From a virus (taxonomy: Duplodnaviria > Caudoviricetes), in IMG/VR virus record IMGVR_UViG_3300043395_001957, positions 1-62,622 of that record: 62,622 bases of DNA; one strand, written 5' to 3'. Below are positions 1-62,622 of this stretch, one piece after another (the first letter of the stretch is position 1; each line of letters begins with the position of its first letter). Made by a program: the position numbers and the translations under genes. Under the pieces are notes generated by a model that was not told the origin of the DNA, did not search any database, and saw only the letters and a program-made list of their open reading frames with translations.

Positions 1-117
1 GTTCAGTTTCGCCTGCTCTTACATTTACTGGCATTAGTTATCTACTTTATATGTTTTATTATTAAAACGAACTTTATATACTGTATTAAAGTCCAATGTT
101 CTCCAATCTCCATCTAA
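1..117. repeat. 117 bp terminal direct repeat (circular contig overlap), copy 1
   Basis: Identical to 62506-62622 and to 31661-31777. Confidence 0.97.
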
Positions 118-366
118 TCCAACAACGGGTACATTGTACATATCCATTGCTGCTTTTGTATCAGAACCGCCGGCAATTCCATCACCAATCGGTCCATCTA
201 TCCAATACATATCATAATATCTTTTTCTGCCAGTTTCAGTTATCCAACCTACTCTAACAGGGTTAGAAGGGGTGGCCTGATTCTTTAGAATATCTTCAAA
301 TTCAGAGAAACTTATTTCAGCTGATATGAAGTGTTGTAGTTTACTATGTACGGAGTTACTATTCAT
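34..366 (-). CDS. Conserved hypothetical protein, possible SH3/WYL-like fold
   Basis: Differs from 31694-32026 by one residue despite synonymous changes; C-terminal WRTLDFNTVYKVRF. Confidence 0.7.
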   Translation of the reverse strand: MNSNSVHSKLQHFISAEISFSEFEDILKNQATPSNPVRVGWITETGRKRYYDMYWIDGPIGDGIAGGSDTKAAMDMYNVPVVGLDGDWRTLDFNTVYKVRFNNKTYKVDN

Positions 367-367
367 A

Positions 368-778
368 TTAATCAGTTATTGGGCCTCCAATGACCCATGC
401 ATCACATGTTCTTTTTGCAGCACATTTGAAATCAAAAGCGGTGCATAAAGCTATGTCACCAGCATCAATTGTATCCCATGCATCTTCACCACCAATACCA
501 CTTGCTATACAATCTAATATCTTTTGTGTTTTATCAAAAAATGCACAATTACCACAAAGTGATTTTTTTGCTGCTTCTATATCTCCACTATGAAATTGTT
601 CTGCTTTTGCTTTCCAATAATCCTCATTTGGTTCATTTGGATTTTGTGGTCCATAATGAGCAACTTCAATTGCGTTCTGTCTATTTTTTAGATTAAGAGC
701 AATATCCTGCGTTTCTGGAGGACAAGCTGCTAATCTATATTTTTTTAATTTATCTATTATGGTTTTATTACTTAGCAT
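368..778 (-). CDS. Cys-rich head-region accessory protein (unit A only)
   Basis: CGNCAFF...C...FKC..KRTCDAW pattern; overlaps the protease gene end. Confidence 0.65.
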   Translation of the reverse strand: MLSNKTIIDKLKKYRLAACPPETQDIALNLKNRQNAIEVAHYGPQNPNEPNEDYWKAKAEQFHSGDIEAAKKSLCGNCAFFDKTQKILDCIASGIGGEDAWDTIDAGDIALCTAFDFKCAAKRTCDAWVIGGPITD

Positions 779-1805
779 CTTTCTTTTTTCTTTGTGTTGA
801 TGATTGACCAGGGTATGTCGAGCTGATTGATGGTTGTGCTTCAGCCTCTTCTAATAATCCTAATTCTCTTAATTTATTTCTGCTCCATCCCAATGCTGCT
901 TTTCCACCCCACAACATATATGAAATATAGCCACAATCAGAAGTTGAATCAGCTTGGTCATAATATACCTCTGCTCTACTTAGGTATGAGTGCATTCTTT
1001 TGATGGTTTCAACTGAAATGGGTTCACCATTTGCTAATTGCTGCGCTCTTACTTTGCCCGTTTGGGTTGCACATTTATTACCATTCTTCTCATTTAATTC
1101 TATTCCCTTCTTTGCATTGTTAGATATACCACTACCATAATCAGAGTAAGATTCCATCTCTATTCTCTGCTTCGCTTTATACCTCTTATCCTTCTTTATA
1201 AGCGCTTTAATTTGTCCTAGTAATACTTCCGCTTCATTTTCGGTTAACTCCTCTATATCCTTCTCTAAAGCAAGTTTAACATCACTCTTTTTATGTTCAA
1301 AAAGTCCCTCGATTGAGAAACCCCTGAATGTACCATCTTTAACTTTCTGCCAAACTTTAGGTTCTTCTATTTTATATATTCCAAACCATGTTCCTTTTGG
1401 TAAAGTAAATCCGTATAAGTTTGATTTATCTTTTTTAGATTCTTCAATTATCCAACTTTCAGTAAGATAAACACCTGATGTTTTACTTCCATGTTCTAAT
1501 GTTACTTCATCACCATATTTGTTTTTCATAAACTTTCTGGCAACCATTTCTATGGTCTGTGGAGTGAAGAATACGTGATATCTTTTACCCTCACCATCTA
1601 TACGAAGTATCTTCTTATTCGGCACTAATATAGGACCAGCAACTAATTGCTTTTCATCTGATACTGATTGAAATGATACTTCTTTGTTTAACCAAACGAA
1701 ATCTCTTTCAATAGCCGGACTTTCTACTAAAGAATTAGCAAATACACCATCTTCATCATCTTGTAAGATTAGTTCGTATAATTCTTCTGTGTTATCTTTT
1801 ATCAT
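768..1805 (-). CDS. XkdF-like putative prohead serine protease with C-terminal accessory domain
   Basis: EKQLVAGPILVPNKKI, TLEH, ESWI, LPKGTW and GFSIEG motifs. Confidence 0.8.
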   Translation of the reverse strand: MIKDNTEELYELILQDDEDGVFANSLVESPAIERDFVWLNKEVSFQSVSDEKQLVAGPILVPNKKILRIDGEGKRYHVFFTPQTIEMVARKFMKNKYGDEVTLEHGSKTSGVYLTESWIIEESKKDKSNLYGFTLPKGTWFGIYKIEEPKVWQKVKDGTFRGFSIEGLFEHKKSDVKLALEKDIEELTENEAEVLLGQIKALIKKDKRYKAKQRIEMESYSDYGSGISNNAKKGIELNEKNGNKCATQTGKVRAQQLANGEPISVETIKRMHSYLSRAEVYYDQADSTSDCGYISYMLWGGKAALGWSRNKLRELGLLEEAEAQPSISSTYPGQSSTQRKKKDAK

Positions 1806-1830
1806 ACCTATTTAACATTTAAAAATTTAT

Positions 1831-3951
1831 TTATCCACCAGTAAAGGTAGCTGCTCTGCTAGTTCTTCTATCTAAAGCCTGTTGTGAACTAACCTCTCCA
1901 CTTACTACATATGCTTTCAATGGTGCTCTTGCTACAGATATTGTTTCAGCAATTTGTGTAGTTGGATTCATACCACCTTGTGTTTGTATTTGTGGTGCTG
2001 CTGCTCCTGCTACTCTCGGTGCTGCAATTGATGGTGCAGATGAGGCACTTCCACCACCTCCACCTTGCACACCAGCTTGTGCAGCTGCTTTATTAATTTC
2101 AGATATTGATTTAACTGCTCCAGCTACTGATGCTGCAATAGATAAACCTGCTGATACGGTATTGATTGCTACCCACGGCATACCAAATGTTAATGGTGAT
2201 GCTGCTACTGCTTTAGCGTTAGCGATACCTGTTGATGCGATAATCTGTCCAATTGATGCTGCCTGTTGTATAATTACAGCAGCGATTGCTAATGCTTTAT
2301 TCTTTCCTGCTACCTGTCCTAACACATTTCCGAATTGTTGGAATAGGCCTAAGTAAGCCATATTTATTTCATGCTTAGCTTGTGTTGCTGCTTTTTCAGT
2401 TGCAATCTCTTGGTCAGTTATAGCTTTTCTAGCATCAGCATATTTCTTACGAATTTCTGTTTTGTTAAACTCTGTTAATTCTGTATTAGCTAATTCAGTT
2501 GCTTCCTGCTCTGCAAGGATACTTCTTTGTTCTGCTAAACGAGCTAAATCCTGCTCAAAATCAAATTCAACTAATTGATTTTGTCTATCTAAATCTTCTA
2601 ATTTAGCTTGTAACCCAGTAAGTATAATACCTCTTTCTTCTTCTTGCTGTTTTTTAAGTTCTTCTTTTTTCTTCTCATCAATCTCTTTTTGTTTAGCTGA
2701 ATCTTCTTCGGCAAACTTAGTTCTCATTGTTGTGAGTTCTGCCTGTCTACCTGCTTCTAATAATGCGGTATCTTGATTATATTTTACAGCAGTTGCAACT
2801 AATGATGAATACTTCTGATTGATTTCATATTCAGTTCTTTCTCTTTCAGTTAAAGTTGCTTTAAACGCATCTTCTTCACCTTTACGGATTTCAGCTAATT
2901 CACTCTCTCTTAATCTTCTTTGTTCCTCAATTTCTTTTTCTTTCTCTTGCTGATTTTTTTCTCTTTTAGCCTTTGCTCTATCAGCTGCTTCTTTAGCTGC
3001 TGCCTCTTCTTCTTTACGCTCTTCAGCTCTAGCATTATAGCCAGTTGCCAAATAATCAGCGTATGCATCTTTTGTAGCCTGCTGTCTCTTATCTAAATTA
3101 TCCTGAAGTTTCTTAAATGTTTCAGCATCTACTTTACCTAAGTTCTCATTATATGTTTTTACTGCTTCTTGCTCTGCAGCAAATGCAGCTTGATAATCTG
3201 CATAAGATTGGTCGATATTATATTTACGAATTTCAGCTTCAGATTTACCTTGCGCTTTCATTTGTGCAAGTGTAACTTTTCTTCTATTCTCTGCTGATTT
3301 TTGGTTTAAATCTAATAAAGCCTGTTGTGATTCTAATGCGGCATTTGTTTTATCAATTGCTCTTTGTAATTCCTTTTCACCCGTTGCAGTTTTATACAAC
3401 TCCGTAGCCATTTCAGATAAAGCAGATACTGCAAAACCGATAGCAACAACGATAGCACCAATACCTGTAGCGGTTAATGCTGCTGCAAATGCTCTAGCAC
3501 CAACTGCAGCCTGTCCTTCTGCTATACCAATTGCTGTAAATGATTTTGCTAAGAATCCGTTTATTACGGTATATACTTTTGTTACACCTGTAAGTTCACC
3601 AATACCCTTTGCAGTATCAACTATATCATTACCTAACTCTACAAATGATGCTTGAATGTTAGATATCTTAATACCACTAAATTGTTTTAAAGTTGCAATT
3701 GTACCACCAACTTGATTTCCAATAGCACCAATAGGACCTGGTAGTTTACCCAATACATCAGCGAAGTTACCCGCACCTGCTCTTGCCCCTACTAAAGAGT
3801 CGTTAACATCATCAATCTGTCTTTGTAGATTAATAAACTCCTGAGAACCTACCGCAGTTTCTTTCAACTGCTTTTTTAATTCTCTAAGTTGTGCTATTGA
3901 TGGTTCAATGTTGGTTTGAATATCAACTTCTACTTCAATTTTTTCTGCCAT
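1831..3951 (-). CDS. Tail tape measure protein
   Basis: 706 aa, coiled coils and Ala/Gly hydrophobic segments, C-terminal AYVVSGEVSSQQALD. Confidence 0.8.
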   Translation of the reverse strand: MAEKIEVEVDIQTNIEPSIAQLRELKKQLKETAVGSQEFINLQRQIDDVNDSLVGARAGAGNFADVLGKLPGPIGAIGNQVGGTIATLKQFSGIKISNIQASFVELGNDIVDTAKGIGELTGVTKVYTVINGFLAKSFTAIGIAEGQAAVGARAFAAALTATGIGAIVVAIGFAVSALSEMATELYKTATGEKELQRAIDKTNAALESQQALLDLNQKSAENRRKVTLAQMKAQGKSEAEIRKYNIDQSYADYQAAFAAEQEAVKTYNENLGKVDAETFKKLQDNLDKRQQATKDAYADYLATGYNARAEERKEEEAAAKEAADRAKAKREKNQQEKEKEIEEQRRLRESELAEIRKGEEDAFKATLTERERTEYEINQKYSSLVATAVKYNQDTALLEAGRQAELTTMRTKFAEEDSAKQKEIDEKKKEELKKQQEEERGIILTGLQAKLEDLDRQNQLVEFDFEQDLARLAEQRSILAEQEATELANTELTEFNKTEIRKKYADARKAITDQEIATEKAATQAKHEINMAYLGLFQQFGNVLGQVAGKNKALAIAAVIIQQAASIGQIIASTGIANAKAVAASPLTFGMPWVAINTVSAGLSIAASVAGAVKSISEINKAAAQAGVQGGGGGSASSAPSIAAPRVAGAAAPQIQTQGGMNPTTQIAETISVARAPLKAYVVSGEVSSQQALDRRTSRAATFTGG

Positions 3952-4144
3952 AGGTATTCTTTATTTTATCCCATATACTTGTCCAAGTAACTACCTTTCT
4001 ATTGGTTTTATTATGTCTTTTTATTTTTCTAAAAGCATCTTTCCAACCATTTGGTAGTTCATTCTTCCCCTTAGCTATATCTACTCTTTCAGATACGCCA
4101 TAATAATCGCTTAAGGATAATAGTTCAATTACATTTTTTATCAT
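3935..4144 (-). CDS. Conserved small hypothetical protein
   Basis: Homolog at 35325-35534; late-promoter motif upstream. Confidence 0.7.
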   Translation of the reverse strand: MIKNVIELLSLSDYYGVSERVDIAKGKNELPNGWKDAFRKIKRHNKTNRKVVTWTSIWDKIKNTYGRKN

Positions 4145-4166
4145 ATAGACTTAACATTTAGTTTTA

Positions 4167-5018
4167 TTAAAATAAGTGAAGGTAGTCCGAATGATTTCCC
4201 CAATAGGGATGTGTGCTTATTAAATTATCCTTTTTATAAATCGAAAAATGTGATGTAAAGTGTGAGCCGTGATTGATGTGTATAGATTGATTTGGTGCTT
4301 CCCATTGCTTTCGTATCATATTTTGGTTTTCTATCATACCACTATTAGTTACTAAAGCATTACCTAATATGTGATGAAAGTGCTCTAACGCATCATCTAC
4401 TCTCATTATCATCTGATGCATAGGTTCATCATCTTGTCCCCTTTGTTGCCAACCATCTTTATTTATACCACCATAATTCATATTTGTCCAAATCTCACCA
4501 CTACCAAAATCAGGGTAATCAAAATATCCTTTTGGATACATTACATCATGCTCTAAAAACGAAACATATTCATAATCATTCATTGTTTTAGCAGTGTATA
4601 TACATTGTAATATCTGCAACAATTGATTTAAATGTGATGAGTTTCTATTCCAACTAATTACTTCGTGAAATGGATTAGAATCTATTCTATTCCAAACACA
4701 CGTTACAATATCAGCTTTACCTTCTGCTGCTATTTGTATAGTTTCTAATGATTTTTTTACTGCCGGATGGTTGGTTGTATCGTTTGAATACCAAATTCCT
4801 AGTCTATTTGTTTCCGATTTAGGATATACAAATGTAGAGCCTTCCATAATACGCTCTCTAACCCCATTTATTTCCATTTCTAGCCACTTTATAACGCCTG
4901 GCTTAGTATCACCTATCAAATTATTATCTGCTCTTAAAATCAATCTATCACCCTTTATAAGCGATTTAATTTTATCTAAGCAATCAACATCACCATATGT
5001 TGCATAGGTTATATTCAT
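4167..5018 (-). CDS. Putative glycosyltransferase with N-terminal lectin-like (SUEL/DUF3395-like) domain
   Basis: N-terminal ATYG..D...ADNNLIGDTKPGVIKWL; GT-A-like YVSFLEHDVMY. Confidence 0.6.
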   Translation of the reverse strand: MNITYATYGDVDCLDKIKSLIKGDRLILRADNNLIGDTKPGVIKWLEMEINGVRERIMEGSTFVYPKSETNRLGIWYSNDTTNHPAVKKSLETIQIAAEGKADIVTCVWNRIDSNPFHEVISWNRNSSHLNQLLQILQCIYTAKTMNDYEYVSFLEHDVMYPKGYFDYPDFGSGEIWTNMNYGGINKDGWQQRGQDDEPMHQMIMRVDDALEHFHHILGNALVTNSGMIENQNMIRKQWEAPNQSIHINHGSHFTSHFSIYKKDNLISTHPYWGNHSDYLHLF

Positions 5019-5956
5019 TTCAATACTGATTTAGATGCTGTTTTTTGTATCCAATCCCAATATCTTCTACTTGCTGTATTCTCTTTGATATTTAATTCTT
5101 TATCATATGGTAATTCGCTCATCCATTGTGCTTTGTAAAATAGTCCATCATTTGGTGATGTTACACCAGCGTTATGCATAATGTTTAATCTAAAATAATC
5201 CGCTTCTGATGAAGTTCCCCAACTGAAATCAAATTCAGGCAAACAATTTGTTTTCCACCCCCTTCTCCATGCACCCCAAAGAACTGCCCACATATCCGAA
5301 CACCATATTTGTAGTTCGTGATAAGTAGGATTCTCCTTTTTGATTTCGTTATTTAATTCAGTTACCTGTTTGAATAATTGTTCACAATCTCTTTCAACTC
5401 TATCCCAAAATTCATAATCAACACCTTTCATCAAATACTGCGCACCAATAGCGTTCATTTCGTTGTCTCTAATCAATGATTCTGGCAAATCCATAATCTC
5501 ACACATCTTATCAATTATCTGCTGACCTTTGCCAACTATGTAAGAATGTGCTATATACCAACGGGTATCTGAACCATACCATTCTTCATCGTTTCTTATA
5601 TCAGTACTAATCCATTCAGAAATTGATTTAGAAAATATGATATCTGAATCGTGATAGAAGATTGCTTCATCTTTTAAATAAGGATGAGCTGCCCAATGTT
5701 GTTTAAGAATATTAGGTCTGATTGATGAAATGTAATGTTTGGTTTCTCTCGTATCGTTATAGAAAAAGAAACGAGCCGGATATCCGTTAGCCAACTTTGA
5801 CCATTCTTCAGGTATTACTCCGTTTTGTTTCCAACATACAATATCTATGAAGTTTGGATTTACACCCATCTCCATAAAATTATTTAGCATTACTTCAACT
5901 TGCCAAGCGTAATATAGTGTGGCTGGTTGTGCGCATACAAATCTTAATTCTTTCAT
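5015..5956 (-). CDS. Putative peptidyl O-glycosyltransferase (HPAT/SERGT1-like, GT-A fold)
   Basis: YYAWQ, YISSIRP..LKQ, FYHDSDIIF, WCSDMW and IMHNAG motifs in the order of plant GT95/GT96 motifs. Confidence 0.65.
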   Translation of the reverse strand: MKELRFVCAQPATLYYAWQVEVMLNNFMEMGVNPNFIDIVCWKQNGVIPEEWSKLANGYPARFFFYNDTRETKHYISSIRPNILKQHWAAHPYLKDEAIFYHDSDIIFSKSISEWISTDIRNDEEWYGSDTRWYIAHSYIVGKGQQIIDKMCEIMDLPESLIRDNEMNAIGAQYLMKGVDYEFWDRVERDCEQLFKQVTELNNEIKKENPTYHELQIWCSDMWAVLWGAWRRGWKTNCLPEFDFSWGTSSEADYFRLNIMHNAGVTSPNDGLFYKAQWMSELPYDKELNIKENTASRRYWDWIQKTASKSVLK

Positions 5957-5983
5957 ATAATTTAAAATATAACTTTTTACTTT

Positions 5984-7276
5984 TTAACATTGTTCTGATG
6001 AATATGCAGTTACCTGACCTGTTGATGAGTTTATATCCCAATTCGCACCATTCATAAATATGTAACTATATCCTGTCAGAGGATTAGGGAAAGTATCTAC
6101 ATAAACAAAACATCCAACACCAAAAGTACTACTATTACAGTCTGAATAGAATGTTCTACTATTTGGTGCATCATTACAAGCGGCTGCTACACTATTACCT
6201 CTACCACATCCAGTAAATTCATAAATTCCAGCAGGTAAAGTTGTAGTGGTTGTAGTCGGTGCTGCAGTTGTGGTTGTAGTGGTTGTAGTTGTTGGACAAG
6301 TTCCACAAGTCAAACTCCAATCTGCTGCATCTGATGTAGGATTGAATGGGTCTGCGTTTCCGTATTCAACTAAAACATATCTTCCAGATGTAGAATTAAA
6401 TTGATAATTAAATGAGCCATTAGGAGTTACATTAAGTGATGCTCCCCAAGGACCTGCGTAATTAGCGTATCCTACCCATCCTGATGTACCAATTAATCCA
6501 GTCGAATCGTAAAGATTAAATCTATTAGGTCTATCAATTGCATCATATACAAATGTACCACATTGTGCAGAAGTTGAACAAACATCTCTAGTCGGATATG
6601 AACCCTGCGATGTAGCAGATGTTTCAAATCTAACATTTCCATTATTACAAGAGTAGCAAGCTTGTGTTGTTGTAGTTGTAGATGTTGTTGTTGTAGTTGT
6701 AGATGTTGTAGTTGTAGTTCCGCCTGGCACATATAATACACCATTAGATGGTGCTGATTCACACCCATTTGAACATATAGTAATAATTCTATAATATGTT
6801 GATGATATAGGTGCAGGAATTGTTCTTGGAGAAGTACAACCTCCGGTATTATTTCCACCCCATGTTATATTATCAGATGAAGTTTGTATTGTAGTTGCAA
6901 TACATCCACCACAAGAACCTGTTTGGAATGCAATATTAATATTTCCACCGCCAGCATCCGTAATTGATGTTATGCTTCCTGTACAACATGGTGCGCATGT
7001 TGTTGTAGTTGTAGATGTTGTAGTAGTAGTTGTAGGATTTATAATTTGAATTTCAGAATTACTTCCACAACCAATTGTTTGGTTAACTAATTTTAAACAC
7101 TCTATATTATCAGGTACTGTTATAATCGCAGTGCTTCCTACATTTGGTAAAAATACATTACTACCATCTATACATAAGGTATAGTTTATACAATCTAATG
7201 AATAAAATACATTATATAATGGACCTGAATTAGTTCCTTTCGATGTTAATGTTATTTGTCTATTTATGTTTGGCAT
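5984..7276 (-). CDS. Mucin-like Thr/Cys-rich putative virion protein
   Basis: Three poly-Thr stalks separating Cys-rich domains; lies in the tail operon. Confidence 0.7.
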   Translation of the reverse strand: MPNINRQITLTSKGTNSGPLYNVFYSLDCINYTLCIDGSNVFLPNVGSTAIITVPDNIECLKLVNQTIGCGSNSEIQIINPTTTTTTSTTTTTCAPCCTGSITSITDAGGGNINIAFQTGSCGGCIATTIQTSSDNITWGGNNTGGCTSPRTIPAPISSTYYRIITICSNGCESAPSNGVLYVPGGTTTTTSTTTTTTSTTTTTQACYSCNNGNVRFETSATSQGSYPTRDVCSTSAQCGTFVYDAIDRPNRFNLYDSTGLIGTSGWVGYANYAGPWGASLNVTPNGSFNYQFNSTSGRYVLVEYGNADPFNPTSDAADWSLTCGTCPTTTTTTTTTAAPTTTTTTLPAGIYEFTGCGRGNSVAAACNDAPNSRTFYSDCNSSTFGVGCFVYVDTFPNPLTGYSYIFMNGANWDINSSTGQVTAYSSEQC

Positions 7277-7285
7277 ATTCTTATA

Positions 7286-8788
7286 TTATATACTTCCTGA
7301 ATATCTATTTCTATCTGCATTCCAGTTTTGTGATATTTCACCTGCAGATAATCTTCTATTATAAATTCTACAAATACCAACATTACCACTCCATTGTGCG
7401 TCTTGACCATCATTTCCAGGCATTAATAAACTACCTGTTCCATACAAACTCACATAATTACCTAAACCATAATTTGCAACAAAATTACCATCTATATATA
7501 TTTCATTTAGTTTTGTTACAGATGATGTAACAAATGTAGATGATGTTACAGCTGTAATTACAACCTGATGCCAATTATTTACAGATAATTCTGCATTTAA
7601 TCCGTTTTTATATAATGTAAATGAGGCTGTGTCTGGTGTTCCACCTGTTGGTGAAGTTCCTCTAATTAAAGATGATGCCGAACCTGAATAAAGTCCTAAA
7701 ACGTCAGAATATAACGCTGAATTAATTTCTCTATCATCAGGTACACCTTCTGAACCAAATATAAAGTTATTAAATATAGCAGGTGATGAAGATGTTTCAG
7801 TTCCGAAGAAAGGTCTATTAATCCATATTTCAAATGTACTTCCTGTTACTGTAGTAACATCACTAAATAATCTATTTGTTCTAATAGCAGAGCCGGTAAA
7901 GTTCATATATGATGCATTACCATTCGATACAAAATTTGTACTACCAGAAATTATACTACCAGTAACTAATGAAACTAAATCAGTAATAGATGAGCCACTA
8001 CCAGGATAAGATGGGGTTTTACCAAAATCATAATACAATTGTATAGATTGTGTTACATAATCTCCAGGTGCAGTTGTTGTAGTTGTAGTAGTTGGACCTG
8101 CTGTGGTTGTTGTGGTGCTCGTAGTCGATGTAGTACTTGTAGTGCTCGTAGTCGATGTAGTAGTTGTTGTGGTACTAGTAGTAGAAGTAGTTGTCGTTGT
8201 TGGAGCAGCAGTTGTCGTAGTTGTTGTTATGACAGACGATGTAAAATTAAAACCACACAATAATTCATTTAAAGTAAGTGTATCAGGTAATATCGGCCCT
8301 AACAATTGTAAATTACAAGTGCCATCTTTTAGAGAATAATCATTAATTGCTCTTAGATGATAATAGTTACCTCTGAAGTTGACAACATCATTCAATTCCA
8401 TTTTAGTATAATCAGCCAATGGAATAATTGCAGAGCAATTTACTAATCTCGTTTTAGGATTGTATAAAAGTGATATATAAGTTTCCCAATAATTTGTATA
8501 AAGTGAGTTCGCTGGTACTGTACCATATGATGCAGCTTCATTATTAAAAAGTAAAGATAAAGAGTTTTCGGTTGGAAAACTGCCACTTACAACATTATAA
8601 TTATCAAAATATGGAAACTTATCTTGCGCATAAGTAACACCACCGATTGCTGCTGAACCGCTTTCTAACCACCATTGTTCACACTCTACCATTCCATTAA
8701 AAAAGAATAAACGTGGTAACACTCTCGATGGTTTGTATGCTGCATCGGAGATATAAGTTGGTATGTATATAGGAATTATCTGACTCAT
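7286..8788 (-). CDS. Tail-tip protein (hub C-terminal part) plus Thr stalk plus LamG/ConA-like domain
   Basis: SLYTNYWETYISLLYNPKTRL..ELNDVV..YHLRAINDY; WHQVV..IYIDG..RIYNRRLS. Start set to MSQIIPIY by homology to 40831-42798. Confidence 0.7.
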   Translation of the reverse strand: MSQIIPIYIPTYISDAAYKPSRVLPRLFFFNGMVECEQWWLESGSAAIGGVTYAQDKFPYFDNYNVVSGSFPTENSLSLLFNNEAASYGTVPANSLYTNYWETYISLLYNPKTRLVNCSAIIPLADYTKMELNDVVNFRGNYYHLRAINDYSLKDGTCNLQLLGPILPDTLTLNELLCGFNFTSSVITTTTTTAAPTTTTTSTTSTTTTTTSTTSTTSTTSTTSTTTTTAGPTTTTTTTAPGDYVTQSIQLYYDFGKTPSYPGSGSSITDLVSLVTGSIISGSTNFVSNGNASYMNFTGSAIRTNRLFSDVTTVTGSTFEIWINRPFFGTETSSSPAIFNNFIFGSEGVPDDREINSALYSDVLGLYSGSASSLIRGTSPTGGTPDTASFTLYKNGLNAELSVNNWHQVVITAVTSSTFVTSSVTKLNEIYIDGNFVANYGLGNYVSLYGTGSLLMPGNDGQDAQWSGNVGICRIYNRRLSAGEISQNWNADRNRYSGSI

Positions 8789-8789
8789 A

Positions 8790-10811
8790 TTATGGGCAAT
8801 TATAGAATGAACCAATAGTACCATTGAAATCAATGAATGATGCGTACTTACTATAATAGTAAGGGAATCCCCACTTCCAATAGCTATATCCACCATTAAA
8901 TGGAGTAGTTAGGCTTGAATCGGTAAACAATTGTGTTACTGCTGCTGGATTATTTGTAGCTGCATATACAACAGTTGGATAGTAATAAGTGTTACTACAA
9001 GCAGCAGTATCACTTCCCCATCCTGCATTACCAATTACATATGCGTAAGATGTAACAGGCGGAGTAATACCACCGACAGAGCCTGATAAACCTGTTCCTG
9101 CTATTCTAACTAATGGTGTTGAAGCAAATGTTGTTTTAACTTCAAACTTACCTTGTGAGAAGAAGTTTGTTGTATCAGTATAATATGTTTTACCATATTC
9201 TCTATTTGCTTCTTTACTGAATTGTTGAGAAAGATAGTCTTGGTCTAATGTATCACCAAAGTTAAGTTGATTCACAGCTAAGTTATTCGCTGGAATTACT
9301 TCTATCTTCTCATCTAAGTTTATGTATTTATTGAAATCTTTTACTTGTCCTTTTTTGTACCAATTATTAAATGTTTCAATTATGAACTCATTTGATTTGG
9401 TTTTATTAGGGTATATTACTAAGTTAAACTTCTTTTGTAAACCTGTAATGAAATCAATCTGCTTAATTCCATTTGTACCATACGGCATATTCGATGGAAT
9501 ATCTACAATCCTACCATCAGCAGCTTGGTTTACTTGCGTAATTTGTATATACGATTTCGTAGTATTATCAGGGTCCAGAGTTACAACTGGCTGTTGAGTT
9601 GGTGCTGCAAAATTAGGTCTTTGTCTTATTTGGAAATAATATGTACCTGCAGGAATGCCATACAATTTAAATTGTGTTTGTAATTCGTATGTTTGATTTA
9701 TACCACCCGTTCTGCTATTTTGTAATTGGTCAAAGAATATAATGTAAGATTGTATAGCAGTTAAACCATATGCAGTTGAACTACCTGTTTCTACCATTTG
9801 TATCTGCCACGTACCATTAGCACTAAAAGTACCAGGCATATTATTTACAGAACAACTTACATTCACATTTAGATTTAAAATACCTTCTAAATTTGTTTTT
9901 TGTTCTACTCTATATGCACCATTCTGATAAAATCCTTGCGGGTCTGATAATGTATTATACCAAGGTAAAGTAACAAAAGTATTTGATGGTAAAGTAATAT
10001 CAGTCATACCACTACCACTAATTGCACCTACCTTTATTTTACCATAGGTTTCCAAATCAACTTCGTTGAACTCTGGGTATTTTAGTGAATGGTTACAAAT
10101 CATATATACATCATTCATAAATGGTTCATTCATAAATGATGATGAGTATGTATATCCAGCTTCTTCAAAGATTGCATCTAATACTTTTTTAACTCTGATT
10201 GCAGGTTTAAAGTTTTGTACAGTTAGTGCACCATCGTTATCATTCATTCCAAATGTTTGGAAATCACCTTGTGCGTATTGATATCCCGTACCATAATCGG
10301 CAAGTGGATAAACTATATCACCATTGAAAAGATTACCATTCCAACTTGCTGAAATATTATCGTAAGATGCAGTATGGTTATACTTTTGTAGTGATGTTAA
10401 GTTTGTTAAATAATTTCTATTGATATCTCTACCAAAAGATGATAGAGTACCATATATTGTTACTTCATATGAATCGATAAATTTATTTGCTAATACATTC
10501 ACCTTATTCAGCTGAAGATATCCGTTTGACAAATATACTGAGTCAAAATCAAAGTAAGCTGGTACTTTAATATTTGTTGCGAATAAGAATGGATTATCAA
10601 TTGATATATCATACACATGCTCAAAGAAAGCATTATTTACCTTTGTACCTGGCAAAGTAATTTGACGAGTAAAATCAGATGGTAATACTCCTATATCAAA
10701 TAAACCTGTTACATTGTTAGATAACTGAATATCCTCATCTGCAAAAAGGTCCAATTGTTGCCCATTGGCTATTAATCGAAAGGTAAATCCTTGCGTTGAT
10801 ATAACTCCCAT
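8790..10811 (-). CDS. Tail-tip/baseplate hub-like protein (N-terminal part)
   Basis: LDLFADEDIQL..SDFTRQITLPGT..NN and KQIDFI..KKFNL motifs of Bacteroidota siphovirus tail proteins. Confidence 0.7.
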   Translation of the reverse strand: MGVISTQGFTFRLIANGQQLDLFADEDIQLSNNVTGLFDIGVLPSDFTRQITLPGTKVNNAFFEHVYDISIDNPFLFATNIKVPAYFDFDSVYLSNGYLQLNKVNVLANKFIDSYEVTIYGTLSSFGRDINRNYLTNLTSLQKYNHTASYDNISASWNGNLFNGDIVYPLADYGTGYQYAQGDFQTFGMNDNDGALTVQNFKPAIRVKKVLDAIFEEAGYTYSSSFMNEPFMNDVYMICNHSLKYPEFNEVDLETYGKIKVGAISGSGMTDITLPSNTFVTLPWYNTLSDPQGFYQNGAYRVEQKTNLEGILNLNVNVSCSVNNMPGTFSANGTWQIQMVETGSSTAYGLTAIQSYIIFFDQLQNSRTGGINQTYELQTQFKLYGIPAGTYYFQIRQRPNFAAPTQQPVVTLDPDNTTKSYIQITQVNQAADGRIVDIPSNMPYGTNGIKQIDFITGLQKKFNLVIYPNKTKSNEFIIETFNNWYKKGQVKDFNKYINLDEKIEVIPANNLAVNQLNFGDTLDQDYLSQQFSKEANREYGKTYYTDTTNFFSQGKFEVKTTFASTPLVRIAGTGLSGSVGGITPPVTSYAYVIGNAGWGSDTAACSNTYYYPTVVYAATNNPAAVTQLFTDSSLTTPFNGGYSYWKWGFPYYYSKYASFIDFNGTIGSFYNCP

Positions 10812-10812
10812 A

Positions 10813-11982
10813 TTATAAAATTAATTTGTACGATTGACCAAAATTAAATTCAAATTGGTATTGTATTAATTTATCTACAACACCTGTTTTAAATGTCATA
10901 TTTTGTGTTGCTATTGTTACTGGTCTCACTATACCATTTGTATAATCTACCCAATATAATTCATCTGAAACTAATAATTGTTTTATAATATCATTCCAAT
11001 CTTCAGTTAACCAATTGGTATTTGCTGAAAGTGATTGTTTAGAATCTGATACATAGTTTAATACCGAACTATCGGTTGATTGATATGAGAACGAAGATGC
11101 TTCCCATGTACCAATTTGTGGAGAATATGTTCTCTTTTCAGTTTGGAAAGATTGTCTACTTACTTCGTTTAAATTAATATAATCGAATTGTCCGTATCGG
11201 TTTTTAAATGCTATTCTTTGGTTTGGATATTTTGTAGGACAATCTATTTCAAATCTAATACTATTTCCTAAAGGTGTAGAGCCACTAAATGCTTGGATAC
11301 TATACCACTCTAAAGAGTTTAGCGAGCCTGAATATGGAAATCCTGCATTAGATGGTGCTTGTGCATAATTTGAAATACACAAAGATGTTGTTGTAGCGTT
11401 TTGTGAAATATTTCGTGTAGATGAACCTAAATTTGAATTATATACTACTCTATTAGCAACGATACCTGCATCATTTGCAATATATACACCCATTGTACCA
11501 ACATCAGTTAACAATGTAGATTGTGTTACAGGTCCATCAGTCATCATAGGCCAGAATGGTGTTTTAGCTGATACCTGTTGTCCGATTGGTTCAGGGAATA
11601 TACCATACCCATCTAATGCTCTATAAGTGTTTGAACGAACGTGTGAGCCTGTTACATAAGAACTACCTGAAAGATATTGCCAATAGAAATCTACTGCATA
11701 ATACATTACATTTGAACTATTATCAATTCTCAAATCAGTTAGAGTTGAGTTTATAATTCTATTCAAATCAAATATACCAACAGTTGCAGTATTAGGAAAT
11801 TTAAGTATTGTATAATCAGCTACTGATGATGATTGAAATAATGTTCCCTGCCAATAATATAATTCGCCTACATATTGAAATGAAGCTGATGTATATGCTG
11901 GTGTATTCTCACTTACCGTAAATATAATCGGTGATTGAGCCAATGAGCAGGATGCAGGAGTTTGTGTTATAGATAAAGCCAT
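10813..11982 (-). CDS. Distal tail (Dit-like) structural protein
   Basis: FKNRYGQFDY, LLVSDELYW and LIQYQFEF motifs; position between neck and hub genes. Confidence 0.6.
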   Translation of the reverse strand: MALSITQTPASCSLAQSPIIFTVSENTPAYTSASFQYVGELYYWQGTLFQSSSVADYTILKFPNTATVGIFDLNRIINSTLTDLRIDNSSNVMYYAVDFYWQYLSGSSYVTGSHVRSNTYRALDGYGIFPEPIGQQVSAKTPFWPMMTDGPVTQSTLLTDVGTMGVYIANDAGIVANRVVYNSNLGSSTRNISQNATTTSLCISNYAQAPSNAGFPYSGSLNSLEWYSIQAFSGSTPLGNSIRFEIDCPTKYPNQRIAFKNRYGQFDYINLNEVSRQSFQTEKRTYSPQIGTWEASSFSYQSTDSSVLNYVSDSKQSLSANTNWLTEDWNDIIKQLLVSDELYWVDYTNGIVRPVTIATQNMTFKTGVVDKLIQYQFEFNFGQSYKLIL

Positions 11983-12034
11983 TCGATTAAATCTTTATTT
12001 ATTTAACCATTCAAAATAAAAAAGTAAGTGATGG

Positions 12035-12442
12035 TTATGTTTTAGCTCTAACCGCTTCTCTTATTTCTTCAACAATTGCTTTACCAACTGCGTTTGTATA
12101 TGATTTTATTGCCTGTTTAACAGATGAATCTTTATATGCTTTATCAGCATAATCGAAGTGTTGTGGATATCTCTTGCGTAGTTTTGCAGTCTTACCATTG
12201 CCACGTCCGAATGGTGTATTCCAATACTTACCATAAGTGGCGCCAGGAGGTGCAAAATAAAATGTAATAGTCGCATCACCATTTGTATCAAATTTAACCA
12301 TTCTATCAGGCGTATTGTACTGACGTATGGTATTACGAAGATTGCCCGTATCTCGTGGTGCAAGTTGAGAACCTACATTACGAATCGTTTTAGCAACATT
12401 CTTTAATGGTTGTTTTATTTGGGATATATTCTTAATAGCCAT
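12035..12442 (-). CDS. Tail completion/neck protein (HK97 gp10-like)
   Basis: APRDTGNLRNTI motif; basic; start coupled (TAATG) to the upstream stop. Confidence 0.7.
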   Translation of the reverse strand: MAIKNISQIKQPLKNVAKTIRNVGSQLAPRDTGNLRNTIRQYNTPDRMVKFDTNGDATITFYFAPPGATYGKYWNTPFGRGNGKTAKLRKRYPQHFDYADKAYKDSSVKQAIKSYTNAVGKAIVEEIREAVRAKT

Positions 12443-12987
12443 TAGCAAACAGGATTAGGATATGAGCCTGATGGTAACAAATTAAATAGACAACGAGGTC
12501 TATCATTGTGTGTTACTAAAGTAAATGTAGCTACATGTCCTGCCAATCCATTGTTAAATCTATCCATAAATGGCTCACATACAATATCTCCATCGATATC
12601 AAATGCAGCTACTGAATATTGTGTAAAAGAAGTAAGGTCATTGATAATTGCCAAAGTGTTAGCAAGAATATCAACTGTATCATCAACTCCATAAAACGGA
12701 ATCGTTTGTTCATTATTCTTATTATTTGATTCGTTATCCTTATTCTTAATCTTATCAGCAATTACTAATTGTATTTCATGTCTAGTTGTCGAATCGGATA
12801 TAGTACTACTCATTATATTTACATTTCCTAATGGATACATAGGAAACTCTCTATCATCTACTTCCTGCAATTCACCAGTTGTTACTTTAGTAATAGATGG
12901 GTGATTTGTCATTATGGTTTCGAAATAATCTAAAGCATTGTAGTACAATGTATAGTTTACTCCTTGATTATATTGTAAGTAGCTCAT
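12442..12987 (-). CDS. Tail terminator-like protein
   Basis: YPLGNV and CEPFMDRFNNGLAG motifs; synteny. Confidence 0.6.
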   Translation of the reverse strand: MSYLQYNQGVNYTLYYNALDYFETIMTNHPSITKVTTGELQEVDDREFPMYPLGNVNIMSSTISDSTTRHEIQLVIADKIKNKDNESNNKNNEQTIPFYGVDDTVDILANTLAIINDLTSFTQYSVAAFDIDGDIVCEPFMDRFNNGLAGHVATFTLVTHNDRPRCLFNLLPSGSYPNPVC

Positions 12988-12993
12988 AATTTA

Positions 12994-13506
12994 TTATAAT
13001 TGAATTCCACCAAAGTACTGATTTGTTTGGTCTGGATAAATCTGTGTTTGGTTTCCAACTGATTGTAAGTATTGAGGAATTTCGTTTGAGTAAGATATCA
13101 AATAGTTTTGTAATCTCAACGCATAGTAGTCAGCATTGTTCTGAGCTTTCGCTAGAAGGTAATCTATCTCCGCTTTCGATGGAGCGACGCCTTGCTCACT
13201 CTGTTGCTTCACAGCACCATTTGATTTGAACTGAATAGAACTGAAAGGAATGTATTCCACACAACTATACCAAATAAGAGTTGGTTTAACGTGGTCTGTC
13301 ATCAAATCAGCATAATACCCTGTAAATGGAGTTTGAGTTTCTATTTGTAAACTTAAATAATCATACAATACAGTACCTAAAAGGTTTTTTAGATACTTTA
13401 CCTGTGCAGTTTGTATAAATGGTAATAAAGCATCTGCATCAATAGCACCCTGTAATGGGGTATTCTTAATGATATCGTTTCTCGTTATAAATAATGCGGT
13501 TGCCAT
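12994..13506 (-). CDS. Head-tail adaptor-like protein
   Basis: ALFITRNDI..AQ..YL..LLGT.LY; follows the portal gene. Confidence 0.65.
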   Translation of the reverse strand: MATALFITRNDIIKNTPLQGAIDADALLPFIQTAQVKYLKNLLGTVLYDYLSLQIETQTPFTGYYADLMTDHVKPTLIWYSCVEYIPFSSIQFKSNGAVKQQSEQGVAPSKAEIDYLLAKAQNNADYYALRLQNYLISYSNEIPQYLQSVGNQTQIYPDQTNQYFGGIQL

Positions 13507-13509
13507 ATC

Positions 13510-14811
13510 TTATATTTTTTCTGATGTATATTCTTTTCTAAAAAATGCTCCACTCAATCCATATTCAAATCTTTCAATTGGCTCATCACCTGCTATATCT
13601 TGTGGGTCTTCATCTGCTGAATCATCCGTAGTTGCAGGATTTATCATAGCATCGTTTGTATCATCTTCAACTTCATCTACAGTCTGACCTGTTTCTTCTG
13701 CTGTTTGTGAAAGAATTACTAATGGAGTTAATTGTTCAAAGTATAATTGTGCATCATCAATACCTCCACACATTAATGCGTAATCTAATGAGTTTAAAAT
13801 AAGGCTTTGAAATGGTGCTATTGTCATTGTTTGTAAGATAGAGAAAGCCGTTTTCATTTCTTCTGATTGAGAAGAGAATCCGTTATTTGCTGTTCTGATA
13901 CCAAATAAAAGGGGTGATGTAATTCTATGTGATACTAATATTCTATCTTGTGCGTATTCTGCAACATAACTAAACTTCTCATGTAGGTTATCTATTTGTA
14001 TTACATCGATTGTTGGTTTAGTTGCTGGGTCATCATTAAATGATAACATAAACTTACCTGCATTATTAGTGCCTGTAAACTTAGCGTATAAAAGGTCCTC
14101 AATAGTTTGTCTTTCTTCTGGCGCTGGAATACCACTATTCATATTCAGCATTACCATTGGTAAGAAACCATTTAAGATATTGTTTGTATGTAAGTTACTC
14201 AATTCACCTTCTACAATTGAATACTGAAATGATGAAATCCAATCAGGTAATGAGTAGTAATATAAATTAGGAGTATAATTCTTAATCCAAAGTATTTCCA
14301 TCTTTTCAGATGATGTTTCAAAAGCAGGAATCTTTTTCTTATCTCTTACTTTTCTCTGGTCATTCCAATCAGTACAATAATAGTAGTTTTGGATACGTGG
14401 ATTATCGTATATCTTTTCAGCTCTAAGAGTTTGAACTGGCACGTGATAAAACTTAATTATCTTCGTATGCTCAGCGTTCCAATAAACTTGGAATGCAGCA
14501 TTACCAAATAGTTTTAAATCGAATGCTGCTCTTTTAACATCTTCCTGTGGTAGGATTTTTTGCAACATTAGATTTACATCTTCTCTCTTTGAGTATAATC
14601 CTTTACCATAGATTAAATCTGCAATACCTTCTACACAAGCTGCATTGGTTGTTGAATGATTGTATGCAAGATTAACTGCATCAAAGAAATCATCGTGTCC
14701 GTGGATACCAAATGGAATCCATGCATATCGTGTTCTCGTATCTTCAGTAACAACTGGCAATGCATTGTTACCACTTACATTAAAAACCGATAAATTTACT
14801 TCTTTCTTCAT
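13510..14811 (-). CDS. Portal protein
   Basis: STTNAAC..IYGKGL, YYSLPDW, KFTGTNNAGKF, ILVSHRITSPLLFG. Confidence 0.85.
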   Translation of the reverse strand: MKKEVNLSVFNVSGNNALPVVTEDTRTRYAWIPFGIHGHDDFFDAVNLAYNHSTTNAACVEGIADLIYGKGLYSKREDVNLMLQKILPQEDVKRAAFDLKLFGNAAFQVYWNAEHTKIIKFYHVPVQTLRAEKIYDNPRIQNYYYCTDWNDQRKVRDKKKIPAFETSSEKMEILWIKNYTPNLYYYSLPDWISSFQYSIVEGELSNLHTNNILNGFLPMVMLNMNSGIPAPEERQTIEDLLYAKFTGTNNAGKFMLSFNDDPATKPTIDVIQIDNLHEKFSYVAEYAQDRILVSHRITSPLLFGIRTANNGFSSQSEEMKTAFSILQTMTIAPFQSLILNSLDYALMCGGIDDAQLYFEQLTPLVILSQTAEETGQTVDEVEDDTNDAMINPATTDDSADEDPQDIAGDEPIERFEYGLSGAFFRKEYTSEKI

Positions 14812-14812
14812 A

Positions 14813-15175
14813 TTAGTTCATTATAATATATTCGTTAGAGCTATCCGCTGAGATTGAGCCACTATTAATAGGGATTTGGTTAATGTATTCAGGCTTAGAT
14901 ACTGATTGAGAACCAAATATTTGAATACTACCATTCCATAATTCAGTAGTTCCATTTGTCAATGTAGCTCTAAACTCTTGTCCTACATAAGCACCTACAA
15001 TACTTGCTGTAAATGAAACCATACTCTCACATGCATTATATGATGCAGATGCGATTGAAGCAGTTGAATTAGTTTGTGTCAACATATCCTGTAATGACAT
15101 TGTGAACGAATTAGATGGGCTCTGACTCGTTCTAATTGTGTATCCATTGCTGCCAGATATAAAATAAGTAAGCAT
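14813..15175 (-). CDS. Small structural protein (head closure-like)
   Basis: Directly upstream of portal; homolog 48953-49453; own late promoter. Confidence 0.55.
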   Translation of the reverse strand: MLTYFISGSNGYTIRTSQSPSNSFTMSLQDMLTQTNSTASIASASYNACESMVSFTASIVGAYVGQEFRATLTNGTTELWNGSIQIFGSQSVSKPEYINQIPINSGSISADSSNEYIIMN

Positions 15176-15239
15176 TATCTCGTAATAGTTTATGTTCTTC
15201 TATATTTAACACATATAAAAGTAAAAATAGTTGGCAAAT

Positions 15240-15270
15240 AAAAAACCCCACTCAATTAAGAGTAGGGTTT
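15240..15270 (-). terminator. Intrinsic terminator after capsid/tail tube operon
   Basis: AAACCC(C)ACTC-AATTAA-GAGTAGGGTTT hairpin with T-tract on the minus strand; identical in unit B. Confidence 0.75.
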
Positions 15271-15294
15271 AATATTTTTATAATGCTATACTGA

Positions 15295-15846
15295 TTAGCT
15301 ATTAGTTCCGTACACAACAGTCGGTGCTCCTGCACCTGTTAATGCTGCGAATGGATTAGTTTGAGTTGAACCGCTGATGAATGCTGCTGGTAATTTCTCC
15401 ATACCTGTGAATGTTACAGAATAACCATAAAGGTCTCCCATAGCTGCACCTGTCTGAATTGTTCCTGCGGTTACATCTGCACCTTCTTGCTCACCAACTA
15501 ACAATGCATCTCCGTTTGTAGTCCAAACAACGATTTGAGGTCTACCATAAGCCATAAGCTTTAATTGAGTAGTCATTTCGTTAGTCAATTTCTTCAAGTT
15601 CAATACTAATTCTTGGTTGAAGAATGTAGTACCATTATCTCTTGAGCTATTCACGGTTTCAGTATATGCACTTGTTCCTTTTAACTGATAGTAGTAAACT
15701 GTGCTACCAGAAGGAAATGCGGTTATTTCGCCGCTTCCGTTCTTAGTGAAAGACCCGGTAGTATAGTTTAAGAAGTACACTCCGGCTAAACCACCGATAC
15801 TATCTTTACATACTTCGTTTCTTCCAGCTGATAAATTACAAGCCAT
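15295..15846 (-). CDS. Major tail (tube) protein
   Basis: MACNLSAGRNEVCKDSIGGL..NGTTFF.Q..GDLYGYSVTFTG.E family pattern. Confidence 0.7.
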   Translation of the reverse strand: MACNLSAGRNEVCKDSIGGLAGVYFLNYTTGSFTKNGSGEITAFPSGSTVYYYQLKGTSAYTETVNSSRDNGTTFFNQELVLNLKKLTNEMTTQLKLMAYGRPQIVVWTTNGDALLVGEQEGADVTAGTIQTGAAMGDLYGYSVTFTGMEKLPAAFISGSTQTNPFAALTGAGAPTVVYGTNS

Positions 15847-15877
15847 ATTCTGTTAAGTTTAATTTGTTAGTTAATGA

Positions 15878-16852
15878 TTAATAAGCGCCGTAGTAAACGA
15901 TATCTTGTCCGATACCGAACTGAACACCTGCAGTGTATCTCATAATGATTCTGTAGTTTTGAGAACCATCTAAGTTAGCCATGTCTAACACTCTTACTTC
16001 GTTGTGGTCAGATAAAAGACCTGTACCGAAGAATAAGTTAGATTTTTGAGCTGCTACAATCTTAGAAGAACTCATACCTGGACACAATACGATTTCGATA
16101 CCATTGAAGTTGAATGGTTTTTCACCAACGTTCATTTGGTTATTCCATCCGTTTGCACCGATAGCACCACCTGCTAATGCTTGCTGATATGCTTTAGCTA
16201 CATCAGTAGAAACATACAACAATACATCTTCTTTACCATAAACTGTATCAGGAATAGTAGATACTACTGAATCCAATTTAGATAATACGTTTGCTGAAGT
16301 TACACTACCAGAGATGATTGCTGAAGAACCACCAGTGCTTCTTGCTGGCAATACTGCTGTTGCACCACCTGCTGCGATAGAAGCAGAGAATGCAGATTCG
16401 AATCCTAAGAACTGACCATTGATGTTAGTTCCTCTCCAAATAGATTGTTCAGTTGCTTCTGCTACTTTACCACCTACATAAGAGATTAAGAAATCGTTGA
16501 AGTTAGCAGGAATAGAATCAAATGCGCTATAGCCCAATTGTAAAGCTTCCCAGCTATCTACGAATTCTTGCTTACATAATTGTAAGTTAACTTGCAATTC
16601 TTTTGGTTCTAAGATTCTTTCAGATAATACAACACTACCTGAAGTTACGAAGTCGCAAGATGCGTCTTGTACGATACCATCAACCGCTACTTTTTGTAAA
16701 ACTTCTTTAAATTTTACATTTGGGTGAATGGTAATCAATTTGTTGTCAAGCGTTCTAGCTGACAAAAGCGCTGCAGCAATATACTGACCTGCGAATTCCC
16801 CCGCATAGGTTGTAGTAATTGTAGGCTGAGCGAAATTTTGTAATTTTTTCAT
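15878..16852 (-). CDS. Major capsid protein
   Basis: TTTYAGEFAG.YIAAALLS, LQVNLQLCK and SNLFFGTGLLSD; follows the scaffold gene. Confidence 0.85.
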   Translation of the reverse strand: MKKLQNFAQPTITTTYAGEFAGQYIAAALLSARTLDNKLITIHPNVKFKEVLQKVAVDGIVQDASCDFVTSGSVVLSERILEPKELQVNLQLCKQEFVDSWEALQLGYSAFDSIPANFNDFLISYVGGKVAEATEQSIWRGTNINGQFLGFESAFSASIAAGGATAVLPARSTGGSSAIISGSVTSANVLSKLDSVVSTIPDTVYGKEDVLLYVSTDVAKAYQQALAGGAIGANGWNNQMNVGEKPFNFNGIEIVLCPGMSSSKIVAAQKSNLFFGTGLLSDHNEVRVLDMANLDGSQNYRIIMRYTAGVQFGIGQDIVYYGAY

Positions 16853-16885
16853 TGTTACCTTTTTTAAAAGATTTTTTTAATAATT

Positions 16886-17623
16886 TTATTTATAAAGTTT
16901 AGATAAGAATCTGTCTTGCGTATTCGCAACTTTCTTACCGAATTTTACTTCTGATTTTTCTGAACTCATTTTAGTTTCAACAGGAGCTCCATCTAATTTA
17001 GGTAATTCCTCTTCGATATCTGCTTCTTTGTCTACTACTTCTTCTTTAACGGCTTCCATTGATTCAATCTTCTTAGCCATTTCTTCGATACGATAAGCCA
17101 TTTCTTCCATCTTCTTTTTCATATCACCTAATTCTATTTCGATTTCAGGTGCTTCATCTTCCATTGGCTCTCCATCAGTTTCAGGCATATTAGGGTCAAC
17201 TTCTTCAGTTACCTCTGCCATCATAGATGCAGGCTTTAATCCTTTATCATTTGATGCTGGAGAATCGATATCTTTTACTTTATTAGCTTCTTCTTCGATG
17301 TTAGATTGTGGAAGGTCTTTCACTTCAGCAGTTTCTGCATCAGCCATTTCAACTTCAACATTCTCTCTTTCAACGATTTTACCGTCTTTAGTGATAACTT
17401 TGATTAAGTTTTCTTCGCCTGATTCATCTTTCAATGCTAACTCATGCTCACCATCTGGAGCTGGAGTTTTAGTACCATCTTCTGATACTACGAACAAATC
17501 TTCACCTACATCGAAAGTAGCTGATTCTACGATTGTTCCGTCTTTTAATCTAGCATAAGTTAATTCTACTTCATCTTTTGTCAAAAGTGTAATTATCTTA
17601 TTTAGGACTTGTTTTGCGTTCAT
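16886..17623 (-). CDS. Capsid scaffolding protein
   Basis: Acidic; L.DGT..E, PAPDGEH; directly upstream of MCP. Confidence 0.7.
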   Translation of the reverse strand: MNAKQVLNKIITLLTKDEVELTYARLKDGTIVESATFDVGEDLFVVSEDGTKTPAPDGEHELALKDESGEENLIKVITKDGKIVERENVEVEMADAETAEVKDLPQSNIEEEANKVKDIDSPASNDKGLKPASMMAEVTEEVDPNMPETDGEPMEDEAPEIEIELGDMKKKMEEMAYRIEEMAKKIESMEAVKEEVVDKEADIEEELPKLDGAPVETKMSSEKSEVKFGKKVANTQDRFLSKLYK

Positions 17624-17643
17624 AATGATTAATTATTTAATTA

Positions 17644-17673
17644 TTTAACATATATTGTTTGAAAAGTTGTAAT
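17644..17673 (-). promoter_or_regulatory. Example of recurrent late promoter (ATTAC...TGTTAAA)
   Basis: Same motif upstream of about 8 late genes per unit. Confidence 0.6.
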
Positions 17674-17681
17674 TTTTTTTA

Positions 17682-18494
17682 TTAAAGTGTGAAAATATAA
17701 TCATATACGGCAGTTCTTTCCAATGATGTAAGCGTTCTGTTGTATATTATTACAGTTTTTATTCTACCATTAAACCAGTTAAATACGTTGCCCAAATTAT
17801 TTATTCTAGATGCTATTGTAATTGGTGGGTCATCTGGGTCCCAATTTTCGTTTGGAACAGTTTGTGCATTCGTTATTGAAATATTATTTGCATAAACATT
17901 TTTATTTCCGCTAGAATCTACATCAAGTGTCAATATAGTTCTTACACCTCTACTTATACTATTTGAATTATTACCCGTAACACCTGTTGGGGTTGTGTTT
18001 ACAGCAGATTCTATTGTATTACCTAAACCTGCAGAATTAAGTTCAAATAAAAATTTATAAACAGTTCCTTGGTCTTTCCAACCTGCTACAATCGCTCCTT
18101 CTGGGTCTAAAAAAGAACCAGACGTAGGTGTGATATCTGCAAATAAAGTAAACCCACCTCTAACACTTCCTGTTAAATAGTTTTGCAATGCACTACCTGA
18201 TTGTAATATTGCGTATTGCTGAGAACTACTTGCAAATAAAAATCCATCAATAGAACTGAATGTTGGCGAATTTACTAATGTAAAATTATTTCCATTTCCA
18301 CTTATATCATACCATACAGTTCCACTTCCAGAATATGATGATGTTGTATTATTCAATTCCAACAATCTATTAGATGTTACGGGGTTACTACCACTTACAC
18401 CAAATACTTGAGTGCTGCCTAAGTATGCAGAACTTACAGTAGATGAACCTAAGTATATACTACTAATTGTTGAACTTGCTAATGCTATACTCAT
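17682..18494 (-). CDS. LamG/ConA-like lectin domain fibre-associated protein (unit A only)
   Basis: N-terminal SIYLG..SAYLGS.QVF anchor; SYSGSGTVWYDISGNGN; IIYNRTL. Confidence 0.7.
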   Translation of the reverse strand: MSIALASSTISSIYLGSSTVSSAYLGSTQVFGVSGSNPVTSNRLLELNNTTSSYSGSGTVWYDISGNGNNFTLVNSPTFSSIDGFLFASSSQQYAILQSGSALQNYLTGSVRGGFTLFADITPTSGSFLDPEGAIVAGWKDQGTVYKFLFELNSAGLGNTIESAVNTTPTGVTGNNSNSISRGVRTILTLDVDSSGNKNVYANNISITNAQTVPNENWDPDDPPITIASRINNLGNVFNWFNGRIKTVIIYNRTLTSLERTAVYDYIFTL

Positions 18495-18495
18495 A

Positions 18496-21400
18496 TTAAA
18501 CTATTATGTATAATGTATTTGGGTCTTTAGTTACTATTGCTAAATATTCAGCAGAACTCAATGAAATTATTTTTGTTACTGCTGCCGTACCTGTAAATGT
18601 ATCACCAACGTTTGTTACAACACTGCCACTTGCACTTCCAGATAAGAAGTTCATAGAGCCTGTAAATGATGAATCTCCAGCTACGTTTAAACTTCCGCTT
18701 AAGAAAGCGTTAGAGCCCGAATCAATTAATAATCCGTTTCTTCTGCTTGAAGTTGAAGTACCTGTACCTACAACGAACACAGTGTTGTTTGATAATACAT
18801 CGGTATTAAATCTACCAACGATTACAGTTCCTCTATCTGCTGCCTGTGTTGCTGCAGTTTGTAATGCTGATGAGCCTGTTACGTTTAAGCCATGTCCGAT
18901 TAAAGCAACACTATTTAAGTTTGAGTTATCTCCTAATAAGTTTGCTGATGCAGAGTGTGCTGAACCTAACATTACATTATTTGCAAATTGTCTAGGTGTA
19001 GTCAATGTAGTATTACTACCACTTGCAACTAATGAATAGTTAGAACCAACAAATAAACCATTTGCAACACTTACAAAATTACCAGCTGCAGTTGAGCCAC
19101 TATATAAGTTATTTATAGTTAAATTACCTTGTAAGTTATTACTAGCAAATCCAATAGATGAACTATCCATATTAAGGACTAGTGCTCCGCCTAAGTTATT
19201 CAGCTGAATATTAGGTGCGTTTACTAATGTAGTTTTATTTGCAACTGCTTGTATTGTTGCATTACTAAAGTTATTTGTAAAGTTTAATCCTGCTGATGCT
19301 GAAACAAAAGATGTTGCTGCTGCAGAACCAAAGTTTATATTACCACCATTTATAGTATTATGTGATATAGTATATGCTGATGAACTAACAGGTGTTCTCA
19401 TAAAGATAGTACCTGCTCCATTAATTATATTTGCGTTCATTACAGGCGATATACTCAACGAGCCAGTCAATTGTGGAACGGAGCCTGAAGTAATAAAAAT
19501 ATTATTACCACCACCAACGTATCTATTGAATGTAGCAGTTGCTGCACCTGGTGATTGGAATATGTTTGAACTACCACTAACAATAGTTGCAGTAGTTAAT
19601 GCGTTGTTTTTAAATATTAAGTTTGAATTACTTCCACTTACTGATGCGGTTACATATGCTAATGATGATGTGAATCCATCAGCAATCATCCATACGTTTC
19701 TACCATAGAATGATGCGGTTGTATTTACTTTAAATCCACCAAATGCTGATGGAGCGATTTCAACTGCACCACTTTCAGCAAGAGTTACTTTGTTATCTCT
19801 CCAATCCATTTGAATTGGTTTAGCATTATCCGATTCTCTTGTAATCAATAATACTGGCTCAAAAGGATTTGATTTAAGTGTATAGTTAGAGCCTGTTGTA
19901 GAACTTAATCCAAATGTAATAGCTGAGCCCGAATAGTTTTGTACGCCTGATGTGTTTTGGAATACAATAGGAGTAAAAAATGTAGTTAGTCCATTAATGA
20001 ATGTATTACTACCATCAAATAAGTTTGAGCCTGTTGTTGCGAATCTAGCATTTAATAATTGTTGTGATGCAGTAAATGCATTAAATGTATCTGCTTTAGC
20101 AAATGATGAAGATGGTTGGTTTTTCCATAAAGAAGAACTTGCTTCATATACCAATACATCACCTTGCTGTTCTGATACTATTCTAACGTTATGTAATTCG
20201 TTTAATTCCCATCCATTACTAACATTAACAAATATTGAACCATTGTTTGATTGTACTCTTAGTACTTCACCAAGGGTTACTATGTTTAAAGGTGCTTGTG
20301 GTGCTACGTTTGTAAATTGACCTGAAGAAGATAGGTAAATTAAATCACCTGCATTCATTCCGGCAGTATTCACACCAATTACTTTACCAATTACAGTAAT
20401 ATCAGCGTAATCACCACTAACCGCAGTGTTTGCTAATATACCTAGTGTATTAGATGAATTTGCTTCACTATCATAAGATGCGGTATTGAATCTCGGATTA
20501 TCTCCTGTTGCTCCACTAATTCTTACAACAGTACCAATAGGTAGAGTTGATTGGTTAGCGTTTATAGCTGAAACAATTACATCTCTAGCGAATGATGCGG
20601 TTGCTGCATTTTCAGCGTATGATGCACTAACTGCACTACCTGTTGCTACAGTTACACTAAATGTACTTGCATCTCCTTTTGTAAATGTGATTGTTGCGTT
20701 ATTAGCAGATGCAGTTACTATTGTTGATGCGGTAATAGAAGAACTAACAAATCCTAAATTAGTTATTTGCTGTGAACCTGAAATAGTTCCTGCTGGCAAT
20801 ATAGAGCCTGTGATATCAGGTATATTTACTGCGAATGTAGAGTTATCACCTTTTGTGAATGTAAGGTTACGAGTTCCATTATTAAATGATGCAGTTATCA
20901 ATGATGATGCAGTAATTGCTGCAGTTACCCAACTTCCACTTTGTGCTTCAATTGAGTTTAATCTTTGATTTGCTGATTGTGTGAATGCGTTAGTACCTGC
21001 TATCGAAGCAGTAAACGATTCTATTGAATCTACTCTACCATCTATTGATTGTGTGAATGCGTTAAATTCAGTTTGTGATGCAAAGTTTGTATCTAATGAA
21101 GTACTGAATGCTTCTAATGCATCTACTCTACTATCAAATGATGCACTAGCATTTATGTATGATTGTGTAAATGCGTTGAAAGAAGAAGTATTTAATTTTG
21201 TATCAATACTATTTTGCAATGCCCCTGTTGCTGCTGCTAATTCAGTTTGAGTTACATATGTTACATCTAATGATGCAGTAAATGATTCTAATGAATTCAA
21301 TCTTTGATTTTGTGCATTATCTACCGCTGCTACTGAAGCAGAGTTTGCGTATGATGATGTTGCTGCTTCTAAAGCATCTAAACGAGCATCTGCTGATGCA

Positions 21401-21630
21401 CTAAATAACTCTAAGTTATTAATTGCTTCTGCTGATGCAGATGGGTCTAATTCAAGTATTCTCTGATTAAACGAAGCACTATCAGCATTATATGATATCT
21501 CATCAACTAATGAGTCTATCATATCTGTATTGAATCCCCTTAATCGTGATGGAGTAATCTGTCCATTATTATTATTAGGAAATTGCGTATTGTTTTCTAC
21601 CTTTAAGGCCTGTTTTGAAATTTCTGCCAT
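18496..21630 (-). CDS. Long fibre/spike protein (probably head-associated)
   Basis: 1044 aa; N-terminal FPNNNNGQITP.RLR, coiled coil, Ser/Gly/Asn beta-rich body, C-terminal AEY.A..TKDPNTLYII. Confidence 0.65.
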   Translation of the reverse strand: MAEISKQALKVENNTQFPNNNNGQITPSRLRGFNTDMIDSLVDEISYNADSASFNQRILELDPSASAEAINNLELFSASADARLDALEAATSSYANSASVAAVDNAQNQRLNSLESFTASLDVTYVTQTELAAATGALQNSIDTKLNTSSFNAFTQSYINASASFDSRVDALEAFSTSLDTNFASQTEFNAFTQSIDGRVDSIESFTASIAGTNAFTQSANQRLNSIEAQSGSWVTAAITASSLITASFNNGTRNLTFTKGDNSTFAVNIPDITGSILPAGTISGSQQITNLGFVSSSITASTIVTASANNATITFTKGDASTFSVTVATGSAVSASYAENAATASFARDVIVSAINANQSTLPIGTVVRISGATGDNPRFNTASYDSEANSSNTLGILANTAVSGDYADITVIGKVIGVNTAGMNAGDLIYLSSSGQFTNVAPQAPLNIVTLGEVLRVQSNNGSIFVNVSNGWELNELHNVRIVSEQQGDVLVYEASSSLWKNQPSSSFAKADTFNAFTASQQLLNARFATTGSNLFDGSNTFINGLTTFFTPIVFQNTSGVQNYSGSAITFGLSSTTGSNYTLKSNPFEPVLLITRESDNAKPIQMDWRDNKVTLAESGAVEIAPSAFGGFKVNTTASFYGRNVWMIADGFTSSLAYVTASVSGSNSNLIFKNNALTTATIVSGSSNIFQSPGAATATFNRYVGGGNNIFITSGSVPQLTGSLSISPVMNANIINGAGTIFMRTPVSSSAYTISHNTINGGNINFGSAAATSFVSASAGLNFTNNFSNATIQAVANKTTLVNAPNIQLNNLGGALVLNMDSSSIGFASNNLQGNLTINNLYSGSTAAGNFVSVANGLFVGSNYSLVASGSNTTLTTPRQFANNVMLGSAHSASANLLGDNSNLNSVALIGHGLNVTGSSALQTAATQAADRGTVIVGRFNTDVLSNNTVFVVGTGTSTSSRRNGLLIDSGSNAFLSGSLNVAGDSSFTGSMNFLSGSASGSVVTNVGDTFTGTAAVTKIISLSSAEYLAIVTKDPNTLYIIV

Positions 21631-21644
21631 GTTATATTTTTATT

Positions 21645-21917
21645 TTAATCTAAAACGATATCAAATCCATCAGAGTAACCATCACTAAATGCACCACCTT
21701 TAGTTCTGTTTGGTGATTCTATTTGTCCAATACCCTGTTGCATTAATGCACCTTGACAACATCTAACATCATACGTGTCAGAATCTAAACACAAACACGC
21801 TCTTCTGCTATTCTTAGGAGAAGATAAACCACGTGTTGGCCCGATATAGTAGCCAGAGTTATTCTCCCTGTTTACTGAATATCTTAAAGCACCATTTCTA
21901 CTATTTGACCAAGGCAT
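21645..21917 (-). CDS. Small Cys-rich conserved protein (possible fibre anchor)
   Basis: SPKNSRRACLC..TY..CC.G.L..QGIG plus FSDGYSDGF; homolog 55113-55385. Confidence 0.65.
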   Translation of the reverse strand: MPWSNSRNGALRYSVNRENNSGYYIGPTRGLSSPKNSRRACLCLDSDTYDVRCCQGALMQQGIGQIESPNRTKGGAFSDGYSDGFDIVLD

Positions 21918-21969
21918 AATAAATTCTTTATAGACTTAACAATGTTTAGATTAAAAATGGTAGAAGTAT

Positions 21970-22241
21970 TTAACCGCTTATCTTTTTCATTGCTTCTTTG
22001 TGTAATAAAGTTTCTAACTGAGCTTTATCAGATTTATACGCTAGATACAATAAACACTTCTCAAGCGGTTCTTTTACTACTTCATCGATTTCCTTAATCT
22101 TTCCATCGGCGAGTTGAATGATAGTTGAATAAGCTCTCCACTTCTTTGAAAAATTGACCTCATGTTGTGAGGAAGCTCCACTTCCTTCAAAGAGTTCAGC
22201 ATATCTTTCAGTAAGTCCGTTTGTAAATGAACAAAAAAAAA
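21970..22241 (-). CDS. Tail assembly chaperone, -1 frameshift extension
   Basis: -1 frame open from the T9 slippery run to 21970; conserved in unit B. Confidence 0.7.
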
Positions 22242-22736
22242 CAGCGCTCCCCAATGAACTTCCATATTAACACCTAACCATTTAGTTTCCTCTATATCTC
22301 CATCATATGGACGGATGGAATACATCTTACCTTTCTTATTTGTAACTGGTCTATATAATATGGACATTATCTTTGCCCAATTCTTATCGATTTGTATAGT
22401 ATCGTATTGAGTAATATCAGCATAAGCACCATAAGCCATCTTACTTAAATTAGGTTCGAATCCATATTCAGTTCCATCTATTGTAACAAATGGTTGTAAT
22501 TCAATAGTTTCAGGTGATATAAATTCAGCTAATCTGCTTTTTAACTTTAAGTATGATTCAGATGATAACCCCTTTATATATTCAGGTTCTAGTCCGCATA
22601 GGTGATGTAACATTAATGCAACTTGTGCTTCTTCCTCATCTCTATATGCTTCTAAATCTGCTTGCAATGCAAGATATTGTTTAAGAGTTACATCTTTCCA
22701 CGTTGTTGGTATCTCTAATGTTAATGTTTGTTTCAT
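22077..22736 (-). CDS. Tail assembly chaperone (0-frame product)
   Basis: IPTTWKDVTLKQY, YGFEPNL, MSILYRP, GALFFF. Confidence 0.7.
   Translation of the reverse strand: MKQTLTLEIPTTWKDVTLKQYLALQADLEAYRDEEEAQVALMLHHLCGLEPEYIKGLSSESYLKLKSRLAEFISPETIELQPFVTIDGTEYGFEPNLSKMAYGAYADITQYDTIQIDKNWAKIMSILYRPVTNKKGKMYSIRPYDGDIEETKWLGVNMEVHWGALFFFVHLQTDLLKDMLNSLKEVELPHNMRSIFQRSGELIQLSFNSPMERLRKSMK
22233..22241 (-). other. Programmed -1 frameshift slippery site (T9)
   Basis: GCG CTG TTT TTT TTT G; same run at 55700-55708. Confidence 0.7.
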
Positions 22737-22906
22737 GCTGTGTATGTATTTAATATTTGTTTTAATTGTTTGTTTTTAGCCATTTCGTTTTTCAGCATTG
22801 CATCCATAGCAATGATTTTGGCTTTCAACTCTTCGTTTTGTTGTTGAGTTTGTGCTACATATAATAGTAGTTCTCTTATTTCTTCTGATGTGTATATTTG
22901 ACTCAT
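22733..22906 (-). CDS. 57 aa coiled-coil protein (below ORF-track cutoff)
   Basis: MSQIYTSEEIRELLLYVAQTQQQNEELKAKIIAMDAMLKNEM..; ATGA overlaps on both sides; homolog 56200-56373. Confidence 0.75.
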   Translation of the reverse strand: MSQIYTSEEIRELLLYVAQTQQQNEELKAKIIAMDAMLKNEMAKNKQLKQILNTYTA

Positions 22907-24057
22907 CGTATTGATATTGAATATTGTCCTTTGTTAACTGCTTTTTGTGATAGTTTCATCATACAACAATATCGTGCTGCATCGATTAAGTGGTCTAAGC
23001 CCCCTTCTGGTGTATCCGTAACATAACCATATTTGTCAGTTGCATATTGATATGAGTATAATTCATTGATTAGGTTTTGGGATTTATTATGCACAAATAT
23101 CTTATAGTTGTTCATTACATTAATACCAAACTTAATACTATCCTTTCCTTTTGTTACAGGCTTTATATTAAAACCCATACGATATAATTCCTCAATTAGC
23201 CTTGGTTCTGCTGAATCAGCCCATATCTCTTCACTCTTTGTAATATCTAACTTCCTTAACCTATCAGCAATATCAGATGTTACTAATCCCTTTTCGTATA
23301 AATGCTCTTCTAAATAGATTCTATCGCCTGTCCTATATACTGCTACTAATGCAGTTGGGTCATTACTAAAACCAAAGTCTATTCCGAATCCAACGAAATC
23401 AGATTCAAAATGTCCGCATGTTTCAAATTGGAATATGGCTTTATCATTGGGTGCGTATTCACCTTTACCATATATCAACCATTTCTTTTGGTTTGTGTGT
23501 TGTAAATCTTCAATTGCTTTGACTACTGATTCTTCTAAGAATGGGTTATCCTTATATGTTGTTACAAATCTTTCGCAATCCTTCATTTGTCTTACCCAAT
23601 GATATGGTGATACCGTTGGATTCAATGCCATTATAATTTGACCTGTTGTTCTAATCATTAATTGGAATGCTGATTCTTCATCTATTTCAGAACACTCTTC
23701 TAAGAATAGTATAGATGATTTAATACCTCTAAGCTTTTCAGCATCATCAGTAGATACAAACTGAATGATTGAATCACCATATCGCCATATTCTGTCCGTT
23801 ATGTTGAAATCATCTTCTCTAAAGATATTCAGGCTTTTAAGTATATCGCTGAAATCCTTCATTACAGTCCTTTTAAGCGATGGAATTGTTTTCCTTACTA
23901 TTGTTATGGTCTGCGTACTTTCAATCGCTTTAACGATAAGATATTGAAGAATAGCGTATGTCTTACCGCTACGTGTTCCACCAATGTGTTGAGTGACACG
24001 ATGTTTACTTTCTAATAGATTCTCAAATGTTACAGTAGTATTAATCTTTACTTCCAC
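22903..24057 (-). CDS. terL: Terminase large subunit (PBSX-type)
   Basis: Walker A GGTRSGKT, LFLEE, GIDFGFSNDP, DHLIDAARY. Confidence 0.92.
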   Translation of the reverse strand: MEVKINTTVTFENLLESKHRVTQHIGGTRSGKTYAILQYLIVKAIESTQTITIVRKTIPSLKRTVMKDFSDILKSLNIFREDDFNITDRIWRYGDSIIQFVSTDDAEKLRGIKSSILFLEECSEIDEESAFQLMIRTTGQIIMALNPTVSPYHWVRQMKDCERFVTTYKDNPFLEESVVKAIEDLQHTNQKKWLIYGKGEYAPNDKAIFQFETCGHFESDFVGFGIDFGFSNDPTALVAVYRTGDRIYLEEHLYEKGLVTSDIADRLRKLDITKSEEIWADSAEPRLIEELYRMGFNIKPVTKGKDSIKFGINVMNNYKIFVHNKSQNLINELYSYQYATDKYGYVTDTPEGGLDHLIDAARYCCMMKLSQKAVNKGQYSISIR

Positions 24058-24334
24058 TCTTCGTAATGTTTACTGATATAGATTGTATCCTTTGGTCAAT
24101 CTCTGCTCTCATCTCTGTTCTACTCAACTTAGGTAAAGTAAATTCCATTAACTTCAGTGCTAATTCGATTGCACGTTCCGGGTCGTCTTTTCTGATTTTC
24201 TCTAAGTCTGCTGATAGTGTGTTCAATGTATTATCTACTGCTCTTGCAATTGTCAGCTTCATCATTTCAGTTGAACGATTGATTGCGCCTTTTGGTCTGC
24301 CAGTTGCCAGTTTATGTCCTTTTTGAAATCCCAT
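24041..24334 (-). CDS. terS: Terminase small subunit
   Basis: FQKGHKLATGRPKGA.N motif; overlaps the terL start. Confidence 0.7.
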   Translation of the reverse strand: MGFQKGHKLATGRPKGAINRSTEMMKLTIARAVDNTLNTLSADLEKIRKDDPERAIELALKLMEFTLPKLSRTEMRAEIDQRIQSISVNITKSGSKD

Positions 24335-24414
24335 ATTAAATCCTATTATTTAAATATCATAACAGTTTAACATCTACCTATTGGGTTTGTAGTTGATGGA
24401 TATATATGTATATA

Positions 24415-24549
24415 TTATTCAAAGAGCCCTTTCCAAACTGTCAATAGCATATCCATAGCCATTGCTAATATACTAAATCCAAATAGTAATCCTATATACG
24501 CTAATATTAATTCCCATAGTGGGTCTCTTTCCTTTTTATTATCTTTCAT
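24415..24549 (-). CDS. Small single-pass membrane protein
   Basis: MKDNKKERDPLWELILAYIGLLFGFSILAMAMDMLLTVWKGLFE; syntenic homolog ~57900-58007. Confidence 0.55.
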   Translation of the reverse strand: MKDNKKERDPLWELILAYIGLLFGFSILAMAMDMLLTVWKGLFE

Positions 24550-24687
24550 CCCTTTCTACTCTTTCTAATAACCAAAATCCACATATGTTATCATCTTCGT
24601 CTACTACGACTATGTGATGGTTATGTGTATATGGTATTGTGTTCATATAAATCCTTTTATCTTTTACCCACATCCAGTCCATTTGTA

Positions 24688-25296
24688 TTACTGGTATTTG
24701 CTGAACCATAATCTTTTATCTTCTTCCTTTATTGGATTGAATTCTGCTCTTCCGCTTGTTTGTTCGGATTCTCCACTCATTTTCCAATGCGTTATTTCAT
24801 AGTTCTGCTTTCCGCTTTTGTTGAACAACCAATCATCTCCGTAATGTACTTTTAAATCTTCAGGTATTTCTACATAAGAGTTTTTATGGATAGCAAATAC
24901 ACAACCATAACAATTAGGTCTATTCTTAATCGGTGCTACTCCACCACTACGATGTGGTCCTTGCCAACAGGTCACACCTGCTCCTATCATTCCTCTATCT
25001 TCCGTAATGTATTCTTCTAACTTATCTACAAAACTCCAATCGGTTTCCACATCATCGTTTACAAAAAGAAGTTTGTCGAACTTTGCTAATCGGTATCCTT
25101 TGTTCCATGCAGGGTTTACATAGGTGTTCTTACCTTCTCTTATGTGTACTACCTTTTTGAAATCTTCTAAATGTATTTCATCTGGTGTGTTATCTATTAC
25201 GATTATCTCTCCTACGGATTTGATTTCGTTTAGTGCTCTTATTGTTTCTATCCCTTCTCTTCCTTGCCACATTGTGGGCATTATTACTGATATCAT
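24688..25296 (-). CDS. GT2-like glycosyltransferase (unit A only)
   Basis: ISVIMPT, EIIVIDN, NPAWNKG, LFVNDD, YGDDW. Confidence 0.8.
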   Translation of the reverse strand: MISVIMPTMWQGREGIETIRALNEIKSVGEIIVIDNTPDEIHLEDFKKVVHIREGKNTYVNPAWNKGYRLAKFDKLLFVNDDVETDWSFVDKLEEYITEDRGMIGAGVTCWQGPHRSGGVAPIKNRPNCYGCVFAIHKNSYVEIPEDLKVHYGDDWLFNKSGKQNYEITHWKMSGESEQTSGRAEFNPIKEEDKRLWFSKYQ

Positions 25297-25297
25297 A

Positions 25298-25843
25298 TTA
25301 GTCGATTTTAGATTTGCTTCTTATTCCCCAAAAGTAAAGGTCATCAGGGTTTCTATTTTCTTTAAATTCGTATTCACTAAACCATATATCCAATGGAAAG
25401 TGTTCGAAATCTTCTCTATTTAAATTTTTATAATAATCGTTTTCGATTTGTGATGTGAATGGTGAATCTTGCGGTGATGTTCTTCTCGTTCCATGCTCTG
25501 GTCTATTTGCTGATGCACAACTGAATACTACCATACCGCCTTCCTTTGTTAATCTTACCATATTTGCGAATGTCAAAACCCAATACTCATCGTGCTCAAA
25601 ACATTCTGATGAAATGGTTACATCGAATAGTTTGTTTGATTTGAATTCGTGTCCTCTACTTACTACATCTACATTTGGTCCATTACCAATATCAATGCCA
25701 GTATATTCCGCATTGGTAAAAAGATATCTATTGTTTCCATTGATGTCCAAAGAGCCTACATCTAATACTCTTACACCACTAAATTTGTGTGGGAATCTAT
25801 CCCTTACGCTTTGCATAAATGCTTGTTGTTGCGAATGCGCCAT
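25298..25843 (-). CDS. Class I SAM-dependent methyltransferase (unit A only)
   Basis: VLDVGSLDING, YTGID, FDVTISSECFEHD. Confidence 0.85.
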   Translation of the reverse strand: MAHSQQQAFMQSVRDRFPHKFSGVRVLDVGSLDINGNNRYLFTNAEYTGIDIGNGPNVDVVSRGHEFKSNKLFDVTISSECFEHDEYWVLTFANMVRLTKEGGMVVFSCASANRPEHGTRRTSPQDSPFTSQIENDYYKNLNREDFEHFPLDIWFSEYEFKENRNPDDLYFWGIRSKSKID

Positions 25844-25854
25844 AATTGTTTGTT

Positions 25855-26271
25855 TTATTCTTCGTAATAGTTTCTTGTATCAGGATAATCCAATTTTATC
25901 TTTGTTTCTCTTTTATTCTTTGGTTTATCATCGTTGTGAGCAAATATCCAATGACATAACTCATCATTTTTGAATACTTCTTCTAATCTTTCTTTCATCA
26001 ATGCTCTCCATTCATCTCTAGTCTTACATTTAAATGTTTTACTAGCCATTGCTTTGAATAGTGGACCTGTTAAGGTATATCCATCTCTTAACGGATAAGG
26101 CCTTCTGCCTGTTGTGCCTGGTCTTCTACCATTTTTCAGTGCTCTTATCTTATTGTATTCATTAGCTGCTTTATTTCTACACTGCTTACATATTTTTGTT
26201 GTATGTTTGTGTTTCTGCTCAATCTCTTTTGTTTCACCGCAGTGAATACAAGTTAGGATTTCTATTCTCAT
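25855..26271 (-). CDS. Zn-finger hypothetical protein
   Basis: CxxC...CxxC, DYPDTR; homolog 58286-58762. Confidence 0.65.
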   Translation of the reverse strand: MRIEILTCIHCGETKEIEQKHKHTTKICKQCRNKAANEYNKIRALKNGRRPGTTGRRPYPLRDGYTLTGPLFKAMASKTFKCKTRDEWRALMKERLEEVFKNDELCHWIFAHNDDKPKNKRETKIKLDYPDTRNYYEE

Positions 26272-26280
26272 TATAACTGA

Positions 26281-26835
26281 TTAATCTATAAATGGATTGT
26301 TTATTATCTTCTTTAAGTGTGCTCTTATTTTTTTAATGTTTATGAATACAGTCGATTTACTTATTCCTATCTTATCTGCTACTTCTTGCAGAGTATCATC
26401 TGAAGTCCAATAGATTTCGTATATCATAGCAGGTGCGAAATGTTTTGTTTTCTTTAACCTTTCTATTTCACTCATCACTGCTTCATGTGCTTTCATTATA
26501 GCCACATCTCTTTCAACATCATATTCTTCAACAGGTCCATCAGCTGTAATCTCTTCCTGATATTGTAATCGGTTTAACTTCTTTGTTTTATTTATCCATC
26601 TGTGTTTCAAAAACGCCATACAATACATTAGATTATATGAGTTCAAATAGAATAACTTAGTGTTCTTTTTTCTATGTAGATATTCATAAAGTTCGCCTAC
26701 TAAATCTTCAGCTTCCTCTCTATTCTTTGTAATATTGTAACTAACTTGCGATAGCCACGTATGAGATTCTTTGAAAAGGATTTCTAATCTTCTATTACAT
26801 TCCAATGCCACACTGCTAGTCACTTCGTTACTCAT
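26281..26835 (-). CDS. ECF-like sigma-70 factor (late transcription)
   Basis: Region 2-like EAEDLVGELY; region 4 HTH TLQEVADKIGISKSTV. Confidence 0.8.
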   Translation of the reverse strand: MSNEVTSSVALECNRRLEILFKESHTWLSQVSYNITKNREEAEDLVGELYEYLHRKKNTKLFYLNSYNLMYCMAFLKHRWINKTKKLNRLQYQEEITADGPVEEYDVERDVAIMKAHEAVMSEIERLKKTKHFAPAMIYEIYWTSDDTLQEVADKIGISKSTVFINIKKIRAHLKKIINNPFID

Positions 26836-27099
26836 TTATAATAATGATTCTTTTGATGTGATAAATCCTCTTATTCCATCTGCTGCTCTTCTCCAATGTC
26901 CTGCAGCTGAGCCACAACTGCAAGGTTGAGGTTCTCTAGTTCCACTTATCTTTAGATAATTACTCCATACCCAACTCATCTTATCGTGAGGAATGTGAGT
27001 TGTAATATTCATCATTGTATTTCTTAAATCAATGAATTCAGACTCACTATATGGATAAAACCTATCAGTTGGTGGTAATGTAGTTGCTGTTGTTTCCAT
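26836..27099 (-). CDS. Conserved hypothetical protein (QPCSCGS motif)
   Basis: Homolog 59306-59575. Confidence 0.7.
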   Translation of the reverse strand: METTATTLPPTDRFYPYSESEFIDLRNTMMNITTHIPHDKMSWVWSNYLKISGTREPQPCSCGSAAGHWRRAADGIRGFITSKESLL

Positions 27100-27362
27100 T
27101 ACTTATCTACTCTTTTTAATTTAGGTAATTTAATTTCTGCTTGCTTTGGTTGTTGTGGCATATTAATTGGAATAGGATTATCCAATGCTAAGAATTGTTT
27201 GATGTTCTGAAACTGCGGATGTTTGGGTGAGAAACTAAACCCTACTGATGCTAAGATTAACACCAGGTCATTTACTGATGTGATTTTTGTAAAATCAATG
27301 AGATATACACTATTCTCATCGATGTTTTCTGTTCCGTCTAAATTTCCTTTTACTAATTCCAT
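27099..27362 (-). CDS. Conserved hypothetical protein
   Basis: Homolog 59565-59843. Confidence 0.7.
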   Translation of the reverse strand: MELVKGNLDGTENIDENSVYLIDFTKITSVNDLVLILASVGFSFSPKHPQFQNIKQFLALDNPIPINMPQQPKQAEIKLPKLKRVDK

Positions 27363-27379
27363 TTGTTTTGTTTTTATGT

Positions 27380-27574
27380 TTATAACTTAATTGCATTACA
27401 TTCCCCATCATATTGTGGGTTAGTTAATCGATTTAACCACTGCTTCCTTTCGCAGCACCCGCATGAGTTCTTTCCGAATAGTTTAGCAATTGCTAATGCA
27501 ATATGCTCACCCATTCCAAAAGTAACAACATATATAAGCGCTTCTACCCAATCACCTATTTTAATTCTTTTCAT
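27380..27574 (-). CDS. Small CGCxxR-motif protein
   Basis: CGCCERKQWLN; homolog 59853-60065. Confidence 0.65.
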   Translation of the reverse strand: MKRIKIGDWVEALIYVVTFGMGEHIALAIAKLFGKNSCGCCERKQWLNRLTNPQYDGECNAIKL

Positions 27575-27575
27575 A

Positions 27576-27722
27576 TTATCTTTTTTTATCTTTTAATGCC
27601 TGACGAACTAATGCCTGAATAAAACCTTTTATTTGGAATCCGTGTCTTTGGCAATATTCTTTTAAATAACGATGCAGTTCTTCATCTAATTGAACCATCT
27701 TATATTGTTTCTTTTCTTTCAT
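27576..27722 (-). CDS. Ribbon-helix-helix-like regulator (48 aa, below ORF-track cutoff)
   Basis: MKEKKQYKMVQLDEELHRYLKEYCQRHGFQIKGFIQALVRQAL; homolog 60426-60617. Confidence 0.7.
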   Translation of the reverse strand: MKEKKQYKMVQLDEELHRYLKEYCQRHGFQIKGFIQALVRQALKDKKR

Positions 27723-27723
27723 A

Positions 27724-28248
27724 TTATTTTAATCTTTTATTCAAACTCATTCCTAACTGATGGAAGTGGTTAATCATTGTGTATTCAATATTTCTAAGTG
27801 TTTCCTTATCAGTACCAGCCATGTCCAATATAACCCACTTATGTTTATCATAACCATAAACATCAAATGAATGATGTAAGTATGGCATTACTCCATTGTT
27901 TAGTTTATATTCTTTCTTATGTGCATTTCTTCTATAACTGAAAAGAGTTTGGGTGCTCCCCACATATACACGTTGCTCTGGGTTGATTATCAAATACACT
28001 GCTGATTTACTATCATCTGCACATACATTCTCTTTAGCCCATTGATTACAATATGCTGACCACTTCTTATGATTCTTTCTTTGCCAATCAATTTGGTAAG
28101 TAGGCTTTGTTTGTCTAAAATTTTTATTGTTTTCTTTTACACAACTTTTGCAGTTTGTTTGCAATAAATCAGGAGATGCTGCTCTTTTGTGAAATTGTGT
28201 TAGTGGTTGATGCTTACCACACTTTGAACATTGTTTTGTTGTTGCCAT
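27724..28248 (-). CDS. GIY-YIG-like endonuclease with N-terminal Zn finger (unit A only)
   Basis: CSKC..CKSC; AVYLIIN...VYVGST..RR..H. Confidence 0.7.
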   Translation of the reverse strand: MATTKQCSKCGKHQPLTQFHKRAASPDLLQTNCKSCVKENNKNFRQTKPTYQIDWQRKNHKKWSAYCNQWAKENVCADDSKSAVYLIINPEQRVYVGSTQTLFSYRRNAHKKEYKLNNGVMPYLHHSFDVYGYDKHKWVILDMAGTDKETLRNIEYTMINHFHQLGMSLNKRLK

Positions 28249-28301
28249 TTTGTTTACTTTTATATACAGATATATATAAATAAATTTTTGAAAGCGCTGT
28301 T

Positions 28302-28511
28302 TTACTTAGCTTTTTTAAAATTTTGTTTTAATTCTGTAAGTTTTTTGATTAGATAATCAGTATCATCGGCATCTAAATCAATGTATTCTGATGAATAATA
28401 ATTAGAAGGGTCTTCACTATCTGAAATATACAATCTAATTGTGCTTTTTTCTGTAAACCAAACTTCTAATTGTGCAGTTGTGTTGTTGTCTACTAATGTT
28501 TCTTTTATCAT
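28302..28511 (-). CDS. Early hypothetical protein
   Basis: ATG start MIKETLVD just downstream of the TATATTTG promoter element. Confidence 0.55.
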   Translation of the reverse strand: MIKETLVDNNTTAQLEVWFTEKSTIRLYISDSEDPSNYYSSEYIDLDADDTDYLIKKLTELKQNFKKAK

Positions 28512-28531
28512 AGCATTTATTTTTATTACTA

Positions 28532-28562
28532 CAAATATAGTAATAATAATTGATATTTCCAA
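28532..28562 (-). promoter_or_regulatory. Bacteroidota housekeeping-type promoter
   Basis: TATATTTG (-7) at 28532-28539 with TTG ~20 nt upstream. Confidence 0.55.
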
Positions 28563-28639
28563 TAAATTGTATGATTATTTAGTATTGCAGTAATTGCAAT
28601 TATGCTGTCTGCTTATGCTATATGCTTTCTCTGTGTCGT

Positions 28640-28950
28640 CTTACTTCCAAAAGGATACACTACACCTCCTGACACTACGGATTAAAAAAAAAATAATCAA
28701 TAGTGAAACGAAGTGTAGTGTAGTGAATTACTTCCAATGAGGAGTAACACTCTGCTTATTCACACTATTCGCAGTATCCATAAGTTATTTACCTTCATAT
28801 GCACCCTATGGATAACACCTACCTATCTGATGAGTATCTCAACTCTGGCATAGATTTCCATTTATTCCTTATCAATGCTATTGGCGGAGGTGTAGTTCAA
28901 AGTTCCAATAGAAAATCAAAAGAGCTGTTGTATGATTAAGTTTAAAGTTT
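28640..28950 (-). ncRNA. Candidate structured non-coding RNA / origin element (unit A only)
   Basis: No long ORF; 11 bp enclosing stem 28659-28669/28886-28896; internal hairpins; downstream of two promoters. Confidence 0.45.
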
Positions 28951-28956
28951 AGATTA

Positions 28957-28988
28957 CAAATGTAATGATAAAAATTGAAAGTTCCAAA
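28957..28988 (-). promoter_or_regulatory. Bacteroidota promoter TTTG-N20-TACATTTG
   Basis: Consensus -33/-7 elements and spacing. Confidence 0.7.
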
Positions 28989-29037
28989 TAAATTGTAAAA
29001 AAAGTTTAGAGTTCAGAGTTTATATGGACATTTACAT

Positions 29038-29068
29038 TAAATATAAGAAAGATTTTTGAAAAAGCAAA
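29038..29068 (-). promoter_or_regulatory. Bacteroidota-type promoter TTTG-N19-TATATTTA
   Basis: Near-consensus; equivalent at 61525-61556 in unit B. Confidence 0.55.
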
Positions 29069-29083
29069 ATGCTTAAAAAAATA

Positions 29084-29115
29084 TTTGGAAAATGTAAAAC
29101 TTTTTCGTACATTTA
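29084..29115 (+). promoter_or_regulatory. Promoter of small RNA (TTTG-N20-TACATTTA)
   Basis: Near-consensus; equivalent at 61640-61671. Confidence 0.65.
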
Positions 29116-29117
29116 TG

Positions 29118-29238
29118 TTAAGTAAGGAGAAGGACTTAATTAATACTGATATTTACTACACTTTTTGCATCAGTGTCCTTCAACTTTCATATAAATAGCC
29201 CCCCTGCGGTTGGTGCCATCTCCGAGGGGGGCTTTCTT
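29118..29238 (+). ncRNA. Candidate small structured RNA, copy A
   Basis: P1 GAAGGAC/GTCCTTC, 9 nt bulge, P2 ACTGAT/ATCAGT, GC hairpin with GTGCCAT loop and T-tail; covaries with copy B. Confidence 0.65.
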
Positions 29239-29261
29239 ATGCCCAAAATACCCCATTTTCA

Positions 29262-29339
29262 TAACTCATTGATAATCAACACGTTATAAATTAAGCAAAA
29301 AGTTGCTGCGTAACTCATTGATAATCAACACGTTATAAA
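29262..29339. repeat. Two 29 bp direct repeats with internal dyad symmetry
   Basis: TAACTCATTGATAATCAACACGTTATAAA at 29262-29290 and 29311-29339. Confidence 0.85.
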
Positions 29340-29375
29340 AAACTTGCTCAATTTTGAAAAAAACTTGCTAAAATA

Positions 29376-29407
29376 TTTGGCTACTTGCTAACTTTTTCGT
29401 ATATTTG
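29376..29407 (+). promoter_or_regulatory. Bacteroidota promoter TTTG-N20-TATATTTG for the + strand operon
   Basis: Consensus elements; followed by leader hairpin TGTTAGG/CCTAACA. Confidence 0.75.
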
Positions 29408-29500
29408 TTCTGTTAGGTTGATAGAGTATCAGTTCCTAACACATAAACTTTAAACTTTAACAAACCTCCGGAATGGGAGAAAATCCAAACAAAAACAGTT

Positions 29501-29881
29501 ATGAGTACTTTATTACTTAACAAAAACGGAAACGAAGTCGTTAATCAAAAAGACATTGTGTTTCCATTATCAGTTCTTTTTTCTTCAAAAGAAGAAATGG
29601 AAAGTAATCAATCTTTAGTAGATGATATCCTTATTACTACATTTACTCACGTGTTACATTCTAAAATTAATAATCCTTCTTTATTAGAAGATTTAAAAGT
29701 AGGAGATTCGCTTTTCAATATCTTAATTGATAAGTGTGATGAATACTTTTCACTAAATTATTCAGAGAATTGGGCTGATATCACATACCCAATTATTTTA
29801 CAAACATTAATAGATAAAGAAGAATATGAAGAGTGTTCAGCTTTACAAAAATTGTATGACCAATATAAATCTATTAAATAA
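29501..29881 (+). CDS. Early hypothetical protein (C-terminal UVR-like EEYEEC motif)
   Basis: First gene after the promoter; A-rich leader. Confidence 0.6.
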   Translation: MSTLLLNKNGNEVVNQKDIVFPLSVLFSSKEEMESNQSLVDDILITTFTHVLHSKINNPSLLEDLKVGDSLFNILIDKCDEYFSLNYSENWADITYPIILQTLIDKEEYEECSALQKLYDQYKSIK

Positions 29882-29906
29882 TAATTAACTTTAAAATCAA
29901 AACAAA

Positions 29907-30164
29907 ATGGTACAAAACATCCCAACAACAACAGAATCTTTAATGATGTATCTCGCAGATAGTATCATTGATACACGTGGTAACATTGCCAGAATCAACA
30001 ACACCCTCAACCGTTTACAAAACGATTTACATTCAGCTCAAAGTAAAGAAGCCAGAATGGGGTGGTATGAACTTATAGATGATAATAGATTAGAATTAGA
30101 GAACTATGAGTTCCGATTAGATTGGTTACGAAGTCGATTAGATGAATTACACAATTTAGTATAA
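29907..30164 (+). CDS. Early coiled-coil hypothetical protein
   Basis: In operon; AACTTTAAAA leader. Confidence 0.6.
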   Translation: MVQNIPTTTESLMMYLADSIIDTRGNIARINNTLNRLQNDLHSAQSKEARMGWYELIDDNRLELENYEFRLDWLRSRLDELHNLV

Positions 30165-30182
30165 ACCTTAAACTTTAAAACA

Positions 30183-30383
30183 ATGGTACAAAAACACACA
30201 TCACAATTAATTGAGCAATTCAGATTTAATTTAAGAAAACGATTAGATACACTTTGGGAGTTAGAAGATATTCTAGCAGATAAGGAAGAAAATGATGATG
30301 TAATCACATTCAAACATATAGTCAAAGATGAAATACAAAGGATTCTCAATATTTGCAAACTAATAGAAAAAGGTAAGATATAA
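30183..30383 (+). CDS. Early hypothetical protein
   Basis: In operon; ends at a terminator. Confidence 0.55.
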   Translation: MVQKHTSQLIEQFRFNLRKRLDTLWELEDILADKEENDDVITFKHIVKDEIQRILNICKLIEKGKI

Positions 30384-30422
30384 AAAAGAAAGGGTAGCTG
30401 TTATGGCTACCCTTCTTTATTT
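30383..30422. terminator. Bidirectional intrinsic terminator
   Basis: AAGGGTAGC-TGTTATG-GCTACCCTT flanked by A and T tracts between convergent genes. Confidence 0.75.
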
Positions 30423-30442
30423 TCGGTTTGGCTATTCTCTGA

Positions 30443-30571
30443 TTAACGGCCTTGTCCTCTATACTTTTTTGGTCTTTGGTCCTTTGGACCGTAGGATTTT
30501 CTGGCCTTACCAGTTACCTTTTTACCAAACGATATCTTTTGTATGCTACTAGAGCCCTTTCCCTTTGCCAT
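30443..30571 (-). CDS. 42 aa highly basic protein (below ORF-track cutoff)
   Basis: MAKGKGSSSIQKISFGKKVTGKARKSYGPKDQRPKKYRGQGR; homolog 61851-61979. Confidence 0.75.
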   Translation of the reverse strand: MAKGKGSSSIQKISFGKKVTGKARKSYGPKDQRPKKYRGQGR

Positions 30572-30827
30572 CTGTTAGATATTGTACTTGTGTTTGTAAT
30601 TTAGCTACCTCTGCTGTAAGGTGTAATATAGTTGCACGCATTTCATCTTTCTCTTTACTACTCTGCTCTAATAGAGCTTCTAACTTCATTATACGAGTTT
30701 GACAATCGTGTCTGATGAATCTCTCATCATCCTCTCTATTTTGTGCACGCTTCTCATAGTATCTCCATGCAGCTGCACCACCTAAAGTTGTGATTGCAGT
30801 TATTAATACTGAATACAAATTTTCCAT
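30549..30827 (-). CDS. Membrane-anchored coiled-coil protein (holin-like candidate)
   Basis: N-terminal TM segment then heptads; near-identical to 61957-62235. Confidence 0.55.
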   Translation of the reverse strand: MENLYSVLITAITTLGGAAAWRYYEKRAQNREDDERFIRHDCQTRIMKLEALLEQSSKEKDEMRATILHLTAEVAKLQTQVQYLTDGKGKGL

Positions 30828-30883
30828 TTGGTAATTACAATTTTTTTCCTTATCTTTAACAAATAAAAAACCAAAAGTTAGTT

Positions 30884-31372
30884 ATGTTTTACATTTATCA
30901 CATACCAGGAGTTAAAATAGGTTGCTCTACACAACCAAAAACGAGAGTAAAGAGACAAGGATACGATTATTATGAATTATTAGAAACTCATAATGATATC
31001 AATATTGCTTCTCAAAGAGAATTAGAATTACAAAAAGAATATGGATATAAAATAGATTCAACTCCATATAAACAAAGTTATGAGTGGGTAACAAAAGGTA
31101 ACCCATCAATTGAACCAATGTTAGATGGTTATAGAAAATGGGTAAAAGAGAACCCAGAAAAAGTAAAAGAAAATGCTAGAAATGGTGGATTAAAGCAAGG
31201 TCCAATTCAAGGTAAAAAAAATGTTGAAAGTGGTCACATATCAGCATTAGGTAAAAAAAATTCAGAATTTAATAATCGCATTAGAACATGTCCTCATTGT
31301 AATATTGTAACTAGAGGTGTTGGTTATGAAAGATGGCATGGTGATAAATGCCGAAATAAATCTAATCCTTAA
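30884..31372 (+). CDS. Free-standing GIY-YIG-like homing endonuclease (insertion in unit A)
   Basis: FYIYHIPGVKIGCS..R; C-terminal CPHC..RWHGDKC; opposite strand; absent at the syntenic B site. Confidence 0.65.
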   Translation: MFYIYHIPGVKIGCSTQPKTRVKRQGYDYYELLETHNDINIASQRELELQKEYGYKIDSTPYKQSYEWVTKGNPSIEPMLDGYRKWVKENPEKVKENARNGGLKQGPIQGKKNVESGHISALGKKNSEFNNRIRTCPHCNIVTRGVGYERWHGDKCRNKSNP

Positions 31373-31694
31373 AATCAGGATGGTCTTCTTCCGGAATACA
31401 GTTTGGCACAGAAACTCCACCCATATCCTTCATACCCAATTGGCGGTATCCACTTTGGCACGGGTCTTCACCTTCTTCAGCTAATAAATTAATACCTTTG
31501 AATTTAGTATCATAAGCTACTCTAGCCATTACTTTAGCTGATGTATCTTTTATCTTACTCATATTTTCTTTTTCCCAATATGAGTAGCAAATAGCAGCTG
31601 AAACATCTTGTTCTTTACCTGATGCTATTTCTTCTCCTATACAACGGCTGATGAACTCTTGTTCAGTTTCGCCTGCTCTTACATTTACTGGCAT
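31362..31694 (-). CDS. Head-region accessory protein
   Basis: GETEQEFISRC..AAICYSYW and PC..GY.Q.GMK...VPNC modules; homolog 62240-62539. Confidence 0.7.
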   Translation of the reverse strand: MPVNVRAGETEQEFISRCIGEEIASGKEQDVSAAICYSYWEKENMSKIKDTSAKVMARVAYDTKFKGINLLAEEGEDPCQSGYRQLGMKDMGGVSVPNCIPEEDHPDFKD

Positions 31695-31786
31695 TAGTTA
31701 TCTACTTTATATGTTTTATTATTAAAACGAACTTTATATACTGTATTAAAGTCCAATGTTCTCCAATCTCCATCTAATCCAACAAC
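31661..31786. repeat. Internal copy of the terminal repeat (A/B junction)
   Basis: Identical to 1-126, then diverges by synonymous changes. Confidence 0.97.
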
Positions 31787-32026
31787 AGGAACATTATACA
31801 TGTCCATTGCTGCTTTTGTATCAGAACCGCCGGCAATACCATCACCAATCGGTCCATCTATCCAATACATATCATAATATCTTTTTCTACCTGTTTCAGT
31901 TATCCAACCTACTCTAACAGGGTTAGAAGGGGTTGCCTGATTCTTTAGGATATCTTCAAATTCAGAGAAACTAATTTCAGCTGATATAAAGTGTTGTAAT
32001 TTGCTATGTACGGAATTACTTGTCAT
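31694..32026 (-). CDS. Conserved hypothetical protein (homolog of 34-366)
   Basis: Near-identical protein. Confidence 0.7.
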   Translation of the reverse strand: MTSNSVHSKLQHFISAEISFSEFEDILKNQATPSNPVRVGWITETGRKRYYDMYWIDGPIGDGIAGGSDTKAAMDMYNVPVVGLDGDWRTLDFNTVYKVRFNNKTYKVDN

Positions 32027-33191
32027 CTTTTTTCTTTCTTTGTGTTGATGATTGACCTGGATAGCTTGATGATATAGATGGTTGTGCTTCTAATTCCTCT
32101 ATATGATATAAGGGTTTACTATCTGCTGTATGTTCTATACCTGTCATTAATCTACCATCAGGTCCTTTATGTGTAGGTCCTTCGTATAGTTTACCATCTT
32201 TTGTATAATGTGGTACACCTTCTTTTCCTTCTACTAACTCACCTAATTCTCTTAATTTATTTCTGCTCCATGCTAAACCTGCTTTTCCTCCCCAGAGTAA
32301 AAAACTGATTGTCCCGCATGCATTCATATCAGTTTCATCGTAGTATGCTTCTGCTCTACTTAAATAAGAATACATTCTCTTTATTGTTTCCAGGCTAATT
32401 GCTTCGCCTGCTTCTAATTGTGCGCTTCTAACTTTTCCAACCTGCGTAGCGCATTTATTACCATTTTTCTCATTTAACTCTCTACCTCTCTTTGCATTTC
32501 CACGAACTCCTGAGCCATAGTCTTGGAATGATTCCATCTCTATTCTCTGCTTCGCTTTATACCTCTTATCCTTCTTTATAAGCGCTTTAATTTGTCCGAG
32601 TAATACTTCTGCTTCAATTTCAGTTAACTCCTCTATATCCTTCTCTAAAGCAAGTTTAACATCACTCTTCTGGTGCTCAAAAAGTCCCTCTATCGAGAAA
32701 CCGTTAAATTCGCCAGATTTTACTCTCTCCCATACTTTAGGATTATCTTCTGCAGAATATACTGCAAACCAACTTCCTTTAGGTAAAGTAAAACCATATA
32801 GATTTGATTTATCTTTTGTAGGATGTTCTACTATCCAGCTCTCCACCATATGAACGCCTGATGTTTTATTACCATGCTCTAAAGTTACTTCAGAAAGTAA
32901 TTTATTCTTCATAAACTTTCTTGCAACCTTTTCAATTGTTTGTGGAGTAAAGAAAACATGGTATGGAGAACCATCCTCTTTTAATCTTAATATCTTTTTA
33001 TTAGGAATAAGCATTGGGCCTGCAATTAACATTTTTTCTTCATTAACTGCTGCAAATGTATATTCCTGATTGAAGTAAACGAAATCACGCTCAATAGCGC
33101 CTGCGGCTACTAATGAGTTTGCAAACACACCATCCTCTTCGTCAACTAAAACAAGCTCAAAAAGCTCTTCTATATTTTCGTTCTTTATCAT
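32016..33191 (-). CDS. XkdF-like putative prohead protease with extra His-rich module
   Basis: Homolog of 768-1805; inserted GVPHYTKDGKLYEGPTHK..LMTG.EH..S..LYH. Confidence 0.8.
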   Translation of the reverse strand: MIKNENIEELFELVLVDEEDGVFANSLVAAGAIERDFVYFNQEYTFAAVNEEKMLIAGPMLIPNKKILRLKEDGSPYHVFFTPQTIEKVARKFMKNKLLSEVTLEHGNKTSGVHMVESWIVEHPTKDKSNLYGFTLPKGSWFAVYSAEDNPKVWERVKSGEFNGFSIEGLFEHQKSDVKLALEKDIEELTEIEAEVLLGQIKALIKKDKRYKAKQRIEMESFQDYGSGVRGNAKRGRELNEKNGNKCATQVGKVRSAQLEAGEAISLETIKRMYSYLSRAEAYYDETDMNACGTISFLLWGGKAGLAWSRNKLRELGELVEGKEGVPHYTKDGKLYEGPTHKGPDGRLMTGIEHTADSKPLYHIEELEAQPSISSSYPGQSSTQRKKKDDK

Positions 33192-33217
33192 AATCTATTT
33201 AACAATTTAATTTAGGT

Positions 33218-35341
33218 TTATCCACCACTTAGCGTAGCAGCAACATTTGTACGGCGGTCTAAAGCCTGTTGTGAACTAACTTGTTGTGATACAACATAGG
33301 TTTGAATAGGCCTTTGTTGAGACATTGCTATACTTTGTGCGATTTGTGATGATGGATTTGCTCCTGTTGTTGTTTGTATTTGAGGTGTTGCCATTGCTGC
33401 AGGTGCTCCACCATACGATGGAGGTGGTGCAGATGGAGATGCAGCTGCGCCTGATGATGATGGATTATCAGTATTAGTAGAATTAATTTGTTGTATTGAT
33501 TTAACTGCTGATGCAACAGTTGATGCAATACTTAAACCTGCTGATATCGTGTTTATTGCGACCCATGGCATACCACCTGTTAATGGAGATGCCGCTACTG
33601 ATTTAGCATTTGCTATTGCAGTATTTGCAATAATCTGCCCAATTGCTGCTGCCTGTTGTATAATTACACCAGCGATTGCTATACCTTTTGATTTACCTGC
33701 AACTTGTTGTAATAGAGAACCGAATTGTGAGAACAATCCTAAATAAGCCATATTGATTTCGTGCTTAGCTGCTGCTGCCGCTTTTTCGGTTGCTATTTCA
33801 CCATCGGTAATTTTACGTCTTTCATCTGCAAATTTCTTACGGATTTCAGTACGCTGAAATTCTGTTAATTCAGTATTTTCTAATTCTATTCTTTCTTGCT
33901 CTGCAAGTATTTCTCTTTGTTGTTTGAATCTCTCTAAATCCTGCTCAAAATCAAAATCAACCAATTGATTTTGTCTATCTAAATCTTCTAAACGAGTTTC
34001 TAAACCTACAAGTAAGATACCTCTTTCTTCTTCTTGTCTTTTAAGAAGTTCTTCTTTCTTCTTATCATCAATTTCTTTTTGTTTATCGGCATCTTCTTTT
34101 GCAAACTTATCTTTCATTGAAGTAAGTTCAGCCTGTCTACCTGCTTCTAATAATGCAGTATCTTGATTGTATTTTGTAGCAGTTGCAACTAATGCTGAAT
34201 ACTTTTGGTTTATTTCATATTCAGTTCTTTCTCTTTCGGTTAAAGTTGCTTTAAATGCATCTTCTTCACCTTTACGAATCTCACCTAATTCACTCTCTCT
34301 TAATCTTCTTTGTTCTTCAATCTCTTTTTCTTTTTGCTCTCTTTTCTTATCAGCAGCTTGTTGATTCTTATCAGCTATTTCTTTATTTTTAGCTGCTTCT
34401 TCTTTAATCTCTTCTGCTCTAGCATTATAACCAGTTTCTTGATAAGTAGCATAAGCATCTTTTGTAGCCTGTTGTCTCTTGTCTAAATTATCTGATACTT
34501 TCTTAAATGCTTCTGCATCTAACTTACCTAAACTTTCATTATACAATTTTACAGCCTCTTGCTCTGCAGCAAATGCAGCTTGATAATCTGCGTATGATTG
34601 GTCAATATTATATTTACGGATTTCGGCTTCAGATTTACCTTGCGCTTTCATTTGAGCAATGGTAACCTTTCTTCTATTCTCTGCTGATTTTTGGTTTAAA
34701 TCTAATAAAGCCTGTTGTGATTCTAATGCGGCATTTGTTTTATCAATTGCTCTTTGTAATTCTTTTTCACCTGTTGCAGTTTTATATAACTCCGTAGCCA
34801 TTTCAGATAAAGCACTTACTGCTAAACCGATAGCAACAACGATAGCACCAACACCAGTAGCGGTTAATGCTGCTGCGAATGCTCTAGCACCAACTGCAGC
34901 CTGTCCTTCTGCTATACCAACTGCTGTAAATGATTTGGCTAAAAATCCATTTATAACTGAATATACTTTGGTTACACCCGTAAGTTCACCAATACCTTTA
35001 GCAATATCAGTAATATCATTACCCAATTCAACGAATGAGGCTTGGATATTATTTAATTTAAGACCTGAAAATTGTTTTAATGTTGCAATTGTACCACCAA
35101 CTTGTCCGCCGATAGCACCAATTGGACCAGGTAATTTACCTAATACATCAGCAAAGTTACCAGCACCTGCTCTAGCTCCTGCTAAAGAGTCCTGAATATC
35201 ATCAATCTGTCTTTGTAAGTTGATGAACTCCTGCGAACCAGCGGCAGTTTCTTTTAGCTGCTTTTTTAATTCTCTAAGCTGCGCTAACGATGGTTCAATA
35301 TTGGTTTGTATATCAACCTCTACATCAATTTTTTCTGCCAT
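33218..35341 (-). CDS. Tail tape measure protein
   Basis: 707 aa homolog of 1831-3951. Confidence 0.8.
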   Translation of the reverse strand: MAEKIDVEVDIQTNIEPSLAQLRELKKQLKETAAGSQEFINLQRQIDDIQDSLAGARAGAGNFADVLGKLPGPIGAIGGQVGGTIATLKQFSGLKLNNIQASFVELGNDITDIAKGIGELTGVTKVYSVINGFLAKSFTAVGIAEGQAAVGARAFAAALTATGVGAIVVAIGLAVSALSEMATELYKTATGEKELQRAIDKTNAALESQQALLDLNQKSAENRRKVTIAQMKAQGKSEAEIRKYNIDQSYADYQAAFAAEQEAVKLYNESLGKLDAEAFKKVSDNLDKRQQATKDAYATYQETGYNARAEEIKEEAAKNKEIADKNQQAADKKREQKEKEIEEQRRLRESELGEIRKGEEDAFKATLTERERTEYEINQKYSALVATATKYNQDTALLEAGRQAELTSMKDKFAKEDADKQKEIDDKKKEELLKRQEEERGILLVGLETRLEDLDRQNQLVDFDFEQDLERFKQQREILAEQERIELENTELTEFQRTEIRKKFADERRKITDGEIATEKAAAAAKHEINMAYLGLFSQFGSLLQQVAGKSKGIAIAGVIIQQAAAIGQIIANTAIANAKSVAASPLTGGMPWVAINTISAGLSIASTVASAVKSIQQINSTNTDNPSSSGAAASPSAPPPSYGGAPAAMATPQIQTTTGANPSSQIAQSIAMSQQRPIQTYVVSQQVSSQQALDRRTNVAATLSGG

Positions 35342-35534
35342 AGCTATGTTTTATTTTATCCCAAATACTTTTCCAAGTTACTACTTCTTTATTAGATTTT
35401 CTATGTCTTTTAATTTTAGTAAAAGCATCCTTCCAACTATTTGGTAGTTCGTTTTTTCCTTTGGCTATATCTATTGTTTCAGATACGCCATAATAATCGC
35501 TTAGGGACAGTAGTTCAATTACATTCTTTATCAT
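35325..35534 (-). CDS. Conserved small hypothetical protein
   Basis: Homolog of 3935-4144. Confidence 0.7.
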   Translation of the reverse strand: MIKNVIELLSLSDYYGVSETIDIAKGKNELPNSWKDAFTKIKRHRKSNKEVVTWKSIWDKIKHSYGRKN

Positions 35535-35584
35535 ATAGATTTAACAATTCGAATGTAATAAATAATTGATACTATGGTAATTTA

Positions 35585-36457
35585 TTAAAACAAGTGGATG
35601 TAATCCGAATGATTTCCCCAATATGGGTGTTCAGTAAATAAATTATCTTTTTTGTAGATAGAATAGTGTGATGTAAAGTGTGAGCCGTGATTGATATGAA
35701 TATTAGGATGTTCTGCATTCCACTCATTCATTTTTAATTGTGGTTCTAATAATCCACTATTAGTTACCAATGCATTTGGTAGAAGCGATTCAAAATGCTT
35801 TATAGCATCATCAAACAACATTGTTAATTGTGATGTAGGTTTATCGTTTTGTCCACGTGGCTGAAATCCATCTTTATTCATTCCTATATAATTCATATTA
35901 GCAAGAATACCCTCATCAAAATCAGGGTAATCAAAATATCCTTCAGCATAAACTAAATCATGCTCTAAAAAACTTACATATTTGTAATCACCACTTTGTC
36001 TTGCTGTATATAGTAATTGTAGTACTTGCAGTATTTGATTCAAATGTGATGATGTTTGTGTCCAAGCAATACACTCATAAAATGGATTGTGTGGTTCGTG
36101 TTTCCACATACACGTTAATATATCTGCTTTACCTTCTGCTGCTTTACGAATACTTTCTAACGATGCTCTAATAGCAGGATAGATTCTTTCGTTTATATTG
36201 TTTGAATAGAATATACCTAAACGATTTGTTTTAGGTTTAGGTATTGTAAGTAAAGAACCTTCTCTAACTTCTTCAGTTACTAATTCACCATCTATTTCTG
36301 CTTCAATTTTTAAATACTTAACAGTACCAACTTGCGGGTCTCCGCATATGTTATTATCGGCTCTAACTAATAAACGGCCGTTTACTACTTTATCACGTAT
36401 TTGTTGTGTGCAATCTCTATCACCATATACTGCTGATTTTATCTCCATAGATGCCAT
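35585..36457 (-). CDS. Putative lectin-like domain/glycosyltransferase fusion
   Basis: IKSAVYGDRDCT..ADNNICGDPQVGTVKYL; YVSFLEHD. Confidence 0.6.
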   Translation of the reverse strand: MASMEIKSAVYGDRDCTQQIRDKVVNGRLLVRADNNICGDPQVGTVKYLKIEAEIDGELVTEEVREGSLLTIPKPKTNRLGIFYSNNINERIYPAIRASLESIRKAAEGKADILTCMWKHEPHNPFYECIAWTQTSSHLNQILQVLQLLYTARQSGDYKYVSFLEHDLVYAEGYFDYPDFDEGILANMNYIGMNKDGFQPRGQNDKPTSQLTMLFDDAIKHFESLLPNALVTNSGLLEPQLKMNEWNAEHPNIHINHGSHFTSHYSIYKKDNLFTEHPYWGNHSDYIHLF

Positions 36458-36963
36458 ACGCCTACTCTGTTTATATCTTCGTTACCTAACTGATAAAGTT
36501 GATGATTAGTAAATCCCCATTCAACCATCTTTTGTTCACATAAGATACGAGTAGGGTCATTATGATATTCAATTGCTATTTCATCTACAAATTCAATCAT
36601 TTCTTTTGTAACATTTTGAAAGTGTATTTCAGCACCTTCAATATCACATTTGATAACCTGTGGTTTATAATGTTCTAATAAATCTTCTATTTGCTTATCA
36701 GCATTAACACATAATTGAAATGTATAATATATACCTTTGTTTCCATACAATTGATGATACTTCTCAATATCATGTGCAGCGCAATCAAATCCAATTAATT
36801 TACTTGCACCTTTAGAAACAAAATATTCAGATGATGATAACCATCCTTCATTCCATGTACTATCCCAAAATGAACAGCCCATGTCCATTACAATTTTGTT
36901 TTCACAATTTAGAAATCTCCAATGGATTTCAGGGTTTTCTGATGTTATTTTTTCTATTTGCAT
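36439..36963 (-). CDS. FkbM-like SAM methyltransferase (unit B only)
   Basis: VMDMGC, LIGFD, VIKCDIEGAE, IAIEYH. Confidence 0.65.
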   Translation of the reverse strand: MQIEKITSENPEIHWRFLNCENKIVMDMGCSFWDSTWNEGWLSSSEYFVSKGASKLIGFDCAAHDIEKYHQLYGNKGIYYTFQLCVNADKQIEDLLEHYKPQVIKCDIEGAEIHFQNVTKEMIEFVDEIAIEYHNDPTRILCEQKMVEWGFTNHQLYQLGNEDINRVGVWHLWR

Positions 36964-37577
36964 AATTCGTAGTATCCTCCTATATCAAATTTTACTTTTG
37001 TATTAATCGCTTCACCTTCTTGCACACTCCACTTACTAAATGGAACAATTCTAAAATCCACAGAAACCCTACTCCTGTTCGTTTGGTTGAGTTTATTTCC
37101 GTGAGTTAACCGAACACCTTCCCACATAATAAACTCTCCGTATTGAGCTTCTAATGGGGTATAATCACCCTTATCTTCTTCACTCTCTGCCCAAATAGTA
37201 TTGGTATCAAAAGCATCAGTAAAAGGTAAAAAGAAATTAATCTCTGCTTGGTTATGATTATATTGTTTATCCTTATGCCATTCACCAACACCTACATTGT
37301 TTGGTGCTTGTATTCTGAATGTTGGTATTTTTTGATACACAATTGGTTCGCCGAATAGTGGCATTACCTGTTCTTTAACAAAATCATCGTATATTGGTTT
37401 CATATACTGAAAATTATCATAGTATTTTCTATGCACTTCAGTTTTTTGGTCATTTTCTCTTTTAAGTAAGTCAAATTGATATTGTTTATGCAACATATTT
37501 AACTCCTTTGTACCATAAATCAACCCTAATACTTCCAAAAATGGATAAGTTTGGGTATTATAATCTAATTTTATCAT
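36954..37577 (-). CDS. Fe(II)/2OG dioxygenase-like protein, StrG-like (unit B only)
   Basis: YQKIPTFR, WHKD (HxD), distal HGN..N, RVSVDFR. Confidence 0.7.
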   Translation of the reverse strand: MIKLDYNTQTYPFLEVLGLIYGTKELNMLHKQYQFDLLKRENDQKTEVHRKYYDNFQYMKPIYDDFVKEQVMPLFGEPIVYQKIPTFRIQAPNNVGVGEWHKDKQYNHNQAEINFFLPFTDAFDTNTIWAESEEDKGDYTPLEAQYGEFIMWEGVRLTHGNKLNQTNRSRVSVDFRIVPFSKWSVQEGEAINTKVKFDIGGYYELCK

Positions 37578-38539
37578 AACAATTTACTTTTTTGTGCTGT
37601 TTTTTGAATCCATTCCCAATATTTTTTACTTGCAGTTTCATTTTTTATATCTAATTCAACATTATATGGTAAAGAGTTCATATATTCAGCTTTATAAAAA
37701 AATCCATCTTTTGAAGATGTTACGCCTGCATTGTGCATTATATTCATTCTATTGAAATCTAATTCACCTGATGTACCCCAACTGAAATCAAATTCAGGTA
37801 AACAATTTGTTTTCCATTCTCTTCTCCATGCTCCCCATAATACTGCCCACATATCAGCGCACCATATTTGTAATTCGTGGTAAGTAGGATTATCTTTTTT
37901 GATTTCGTTGTTTAAATCAGTTACCTGTTTAAATAATTGTTCACAATCTCTTTCAACTCTATCCCAAAATTCATAATCAACATTTTTCATCAAATATTGC
38001 GCACCAATAGCGTTCATTTCGTTGTCTTTAATCAACGATTCTGGCAAATCGGTAATCTCACACATTTTATCAATTATCTGCTGACCTTTGCCAACTATGT
38101 AAGAATGCGCTATATACCAACGGGTGTCTGAACCATACCAATCATCATCTATGATAATTTGTTTGTTTATCCACTCATTTATTGGTTTAGAAAATATGAT
38201 ATCTGAATCGTGATAGAATATAGCATCATCTTTTAGATAAGGATGTGCTGCCCAATGTTGTTTAAGAATGTTAGGTCTGATTGATGAAATGTAATGTTTA
38301 GTTTCTCTCGTATCATCATAGAAAAAGAAACGTGCTGGATACCCGTTAGCCAATTTAGACCATTCTTCGGGTATCACTCCATTTTGCTTCCAACATACTA
38401 TATCAATGAAATTTGGGTTAACACCCATCTCCATAAAGTTGTTTAACATTACTTCTACTTGCCACGCATAGTAGAGTGTTGCAGGCTGTGCGCAAATAAA
38501 TCTTAATTGCTTATCCGCATAAATTTGTATGCCATTCAT
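37574..38539 (-). CDS. Putative peptidyl O-glycosyltransferase (HPAT/SERGT1-like)
   Basis: Close homolog of 5015-5956 with the same motifs. Confidence 0.65.
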   Translation of the reverse strand: MNGIQIYADKQLRFICAQPATLYYAWQVEVMLNNFMEMGVNPNFIDIVCWKQNGVIPEEWSKLANGYPARFFFYDDTRETKHYISSIRPNILKQHWAAHPYLKDDAIFYHDSDIIFSKPINEWINKQIIIDDDWYGSDTRWYIAHSYIVGKGQQIIDKMCEITDLPESLIKDNEMNAIGAQYLMKNVDYEFWDRVERDCEQLFKQVTDLNNEIKKDNPTYHELQIWCADMWAVLWGAWRREWKTNCLPEFDFSWGTSGELDFNRMNIMHNAGVTSSKDGFFYKAEYMNSLPYNVELDIKNETASKKYWEWIQKTAQKSKLL

Positions 38540-38580
38540 ATATCATTCGTTTATTATTTAACAACAACAAACGATTTTGT

Positions 38581-40821
38581 TTATAAACAACCACCATCAC
38601 ATTGAACTTGCAAGTCCATATATAAGTTAGTTCCAACATCACCTGATACAACTGTATATCCAGGAGAAACATACGATGGTATTGAACCATTGTTTTGACA
38701 AGCTGCGTCTGTTATTTCACCTGTTACAACAATATTCGTATAAGTGCTTCCACCACCAGTACATTGGTCAGCATTACATCCAACACTAATCACATCACCA
38801 ACATAGACAGTATAGGTTCCAGATGCCGTATTATTTCTTGTTTCAACAGATACAGAATTTATATATAAATCGTATATACCTTGCCCACCAGCAACTTCAC
38901 TAAAACTCCAATATAAAGTAGCAGATGCACCAGTAGTTGTTGTAGTAGTCGGTGGTACAGTCGTAGTGGTAGTAGTTGGTGGTACAGTGGTTGTTGTAAC
39001 ACAATTACACGAAGTTCCACCATATGTTACGAATGAAATAGTTGCACCTACACCAAATAGTGAGCCGTTTTGTAAACAATCATTAATAACTTGTGGTCCT
39101 ATACCAAATGTTAAGTAAATAGTATTTCCACAGCAATCTACATATCTTACATCACCTGCTGAATCAACTTCAAAACTTACTGATGTTACACAAGCAGATG
39201 TTGTAGTGGTTGTAGTTGGTGCTAGTGTTGTAGTTGTAGTAGTCGGCGCTGCGGTTGTAGTGGTAGTAGTCGGTGCTGCAGTTGTGGTTGTTGTAGTTAC
39301 ACCACATGCAGTATTACAATTTATAGAATTACCAACAGTTGTCATTATAATTGCAGGTGAACAAGGACTAAATAATTGTGTAAAGTTTTTATATACAAAA
39401 CCAGTTATTGATTGTGGTTTATAATATCTGTTTGATGTTACAATTGAACTACCTGCAGGGAATGCAACACATACGGCACTTTGTACAAAAGTACAAGGGT
39501 CACAACTATATTCATCTGCCTCATAATAATCATATGGTGATGCAGTAGTTGTAGTAGTTGTAGGTACTTGTGTAGTTGTTGTTGTAGTTGGAGCTTGTGT
39601 AGTTGTTGTTGTACTTGTAGTAGTACTTGGACAAGTTCCACAAGTTAAACTCCATTGAGCGGTATCAGATGTTGGGTTTTCCGGGTCCGCTGGTCCATAC
39701 TCAACCATTACATATCTTCCGCTTGTTGATGCGAAATCATATGTGAAGTTTCCGCTTGGTGAAACATTCAATGATACTCCCCACGGACCTGGCCACGTTG
39801 CGTATCCAACCCAACCTGATGTTGCTATTAAACCAGTTGAATCGTAAAGATTGAATCTATTAGGTCTATCAATTGCATCATAAGTAAATGTACCACACTC
39901 ATTTGAAGTAGAACATACAACCTGTGTTGGGTACTGACCATATGCAGTATCAGATGTATTAAATGTTATCGTTCCATCACCACAAGAATAACAAGCTTCT
40001 GTTGTAGTAGTTGTAGTAGTTGCAGCTGTTGTAGTAGTTGTAGTAGGTGCAGCTGTTGTAGTAGTCGTAGTAGTAGTTGTACTTGTAGTGCTTGTTGTAG
40101 ATGTTGTAGTTGTGGTAGTTGTTACACAATCACAATCACTATTTTTAGTTACACTAAACCAAGTATTATTTGGAACTATTATACTTCCACTAACTAAACA
40201 AGATGTTAAACTTTTTGGATTAAAATAACTTAATAATTCAGCTTGAGGTTCACCAGTTTCACAATTTAGATAATATACAAATGCAGTATTAACTCCGTTA
40301 ATTTGTACAGTATCATTATCACAATTACATATATTGAACGAGCCTGTTCCGCATGGTACACCTAAATTTGGTATAGTGCTACAATTTCCTTGCGGTGCTA
40401 CACTACAATTTATAGTTTCTATAATTTCTCTTGCGCAAATATATCTTATTACTCCTGATGAGAAAACATGTACTCTTTGAACACCATAGCAATCTATGTA
40501 AGTAAGAGTAGCTGGATTTGCATTTCTTACTACTGAATAATTTATACATGTCGGACATAATGTTGTAGTTGTACTTGTAGTTGCTATTATATCAACAACA
40601 CTATTTCCATTACATTCAGCACCACCATTTACAACTTTTAAACAAGCAGCATTATCGGGAACAGTGACTACTACCGATGAGCCAACTGATGGCAAATAAA
40701 CATTATTACCATCTATACAAATGGTATAGTTTACACAATCCGTAGAATAGTAGACATCAAATAAAGGACCAGCATCTGCTCCTTTACCTGTTAATGTTAT
40801 TTGTTTATTTATGTTTGGCAT
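38581..40821 (-). CDS. Mucin-like Thr/Cys-rich putative virion protein (expanded)
   Basis: 746 aa; five Thr stalks between Cys-rich domains; shares N-terminus and the YDAIDRPNRF domain with 5984-7276. Confidence 0.7.
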   Translation of the reverse strand: MPNINKQITLTGKGADAGPLFDVYYSTDCVNYTICIDGNNVYLPSVGSSVVVTVPDNAACLKVVNGGAECNGNSVVDIIATTSTTTTLCPTCINYSVVRNANPATLTYIDCYGVQRVHVFSSGVIRYICAREIIETINCSVAPQGNCSTIPNLGVPCGTGSFNICNCDNDTVQINGVNTAFVYYLNCETGEPQAELLSYFNPKSLTSCLVSGSIIVPNNTWFSVTKNSDCDCVTTTTTTTSTTSTTSTTTTTTTTTAAPTTTTTTAATTTTTTTEACYSCGDGTITFNTSDTAYGQYPTQVVCSTSNECGTFTYDAIDRPNRFNLYDSTGLIATSGWVGYATWPGPWGVSLNVSPSGNFTYDFASTSGRYVMVEYGPADPENPTSDTAQWSLTCGTCPSTTTSTTTTTQAPTTTTTTQVPTTTTTTASPYDYYEADEYSCDPCTFVQSAVCVAFPAGSSIVTSNRYYKPQSITGFVYKNFTQLFSPCSPAIIMTTVGNSINCNTACGVTTTTTTAAPTTTTTTAAPTTTTTTLAPTTTTTTSACVTSVSFEVDSAGDVRYVDCCGNTIYLTFGIGPQVINDCLQNGSLFGVGATISFVTYGGTSCNCVTTTTVPPTTTTTTVPPTTTTTTGASATLYWSFSEVAGGQGIYDLYINSVSVETRNNTASGTYTVYVGDVISVGCNADQCTGGGSTYTNIVVTGEITDAACQNNGSIPSYVSPGYTVVSGDVGTNLYMDLQVQCDGGCL

Positions 40822-40830
40822 AATATTATA

Positions 40831-42798
40831 TTATATACTTCCCGAATATCTTGTTTTGTCTGCGTACCAGTTTTGTGATATTTCAGCATCACTTAATGCT
40901 CTATTATATGCTCTACAAATACCAACTTTTCCACTCCAGTTTCCAGCGGGTAAATCATTACCAGGCATCATTAAACTTGCAGTTGAATATAATGATGGAG
41001 AAGATGTTTCAAATTTAGTAAATCTACCAGCTTTAACACCATCAACATAGCTATATATATTTCCATCTGAATCATCCCACTTAACAACAAATTGATGCCA
41101 ACTTCCTGTTGGTGTTAAAGCAGTTTGCAATCCATCTTGATAAGTTGTTCCGAATCCAGGATTATTAAAACCTGTAACTAAAGCTGATGAGCTATATGGT
41201 GCAGTTAATTGGTCTGTATATGTAGCTATTGCATATTCAACAGGAGAAATTGTACCATTTGAGCCAACTATAAAGTTATCAAAATCAGGTGAAGGGCTTC
41301 CATAAAAAGGTCTATTAAACCAAATTTCAAATGTAGTTGCTCTAGAACTACTTACTACATTACTAAATAATCTATTAGTTAAAATAGCAGAACCCGTGAA
41401 ATCCATATACGATGAACTACTATTTGATACAAAGTTTGTACTACCAGAAATTATACTACCTGTAACTAATGAAATTAAATCAGTAATAGATGAGCCACTT
41501 CCAGGATATGATTGTGTTTTACCGAAATCGTAATATAATTGTAATGATTGCGTAACAGCAGTAGTATTAAAATTCCATATTACTTTTATTGAAGAATACA
41601 AATCAGTATTAACCAAATTACTTACACCAATTTGATTAGAAGTTTGGCTTCCAGATGCAATCGCAAATAATAAAGTTGAATCGCCATAATACGATGCAGT
41701 CCAACTAAAATTATATGTATTATCAAATTTCACATCAGTTGCAATAGTTTGAGTTCCAGTTACATATGTGGAGCCAGTAAATAAATTATTACCTGTACCT
41801 ACTGGCGATTTATTAATCACATATAATGAAGATGGAGGAGATGTTAAATCACCCATACTACCTGTTATCACATTTAAACTACTACTTAATTCCAAAATAT
41901 ATGTTTTATTAGGTGGATTAATAGTAGTAGTTGTTGTAGTAGGTGCTACAGTTGTTGTACTAGTCGTTGTAGTTGCTGCGGTAGTCGTAGTAGTTGTACC
42001 AGCAGCAGTAGTTGTTGTTGTAGTAGGAGCAGCAGTAGTAGTTGTACTAGTAGTACTCGTAGTACTTGTAGTAGTTGTACTAGTGGTGCTCGTTGTTGTT
42101 GTAGTTGGCGCAGCTGTTGTTGTTGTGCTCGTAGTACTTGTTGTAGATGTTGTAGTAGTAGTAGGAGCAAGTGTTGTAGTAGTAGTTGGACCTGCAGTTG
42201 TAGTAGTAGTAGGGCCAGCTGTTGTAGTTGTTGTTGTTACAGTTTGTGAATCAAAATCAAACAAACAAGTTATTGTTTTATTAGCTGATGCAATTACATC
42301 TTCTAATATTGGACCTAATAATTGAATCTTACACTCACCATTAGATAAGTTGTAATCATTGATTGCACGAAGGTGATAGTAATTTCCTCTCCACTCAACA
42401 ATATCATTAAGTTCCATTTTAAAATAATCAGCAAGAGGAATAATACCTTCGCAGTTTATTAAACGAGTTTTTGGATTATAAAGTAAAGATACATATGTTT
42501 CCCAATAATTTGTATAAAGAGAACCTGTTGGAGTTGTACCATATACTGCTGGTTCATTGAAGAAAAGAAGTGAACGAGAGCCCGATGTAGGGTCTTGTCC
42601 TTCATAGTTATCAAAATAAGGAAATGAAGTTACTTCTGTAGATACAACACTACCTGTATTACCGTTTGAATATCCTTGAATATAATATGTTTCACATGCT
42701 TTTAATCCATTATAGAAATAAATGTGCGGCAGGACTCTAGCAGGTGCGTAATTCACACTACTAATAAATGTCGGTATGTATATCTTATTCTTCGCCAT
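40831..42798 (-). CDS. Tail-tip protein plus long Thr stalk plus LamG-like domain
   Basis: Homolog of 7286-8788 with a ~100 aa Thr stalk and an extra domain. Confidence 0.7.
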   Translation of the reverse strand: MAKNKIYIPTFISSVNYAPARVLPHIYFYNGLKACETYYIQGYSNGNTGSVVSTEVTSFPYFDNYEGQDPTSGSRSLLFFNEPAVYGTTPTGSLYTNYWETYVSLLYNPKTRLINCEGIIPLADYFKMELNDIVEWRGNYYHLRAINDYNLSNGECKIQLLGPILEDVIASANKTITCLFDFDSQTVTTTTTTAGPTTTTTAGPTTTTTLAPTTTTTSTTSTTSTTTTAAPTTTTTSTTSTTTTSTTSTTSTTTTAAPTTTTTTAAGTTTTTTAATTTTSTTTVAPTTTTTTINPPNKTYILELSSSLNVITGSMGDLTSPPSSLYVINKSPVGTGNNLFTGSTYVTGTQTIATDVKFDNTYNFSWTASYYGDSTLLFAIASGSQTSNQIGVSNLVNTDLYSSIKVIWNFNTTAVTQSLQLYYDFGKTQSYPGSGSSITDLISLVTGSIISGSTNFVSNSSSSYMDFTGSAILTNRLFSNVVSSSRATTFEIWFNRPFYGSPSPDFDNFIVGSNGTISPVEYAIATYTDQLTAPYSSSALVTGFNNPGFGTTYQDGLQTALTPTGSWHQFVVKWDDSDGNIYSYVDGVKAGRFTKFETSSPSLYSTASLMMPGNDLPAGNWSGKVGICRAYNRALSDAEISQNWYADKTRYSGSI

Positions 42799-44912
42799 TA
42801 TTCACTTGCTATTGATTCAGCATTAAATACCAAGACTGTGCTTGAAATATCTGCAGTTGTTATTGTATAATAAAATGTTTTAGTATATGCTAAACCTGAA
42901 TCCAAATTGGTTACTCCACTATCGGTTGTTTTAGTGAAAGAATAAGCCACTTGAGATGAATAAGGCCCTAAAGCAGTAAATATTAATGTATCACCGGCAG
43001 CAACAGGGTATTGTAAGGTTAAACAACTTGGTGGTGAACAATCAGTTACAAGTCCTTCACCCTGTATTGCACTTGCTTGCGCAGATACAACATATGTAGT
43101 AAAGTGTCTAATAGAAGCAACTGCATCAATTCTTCTTTGGTCAATTGCAGTAGCTTGAGCTTGTGCACCAAATTCTGCATTTCTAGAAGCAAAACTACCT
43201 GAAAGACCTGTTCCTTCAAGATATATTAATGGAGAAGAAGCAAATGTAGTTTTAACATTAAACTCTCCCTGTGAGAAGAAGTTTTCAGTATCTACATAAT
43301 ATGTTTTACCATATTCTCTATTGTTTGCTTTTTGGAATTGTTGTGAAATATAATCACCATCCAATGTATCTCCAAAATTTAGTTTATTAACCGCTAAGTT
43401 GTTAGCTGGAATTACTTCAATCTTTTTATCAAGGTTAATGTATCTGTTAAAATCTTTTACTTGTCCTTCTTTGTACCATTTATTAAATTCCTCTACGATA
43501 AACTCTCTAGGTTTAGTTTTATTTGGATATATTACTAAATTAAACTTCTTTTGTATGCCCGTTATAAAATCAACTTGCTTAATACCTGTTGTTCCATATG
43601 GCATATTTGATGGTATATCTAAAACAAGGTTATCTCCACCTTGATTTACCTTTTTAATTTCTAAATAAGTATTAGAGACAGTATTGCCAGGGTTTAAAAT
43701 AACTTGGAAGTTAGAACCCCCATAGTTATCATAATCTAAATAAAATTTATATTGACCAGCTGGTAAAAGCGATGTATTAAACTCCGTTACCAATTGGAAT
43801 TTTTCAGTTTTAGTTTGTGTTGCGTTATATGTTTGTATTGTTCGCATATAACTATTAAAGTTTACTAATGCAGTTGTAGATACCAATGCTGCAGTAGTAG
43901 CATCTTTAACATGTAAATACCAAACAGGAACACCATTACCTGCGCCTGTTGATTTAACTTCAAAGTTTAATGCTAATTCACCTCTTAATCTCGATGGAAA
44001 TGCTAGAGTATATGTGCCAGCAGAATCTATATTATTTTGTGGATTATACTGAACATTATACCAAGGGAATTGTAAATCAACTGCAGCAGACATTGTGAAA
44101 TCAGTTTGTCCACTACCACTAATTGGTGCTATTCTAAACAAGCCATATGTTTCTAAATCATATTGGTCATATACAGGGTATCTCAATTGGTTATTACATA
44201 ACATATACACATTATCTAACCATTGTTGATTCCAAAAATCGCCTGTATATGTGTATCCATATGTTTCAAAGATTGCATCCCATACTTCTTTTATTCGGAT
44301 AGCAGGTTTGAAATCTTGCACACAAAGAGCACCTTCATTTGAATCTATACCAAAGAAAGATTCTTCAGGTGTAAATTGTATCTTCTGTCCATATTCTGCT
44401 AAAGGATAAACAATACTTCCACTAAAAAGATTACCACCCCAACTTGCTGATATATTAGCATAAGATGATGTGTGATTGAATTGTGCAAGTGATGCAGTTA
44501 AATCAGTAAGATAAAATCTATTAATATCTCTTGCAAATGAAGATAAACCACCAAAGATAGTTACTTCATATGAATCAATAAATTTATTTGCTATTACATT
44601 TACTTTATTAAGTTGTAAATAGCCTTGAGATAAATAAATACCATCAAAGTCCAAATAGCATGGTACTTTAGAATTGGTAGCAAATAGAAAAGGATTCTGA
44701 ATTGATATATCATACACATGCTCAAAGAATGCGTTATTCTTCTTTGTGCCAGGTACTGTAATCTGACGTGTGAAATCAGAAGGTAATACACCTAAATCAA
44801 ATAGACCTGTTACATTATCTGATATTAGTATTTCTTCATCATCAAACAAGTCCAATTGAGTTCCATTGGCAACTAACTTAAACGCAAATCCTTGTGTACT
44901 TATTATCCCCAT
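42798..44912 (-). CDS. Tail-tip/baseplate hub-like protein
   Basis: Homolog of 8790-10811 with an unrelated C-terminal domain. Confidence 0.7.
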   Translation of the reverse strand: MGIISTQGFAFKLVANGTQLDLFDDEEILISDNVTGLFDLGVLPSDFTRQITVPGTKKNNAFFEHVYDISIQNPFLFATNSKVPCYLDFDGIYLSQGYLQLNKVNVIANKFIDSYEVTIFGGLSSFARDINRFYLTDLTASLAQFNHTSSYANISASWGGNLFSGSIVYPLAEYGQKIQFTPEESFFGIDSNEGALCVQDFKPAIRIKEVWDAIFETYGYTYTGDFWNQQWLDNVYMLCNNQLRYPVYDQYDLETYGLFRIAPISGSGQTDFTMSAAVDLQFPWYNVQYNPQNNIDSAGTYTLAFPSRLRGELALNFEVKSTGAGNGVPVWYLHVKDATTAALVSTTALVNFNSYMRTIQTYNATQTKTEKFQLVTEFNTSLLPAGQYKFYLDYDNYGGSNFQVILNPGNTVSNTYLEIKKVNQGGDNLVLDIPSNMPYGTTGIKQVDFITGIQKKFNLVIYPNKTKPREFIVEEFNKWYKEGQVKDFNRYINLDKKIEVIPANNLAVNKLNFGDTLDGDYISQQFQKANNREYGKTYYVDTENFFSQGEFNVKTTFASSPLIYLEGTGLSGSFASRNAEFGAQAQATAIDQRRIDAVASIRHFTTYVVSAQASAIQGEGLVTDCSPPSCLTLQYPVAAGDTLIFTALGPYSSQVAYSFTKTTDSGVTNLDSGLAYTKTFYYTITTADISSTVLVFNAESIASE

Positions 44913-46090
44913 TAGATTATCAATTTATATGCTTGACCCCAATTGAAATCAAATGAATATTGTATTACTTTATCTACAACACCAGTTTTAAATGTAATTG
45001 AAGATGTGTTTATAGTAATAGGTCTTAACTTAACAGGGTTAGTGCTTTCATCGTATATCCAATATACTTCATCAGCTACTAACAATTGTTTGAATATTTC
45101 GTTGTATGCTTCATCAACCCAATCGGTTTGAACTGATATTGCTTGTTTGGAGTCGGCTATATAATTGAGAACCGAACTATCGTAATTATTGTAACTCAAA
45201 GTAGATGCTCCCCAAGTACCTAATTGTGGCTGGTAAGTTCTTCTTTCAGTATTGAATGATTGTCTATTAACCATATTAAAGTTAAACCAATCAAATTGTC
45301 CGTATCTATTTTTCCATTTAATACGGATATTAGGATACTTTTGATTACAAACTATATCGTAAGTCATTGGACTACCAATAGCCAATCCGCCTGCTGCATA
45401 TGGTTGTACAGTAAAATATGTTAAACCTGATGTAGATAATGGGAATCCACTTTGTTGTGGTCCTATTGGGTATTGTTTAATCTGACCAGTTGTTGCAGAA
45501 GTTGCACTTAACGAAAAATCAGCCGTACCTAAATTTGATGTATATGTAATTTTAACTGGTATATCACCACCTCCAGTAGTGCCTACATAAACACCTGCAG
45601 TACCTTTGTTTTCAGCTAATACTGATTGTGATGCTGGTCCATCAGTCATTAATGGCCAAAATTCAGTTTTTGAGAATATAGCTTGTCCTATTGGTTCTTG
45701 AAACAAACCATAACCATCTAATGCTTTATATGTAGATGATTTAACATGCGAACCGGTTGTATATGTACTTCCTGAAAGATATTGCCAATAGAAATCACAA
45801 GCAAAGTATTCAACGCTTGATGTGTTTGCTTGTGCTAAATCAGTTAAGGTAGAATTGATGATTCTATTTAAATCAAAAATACCATTCAGTGCAAGATTAG
45901 GATACTTTGTTAAAGTATAATCTGCAACCGAACCCGAATCAGTAAGTGAACCAGTCCAATAATATAATTCTGCAACATACTGAAATCCTTCACTAGCAAC
46001 TATCGCAGTATTACTTTCATTTAATGAAAATATTATTGGTGATTGCGCCAATGATACAGTAGCTGGTGTTTGTACAATAGATAAAGCCAT
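44912..46090 (-). CDS. Distal tail (Dit-like) protein
   Basis: Homolog of 10813-11982. Confidence 0.6.
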   Translation of the reverse strand: MALSIVQTPATVSLAQSPIIFSLNESNTAIVASEGFQYVAELYYWTGSLTDSGSVADYTLTKYPNLALNGIFDLNRIINSTLTDLAQANTSSVEYFACDFYWQYLSGSTYTTGSHVKSSTYKALDGYGLFQEPIGQAIFSKTEFWPLMTDGPASQSVLAENKGTAGVYVGTTGGGDIPVKITYTSNLGTADFSLSATSATTGQIKQYPIGPQQSGFPLSTSGLTYFTVQPYAAGGLAIGSPMTYDIVCNQKYPNIRIKWKNRYGQFDWFNFNMVNRQSFNTERRTYQPQLGTWGASTLSYNNYDSSVLNYIADSKQAISVQTDWVDEAYNEIFKQLLVADEVYWIYDESTNPVKLRPITINTSSITFKTGVVDKVIQYSFDFNWGQAYKLII

Positions 46091-46142
46091 TAGATTTAAA
46101 TCTTTACTATTTAACCATCTAAAATCGTTTTGTAATTGATGA

Positions 46143-46550
46143 TTATGTTTTAGCTCTAACTGCTTCTCTTATTTCTTCAGCAATTGCTTTACCAACTGCT
46201 TTTGTATATGATTTTATAGCGTTTTTGACAGCACTATCTTTATATGCTTTTTCAGCGTAATCAAAGTGTTGTGGATATCTTCTTTTAAGTTTTGCAGTCC
46301 TACCATTACCGCTTCCGTATGGTTTATTCCAATACTTACCATAAGTAGCTCCAGGAGGTGCAAAATAAAATGTAATAGTCGCATCACCATTTGTATCAAA
46401 TTTAACCATTCTATCAGGCGTATTGTACTGACGTATGGTATTACGAAGATTGCCCGTATCTCGTGGTGCAAGTTTAGAACCTACATTACGAATTGTTTTA
46501 GCAACATTCTTTAATGGTTGTTTTATTTGGGATATGTTTTTAATAGCCAT
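46143..46550 (-). CDS. Tail completion/neck protein (HK97 gp10-like)
   Basis: APRDTGNLR motif. Confidence 0.7.
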   Translation of the reverse strand: MAIKNISQIKQPLKNVAKTIRNVGSKLAPRDTGNLRNTIRQYNTPDRMVKFDTNGDATITFYFAPPGATYGKYWNKPYGSGNGRTAKLKRRYPQHFDYAEKAYKDSAVKNAIKSYTKAVGKAIAEEIREAVRAKT

Positions 46551-47119
46551 TAGCAAACAGGATTAGGATACGAGCCCGATGGTAATAAGTTAAATAAGCA
46601 ACGAGGTCTATCGTTGTGTGTTACCAATGTGAATGTAGCTACATGTCCTGCTAATCCGTTATTAAATCTTTCTATAAATGGCTCACATACAATATCACCT
46701 TCAATATCAAATGCTGAAACTGAATATGCTGTGTAAGAAGTTAAATCATTTATAATTGCCAATGAGTTTGCAAGAATATCTACATAATCATTAACACCAT
46801 AAAAATCTATGGTTTGCTTATTGTATGTGGTTTCCGTAACATTTGCCGGTCTACCACTTTCGTTATCTTTATTTTTAATTTTGTCAGCAATTACTAATTG
46901 TATCTCATGTCTAGTCGTGCTATCCGTAATTGTAGTAGATAGAATGTTTACATTTCCTAATGGATACATAGGAAACTCTCTATCATCTACTTCTTGAATA
47001 TCACCCGTAGTTACTTTAGTAATCTGCGGATGGTTAGTCATTATTGTTTCAAAATAATCTAACGCATTATAGTAGAGTGTATAGTTTACTCCTTGGTTGT
47101 ATCTTAAATAATTTGACAT
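46550..47119 (-). CDS. Tail terminator-like protein
   Basis: Homolog of 12442-12987. Confidence 0.6.
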   Translation of the reverse strand: MSNYLRYNQGVNYTLYYNALDYFETIMTNHPQITKVTTGDIQEVDDREFPMYPLGNVNILSTTITDSTTRHEIQLVIADKIKNKDNESGRPANVTETTYNKQTIDFYGVNDYVDILANSLAIINDLTSYTAYSVSAFDIEGDIVCEPFIERFNNGLAGHVATFTLVTHNDRPRCLFNLLPSGSYPNPVC

Positions 47120-47128
47120 ATTCTAAAT

Positions 47129-47641
47129 TTAAAGTTGGACCCCAGAAAAGTACTGATTGGTTTGGTCTGGATAAATCTGTGTTTGATTTCCAACACTTTC
47201 CAAATATTGTGGAAGGTCTTGCGAATATGAAATACAGAAGTTTTGTAATCTCAACGCCCAATAGTCAGCATTCGTTTGTGCTTGTTGTTTAAGGTAATCT
47301 ATCTCCGCTTTAGTTGGAGCGACGCCTTGCTCACTCTGTTGCTTCACAGCACCATTTGATTTGAACTGAATAGAACTGAATGGAATATATTCTACGCAAG
47401 TGTACCATACAAGTGATGGTTTTACATAATCTTCCATTAATTCGTAATATCTGCCAGTAAATGGATTACCTGCTTCAATTTCTGCTGCAAGATAATCGTA
47501 AAGAACTGTACCTAAAAGGTTTTTCAAATACTTTATTTGTGCAGTATAAATAAACGGAAGTAATGCATCTGCATCCAATGAACCCTGTAAAGGTGTTGTC
47601 TTTATAATATCGTTACGAGATATAAATAGCGCTATTGCCAT
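47129..47641 (-). CDS. Head-tail adaptor-like protein
   Basis: Homolog of 12994-13506. Confidence 0.65.
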   Translation of the reverse strand: MAIALFISRNDIIKTTPLQGSLDADALLPFIYTAQIKYLKNLLGTVLYDYLAAEIEAGNPFTGRYYELMEDYVKPSLVWYTCVEYIPFSSIQFKSNGAVKQQSEQGVAPTKAEIDYLKQQAQTNADYWALRLQNFCISYSQDLPQYLESVGNQTQIYPDQTNQYFSGVQL

Positions 47642-47653
47642 GTCTTAATAATT

Positions 47654-48949
47654 TTAATTTTCAGTTGTATATTCTCTTGAGAAGAAAGCTGGTTTAACAA
47701 ACTTTTCAATTGGTTGGTCGGGCTTTATCTCTTGCACATCGGTTGTTGTTTCATCTTTAGTAGTTGCAGGATTCTCCATAGCATCATTTGTATCTTCTTC
47801 AACTTCTGCTACAGTCTGACCTGTTTGTTCTGCTTGCTCTGAAAGGATAGCCAATGGAGTTAATTGCTCAAAGTATAATTCTATTTCACTACCATATCCA
47901 CCTTCTCTTAAAATATAATCTAATGAATTAAGAATTAGATTTTGGAAAGGTGCAATTGTCATTGTTTGTAAGATACTAAATGCAGTTTTCATTTCTTCTG
48001 ATTGAGAAGAGAATCCGTTTGATTGAGTTCTGATACCAAATAATAATGGTGATGTAATTCTATGTGCTACGAGTATTCTATCTTGTGCGTATTCTGCTAC
48101 ATATCTAAACTTCTCATGCAGATTATCAATATTTACTACATCAATTGTTGGTTTAGTAGCAGGGTCATCGTTAAATGATAACATAAACTTACCGGCGTTA
48201 TTTGTACCTGTAAATTTAGCGTATAGTAAATCTTCTATTGTTTGTCTTTCTTCAGGAGCAGGTACACCATTGTTCATATTCAACATTACCATTGGTAAGA
48301 AACCATTCTCTATGTTGTTTATGTGTAAGTTAGATAATTCTGCTTCTACTAATGAGAACTGCATCGCAGATACCCAATCAGGCAAACTATAATAATATAA
48401 GTTAGGCGAATAATTCTTTAACCAAAACAATTCCATCTTTTCTGATGATGTTCCGAAAGCAGGAATCTTTTTCTTATCTCTAATCTTTCTTTGGTCACTC
48501 CAATCTACACAATAGTAATAGTTTTGGATACGAGGTGTATCATATATCTTTTCAGCACGAAGTGTTTGAACTGGCACATGATAAATCTTAATTATTTTTG
48601 TATGTTCATCATTCCAATAAATTTGAAATGCTGCATTACCAAATAGTTTTAAATCAAATGCTGCTCTCTTAACATCTTCCTGTGGTAATAAGCGATTTAG
48701 AGTATCATTAAACGCTTCATCTTTGGAATATAAACCTTTACCATAGATTAAATCAGCAATACCTTCTATACATGCCGCATTCGTTGTAGATGTATTGTAG
48801 CAAAGGTTAACTGCTTGAAAGAAATCATCTTGTCCATAGACACCGAATGGCACCCATGTGTAACGGCTTTTAATATCCTCTGTGATTATCGGCAGTGTGT
48901 TTTGTCCGTTGCCTACATTTACTACTGAAAAATTTGTTTGTCCTTTCAT
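47654..48949 (-). CDS. Portal protein
   Basis: Homolog of 13510-14811. Confidence 0.85.
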   Translation of the reverse strand: MKGQTNFSVVNVGNGQNTLPIITEDIKSRYTWVPFGVYGQDDFFQAVNLCYNTSTTNAACIEGIADLIYGKGLYSKDEAFNDTLNRLLPQEDVKRAAFDLKLFGNAAFQIYWNDEHTKIIKIYHVPVQTLRAEKIYDTPRIQNYYYCVDWSDQRKIRDKKKIPAFGTSSEKMELFWLKNYSPNLYYYSLPDWVSAMQFSLVEAELSNLHINNIENGFLPMVMLNMNNGVPAPEERQTIEDLLYAKFTGTNNAGKFMLSFNDDPATKPTIDVVNIDNLHEKFRYVAEYAQDRILVAHRITSPLLFGIRTQSNGFSSQSEEMKTAFSILQTMTIAPFQNLILNSLDYILREGGYGSEIELYFEQLTPLAILSEQAEQTGQTVAEVEEDTNDAMENPATTKDETTTDVQEIKPDQPIEKFVKPAFFSREYTTEN

Positions 48950-48952
48950 ATA

Positions 48953-49453
48953 TTATGGTATTGTCGTTGTTGTTGTAGTCGGTGCTAATGTGGTTGTAGT
49001 AGTTGGTGAAGCAGTTGTAGTTGTAGTAGCTGGTGCTGCTTGGTCCCAATACTTAAATGTATTATTAGTATCCGCACTTATAAATGTTTCCTCATATGGT
49101 ATTTGGTTTACATAATCAGGTTTTTCTACTGATTGTGATGCAAATACTTGCAAAGAACCATGCCATACCGGGTCTAAATAAGTAAATGGTGTTGTTGATG
49201 ATGTAATAGCAGGTGTTAAGAACATTCTATACTCATCACCTATATTTACAGTCAATGCAATATCCAAATCAAAAGATATATCAACCATGCTTTCGCATTG
49301 GTTATAAGACCATTGACCAGGACTATTTAAAAAAGAATAGTTCTCTTGCGTAAGCATGTTTTGAACATCAACTCTTAAATAGTTACTGCCAGACGGTATT
49401 TGAGCCGTTCTTATCGTGTAATTATTGTATCCTCCGAGAAAATATGTTAGCAT
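48953..49453 (-). CDS. Small structural protein with appended C-terminal Thr stalk
   Basis: Homolog of 14813-15175 plus AAPATTTTTASPTTTTTLAPTTTTTTIP. Confidence 0.6.
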   Translation of the reverse strand: MLTYFLGGYNNYTIRTAQIPSGSNYLRVDVQNMLTQENYSFLNSPGQWSYNQCESMVDISFDLDIALTVNIGDEYRMFLTPAITSSTTPFTYLDPVWHGSLQVFASQSVEKPDYVNQIPYEETFISADTNNTFKYWDQAAPATTTTTASPTTTTTLAPTTTTTTIP

Positions 49454-49508
49454 TATCTTTATGTTATCTGGTATTTAACAATCAATTATGTGGAAATAGT
49501 AAGCAAAT

Positions 49509-49539
49509 AAAAAACCCCACTCAATTAAGAGTAGGGTTT
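49509..49539 (-). terminator. Intrinsic terminator after capsid/tail tube operon
   Basis: Same hairpin as 15240-15270. Confidence 0.75.
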
Positions 49540-49563
49540 AATATTTTTATAATGCTATACTGA

Positions 49564-50112
49564 TTAGCTATTAGTTCCGTACACAACGGTTGGGTTTGAA
49601 CCACCCAATCCTGCGAATGGATTTGTTTGAGTTGAACCGCTGATGAATGCTGCTGGTAATTTCTCCTGACCAGTGAATGTTACAGAATAACCATAAAGGT
49701 CTCCCATAGCTGCACCTGTCTGAATTGTTCCTGCGGTTACATCTGCACCTTCTTGCTCACCAACTAACAAAGCATCTCCGTTCATAGTGTGAACTACGAT
49801 TTGAGGTCTACCGTATGCCATCAATTTCAATTGAGTGGTCATTTCGTTAGTCAACTTCTTTAAGTTCAATACTAACTCCTGATTGAAGAATGTAGTTCCA
49901 TTCTCTCTAGAAGTATTCACGGTTTCAGTATATGCACTAGTACCTTTTAATTGGTAATAATAAACTGTACTTCCCGATGGGAACGCAGTTACTTCACCAC
50001 TTCCGTTTTTAGTGAAAGACCCGGTAGTATAGTTTAAGAAGTACACGCCGGCTAAGCCACCGATACTATCTTTACATACTTCGTTTCTTCCAGCTGATAA
50101 GTTACAAGCCAT
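49564..50112 (-). CDS. Major tail (tube) protein
   Basis: Homolog of 15295-15846. Confidence 0.7.
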   Translation of the reverse strand: MACNLSAGRNEVCKDSIGGLAGVYFLNYTTGSFTKNGSGEVTAFPSGSTVYYYQLKGTSAYTETVNTSRENGTTFFNQELVLNLKKLTNEMTTQLKLMAYGRPQIVVHTMNGDALLVGEQEGADVTAGTIQTGAAMGDLYGYSVTFTGQEKLPAAFISGSTQTNPFAGLGGSNPTVVYGTNS

Positions 50113-50142
50113 ATTCTGTTAATTTAAAATGTTAGTTAATGA

Positions 50143-51108
50143 TTAATAAGCGCCGTAGTAAACGATATCTTGTCCGATACCGAATTGTACACCAGCTGTG
50201 TATCTCATTATGATACGATAGTTTTGAGAACCATCCAAATTAGCCATGTCTAATACTCTAACTTCGTTATGGTCAGATAATAAACCTGTACCGAAGAATA
50301 AGTTAGATTTTTGAGCTGCTACGATTTTAGATGCACTCATACCTGGACACAATACGATTTCGATACCATTGAAGTTGAATGGTTTTTCACCAACGTTCAT
50401 TTGGTTGTTCCAACCATTTGCTCCGATAGCACCACCTGCTAATGCTTGCTGATATGCTTTTGCTACGTTAGTAGATACATACAACAATACATCTTCCTTA
50501 CCATATACGGTATCAGGGATTGTGTTTACAACAGAGTTTAATTTGTCCAATACGTTTGCTGAAGTTACGCTACCAGAGATAACGATACTTCCAGATTTTG
50601 CTGCTAATACTGCAGTTGCACCACCTGCTGCGATAGATGCAGAGAATGCTGATTCAAATCCAAGGAATTGACCATTGATGTTAGTACCTTGCCAAATAGA
50701 TTGTTCAGTTGCTTCTGCTACTTTACCACCTACATAAGAGATTAAGAAATCGTTGAAGTTAGCAGGAATAGAATCAAATGCAGAGTATCCTAATTGCAAT
50801 GCTTCCCAGCTATCTACGAACTCTTGCTTACATAATTGTAAGTTAACTTGAAGTTCTTTTGGTTCAAGGATTCTTTCAGATAATACTACACTACCTGATG
50901 TTACGAAGTCGCAAGATGCGTCTTGTACGATACCATCAACTGCTACCTTTTGTAAAACTTCTTTGAACTTTACATTAGGGTGGATGGTAATCAATTTGTT
51001 GTCAAGCGTTCTAGCTGACAAAAGCGCTGCAGCAATATACTGACCTGCGAATTCCCCCGCATAGGTTGTAGTAATTGTAGGCTGAGCGAAATTTTGTAAT
51101 TTTTTCAT
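50143..51108 (-). CDS. Major capsid protein
   Basis: Near-identical to 15878-16852 except one Ser/Gly loop. Confidence 0.85.
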   Translation of the reverse strand: MKKLQNFAQPTITTTYAGEFAGQYIAAALLSARTLDNKLITIHPNVKFKEVLQKVAVDGIVQDASCDFVTSGSVVLSERILEPKELQVNLQLCKQEFVDSWEALQLGYSAFDSIPANFNDFLISYVGGKVAEATEQSIWQGTNINGQFLGFESAFSASIAAGGATAVLAAKSGSIVISGSVTSANVLDKLNSVVNTIPDTVYGKEDVLLYVSTNVAKAYQQALAGGAIGANGWNNQMNVGEKPFNFNGIEIVLCPGMSASKIVAAQKSNLFFGTGLLSDHNEVRVLDMANLDGSQNYRIIMRYTAGVQFGIGQDIVYYGAY

Positions 51109-51141
51109 TGTTACCTTTTTTAAAAGATTTTTTTAATAATT

Positions 51142-51906
51142 TTATTTATAAAGTTTAGATAAGAATGCTGATTGTGAGTTTTGAGCTTTCTTACCATAAT
51201 TTGTTTTTGATTTGTCAGTAGAGAACTTAACACCGGATTCAACAGGAGCACCATCTAATTTTGCTAACTCCTCTTCTTCATCCATAGTTGGTAACATCTC
51301 TTCTTCATCTTTTTCTTTTTCTACTTCAATAGAGATTTCAGCCATCTTAGCCATCTTTTTCTCCATTTCTTCAATGCGGTATGACATCTCTTCCATTTTC
51401 TTAGCCATATCAGCCATATCCATTGGAGTATCTTCACCCTCTTTGATATCAGCAGGAACGCCATCACCAACTTGTGGGATATCTGATTCTGCTTCTTCAG
51501 TTACTTCTGCTAACATAGATGATGGTTTTAAACCTTTATCATCAGATGCTGGAGATTTGATGTCTTTTACTTTGTTAGCTTCTTCTTCGATGTTAGATTG
51601 AGGAAGGTCTTTTACTTCAGCAGTTTCTGCTTCAAATTCAACATTCTCTCTTTCAACGATTTTACCGCCTTCTGATTTTACTTTGATGTACACTTCTTGT
51701 CCCTCTTCACCTACTAATTTAAGGTCGTGGAAACCATCTGGTGCTGGTGTTTTTTCACCATCTTCACCGATAATCATAAGGTCTTCGCCTACATCAAAAG
51801 TAGGAGATTCTACGATTGTACCGTCTGCTAATTTTGCATAAGTTAATGATACTTCATCTTTAGAAAGTAATGTCATTATCTTATTAAGAACTTGTTTTGC
51901 GTTCAT
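51142..51906 (-). CDS. Capsid scaffolding protein
   Basis: Homolog of 16886-17623. Confidence 0.7.
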   Translation of the reverse strand: MNAKQVLNKIMTLLSKDEVSLTYAKLADGTIVESPTFDVGEDLMIIGEDGEKTPAPDGFHDLKLVGEEGQEVYIKVKSEGGKIVERENVEFEAETAEVKDLPQSNIEEEANKVKDIKSPASDDKGLKPSSMLAEVTEEAESDIPQVGDGVPADIKEGEDTPMDMADMAKKMEEMSYRIEEMEKKMAKMAEISIEVEKEKDEEEMLPTMDEEEELAKLDGAPVESGVKFSTDKSKTNYGKKAQNSQSAFLSKLYK

Positions 51907-51961
51907 AGTTTTTCTAATTTATATTATTTAACAATTTGAGTTACTAAAGTTGTAATTTTTT

Positions 51962-54900
51962 TTATAATGATGGATTTATAATCATATAGCCTACAATATC
52001 AGTATCACCATTACCTGTTGATTGAATTGTAAATGTTCCACTTCCTTTTGAAAGGATTGCTGGGCTATGTGCGTTTGTAAGTGTTTGTTTAGTTACTATA
52101 ATAATTGAATTTGCAGTTACTAATGAGTTAGAAACAACTGCCTGTGATGGAGATGCTCCATCAAGCGTTGCAGTTCCAACTTGTTGATTACTTCCTGTTG
52201 CAAAACGATGTTCAAATCCTTGTGCTATATTTGTACTTCCTGTAAATGCTGTGCTACCACTTACATTAAGAGTTCCCTCTACAAATGTGTTACTACCACT
52301 ATCAATTAAGAAACCAGTCTTTCTCGTAGAAGTTCCCGTACCTGTACCTACTGCAAAAACAGTTTCTGCAGTATATGCTTTTGTACCACCTAAATCATTC
52401 CATCTACCTGCGAATACTGAACCCCAATCTGCGCCTGTTGGACCAGCTACTCTACTGTTAGTACCATATACAGTTAACGATTGACCGATTAGGTTTGTAG
52501 AGTTAACATTAGTATTGTCACCATTGAAAGATGCAGATATCACATTAGAACCACCAAACATAGTACTATTTGAAATTACTCTTGGTGATGTAAATGTTGC
52601 GTTGGAGCCTGATGCGTATATTGTACTACCACCTATGAATACTCCTGAATTAATACCTAATGCAGCGTTTGTATTAACCGTTGATGGGAAGTATGAGTTA
52701 TTAACAATTAAAGTACCTTGAACAGTAGCACCATTTAAATTAATAGATGAACTATCGTAATTTAAAGTAACTGTTCCACCTATCGTATTAGCGCTCATAT
52801 TACTTGATGCAGATAGTGGAGTTTTAGCTGCTACTGCACTTATAGTACCTGCTATAATATTATTTGTAACATTAAGACCTGATACTGCTCTTTCAAAATT
52901 ATTAGCTGCGCTTGTTCCAAAAGATAAAGCAGTACTTGCACCATTCATAAGTAAGTTACTACTTACCGTATATGTTGATGAAGAAACAGGTGCTCTAAAT
53001 ATTACTCCGGCATTTGAAATGTTGTTAGCCATTGTAATTGGGAATGCTGCGGAGCCTGTTATCTGTGGTAATACGTTTGTATAAATGTTACCACTACCAC
53101 CAACATATCTATTAAATCCAGCAGTTACACCTGAAGGATTTGCGAATATATTACCACTACCACTTACGATAGTTGTTGGATTACCTGTATTTGTTTTAAA
53201 TATTAAGTTTGTGTTTGCGTTTACTTGTGATGAACTTATATGCGATAATGATGCATATGTAGGCGTTACACTTGAGTTAGTTAGTACTAATGAGCCGCTT
53301 TTACCTAATAAATAAACTTCACCTTGTCCGCTACCTACTACATCACCTATTGATTCAACACCTCTAAAGTTATTTGAGCCCGTTGTTGCGAAGTAAGAAT
53401 TAGAAACATATTGTGATGCTGTAAATGAGTTTAGTGAAGATAAATCAGTTGTTCCACCAAATGATGATGTTGCTACAGTTGTTGTTCTACCACTAGCATC
53501 TCCAACCCAAACATATCCTTGAGCTAAAGGTGCATCAAATGTTGAACTTATTTTTAAACTACCTGTAATATCTACGTTAGTATTTATTCCAGAATTAACT
53601 GAAACAGGTGTTTGAAATGTTACACCACCAACAGTACTTTGGAATTGAACCGGGTTATTTTGGAATGTTGTATTATTTCCTGCAGCACCTGCTAAAGTAA
53701 ATGTTTTAGTATTACTTACACCATCTCTACTAAATGCAATATCACCAACACCTGGTACTAATTGTATATTATAGAAATTAGAGGAGCCTGTCAAGAAACG
53801 GATATTACTTCCATCACCTATTTCCAATGCGTTTGCACTACCACCTACTCTAAATCCGTTAGATGCAGATACATATCCGCTTACAACTTGATTTCCGTTA
53901 AATGTATTACTTCCGGTTGTTGCAAAACTACCTGTATTAATTACACTACCTGTTTGGATATATGGTTGTAATGCTGATGCTATATTTTGAAAATTATCAT
54001 ATTGTGTTACACCATTATTATTAGTTGTAAGAATATATGAGCCCGTACCTAGTTGTATTGAACTACTAATCCAATCAACTACATCAGGGTAAAATGTTCC
54101 TGATTGATTTAATGCACCACTTATAGTTTGGTTTCCAACAAATGAGTTACTTCCTGTTGTTGCGAAACTACCTGTATTAATACCACTACCTGTGATTGCG
54201 TTTATTCTTGCGTCTACCGATGCCGAAAATGTAGAATCAATTGGTGATTGTCCTAACCAAGTAATTGCTGCACTACTATTTAATGTTAATCCACCACCTA
54301 TATAAAGAAAACTTCCTACATCTGTATTTCCATTTAATTTTGTAGATGTAGTCGGGTTTACAACTAAATCACCACTAATAAGTGTATTACTTGCAGTTAT
54401 TTGGTTTGATACAATTAAACTACCTGTCAATTGTAATGTGTTACTTCCTGTTGGAACATTTATTGTAACTGCTCCTGCACCAATTCCATTTCCAACTGCG
54501 TTTGTTTGTCCTAATTGGAATCCACCATCTGCAGCTAAAATTATATTATTGCTTTTAGCTAATATTTTTATGCTACCGCTACCACCATATTGACCATTAT
54601 TATTAATATTAAAATCACCATATGCGGTAAAGTTATTATTAGGTGCTTGGAACTCTACGTTAGCTTGTCCACCACCTGTTGATATAATATTCAATTGAGT
54701 GTTACCACTTGTTGTTATAGTTTGATTACCCGTAAATGTGTTACTGCCTGTTGTAGCGAAACTACCTGTATTAAATGTGCTTCCACTTACATCAGGTATG
54801 TTTACTGAAAATGTAGAAGCATCCCCTTTTGTAAATGTTAAGTTACGAGTACTATTATTAAACGATGCAGTGATTAGTGAACTTCCAGTTATTGCTGAAG

Positions 54901-55096
54901 TTACACTACCTGTTGCGTTATTTATTCTAGTGTTAAAAGATGCACTATCTGCAGTATATATGGTTTGATTCACTGTAGAATCAATCATATCTTCATTGAA
55001 TGTCCTTAATCTTACTGGCGTAATCTGACCATTATTATTATTAGGAAATTCGGTATTGTTTTCAACCTTTAAGGCCTGTTTTGATAATTCTGCCAT
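51962..55096 (-). CDS. Long fibre/spike protein
   Basis: 1044 aa; same N-terminus as 18496-21630, FATTGSN repeats, different C-terminus. Confidence 0.65.
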   Translation of the reverse strand: MAELSKQALKVENNTEFPNNNNGQITPVRLRTFNEDMIDSTVNQTIYTADSASFNTRINNATGSVTSAITGSSLITASFNNSTRNLTFTKGDASTFSVNIPDVSGSTFNTGSFATTGSNTFTGNQTITTSGNTQLNIISTGGGQANVEFQAPNNNFTAYGDFNINNNGQYGGSGSIKILAKSNNIILAADGGFQLGQTNAVGNGIGAGAVTINVPTGSNTLQLTGSLIVSNQITASNTLISGDLVVNPTTSTKLNGNTDVGSFLYIGGGLTLNSSAAITWLGQSPIDSTFSASVDARINAITGSGINTGSFATTGSNSFVGNQTISGALNQSGTFYPDVVDWISSSIQLGTGSYILTTNNNGVTQYDNFQNIASALQPYIQTGSVINTGSFATTGSNTFNGNQVVSGYVSASNGFRVGGSANALEIGDGSNIRFLTGSSNFYNIQLVPGVGDIAFSRDGVSNTKTFTLAGAAGNNTTFQNNPVQFQSTVGGVTFQTPVSVNSGINTNVDITGSLKISSTFDAPLAQGYVWVGDASGRTTTVATSSFGGTTDLSSLNSFTASQYVSNSYFATTGSNNFRGVESIGDVVGSGQGEVYLLGKSGSLVLTNSSVTPTYASLSHISSSQVNANTNLIFKTNTGNPTTIVSGSGNIFANPSGVTAGFNRYVGGSGNIYTNVLPQITGSAAFPITMANNISNAGVIFRAPVSSSTYTVSSNLLMNGASTALSFGTSAANNFERAVSGLNVTNNIIAGTISAVAAKTPLSASSNMSANTIGGTVTLNYDSSSINLNGATVQGTLIVNNSYFPSTVNTNAALGINSGVFIGGSTIYASGSNATFTSPRVISNSTMFGGSNVISASFNGDNTNVNSTNLIGQSLTVYGTNSRVAGPTGADWGSVFAGRWNDLGGTKAYTAETVFAVGTGTGTSTRKTGFLIDSGSNTFVEGTLNVSGSTAFTGSTNIAQGFEHRFATGSNQQVGTATLDGASPSQAVVSNSLVTANSIIIVTKQTLTNAHSPAILSKGSGTFTIQSTGNGDTDIVGYMIINPSL

Positions 55097-55112
55097 GTTA
55101 TATTTTTATATT

Positions 55113-55385
55113 TTATTCTAATACGATATCAAATCCATCAGAGTAACCATCAGAGAATGCACCACCTTTAGTTCGTGTTGCTGATTCTATCTGTCCAATA
55201 CCCTGTGACATCAATGCACCTTTACAGCAGTTTACATCATAGGTATCTTTATCAACGCAGAGACATGCTCTTCTACTATTCTTTGGAGATGATAGTCCGC
55301 GTGTTGGTCCGATGTAATAGCCAGAGTTGTTCTCTCTATTCACCGAATATCTTAACGCACCATTTCTACTATTTGACCAAGGCAT
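55113..55385 (-). CDS. Small Cys-rich conserved protein
   Basis: Homolog of 21645-21917. Confidence 0.65.
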   Translation of the reverse strand: MPWSNSRNGALRYSVNRENNSGYYIGPTRGLSSPKNSRRACLCVDKDTYDVNCCKGALMSQGIGQIESATRTKGGAFSDGYSDGFDIVLE

Positions 55386-55433
55386 ACTGATTGTTTTATG
55401 TATTTAACAATCATAAAGTTATAAATCGTAGAG

Positions 55434-55708
55434 TTATTTAACACCAATGCCCTTCATCGCTTCCTTATGTAGTAAAGAATCTAATCTTGCTTTATCAGAT
55501 TTGAAGGATAGGTATAGCAAACACTTCTCTAATGGGTATTTTACTACTTCTTCAATTTTGGCAAGTTCACCATCTGCGAGCTCAATGATAGTCGAATAAG
55601 CTCTCCACTTTTTGCTAAAATTTGCCTGATGTTGTGAGGAAGGTCCATCTCCATCGTAGATTTCAGGGTATCTTTCAGTAAGTCCGTTTGTAAACGAACA
55701 AAAAAAAA
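55434..55708 (-). CDS. Tail assembly chaperone, -1 frameshift extension
   Basis: FFCSFTNGLTERY..FSKKWRAY conserved with unit A. Confidence 0.7.
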
Positions 55709-56203
55709 CAGCGCTCCCCAATGTAGTTCCATATTTACATCCAACCATTTCTCTTCATCTATATCTCCATCGTATGGACGGATGGAATACATACTACCTT
55801 TCTTATTTGTAACAGGCCTGTATAGTATGGACATTATCTTTGCCCAATTCTTATCAATTGTAATTGTATCGTATTGTGTGATATCAGCGTAAGCACCATA
55901 AGCCATCTTACTTAAATTTGGTTCAAAGCCGTATTCAATCCCATCTATTGTTACGAATTTTTGCAAATCAATAGTATCAGGTGATATAAATTCTGCTAAT
56001 CTGCTTTTCAATTTTAAATAGGATTCAGATGATAATCCCTTTATGTATTCTGGGTTTAATCCACATAAGTGATGTAGCATAAGTGCAACCTGTGCTTCTT
56101 CATCATCTCTATATGCTTCCATATCTGCTTGTAATGCAAGATATTGTTTAAGAGTTACATCTTTCCATGTAGTTGGTATCTCTAATGTTAATGTTTGTTT
56201 CAT
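55544..56203 (-). CDS. Tail assembly chaperone (0-frame product)
   Basis: Homolog of 22077-22736. Confidence 0.7.
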   Translation of the reverse strand: MKQTLTLEIPTTWKDVTLKQYLALQADMEAYRDDEEAQVALMLHHLCGLNPEYIKGLSSESYLKLKSRLAEFISPDTIDLQKFVTIDGIEYGFEPNLSKMAYGAYADITQYDTITIDKNWAKIMSILYRPVTNKKGSMYSIRPYDGDIDEEKWLDVNMELHWGALFFFVRLQTDLLKDTLKSTMEMDLPHNIRQILAKSGELIRLSLSSQMVNLPKLKK

Positions 56204-56373
56204 GCTGTATAGTTTTGTAATATGTTTTTTAATTGTTTGTTTTTAGCCATTTCGTTTTTCAGCATTGCATCCATAGCTATTATCTTTGCTCTTAACTCTT
56301 CGTTATCCTTTTGTGTTTGCTGCACATATAGGAGTAAATCTTTTATCTCTTCTGATGTATATGTTTGACTCAT
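56200..56373 (-). CDS. 57 aa coiled-coil protein
   Basis: MSQTYTSEEIKDLLLYVQQTQKDNEELRAKIIAMDAML..; homolog of 22733-22906. Confidence 0.75.
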   Translation of the reverse strand: MSQTYTSEEIKDLLLYVQQTQKDNEELRAKIIAMDAMLKNEMAKNKQLKNILQNYTA

Positions 56374-57542
56374 CGTATTGATATTGTGTAGTTTCCTGCT
56401 TTAATCTTTTTAGCATTTAATCTTTCCATACATACATAGCGGATTGCGTCAATTGCGTGGTTTGAATAATCAACGGGGATATTCTCAAAGTTTCCGTTTT
56501 TATCAACCATCCAAACATACTCTCCAAATTCCTTCACTATATTGCTGCTTCTTTTTGTCACTATTAAGCGATATTGCATCATAAGGTCAATACCTAGCTT
56601 AATCGAATCCTTTCCTTTCCTGACAGGTTTAACATTAAATCCGAGCCTATATAGCTCTTCATTCAAACGAGGTTCTGCACTATCAGCCCAAATCTCTTCT
56701 CTACCTACTTCTAATTCTCTTAATCGGTTTGCAATATCAGATGTTACCATTCCTTTCTGATATACCAATTCATCTATGAAAAGGTCTTTATCTCTTTTCC
56801 AAATCGCTACTAATGCAGTTGGGTCTACGGTAAATCCATAGTCTAATCCGAATGCAACAAACTCTGCATTCTCCGGCACTTCCTCTACTAAATTGATTGA
56901 GAAGATTGTTCCTACATTATTGCCTGGCAATCCCATACCATATATCTTATAGTATTCAGGGTTGATTTCTTTTAATCTTTCAATCTCTTCTACTAACTGC
57001 TTTTCTAAATAAGGGTTATCACGAAAGGTACTTATATAAAGGTCTGCTTCAGGGTGTGTTTGTATTTCGTTGAAGATATAGTTGTTAGTACCAAAGGATG
57101 GGTTGTATGCTATAATTGTTTTCTTACGTGTTCTGATAAACAATTGGAAATAATCTTCTTGTGATAACTCATTACACTCATCTACAAATAAGTAATCTCT
57201 TGCACTACCTTTTCTTTTTTCCGCACTATCGATGGACATAAACTCAACCATACTTCCATTATCAAATGAATAAACGTGTTCGGTTGCTGACCATCTTTCT
57301 TCTTCCCAAATTCCTAATTCTTTTAATATGCTTATCCAATCTCTCATAATAGAGACACGCATAGATGGAAATGATTTTCTTACTACTGATATTACTATGT
57401 TTGGTTCGGATAGTGCTTTAACCAATATCCATTGTAGTGCTGAGTAAGACTTACCGCTACGCGTTCCACCCTGAAGAATACAAATCCTTCTACTGCTCTC
57501 AATATCTCTATATGTCTTTGATGTGTTGATTTGCAGTTCCAT
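56370..57542 (-). CDS. terL: Terminase large subunit (PBSX-type)
   Basis: GGTRSGKS, LFVDE, GLDYGF..DP, NHAIDAIRY. Confidence 0.92.
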   Translation of the reverse strand: MELQINTSKTYRDIESSRRICILQGGTRSGKSYSALQWILVKALSEPNIVISVVRKSFPSMRVSIMRDWISILKELGIWEEERWSATEHVYSFDNGSMVEFMSIDSAEKRKGSARDYLFVDECNELSQEDYFQLFIRTRKKTIIAYNPSFGTNNYIFNEIQTHPEADLYISTFRDNPYLEKQLVEEIERLKEINPEYYKIYGMGLPGNNVGTIFSINLVEEVPENAEFVAFGLDYGFTVDPTALVAIWKRDKDLFIDELVYQKGMVTSDIANRLRELEVGREEIWADSAEPRLNEELYRLGFNVKPVRKGKDSIKLGIDLMMQYRLIVTKRSSNIVKEFGEYVWMVDKNGNFENIPVDYSNHAIDAIRYVCMERLNAKKIKAGNYTISIR

Positions 57543-57816
57543 CTTGTATGTTTACGCTGATTTGCTGTATTCTCTGATTAATCTCACCAGTCAATTCTAT
57601 TGATGCTTTCTTTGGCACAATGTATTCTAATAGTTTAAGATATATCTTTGCGGCTTCTATTGGGTCTTGCTTTCTAATCTTTTCCAAATCTTCACGAAGG
57701 GCATCCAATCCGCTATTAGCCAAACGGGCAACAGCAAGTTTAGCCTGCTCCGTAGAACGATTAATTGCTCCTACTGGCCTTCCTTTACTTAATTTATTTC
57801 CTTTTGCGAATGGCAT
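57508..57816 (-). CDS. terS: Terminase small subunit
   Basis: FAKGNKLSKGRP.GA.N; overlaps terL. Confidence 0.7.
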   Translation of the reverse strand: MPFAKGNKLSKGRPVGAINRSTEQAKLAVARLANSGLDALREDLEKIRKQDPIEAAKIYLKLLEYIVPKKASIELTGEINQRIQQISVNIQDGTANQHIKDI

Positions 57817-57899
57817 ATATGTTTAGCGATGTTATTTAATCATGTAACAACGCTTTCAGGTTTTGTAGTTGATGATATATTTGTATATACATATATATG

Positions 57900-58007
57900 T
57901 TAGTTGAGTAGGGCGTTCCATATAGTCCACAACATATTGAAACCAAAACTTAAAACGAATAGGATTCCTAAATAGGCTATAAACAATATCCAAGTTTCAT
58001 CACTCAA
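57900..58007 (-). CDS. Small membrane protein (TTG start assumed)
   Basis: ..DETWILFIAYLGILFVLSFGFNMLWTIWNALLN; syntenic with 24415-24549. Confidence 0.4.
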   Translation of the reverse strand: MSDETWILFIAYLGILFVLSFGFNMLWTIWNALLN

Positions 58008-58293
58008 TAGGGATTTGGTATTTCTCCACAATAATATCAATAGCTTTTTCATATAGTGTTGATTCCTTTATTCTTTTGTTCTTATATTTGTTTTCTAATC
58101 TGATTAGTTCTTTTTGTACTTGCTGATATATTCCTTTGTTTATTATCCATTGAGTCAAAATTACTACCTTTAACCCATCCGGTATTTTGGCTACATTGGA
58201 ATGATAACCATAAAGAGGCTCACTCCATTCTGCAATTCCTATTCCTACCGCAAACTCATTTGCTAATCGGTGATATGTTTCTTCCCTAATCAT
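58000..58293 (-). CDS. Hypothetical protein (unit B only)
   Basis: Occupies the slot of the GT2/methyltransferase pair in A. Confidence 0.55.
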   Translation of the reverse strand: MIREETYHRLANEFAVGIGIAEWSEPLYGYHSNVAKIPDGLKVVILTQWIINKGIYQQVQKELIRLENKYKNKRIKESTLYEKAIDIIVEKYQIPIE

Positions 58294-58762
58294 CTTCTTC
58301 CATTCCGTATCCTAGCTTTTCCCAATCTTCCCATGTCATATTGCGAGTATCAGGATAATCTTTATTTATTTTTCCTTGTATTTTATTTCCTTTATCTTTT
58401 TCTTTATGAGAATTAATCCAAGCCATTAACTCTTCGTTGTTTTCAGTCTCTTCTAAATTCTTTTTTATTTGTTCTATCCATTTATCTCTATCCTTTATCT
58501 TACTCATTATACTTCTTGTCTTATAAAACTTTTGCTGATAATATTCCCATTCTCCTAATGGATATGGCAATCTTCCCATTAGTCCTGCTCTTCTACCTTC
58601 TTTCTCCGCTTGTATTCTAGCATATTCTCTTTGTCTAGCTCTTTGACAATCTAAACATACGCTAGTTTTATGTCCTACCTTTTGTGGTATTTCTTTTATC
58701 TCTCCGCAATGTAAACATTCCAATAGTAATGTTGGATATTTCTTTGTAACCTTTTTAGTCAT
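58286..58762 (-). CDS. Zn-finger hypothetical protein
   Basis: Homolog of 25855-26271. Confidence 0.65.
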   Translation of the reverse strand: MTKKVTKKYPTLLLECLHCGEIKEIPQKVGHKTSVCLDCQRARQREYARIQAEKEGRRAGLMGRLPYPLGEWEYYQQKFYKTRSIMSKIKDRDKWIEQIKKNLEETENNEELMAWINSHKEKDKGNKIQGKINKDYPDTRNMTWEDWEKLGYGMEEDD

Positions 58763-59309
58763 TTATAAATGGGTTCTTAATAATTTGTTTTAGGTGTTGC
58801 CTAACTCTTTTTAGGTGTGTGAATACAGTGCTTTTAGATATACCAATTTTATCTGCTACTTCTTGTAGGGTATCATCGCCAGTCCAATATATCTCATATA
58901 TCATTGCGGAACTAAATCCTTTTGTTTTCTTTAATCGGTTTATCTCATCCATTACTGCTTTATGCGCTTCCATTATCTGAATATCTGCATCTACATTGTA
59001 TTCTATATCACAATCTTCCGATTGAACCATACCAATGTATTGTATCTTCTTTGCTCTTTTAGTACGATTTATCCATCTTGATTTAATGAACGAATGGCAG
59101 TACATAAGATTATAGGAATTATCGTAGTATAGTTTTGGACTACATTTTTCTGCTAAATACAGGTATAGGTCTTGAACGAGCTCCTCACTTTCTAATCTGC
59201 TTTTGCAAATATTGTATGAGACTTGCAAAAGCCACGTGTTAGATTGCCTGTATAAGTTATCTAATCTCTCATTACATTCAAATCTAACACTAGCCGTTAC
59301 TTCACTCAT
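58755..59309 (-). CDS. ECF-like sigma-70 factor
   Basis: SEELVQDLYL; TLQEVADKIGISKSTV. Confidence 0.8.
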   Translation of the reverse strand: MSEVTASVRFECNERLDNLYRQSNTWLLQVSYNICKSRLESEELVQDLYLYLAEKCSPKLYYDNSYNLMYCHSFIKSRWINRTKRAKKIQYIGMVQSEDCDIEYNVDADIQIMEAHKAVMDEINRLKKTKGFSSAMIYEIYWTGDDTLQEVADKIGISKSTVFTHLKRVRQHLKQIIKNPFIND

Positions 59310-59575
59310 ATCAATGCTTCTACTTTAGTTACAAATTCTCTTAATCCTTCTACTGCTCTTCTCCAATGTCCGGCAGCCGAGCCGCAGCTACAGGGTTGTG
59401 GTTCGGTTGTCTTTGTAACCTTCAAATAGTTAGACCATACCCAACTCATCTTATCATTAGGAATATGGGTTGTAATATCGTTTAAAACCCTTTTCACTTC
59501 ATTATACTCATCTTGCGTATATGGGTAATACGGGTTAACGTGTTCTGGTGGTATTGTAGTTATATTATTCTCCAT
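59306..59575 (-). CDS. Conserved hypothetical protein (QPCSCGS motif)
   Basis: Homolog of 26836-27099. Confidence 0.7.
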   Translation of the reverse strand: MENNITTIPPEHVNPYYPYTQDEYNEVKRVLNDITTHIPNDKMSWVWSNYLKVTKTTEPQPCSCGSAAGHWRRAVEGLREFVTKVEALI

Positions 59576-59843
59576 CTTTCAATACTTTTAGTTTAGGTAA
59601 TTTAATTTCCTTTTGCTGAGATTGCTGAGGATTTCCTATTTGAATAGGTCTACTTAAATCTAATAAGTGTTGAATATTTGAGAATTGCGGGTGTTGCGGG
59701 GAAAAACTAAACCCGACTGCTGCTAACAACATTATCAAATCCTCTACTCTTTGCATCTTTGAGAAATCTACTAAATACACCGCATCTTTTTGAATTTGTG
59801 GTACTGCGTTAGTGCCATCTAAATTTGCTTTAATTGTTTCCAT
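59565..59843 (-). CDS. Conserved hypothetical protein
   Basis: Homolog of 27099-27362. Confidence 0.7.
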   Translation of the reverse strand: METIKANLDGTNAVPQIQKDAVYLVDFSKMQRVEDLIMLLAAVGFSFSPQHPQFSNIQHLLDLSRPIQIGNPQQSQQKEIKLPKLKVLKDGE

Positions 59844-59852
59844 AATTGTTTT

Positions 59853-60065
59853 TTATAAAATTGAAATTGTTTCTGAATAATCTTTACACGTCCATTGATT
59901 CATTGTAACTCGACGTCTATCGCAGCCACAATTTGAATAACCTAACTTTCTAGCTACCCAATATGCCGCTGATTTTCCGTGGCCTAATGTAACTAATCCA
60001 ATGATGTGTTCTAATATGCTTCCTAATCTGATGAAGCATCCTACTTTGTATAATATCTTTTTCAT
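59853..60065 (-). CDS. Small CGCxxR-motif protein
   Basis: NCGCDRRR; homolog of 27380-27574. Confidence 0.65.
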   Translation of the reverse strand: MKKILYKVGCFIRLGSILEHIIGLVTLGHGKSAAYWVARKLGYSNCGCDRRRVTMNQWTCKDYSETISIL

Positions 60066-60424
60066 GCTAGTCCTAATTCTTTTAATTTTCTTAATTTTTC
60101 TTGTCTTGCTCTTCCGCCTTTTCCTGATTTACCTAACTCTGCAACCAAACCTGATGCAACATTTACTTCAGCTGCTTTCTTTCCACCTTTGTATGATTTC
60201 TCTAATGCAACTCTATAATCACGAGATGGATTCCAACCATAACCATATTTCAGATTAAGTTCCTTTTCCGTATCTGCTGCTTCATCAATATCGGTAAATG
60301 TAAGGATTTGTGTTACATCATTAATTGTGTAACCTCTTCTATTATATAGAGCTTTCAATCTCCTTTCTAAATTTGCTGTGCAACCCCATTGCTTTCTTTT
60401 GGGTATGTGATATACATAAAACAT
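60062..60424 (-). CDS. GIY-YIG-like homing endonuclease, short (insertion in unit B)
   Basis: MFYVYHIP...WGCT..RR; related to the N-terminus of 30884-31372. Confidence 0.55.
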   Translation of the reverse strand: MFYVYHIPKRKQWGCTANLERRLKALYNRRGYTINDVTQILTFTDIDEAADTEKELNLKYGYGWNPSRDYRVALEKSYKGGKKAAEVNVASGLVAELGKSGKGGRARQEKLRKLKELGLA

Positions 60425-60425
60425 A

Positions 60426-60617
60426 TTACTGATTTGCTTTAAAATGTTTTCTAATTAGATTAGTTACAAAGCGACTCATTACAAAGCCGTGGTCCTCGCA
60501 GTAAATCTTTAATTCCGCATGAAGGTCTTTGGGTAATTGAACGAATGCATATTTGGCTCTATACTTTGCCATTGCTTCGTTGTGTCTTTGTTGCCATTCT
60601 TTATCTGATTTTTTCAT
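60426..60617 (-). CDS. Ribbon-helix-helix-like regulator
   Basis: YAFVQLPKDLHAELKIYC..HGF..FV..LI. Confidence 0.65.
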   Translation of the reverse strand: MKKSDKEWQQRHNEAMAKYRAKYAFVQLPKDLHAELKIYCEDHGFVMSRFVTNLIRKHFKANQ

Positions 60618-60666
60618 AATATTCTCGTTTATATAAATATACTAAAATTTTTTTTTATTAACAAAT

Positions 60667-61242
60667 TTAATTTTCTGTGTTAAATAATTCATCAAAGCTT
60701 TGTGATATCTCTTGTTTAGTCATTTTATTAATATCTCTTGCTTTATCCATTTCCAGGACAATGTCCCTAACATTGTCCGTTGCTTTATCCTTATCAATAT
60801 CCATATCCTTATCCTTAGCCCTTACGTTACCATTATCATAGGGTATAGTAATGGTTGTATAAGGGTTATCTAACCCTTTACTAACAATTGGTAAAGTGTT
60901 ATCATTTGGTTTAATAATGCTATGGGATAGTAATAATTCTCTTGCTGATTTTACAGCAGGTGCATTATTAGTAAAGAAATTCTTATACTGAAATGTAACA
61001 AACTTTGGTATAAACCATTTGTTATTATCAGCAATGTAAATTCTTTCTTTAAGATATTCAATGATATCTTCTAAACTTCTATCAGTCCCTGTGTAGAACT
61101 TAATAGTTTTTAAACTTGGTTTATAAACACCTGCATGGTCACAAGCATCTAATAAGTACAACCATACTAATTTCATATCAGCTGGTAGTTCAGTAAACCA
61201 TTCATCATTCCATTTGTTGGAGTCTGTTAATCTTTTTGCCAT
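60667..61242 (-). CDS. Putative replication initiator (unit B only)
   Basis: MAKRLTD..KW.DEWF..L...KLVWLYLLD.CDHAG winged-helix-like N-terminus; low-complexity DKDMDIDKDK linker. Confidence 0.65.
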   Translation of the reverse strand: MAKRLTDSNKWNDEWFTELPADMKLVWLYLLDACDHAGVYKPSLKTIKFYTGTDRSLEDIIEYLKERIYIADNNKWFIPKFVTFQYKNFFTNNAPAVKSARELLLSHSIIKPNDNTLPIVSKGLDNPYTTITIPYDNGNVRAKDKDMDIDKDKATDNVRDIVLEMDKARDINKMTKQEISQSFDELFNTEN

Positions 61243-61285
61243 ATCTCTATTTGTTTAAGTGGGGAGGTTTCCCTCCCCTTTTGTT

Positions 61286-61486
61286 TTACTTTTGTTTTGA
61301 TTGTTTTTCCATTACATCTGCAATTCTTCCGATGTTCATTGCTAATGTCATTACTGCTTCTGTCATTGATACCCCAATCATTCCACATTGTTTGTTAGGT
61401 CCGTGTAGGTCTGCGTAATCTAATACATTTACTAGATTGTCAATTGCTTCAGCGATTTCGTTTGGTGTTTGGTTTTTTGTAGCCAT
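61286..61486 (-). CDS. Early hypothetical protein (unit B only)
   Basis: First gene after the promoter at 61525-61556. Confidence 0.6.
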   Translation of the reverse strand: MATKNQTPNEIAEAIDNLVNVLDYADLHGPNKQCGMIGVSMTEAVMTLAMNIGRIADVMEKQSKQK

Positions 61487-61524
61487 TGTTTTTGTTTTTT
61501 AAGTTATTGTTTTTGTTTACTATG

Positions 61525-61556
61525 TAAATATAAGAAATTAAATCCATAAAACCAAA
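61525..61556 (-). promoter_or_regulatory. Bacteroidota-type early promoter TTTG-N20-TATATTTA
   Basis: Near-consensus elements and spacing. Confidence 0.6.
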
Positions 61557-61639
61557 TTTATTTTTATTTATATTTTAATCTCTATTGTATATAAGTATCA
61601 AACCAATTTTAAAAAAGCCCATTTTTCTAAACTTTTTTT

Positions 61640-61671
61640 TTTGGAAATACGGAAATTATTTCGTAAGTTTG
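61640..61671 (+). promoter_or_regulatory. Promoter of small RNA (TTTG-N20-TAAGTTTG)
   Basis: Consensus Bacteroidota -33/-7. Confidence 0.75.
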
Positions 61672-61673
61672 TT

Positions 61674-61788
61674 AAATGAGTAGGAGCTTAAAGAATACCG
61701 ATACATTTTTTTAATCTATTGTCGGTGCTCCTCATATATCTCTATATAACCGCCCTCCTTCGTGCCATTTGGGGGGCGGTATTTTTTT
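61674..61788 (+). ncRNA. Candidate small structured RNA, copy B
   Basis: P1 AGGAGC/GCTCCT, 9 nt bulge, P2 ACCGAT/GTCGGT, terminator hairpin with GTGCCAT loop and T7. Confidence 0.65.
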
Positions 61789-61850
61789 GCTAAAAAAAAA
61801 GGATAGCTGTTATGGCTACCCTTCTTTATTTCGGTTTGGTTATTCTCTGA

Positions 61851-61979
61851 TTAACGGCCTTGGCCTCTATATTTTTTCGGTTTTTGGTCCTTTGGACCGT
61901 AGGCTTTTCTGGCCTTACCAGTTACCTTTTTACCAAACGATATCTTTTGTATGCTGCTAGAGCCCTTTACCTTTGGCAT
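61851..61979 (-). CDS. 42 aa highly basic protein
   Basis: MPKVKGSSSIQKISFGKKVTGKARKAYGPKDQKPKKYRGQGR. Confidence 0.75.
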   Translation of the reverse strand: MPKVKGSSSIQKISFGKKVTGKARKAYGPKDQKPKKYRGQGR

Positions 61980-62235
61980 CAGTTAAATATTGAACTTGTG
62001 TTTGTAGTTTAGCTACTTCAGCAGTTAAGTGAAGTATAGTTGCACGCATTTCATCTTTCTCTTTACTACTCTGCTCTAATAGAGCTTCTAACTTCATTAT
62101 ACGAGTCTGGCAATCGTGTCTGATAAATCTCTCATCATCCTCTCTATGTTGTGCACGCTTCTCATAGAATCTCCATGCAGCAGCACCACCTAAAGTTGTT
62201 ATTGCCGTTATTAATACTGAATAAAAGTTTTCCAT
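61957..62235 (-). CDS. Membrane-anchored coiled-coil protein (holin-like candidate)
   Basis: Homolog of 30549-30827. Confidence 0.55.
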   Translation of the reverse strand: MENFYSVLITAITTLGGAAAWRFYEKRAQHREDDERFIRHDCQTRIMKLEALLEQSSKEKDEMRATILHLTAEVAKLQTQVQYLTDAKGKGL

Positions 62236-62239
62236 TATC

Positions 62240-62539
62240 TTATTCCTTTATAGGTACACAATTGGGAACTTCTCTACCATCTAAAATCTTTGTACCTATG
62301 GCTTCATATCCTTCCCAACAGGCATCCTCTAATCCTTCTAATAAGTTTATACCTTTCCAAGCATCTTGTCTTAATTTAGATGCTACTTTACCTTGAGTAC
62401 TCATATTGGTATCTTTTCTCCAATAGGAGTAACAGATAGCAGCTGCTTGCTCTTGTTCGTATCCACCTGATACTTCTTCTCCTATACAACGGCTTATGAA
62501 CTCTTGTTCAGTTTCGCCTGCTCTTACATTTACTGGCAT
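62240..62539 (-). CDS. Head-region accessory protein
   Basis: Homolog of 31362-31694; CWEGYEAIGTK..VPNCVP. Confidence 0.7.
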   Translation of the reverse strand: MPVNVRAGETEQEFISRCIGEEVSGGYEQEQAAAICYSYWRKDTNMSTQGKVASKLRQDAWKGINLLEGLEDACWEGYEAIGTKILDGREVPNCVPIKE

Positions 62540-62622
62540 TAGTTATCTACTTTATATGTTTTATTATTAAAACGAACTTTATATACTGTATTAAAGTCCA
62601 ATGTTCTCCAATCTCCATCTAA
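62506..62622. repeat. 117 bp terminal direct repeat, end copy
   Basis: Identical to 1-117. Confidence 0.97.

Follow-up and report, generated by a model that had tools for sequence, protein, structure and literature searches.

A Phage Window with Two Small RNA Genes

Two small structured RNA genes, copy A (~29121-29240) and copy B (~61677-61788), lie on the plus strand of a 62,622-nt IMG/VR phage record, referred to below as the window. The record is closed by a terminal repeat of 117 bp and consists of two related genomes of ~31 kb each arranged head to tail, unit A (~1-31660) and unit B (~31661-62505), which share roughly 70-95% identity across their alignable parts and carry nearly all of their genes on the minus strand. 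The unit junctions fall in stretches that are 92-95% identical (1-369 with 31661-32029, and 30383-30828 with 61792-62236), and the record looks more like two co-assembled strains than a single 62-kb genome. The features at the two loci are as follows.

29084-29115, plus strand: promoter of copy A, with TTTG at 29084-87, a 20-nt spacer and TACATTTA at 29108-15; one mismatch to the TTTG/TAnnTTTG consensus
29121-29181, plus strand: 5′ domain of copy A, from sequence reading and fold
29129-35 and 29175-81, plus strand: P1 of copy A, GAAGGAC / GTCCTTC
29136-44, plus strand: bulge of copy A, 9 nt, TTAATTAAT
29145-50 and 29169-74, plus strand: P2 of copy A, ACTGAT / ATCAGT
29182-29196, plus strand: linker of copy A, A/U-rich and single-stranded, containing TCATATA and ending in …TCATATAAAT
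29197-29240, plus strand: P3 hairpin and T-rich tail (TTCTTAT) of copy A, a terminator-like site
29197-205 and 29225-33, plus strand: P3 stem of copy A, AGCCCCCCT / AGGGGGGCT, with loop GTGCCAT at 29213-19
61640-61671, plus strand: promoter of copy B, with TTTG at 61640-43, a 20-nt spacer and TAAGTTTG at 61664-71; a strict match to TTTG-N18-21-TAnnTTTG
61677-61732, plus strand: 5′ domain of copy B, from sequence reading, fold and alignment
61682-87 and 61727-32, plus strand: P1 of copy B, AGGAGC / GCTCCT
61688-96, plus strand: bulge of copy B, TTAAAGAAT
61697-702 and 61721-26, plus strand: P2 of copy B, ACCGAT / GTCGGT, one G.U pair
61733-61748, plus strand: linker of copy B, CATATATCTCTATATA
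61749-61788, plus strand: P3 hairpin and tail of copy B, with loop GTGCCAT at 61762-68 and a T7 tail at 61782-88
61749-58 and 61771-80, plus strand: P3 stem of copy B, ACCGCCCTCC / GGGGGGCGGT, one G.U pair
27724-28248, minus strand: F6 endonuclease gene, second early gene of unit A, matching PHROG endonuclease families with E of 2e-10 to 7e-4
61286-61486, minus strand: first early gene of unit B, 66 aa, no family
26281-26835 (unit A) and 58755-59309 (unit B), minus strand: sigma-like early protein, matching PHROG 1740 with E of 2e-5 and Pfam Sigma70_r4 below the cut-off

Scans of the window against PHROG and Pfam identified a large terminase, a portal, a tail protein, a methyltransferase and a glycosyltransferase, together with the weakly sigma-factor-like early protein and Arc-like small proteins. 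Neither a polymerase nor a primase was found among roughly 30 scanned ORFs of some 90 in the window, and no integrase was seen among the ORFs scanned. The closest cultured relatives are the Nonlabens (Flavobacteriaceae) phages P12024L and P12024S, with a portal 35% identical over 80% of its length, and this similarity and the promoter type point to the Bacteroidota as hosts, at the level of the group and not of a particular host. An INPHARED DNA search with 27000-31500 gave no match, nor did a tblastn search of the sigma-like early protein against phages. This protein is kept in all related phages, with a weak resemblance to sigma factors, and in the distant Nonlabens phage a protein with sigma-70 region 2 precedes the terminase.

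Fold and Transcription Signals of the Two Copies

Minimum-free-energy folds of both copies gave all three helices, with −40.4 kcal/mol for copy A (z −3.3) and −35.2 kcal/mol for copy B (z −3.1); of the 200 shuffles made for each copy, one was as stable. The G.U pairs of copy B become A.C mismatches if read on the opposite strand, and the structure is therefore strand-specific. An earlier sequence-only reading had described a novel small RNA at 29084-29238 with a second copy in unit B, and the stems, bulge, heptamer loop and T-tail that it quoted could be read in both copies. As it also claimed, the copies lie in non-homologous regions (blastn at E ≤ 1e-5 finds no flank homology between the units) and diverge from the early operon, the early genes being on the minus strand in both units. 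Some of its details need adjustment. The proposed span includes the promoter at 29084-29115, which puts the probable start of the RNA itself near 29121; the copies have a T-rich P2 loop, but this is not conserved across the family; and TCATATA does occur in the copy A linker, although the conserved element is TATA(W)A instead. The statement that no ORF lies between promoter and terminator holds in a weaker form, since ORFs of 30-38 aa overlap copy A but none of them is conserved, and loop and stem lengths among homologues differ by non-multiples of three.

Promoters of Bacteroidota have the −33/−7 consensus TTTG / TAnnTTTG, and we take the TTTG-N20-TAnnTTT(G/A) before each copy to be a promoter of this type. 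An upstream host-type promoter, judged by this consensus, and a 3′ GC-rich hairpin followed by a U-run are both present, as looked for in an independent small RNA (sRNA), and the sequence supports reading the element as a discrete promoter-to-terminator unit on the plus strand. At 29358-29406, a 73% identical copy of the copy A promoter heads the plus-strand ORFs of unit A. Contigs from four river metatranscriptome runs place the phage sequence in RNA libraries; they cover 28738-28966 and parts of 29442-30339 and not 29116-29243, contigs being unable to show small RNAs, transcript ends or strand.

Several other elements surround the RNA genes. On the minus strand, the early side of unit A opens with a perfect TTTG-N20-TACATTTG promoter (28987-28955). 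The next ~390 nt contain no ORF of at least 30 aa, and only then come another promoter and the first of the early genes. Within 28563-28987 (minus strand), positions 28738-28966 are covered by contigs from all four metatranscriptome runs, and an imperfect 29-nt inverted repeat lies at 28656-28722. Either a long leader or another non-coding RNA may lie here, and the region has no counterpart in unit B. Copy A is closely followed by a perfect direct repeat of 29 nt, TAACTCATTGATAATCAACACGTTATAAA, at 29262-29290 and 29311-29339; it contains the palindrome TTGATAATCAA and may be an operator or iteron. CTCATTGATAATCAA-like sequences follow the RNA in L275 and L304 (L-numbers denote the phage and genome loci compared in this study). 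The end of the late operon is marked by a conserved two-way terminator hairpin, AAGGGTAGCTGTTATGGCTACCCTT, at 30390-30414 and 61799-61825, which in unit B directly abuts the RNA's own terminator; the genes downstream of copy B are all convergent.

The RNA Family Occurs across a Lineage of Freshwater Phages

Searches with Rfam 15 at the gathering score gave no match in the whole window, in agreement with the earlier suggestion that the RNA belongs to no known family; the thresholds not reached include those of C4 antisense RNA, HEARO, the freshwater and Flavobacteria motifs and small ribozymes. When the limit was relaxed to E ≤ 10 for the 3162 nt around copy A, seven sub-threshold chance matches appeared, of which only TCV_Pr overlaps copy A, on the P3 hairpin, with 18.2 bits against a gathering score of 40. 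Full-text searches of the literature, covering main texts, found neither a description of this RNA nor one of an sRNA matching endonuclease start codons.

About 50 distinct homologues were found in IMG/VR phage contigs. Pattern scans of this collection returned true relatives mixed with chance matches: 15 of 25 stretches were true in one scan, 18 of 24 new stretches scored with model R1 in a further one, and the loose pattern CTTAANNAATACYGATA, with 2 true relatives among at least 115 stretches listed, was rejected for searching. Since the first relatives had been chosen by their RNA motifs, a second sample was drawn via the sigma-like early protein, keeping the best 80 of 288 relatives, 76 of which represent new loci. 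The RNA is present in 45 of these 76 (42 by model R1 and 3 more by model R2), and in 30 of the 32 that have at least 3 kb upstream of the early protein gene; the two without it, L261 and L320, show at most a plain terminator where the RNA is expected. Relative to the early operon, the RNA is divergent in 18 of the 45 loci, as in the window, and lies just upstream on the same strand in the other 27. The RNA family is thus found across a whole lineage of freshwater phages. The co-oriented loci have a second early-type promoter (TTTGG … CGTATATTA) between the RNA terminator and the nuclease gene discussed below; a promoter in this interval was detected at 19 of 24 loci with a relaxed pattern and at 3 of 24 with a strict one. 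With such a promoter in place, the RNA would act in trans in both arrangements.

Searches further afield were negative. None of the 28 loci fetched via a 92-aa holin-like neighbor carries the RNA; 26 of them share the holin-like gene only, L002 shares two late genes as well and one has no tblastn match, so these loci are uninformative as controls. In Nonlabens phage P12024L no RNA was found (best match 17.5 bits, E 0.24, with filters off). A pattern scan of genome contigs gave 59 stretches, none of them convincing (the best at 21.8 bits, E 0.088), and the early-protein scan of genome contigs returned one short contig, binned as Cyanobium, with no RNA match. Among 151 genomes of one Flavobacteriaceae-type family there was no convincing RNA; the one match of 34 bits is a gene-end terminator with loop ATTGCCAT and was rejected as lacking P1 and P2. 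This terminator, in the Flavobacteriaceae-type genome G125 (L329:1520-1575), resembles the linker and P3 of copy A (TTTCATAT…ATAGCCACCCCGATTGCCATCGGGGTGGCTTTTTTTT), which is probably chance or a shared terminator style.

Three Helices Covary among the Homologues

The stems had been described as covarying between copies A and B, and they do so across 49 aligned homologues as well. In this alignment, which was fitted to the model and hence favors the structure, 92.2% of cells pair, compared with 57.5% in shuffles and 31-47% with slid partners. Twenty of the 21 pairs change on both sides, with 344 such cells against 110 in shuffles, and the covariation score of 0.756 (0.197 in shuffles) was reached by none of 500 shuffles. 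P1 and P2 are 97.6% and 97.9% paired, respectively, with 12 of their 13 pairs changed on both sides, and the eight G.U pairs at the first P2 position, for example, fit the RNA strand only. P3 aligns poorly because its length varies; checked directly, all 50 RNAs enclose the loop heptamer in a stem of at least 5 bp, and 37 different stem sequences occur among them (L304 was left out as its match is short). The three helices covary, with the compensatory changes of a structured RNA. Together, the homologues and the covariation counts show that copies A and B are more than chance, and confirm them as real structured RNA genes of ~115 bases that had not been cataloged before.

Conservation is strongest at the bulge UUAAnnAAU (9-11 nt) and the pairs that close it, which on the P2 side are A-U (or G.U) and C-G. 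A TATA-type linker motif is present in most homologues. TGTTA stands just 5′ of the RNA body in 40 of 51 homologues, 9 of which 51 show the strict promoter pattern, and a T-run follows P3 in nearly all. L239 and L230 have a separate terminator downstream of P3, so that termination cannot be all that P3 is kept for and its loop must matter too. The usual P3 loop is UUnR-UGCCAU-YU, with the variants UGUCAU, AGUCAU, UUGCCAU, GGCCAU and GCCAG or GUCAG; with its UUnR start it resembles the U-turn (YUNR) loops of fast-pairing antisense RNAs. In L269:1885-2014, GUGCCAU stands in the P2 loop, and the P3 loop UCGUCAU matches two tandem ACAAUGAC sites at an endonuclease start, so that one RNA may carry two different seeds.

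The P3 Loop Is Complementary to Endonuclease Start Codons

The reverse complement of the loop heptamer GUGCCAU, AUGGCAC, contains a start codon. An exact complement lies within 300 nt of the RNA for 19 of 50 RNAs (16 of 39 clusters), where ~2 would be expected (Poisson P ~1e-11), and the remaining 31 have no exact site in this range. Every site belongs to the sense strand of an early gene; the distance is 144-185 nt, upstream, for divergent RNAs and 54-112 nt, downstream, for co-oriented ones. We then sorted ORFs of at least 40 aa by blast family and inspected a start window from −14 to +10. The heptamer complement occurs there in 11 of 23 members of family F9 (HNH/NUMOD4), 7 of 20 of F6 (EndoVII/GIY-like) and 3 of 7 of F11 (DUF6291), compared with 4 of 1457 other ORFs, a set that includes many spurious frames; its first six letters, ATGGCA, a common gene start, occur at 47 of the 1457. 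F9 proteins combine NUMOD4 and HNH_3, the make-up of free-standing homing endonucleases, with 114-133 aa and NUMOD4 in some members only. F6 proteins match the PHROG endonuclease VII, HNH and GIY-YIG homing-endonuclease families, more weakly than F9 proteins match theirs, and the candidate targets of both kinds range from 114 to 175 aa.

The match follows the nuclease gene and the loop. It stays with the gene where this lies 1.1-1.8 kb away (L113, −1505; L287, −1801; L272, −1090). GUCAU loops pair with AUGAC starts in L262, L269, L279, L277, L292 and L297, and L298 also combines a GUCAU loop with an HNH-family ORF starting ATGAC. The UUGCCAU loop of L272 pairs with AUGGCAA, and L239 and L324 keep the pairing of loop and target via G.U. 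L255 and L303 have CAG loops, for which the matching sequences, UUGGCAC and UUGACAC, immediately precede the AUG. The flanks of the heptamer match locus by locus as well (CUU with AAG, UUU with AAA), for example with 11 contiguous pairs in L301. When loops were permuted among loci, the 465 pairs observed compared with 444 ± 9.6, and 22 of 2000 permutations were as high (P ~0.01), a modest result given that automatic start-codon choice is imperfect and related phages are non-independent. The comparison of these sequences shows that, in the family, loop-start complementarity is above chance and that loop and start covary.

The RNA-less relatives L261 and L320 still hold HNH genes starting ATGGCAA. 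At L160:2120 and L150:8760, AUGGCAC opens a 4-codon mini-ORF (AUGGCACAUCUCUAA and AUGGCACACAUAUGA) ahead of or overlapping the real start, cases which suggest that the conserved feature is a leader site and not the first two codons of the protein.

The copies in the window pair less well. The F6 gene of unit A belongs to the same blast family as the loop-matching genes of other phages, and its start is the candidate target of copy A.

28238-28248, minus strand: candidate target of copy A at the F6 start, AUGGCAaCAAC; 10 of 11 positions pair, RNAduplex −13.5 kcal/mol

Copy A has no exact heptamer site at any early gene. In unit B, the best matches are 6-nt AUGGC(A) at the two leading early genes (−8.8 and −10.6 kcal/mol), the first gene starting AAUGGC with 6 pairs to the copy B loop at −8.8 kcal/mol; a common Met-Ala start would already provide as much. 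Unit B has no F6 or F9 endonuclease gene, and copy B shows that the RNA is kept without its proposed target. Across the window, the loop complement is not enriched (5 sites against 6.1 expected, the two RNA genes included), and hits from an RNAduplex scan with the loop and stem segments were rejected as GC-stem artifacts. As both copies are weak on pairing, it is the family that carries the case for a target and not these two copies. Nor does the window show any enrichment of the bulge complement, and in the flanks of the 49 loci this occurs at 4 loci against 1.55 expected, on inconsistent strands. A conserved bulge with no enriched complement nearby indicates that a part of the function is missing from the target model.

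Discussion

We propose that the RNA is a trans-acting antisense sRNA repressing translation of homing-type endonucleases, a reading to which we give somewhat better than even chances. From the structure, conservation, position and covarying complementarity described above, we infer that the RNA is made, that it pairs in the cell and that it represses. Host RNA polymerase would transcribe an RNA of ~105-120 nt from its own early-type promoter up to its own intrinsic terminator. The transcript would consist of two modules, i.e., a 5′ hairpin (P1-P2) presenting the nearly invariant 9-nt bulge UUAAnnAAU, and the GC-rich 3′ hairpin P3, with a loop presenting (UUnR)UGYCAU. This loop is predicted to pair with the translation-initiation region of free-standing homing-type endonuclease genes that head the early operon, either HNH/NUMOD4 or EndoVII-like plus GIY-YIG-like, the paired stretch usually comprising the AUG, the next 4 nt and 1-4 nt upstream. 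Pairing would block ribosome access, and nuclease production would presumably be lowered or timed. It is tempting to go one step further and regard the terminator loop as a shared "bridle" to which any homing endonuclease has to conform once it settles at the head of the early operon, with the invariant bulged hairpin acting on a separate partner (a host factor or chaperone). A shared loop of this kind would explain why unrelated nuclease families carry the same start sequence, and a separate partner of the bulge why the RNA persists in genomes with no F6 or F9 gene, like that of copy B. We put this extension forward tentatively, as a possible view that we would sooner doubt than adopt.

The most serious alternative is an sRNA or protein-binding RNA with its main job elsewhere, e.g., one whose bulge binds or sequesters a host factor or mRNA, the match to endonuclease starts being secondary or incidental. 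It would account for the bulge and its closing pairs being the most conserved part of the RNA with no complement nearby, for the retention of the RNA by copy B and a few other phages with no F6 or F9 gene, and for the 31 of 50 RNAs that have no exact site nearby. However, the enrichment of the heptamer match in endonuclease ORFs (18 of 43, with 4 of 1457 for the others), along with the covariation of loop and start, can hardly be incidental, and neither the 151 Flavobacteriaceae-type genomes nor the pattern scan of genome contigs contained a convincing host-encoded homologue, and we regard this alternative as unlikely. That ATGGCAC/GTGCCAT might instead be a protein site in DNA, either an operator of an early regulator or a recognition or homing site of the endonuclease, with the hairpins incidental, is suggested by the Arc-like repressor gene in the operon and by the appearance of the RNA gene as a hot spot with variable nuclease genes alongside; free-standing homing endonucleases are known for inserting beside conserved sequences. 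Such a site would not require three helices that covary with G.U pairs, which point to RNA and to one strand, nor would it place the same start motif in two unrelated nuclease families. Furthermore, L239, L324, L255 and L303 keep the RNA pairing and not the DNA identity, and complementarity reaches into the locus-specific flanks of the loop (CUU with AAG, UUU with AAA), making a DNA-level motif quite improbable.

Two readings place the function of the RNA in its own vicinity. Transcription through a structured region could activate or prime replication, and a role as an origin transcript or primer RNA would fit the perfect 29-nt direct repeat just downstream of copy A, the lack of a polymerase or primase among the ORFs scanned, and an early protein of 191 aa in unit B that is replisome-organizer-like by sequence reading only, with no family match. 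But unit B and most homologues have no such repeats beside the RNA, which moreover ends at a terminator, and the complementarity between loop and start would be left unexplained; we consider an origin function highly improbable. More remote still is a cis-acting leader, attenuator or riboswitch of the downstream genes. In 27 of 45 loci the RNA precedes the early operon on the same strand, and it ends in a terminator, as such an element might, but the other 18 loci are divergent and copy B is followed by convergent genes only, so that for the divergent copies this reading already fails, and a separate promoter usually stands between the terminator and the next gene. Further candidates were dropped on the general features of the classes, with the Rfam search as the only comparison: a pRNA-like element (no complementary loop pairs), a 6S-like RNA (no central bubble), a tRNA-like structure (no cloverleaf), a retron (no reverse transcriptase) and a CRISPR-repeat mimic (no repeat similarity).

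The antisense mechanism that we favor has parallels in several known systems. P1 c4, P4 CI, P22 sar and IstR-1 are antisense RNAs that pair from loop to ribosome site, or divergent antitoxin RNAs; judged by the Rfam search, the present RNA belongs to none of these. The c4 RNA of P1/P7 and the CI RNA of P4, which form the C4 antisense RNA family of Rfam, are processed from an operon transcript and serve prophage immunity. Like the present RNA, they are small structured phage RNAs beside (in P1, upstream of) the operon that they control, with loops that pair with short sites over the ribosome-binding region. In contrast, the present RNA has no sequence or structure match to them in Rfam, has its own promoter and terminator, can be divergent, matches endonuclease starts and occurs in phages with no integrase among the ORFs scanned.

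The T4-type homing endonuclease genes (I-TevI, mobE) also keep a mobile nuclease gene quiet at its translation-initiation region, by local hairpins that hide the ribosome site; there the occluder is a cis hairpin in the mRNA itself, whereas here it would be a separate conserved sRNA. The HEARO or omega RNA of IscB is likewise a structured RNA associated with an HNH endonuclease, in this case a large RuvC and HNH protein with an RNA of roughly 200-300 nt directly upstream. The present RNA resembles it in standing beside an HNH-domain gene, but at ~115 nt has about a third of its size, may point away from the gene or lie 1-2 kb from it, and accompanies non-HNH nucleases just as well, and a guide scaffold would not need a loop matching mRNA starts. 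With no Rfam match and HNH proteins of only 114-133 aa, we do not assign it to the IscB/HEARO type.

A further comparison is with CfrI, reportedly a long cis-antisense transcript overlapping the endonuclease gene F-CphI. A review places CfrI, an antisense RNA of cyanophage S-PM2, between psbA and F-CphI (PMC12197685). Both are non-coding RNAs of lytic phages linked to a homing endonuclease gene, and the present RNA differs in that it does not overlap its candidate target and would pair through a hairpin loop of 7-11 nt. The candidate targets, HNH/NUMOD4 and EndoVII/GIY-like proteins, set it apart from type I toxin-antitoxin systems. IstR-1/tisB is a pair of that type with a divergent, non-overlapping antisense RNA. 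It shares with the present case an sRNA gene adjacent and divergent to the gene of a harmful product, short complementarity in the 5′ region and presumed translational repression. The differences are that nucleases of 114-175 aa, and not small membrane peptides, would be targeted, that pairing would occur at the start codon itself and that the setting is a phage early operon.

We rate the RNA family as new and the regulation as of a known kind. To our knowledge, few conserved structured sRNA families have been described in phages, and none for phages of Bacteroidota; as far as we know, Bacteroidota hosts lack Hfq and ProQ. The invariant bulge module offers a handle for finding an RNA-binding partner in this group. 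Phages linked to the RNA are abundant in river and lake viromes, as judged by the 288 relatives of the early protein. If the target model is true, they would have a new viral control of mobile nuclease genes via a shared antisense RNA, and not via hairpins in each mRNA, and if the bridle reading is also true, no earlier case would be known of a trans-acting sRNA that keeps selfish nuclease genes within a virus under control.
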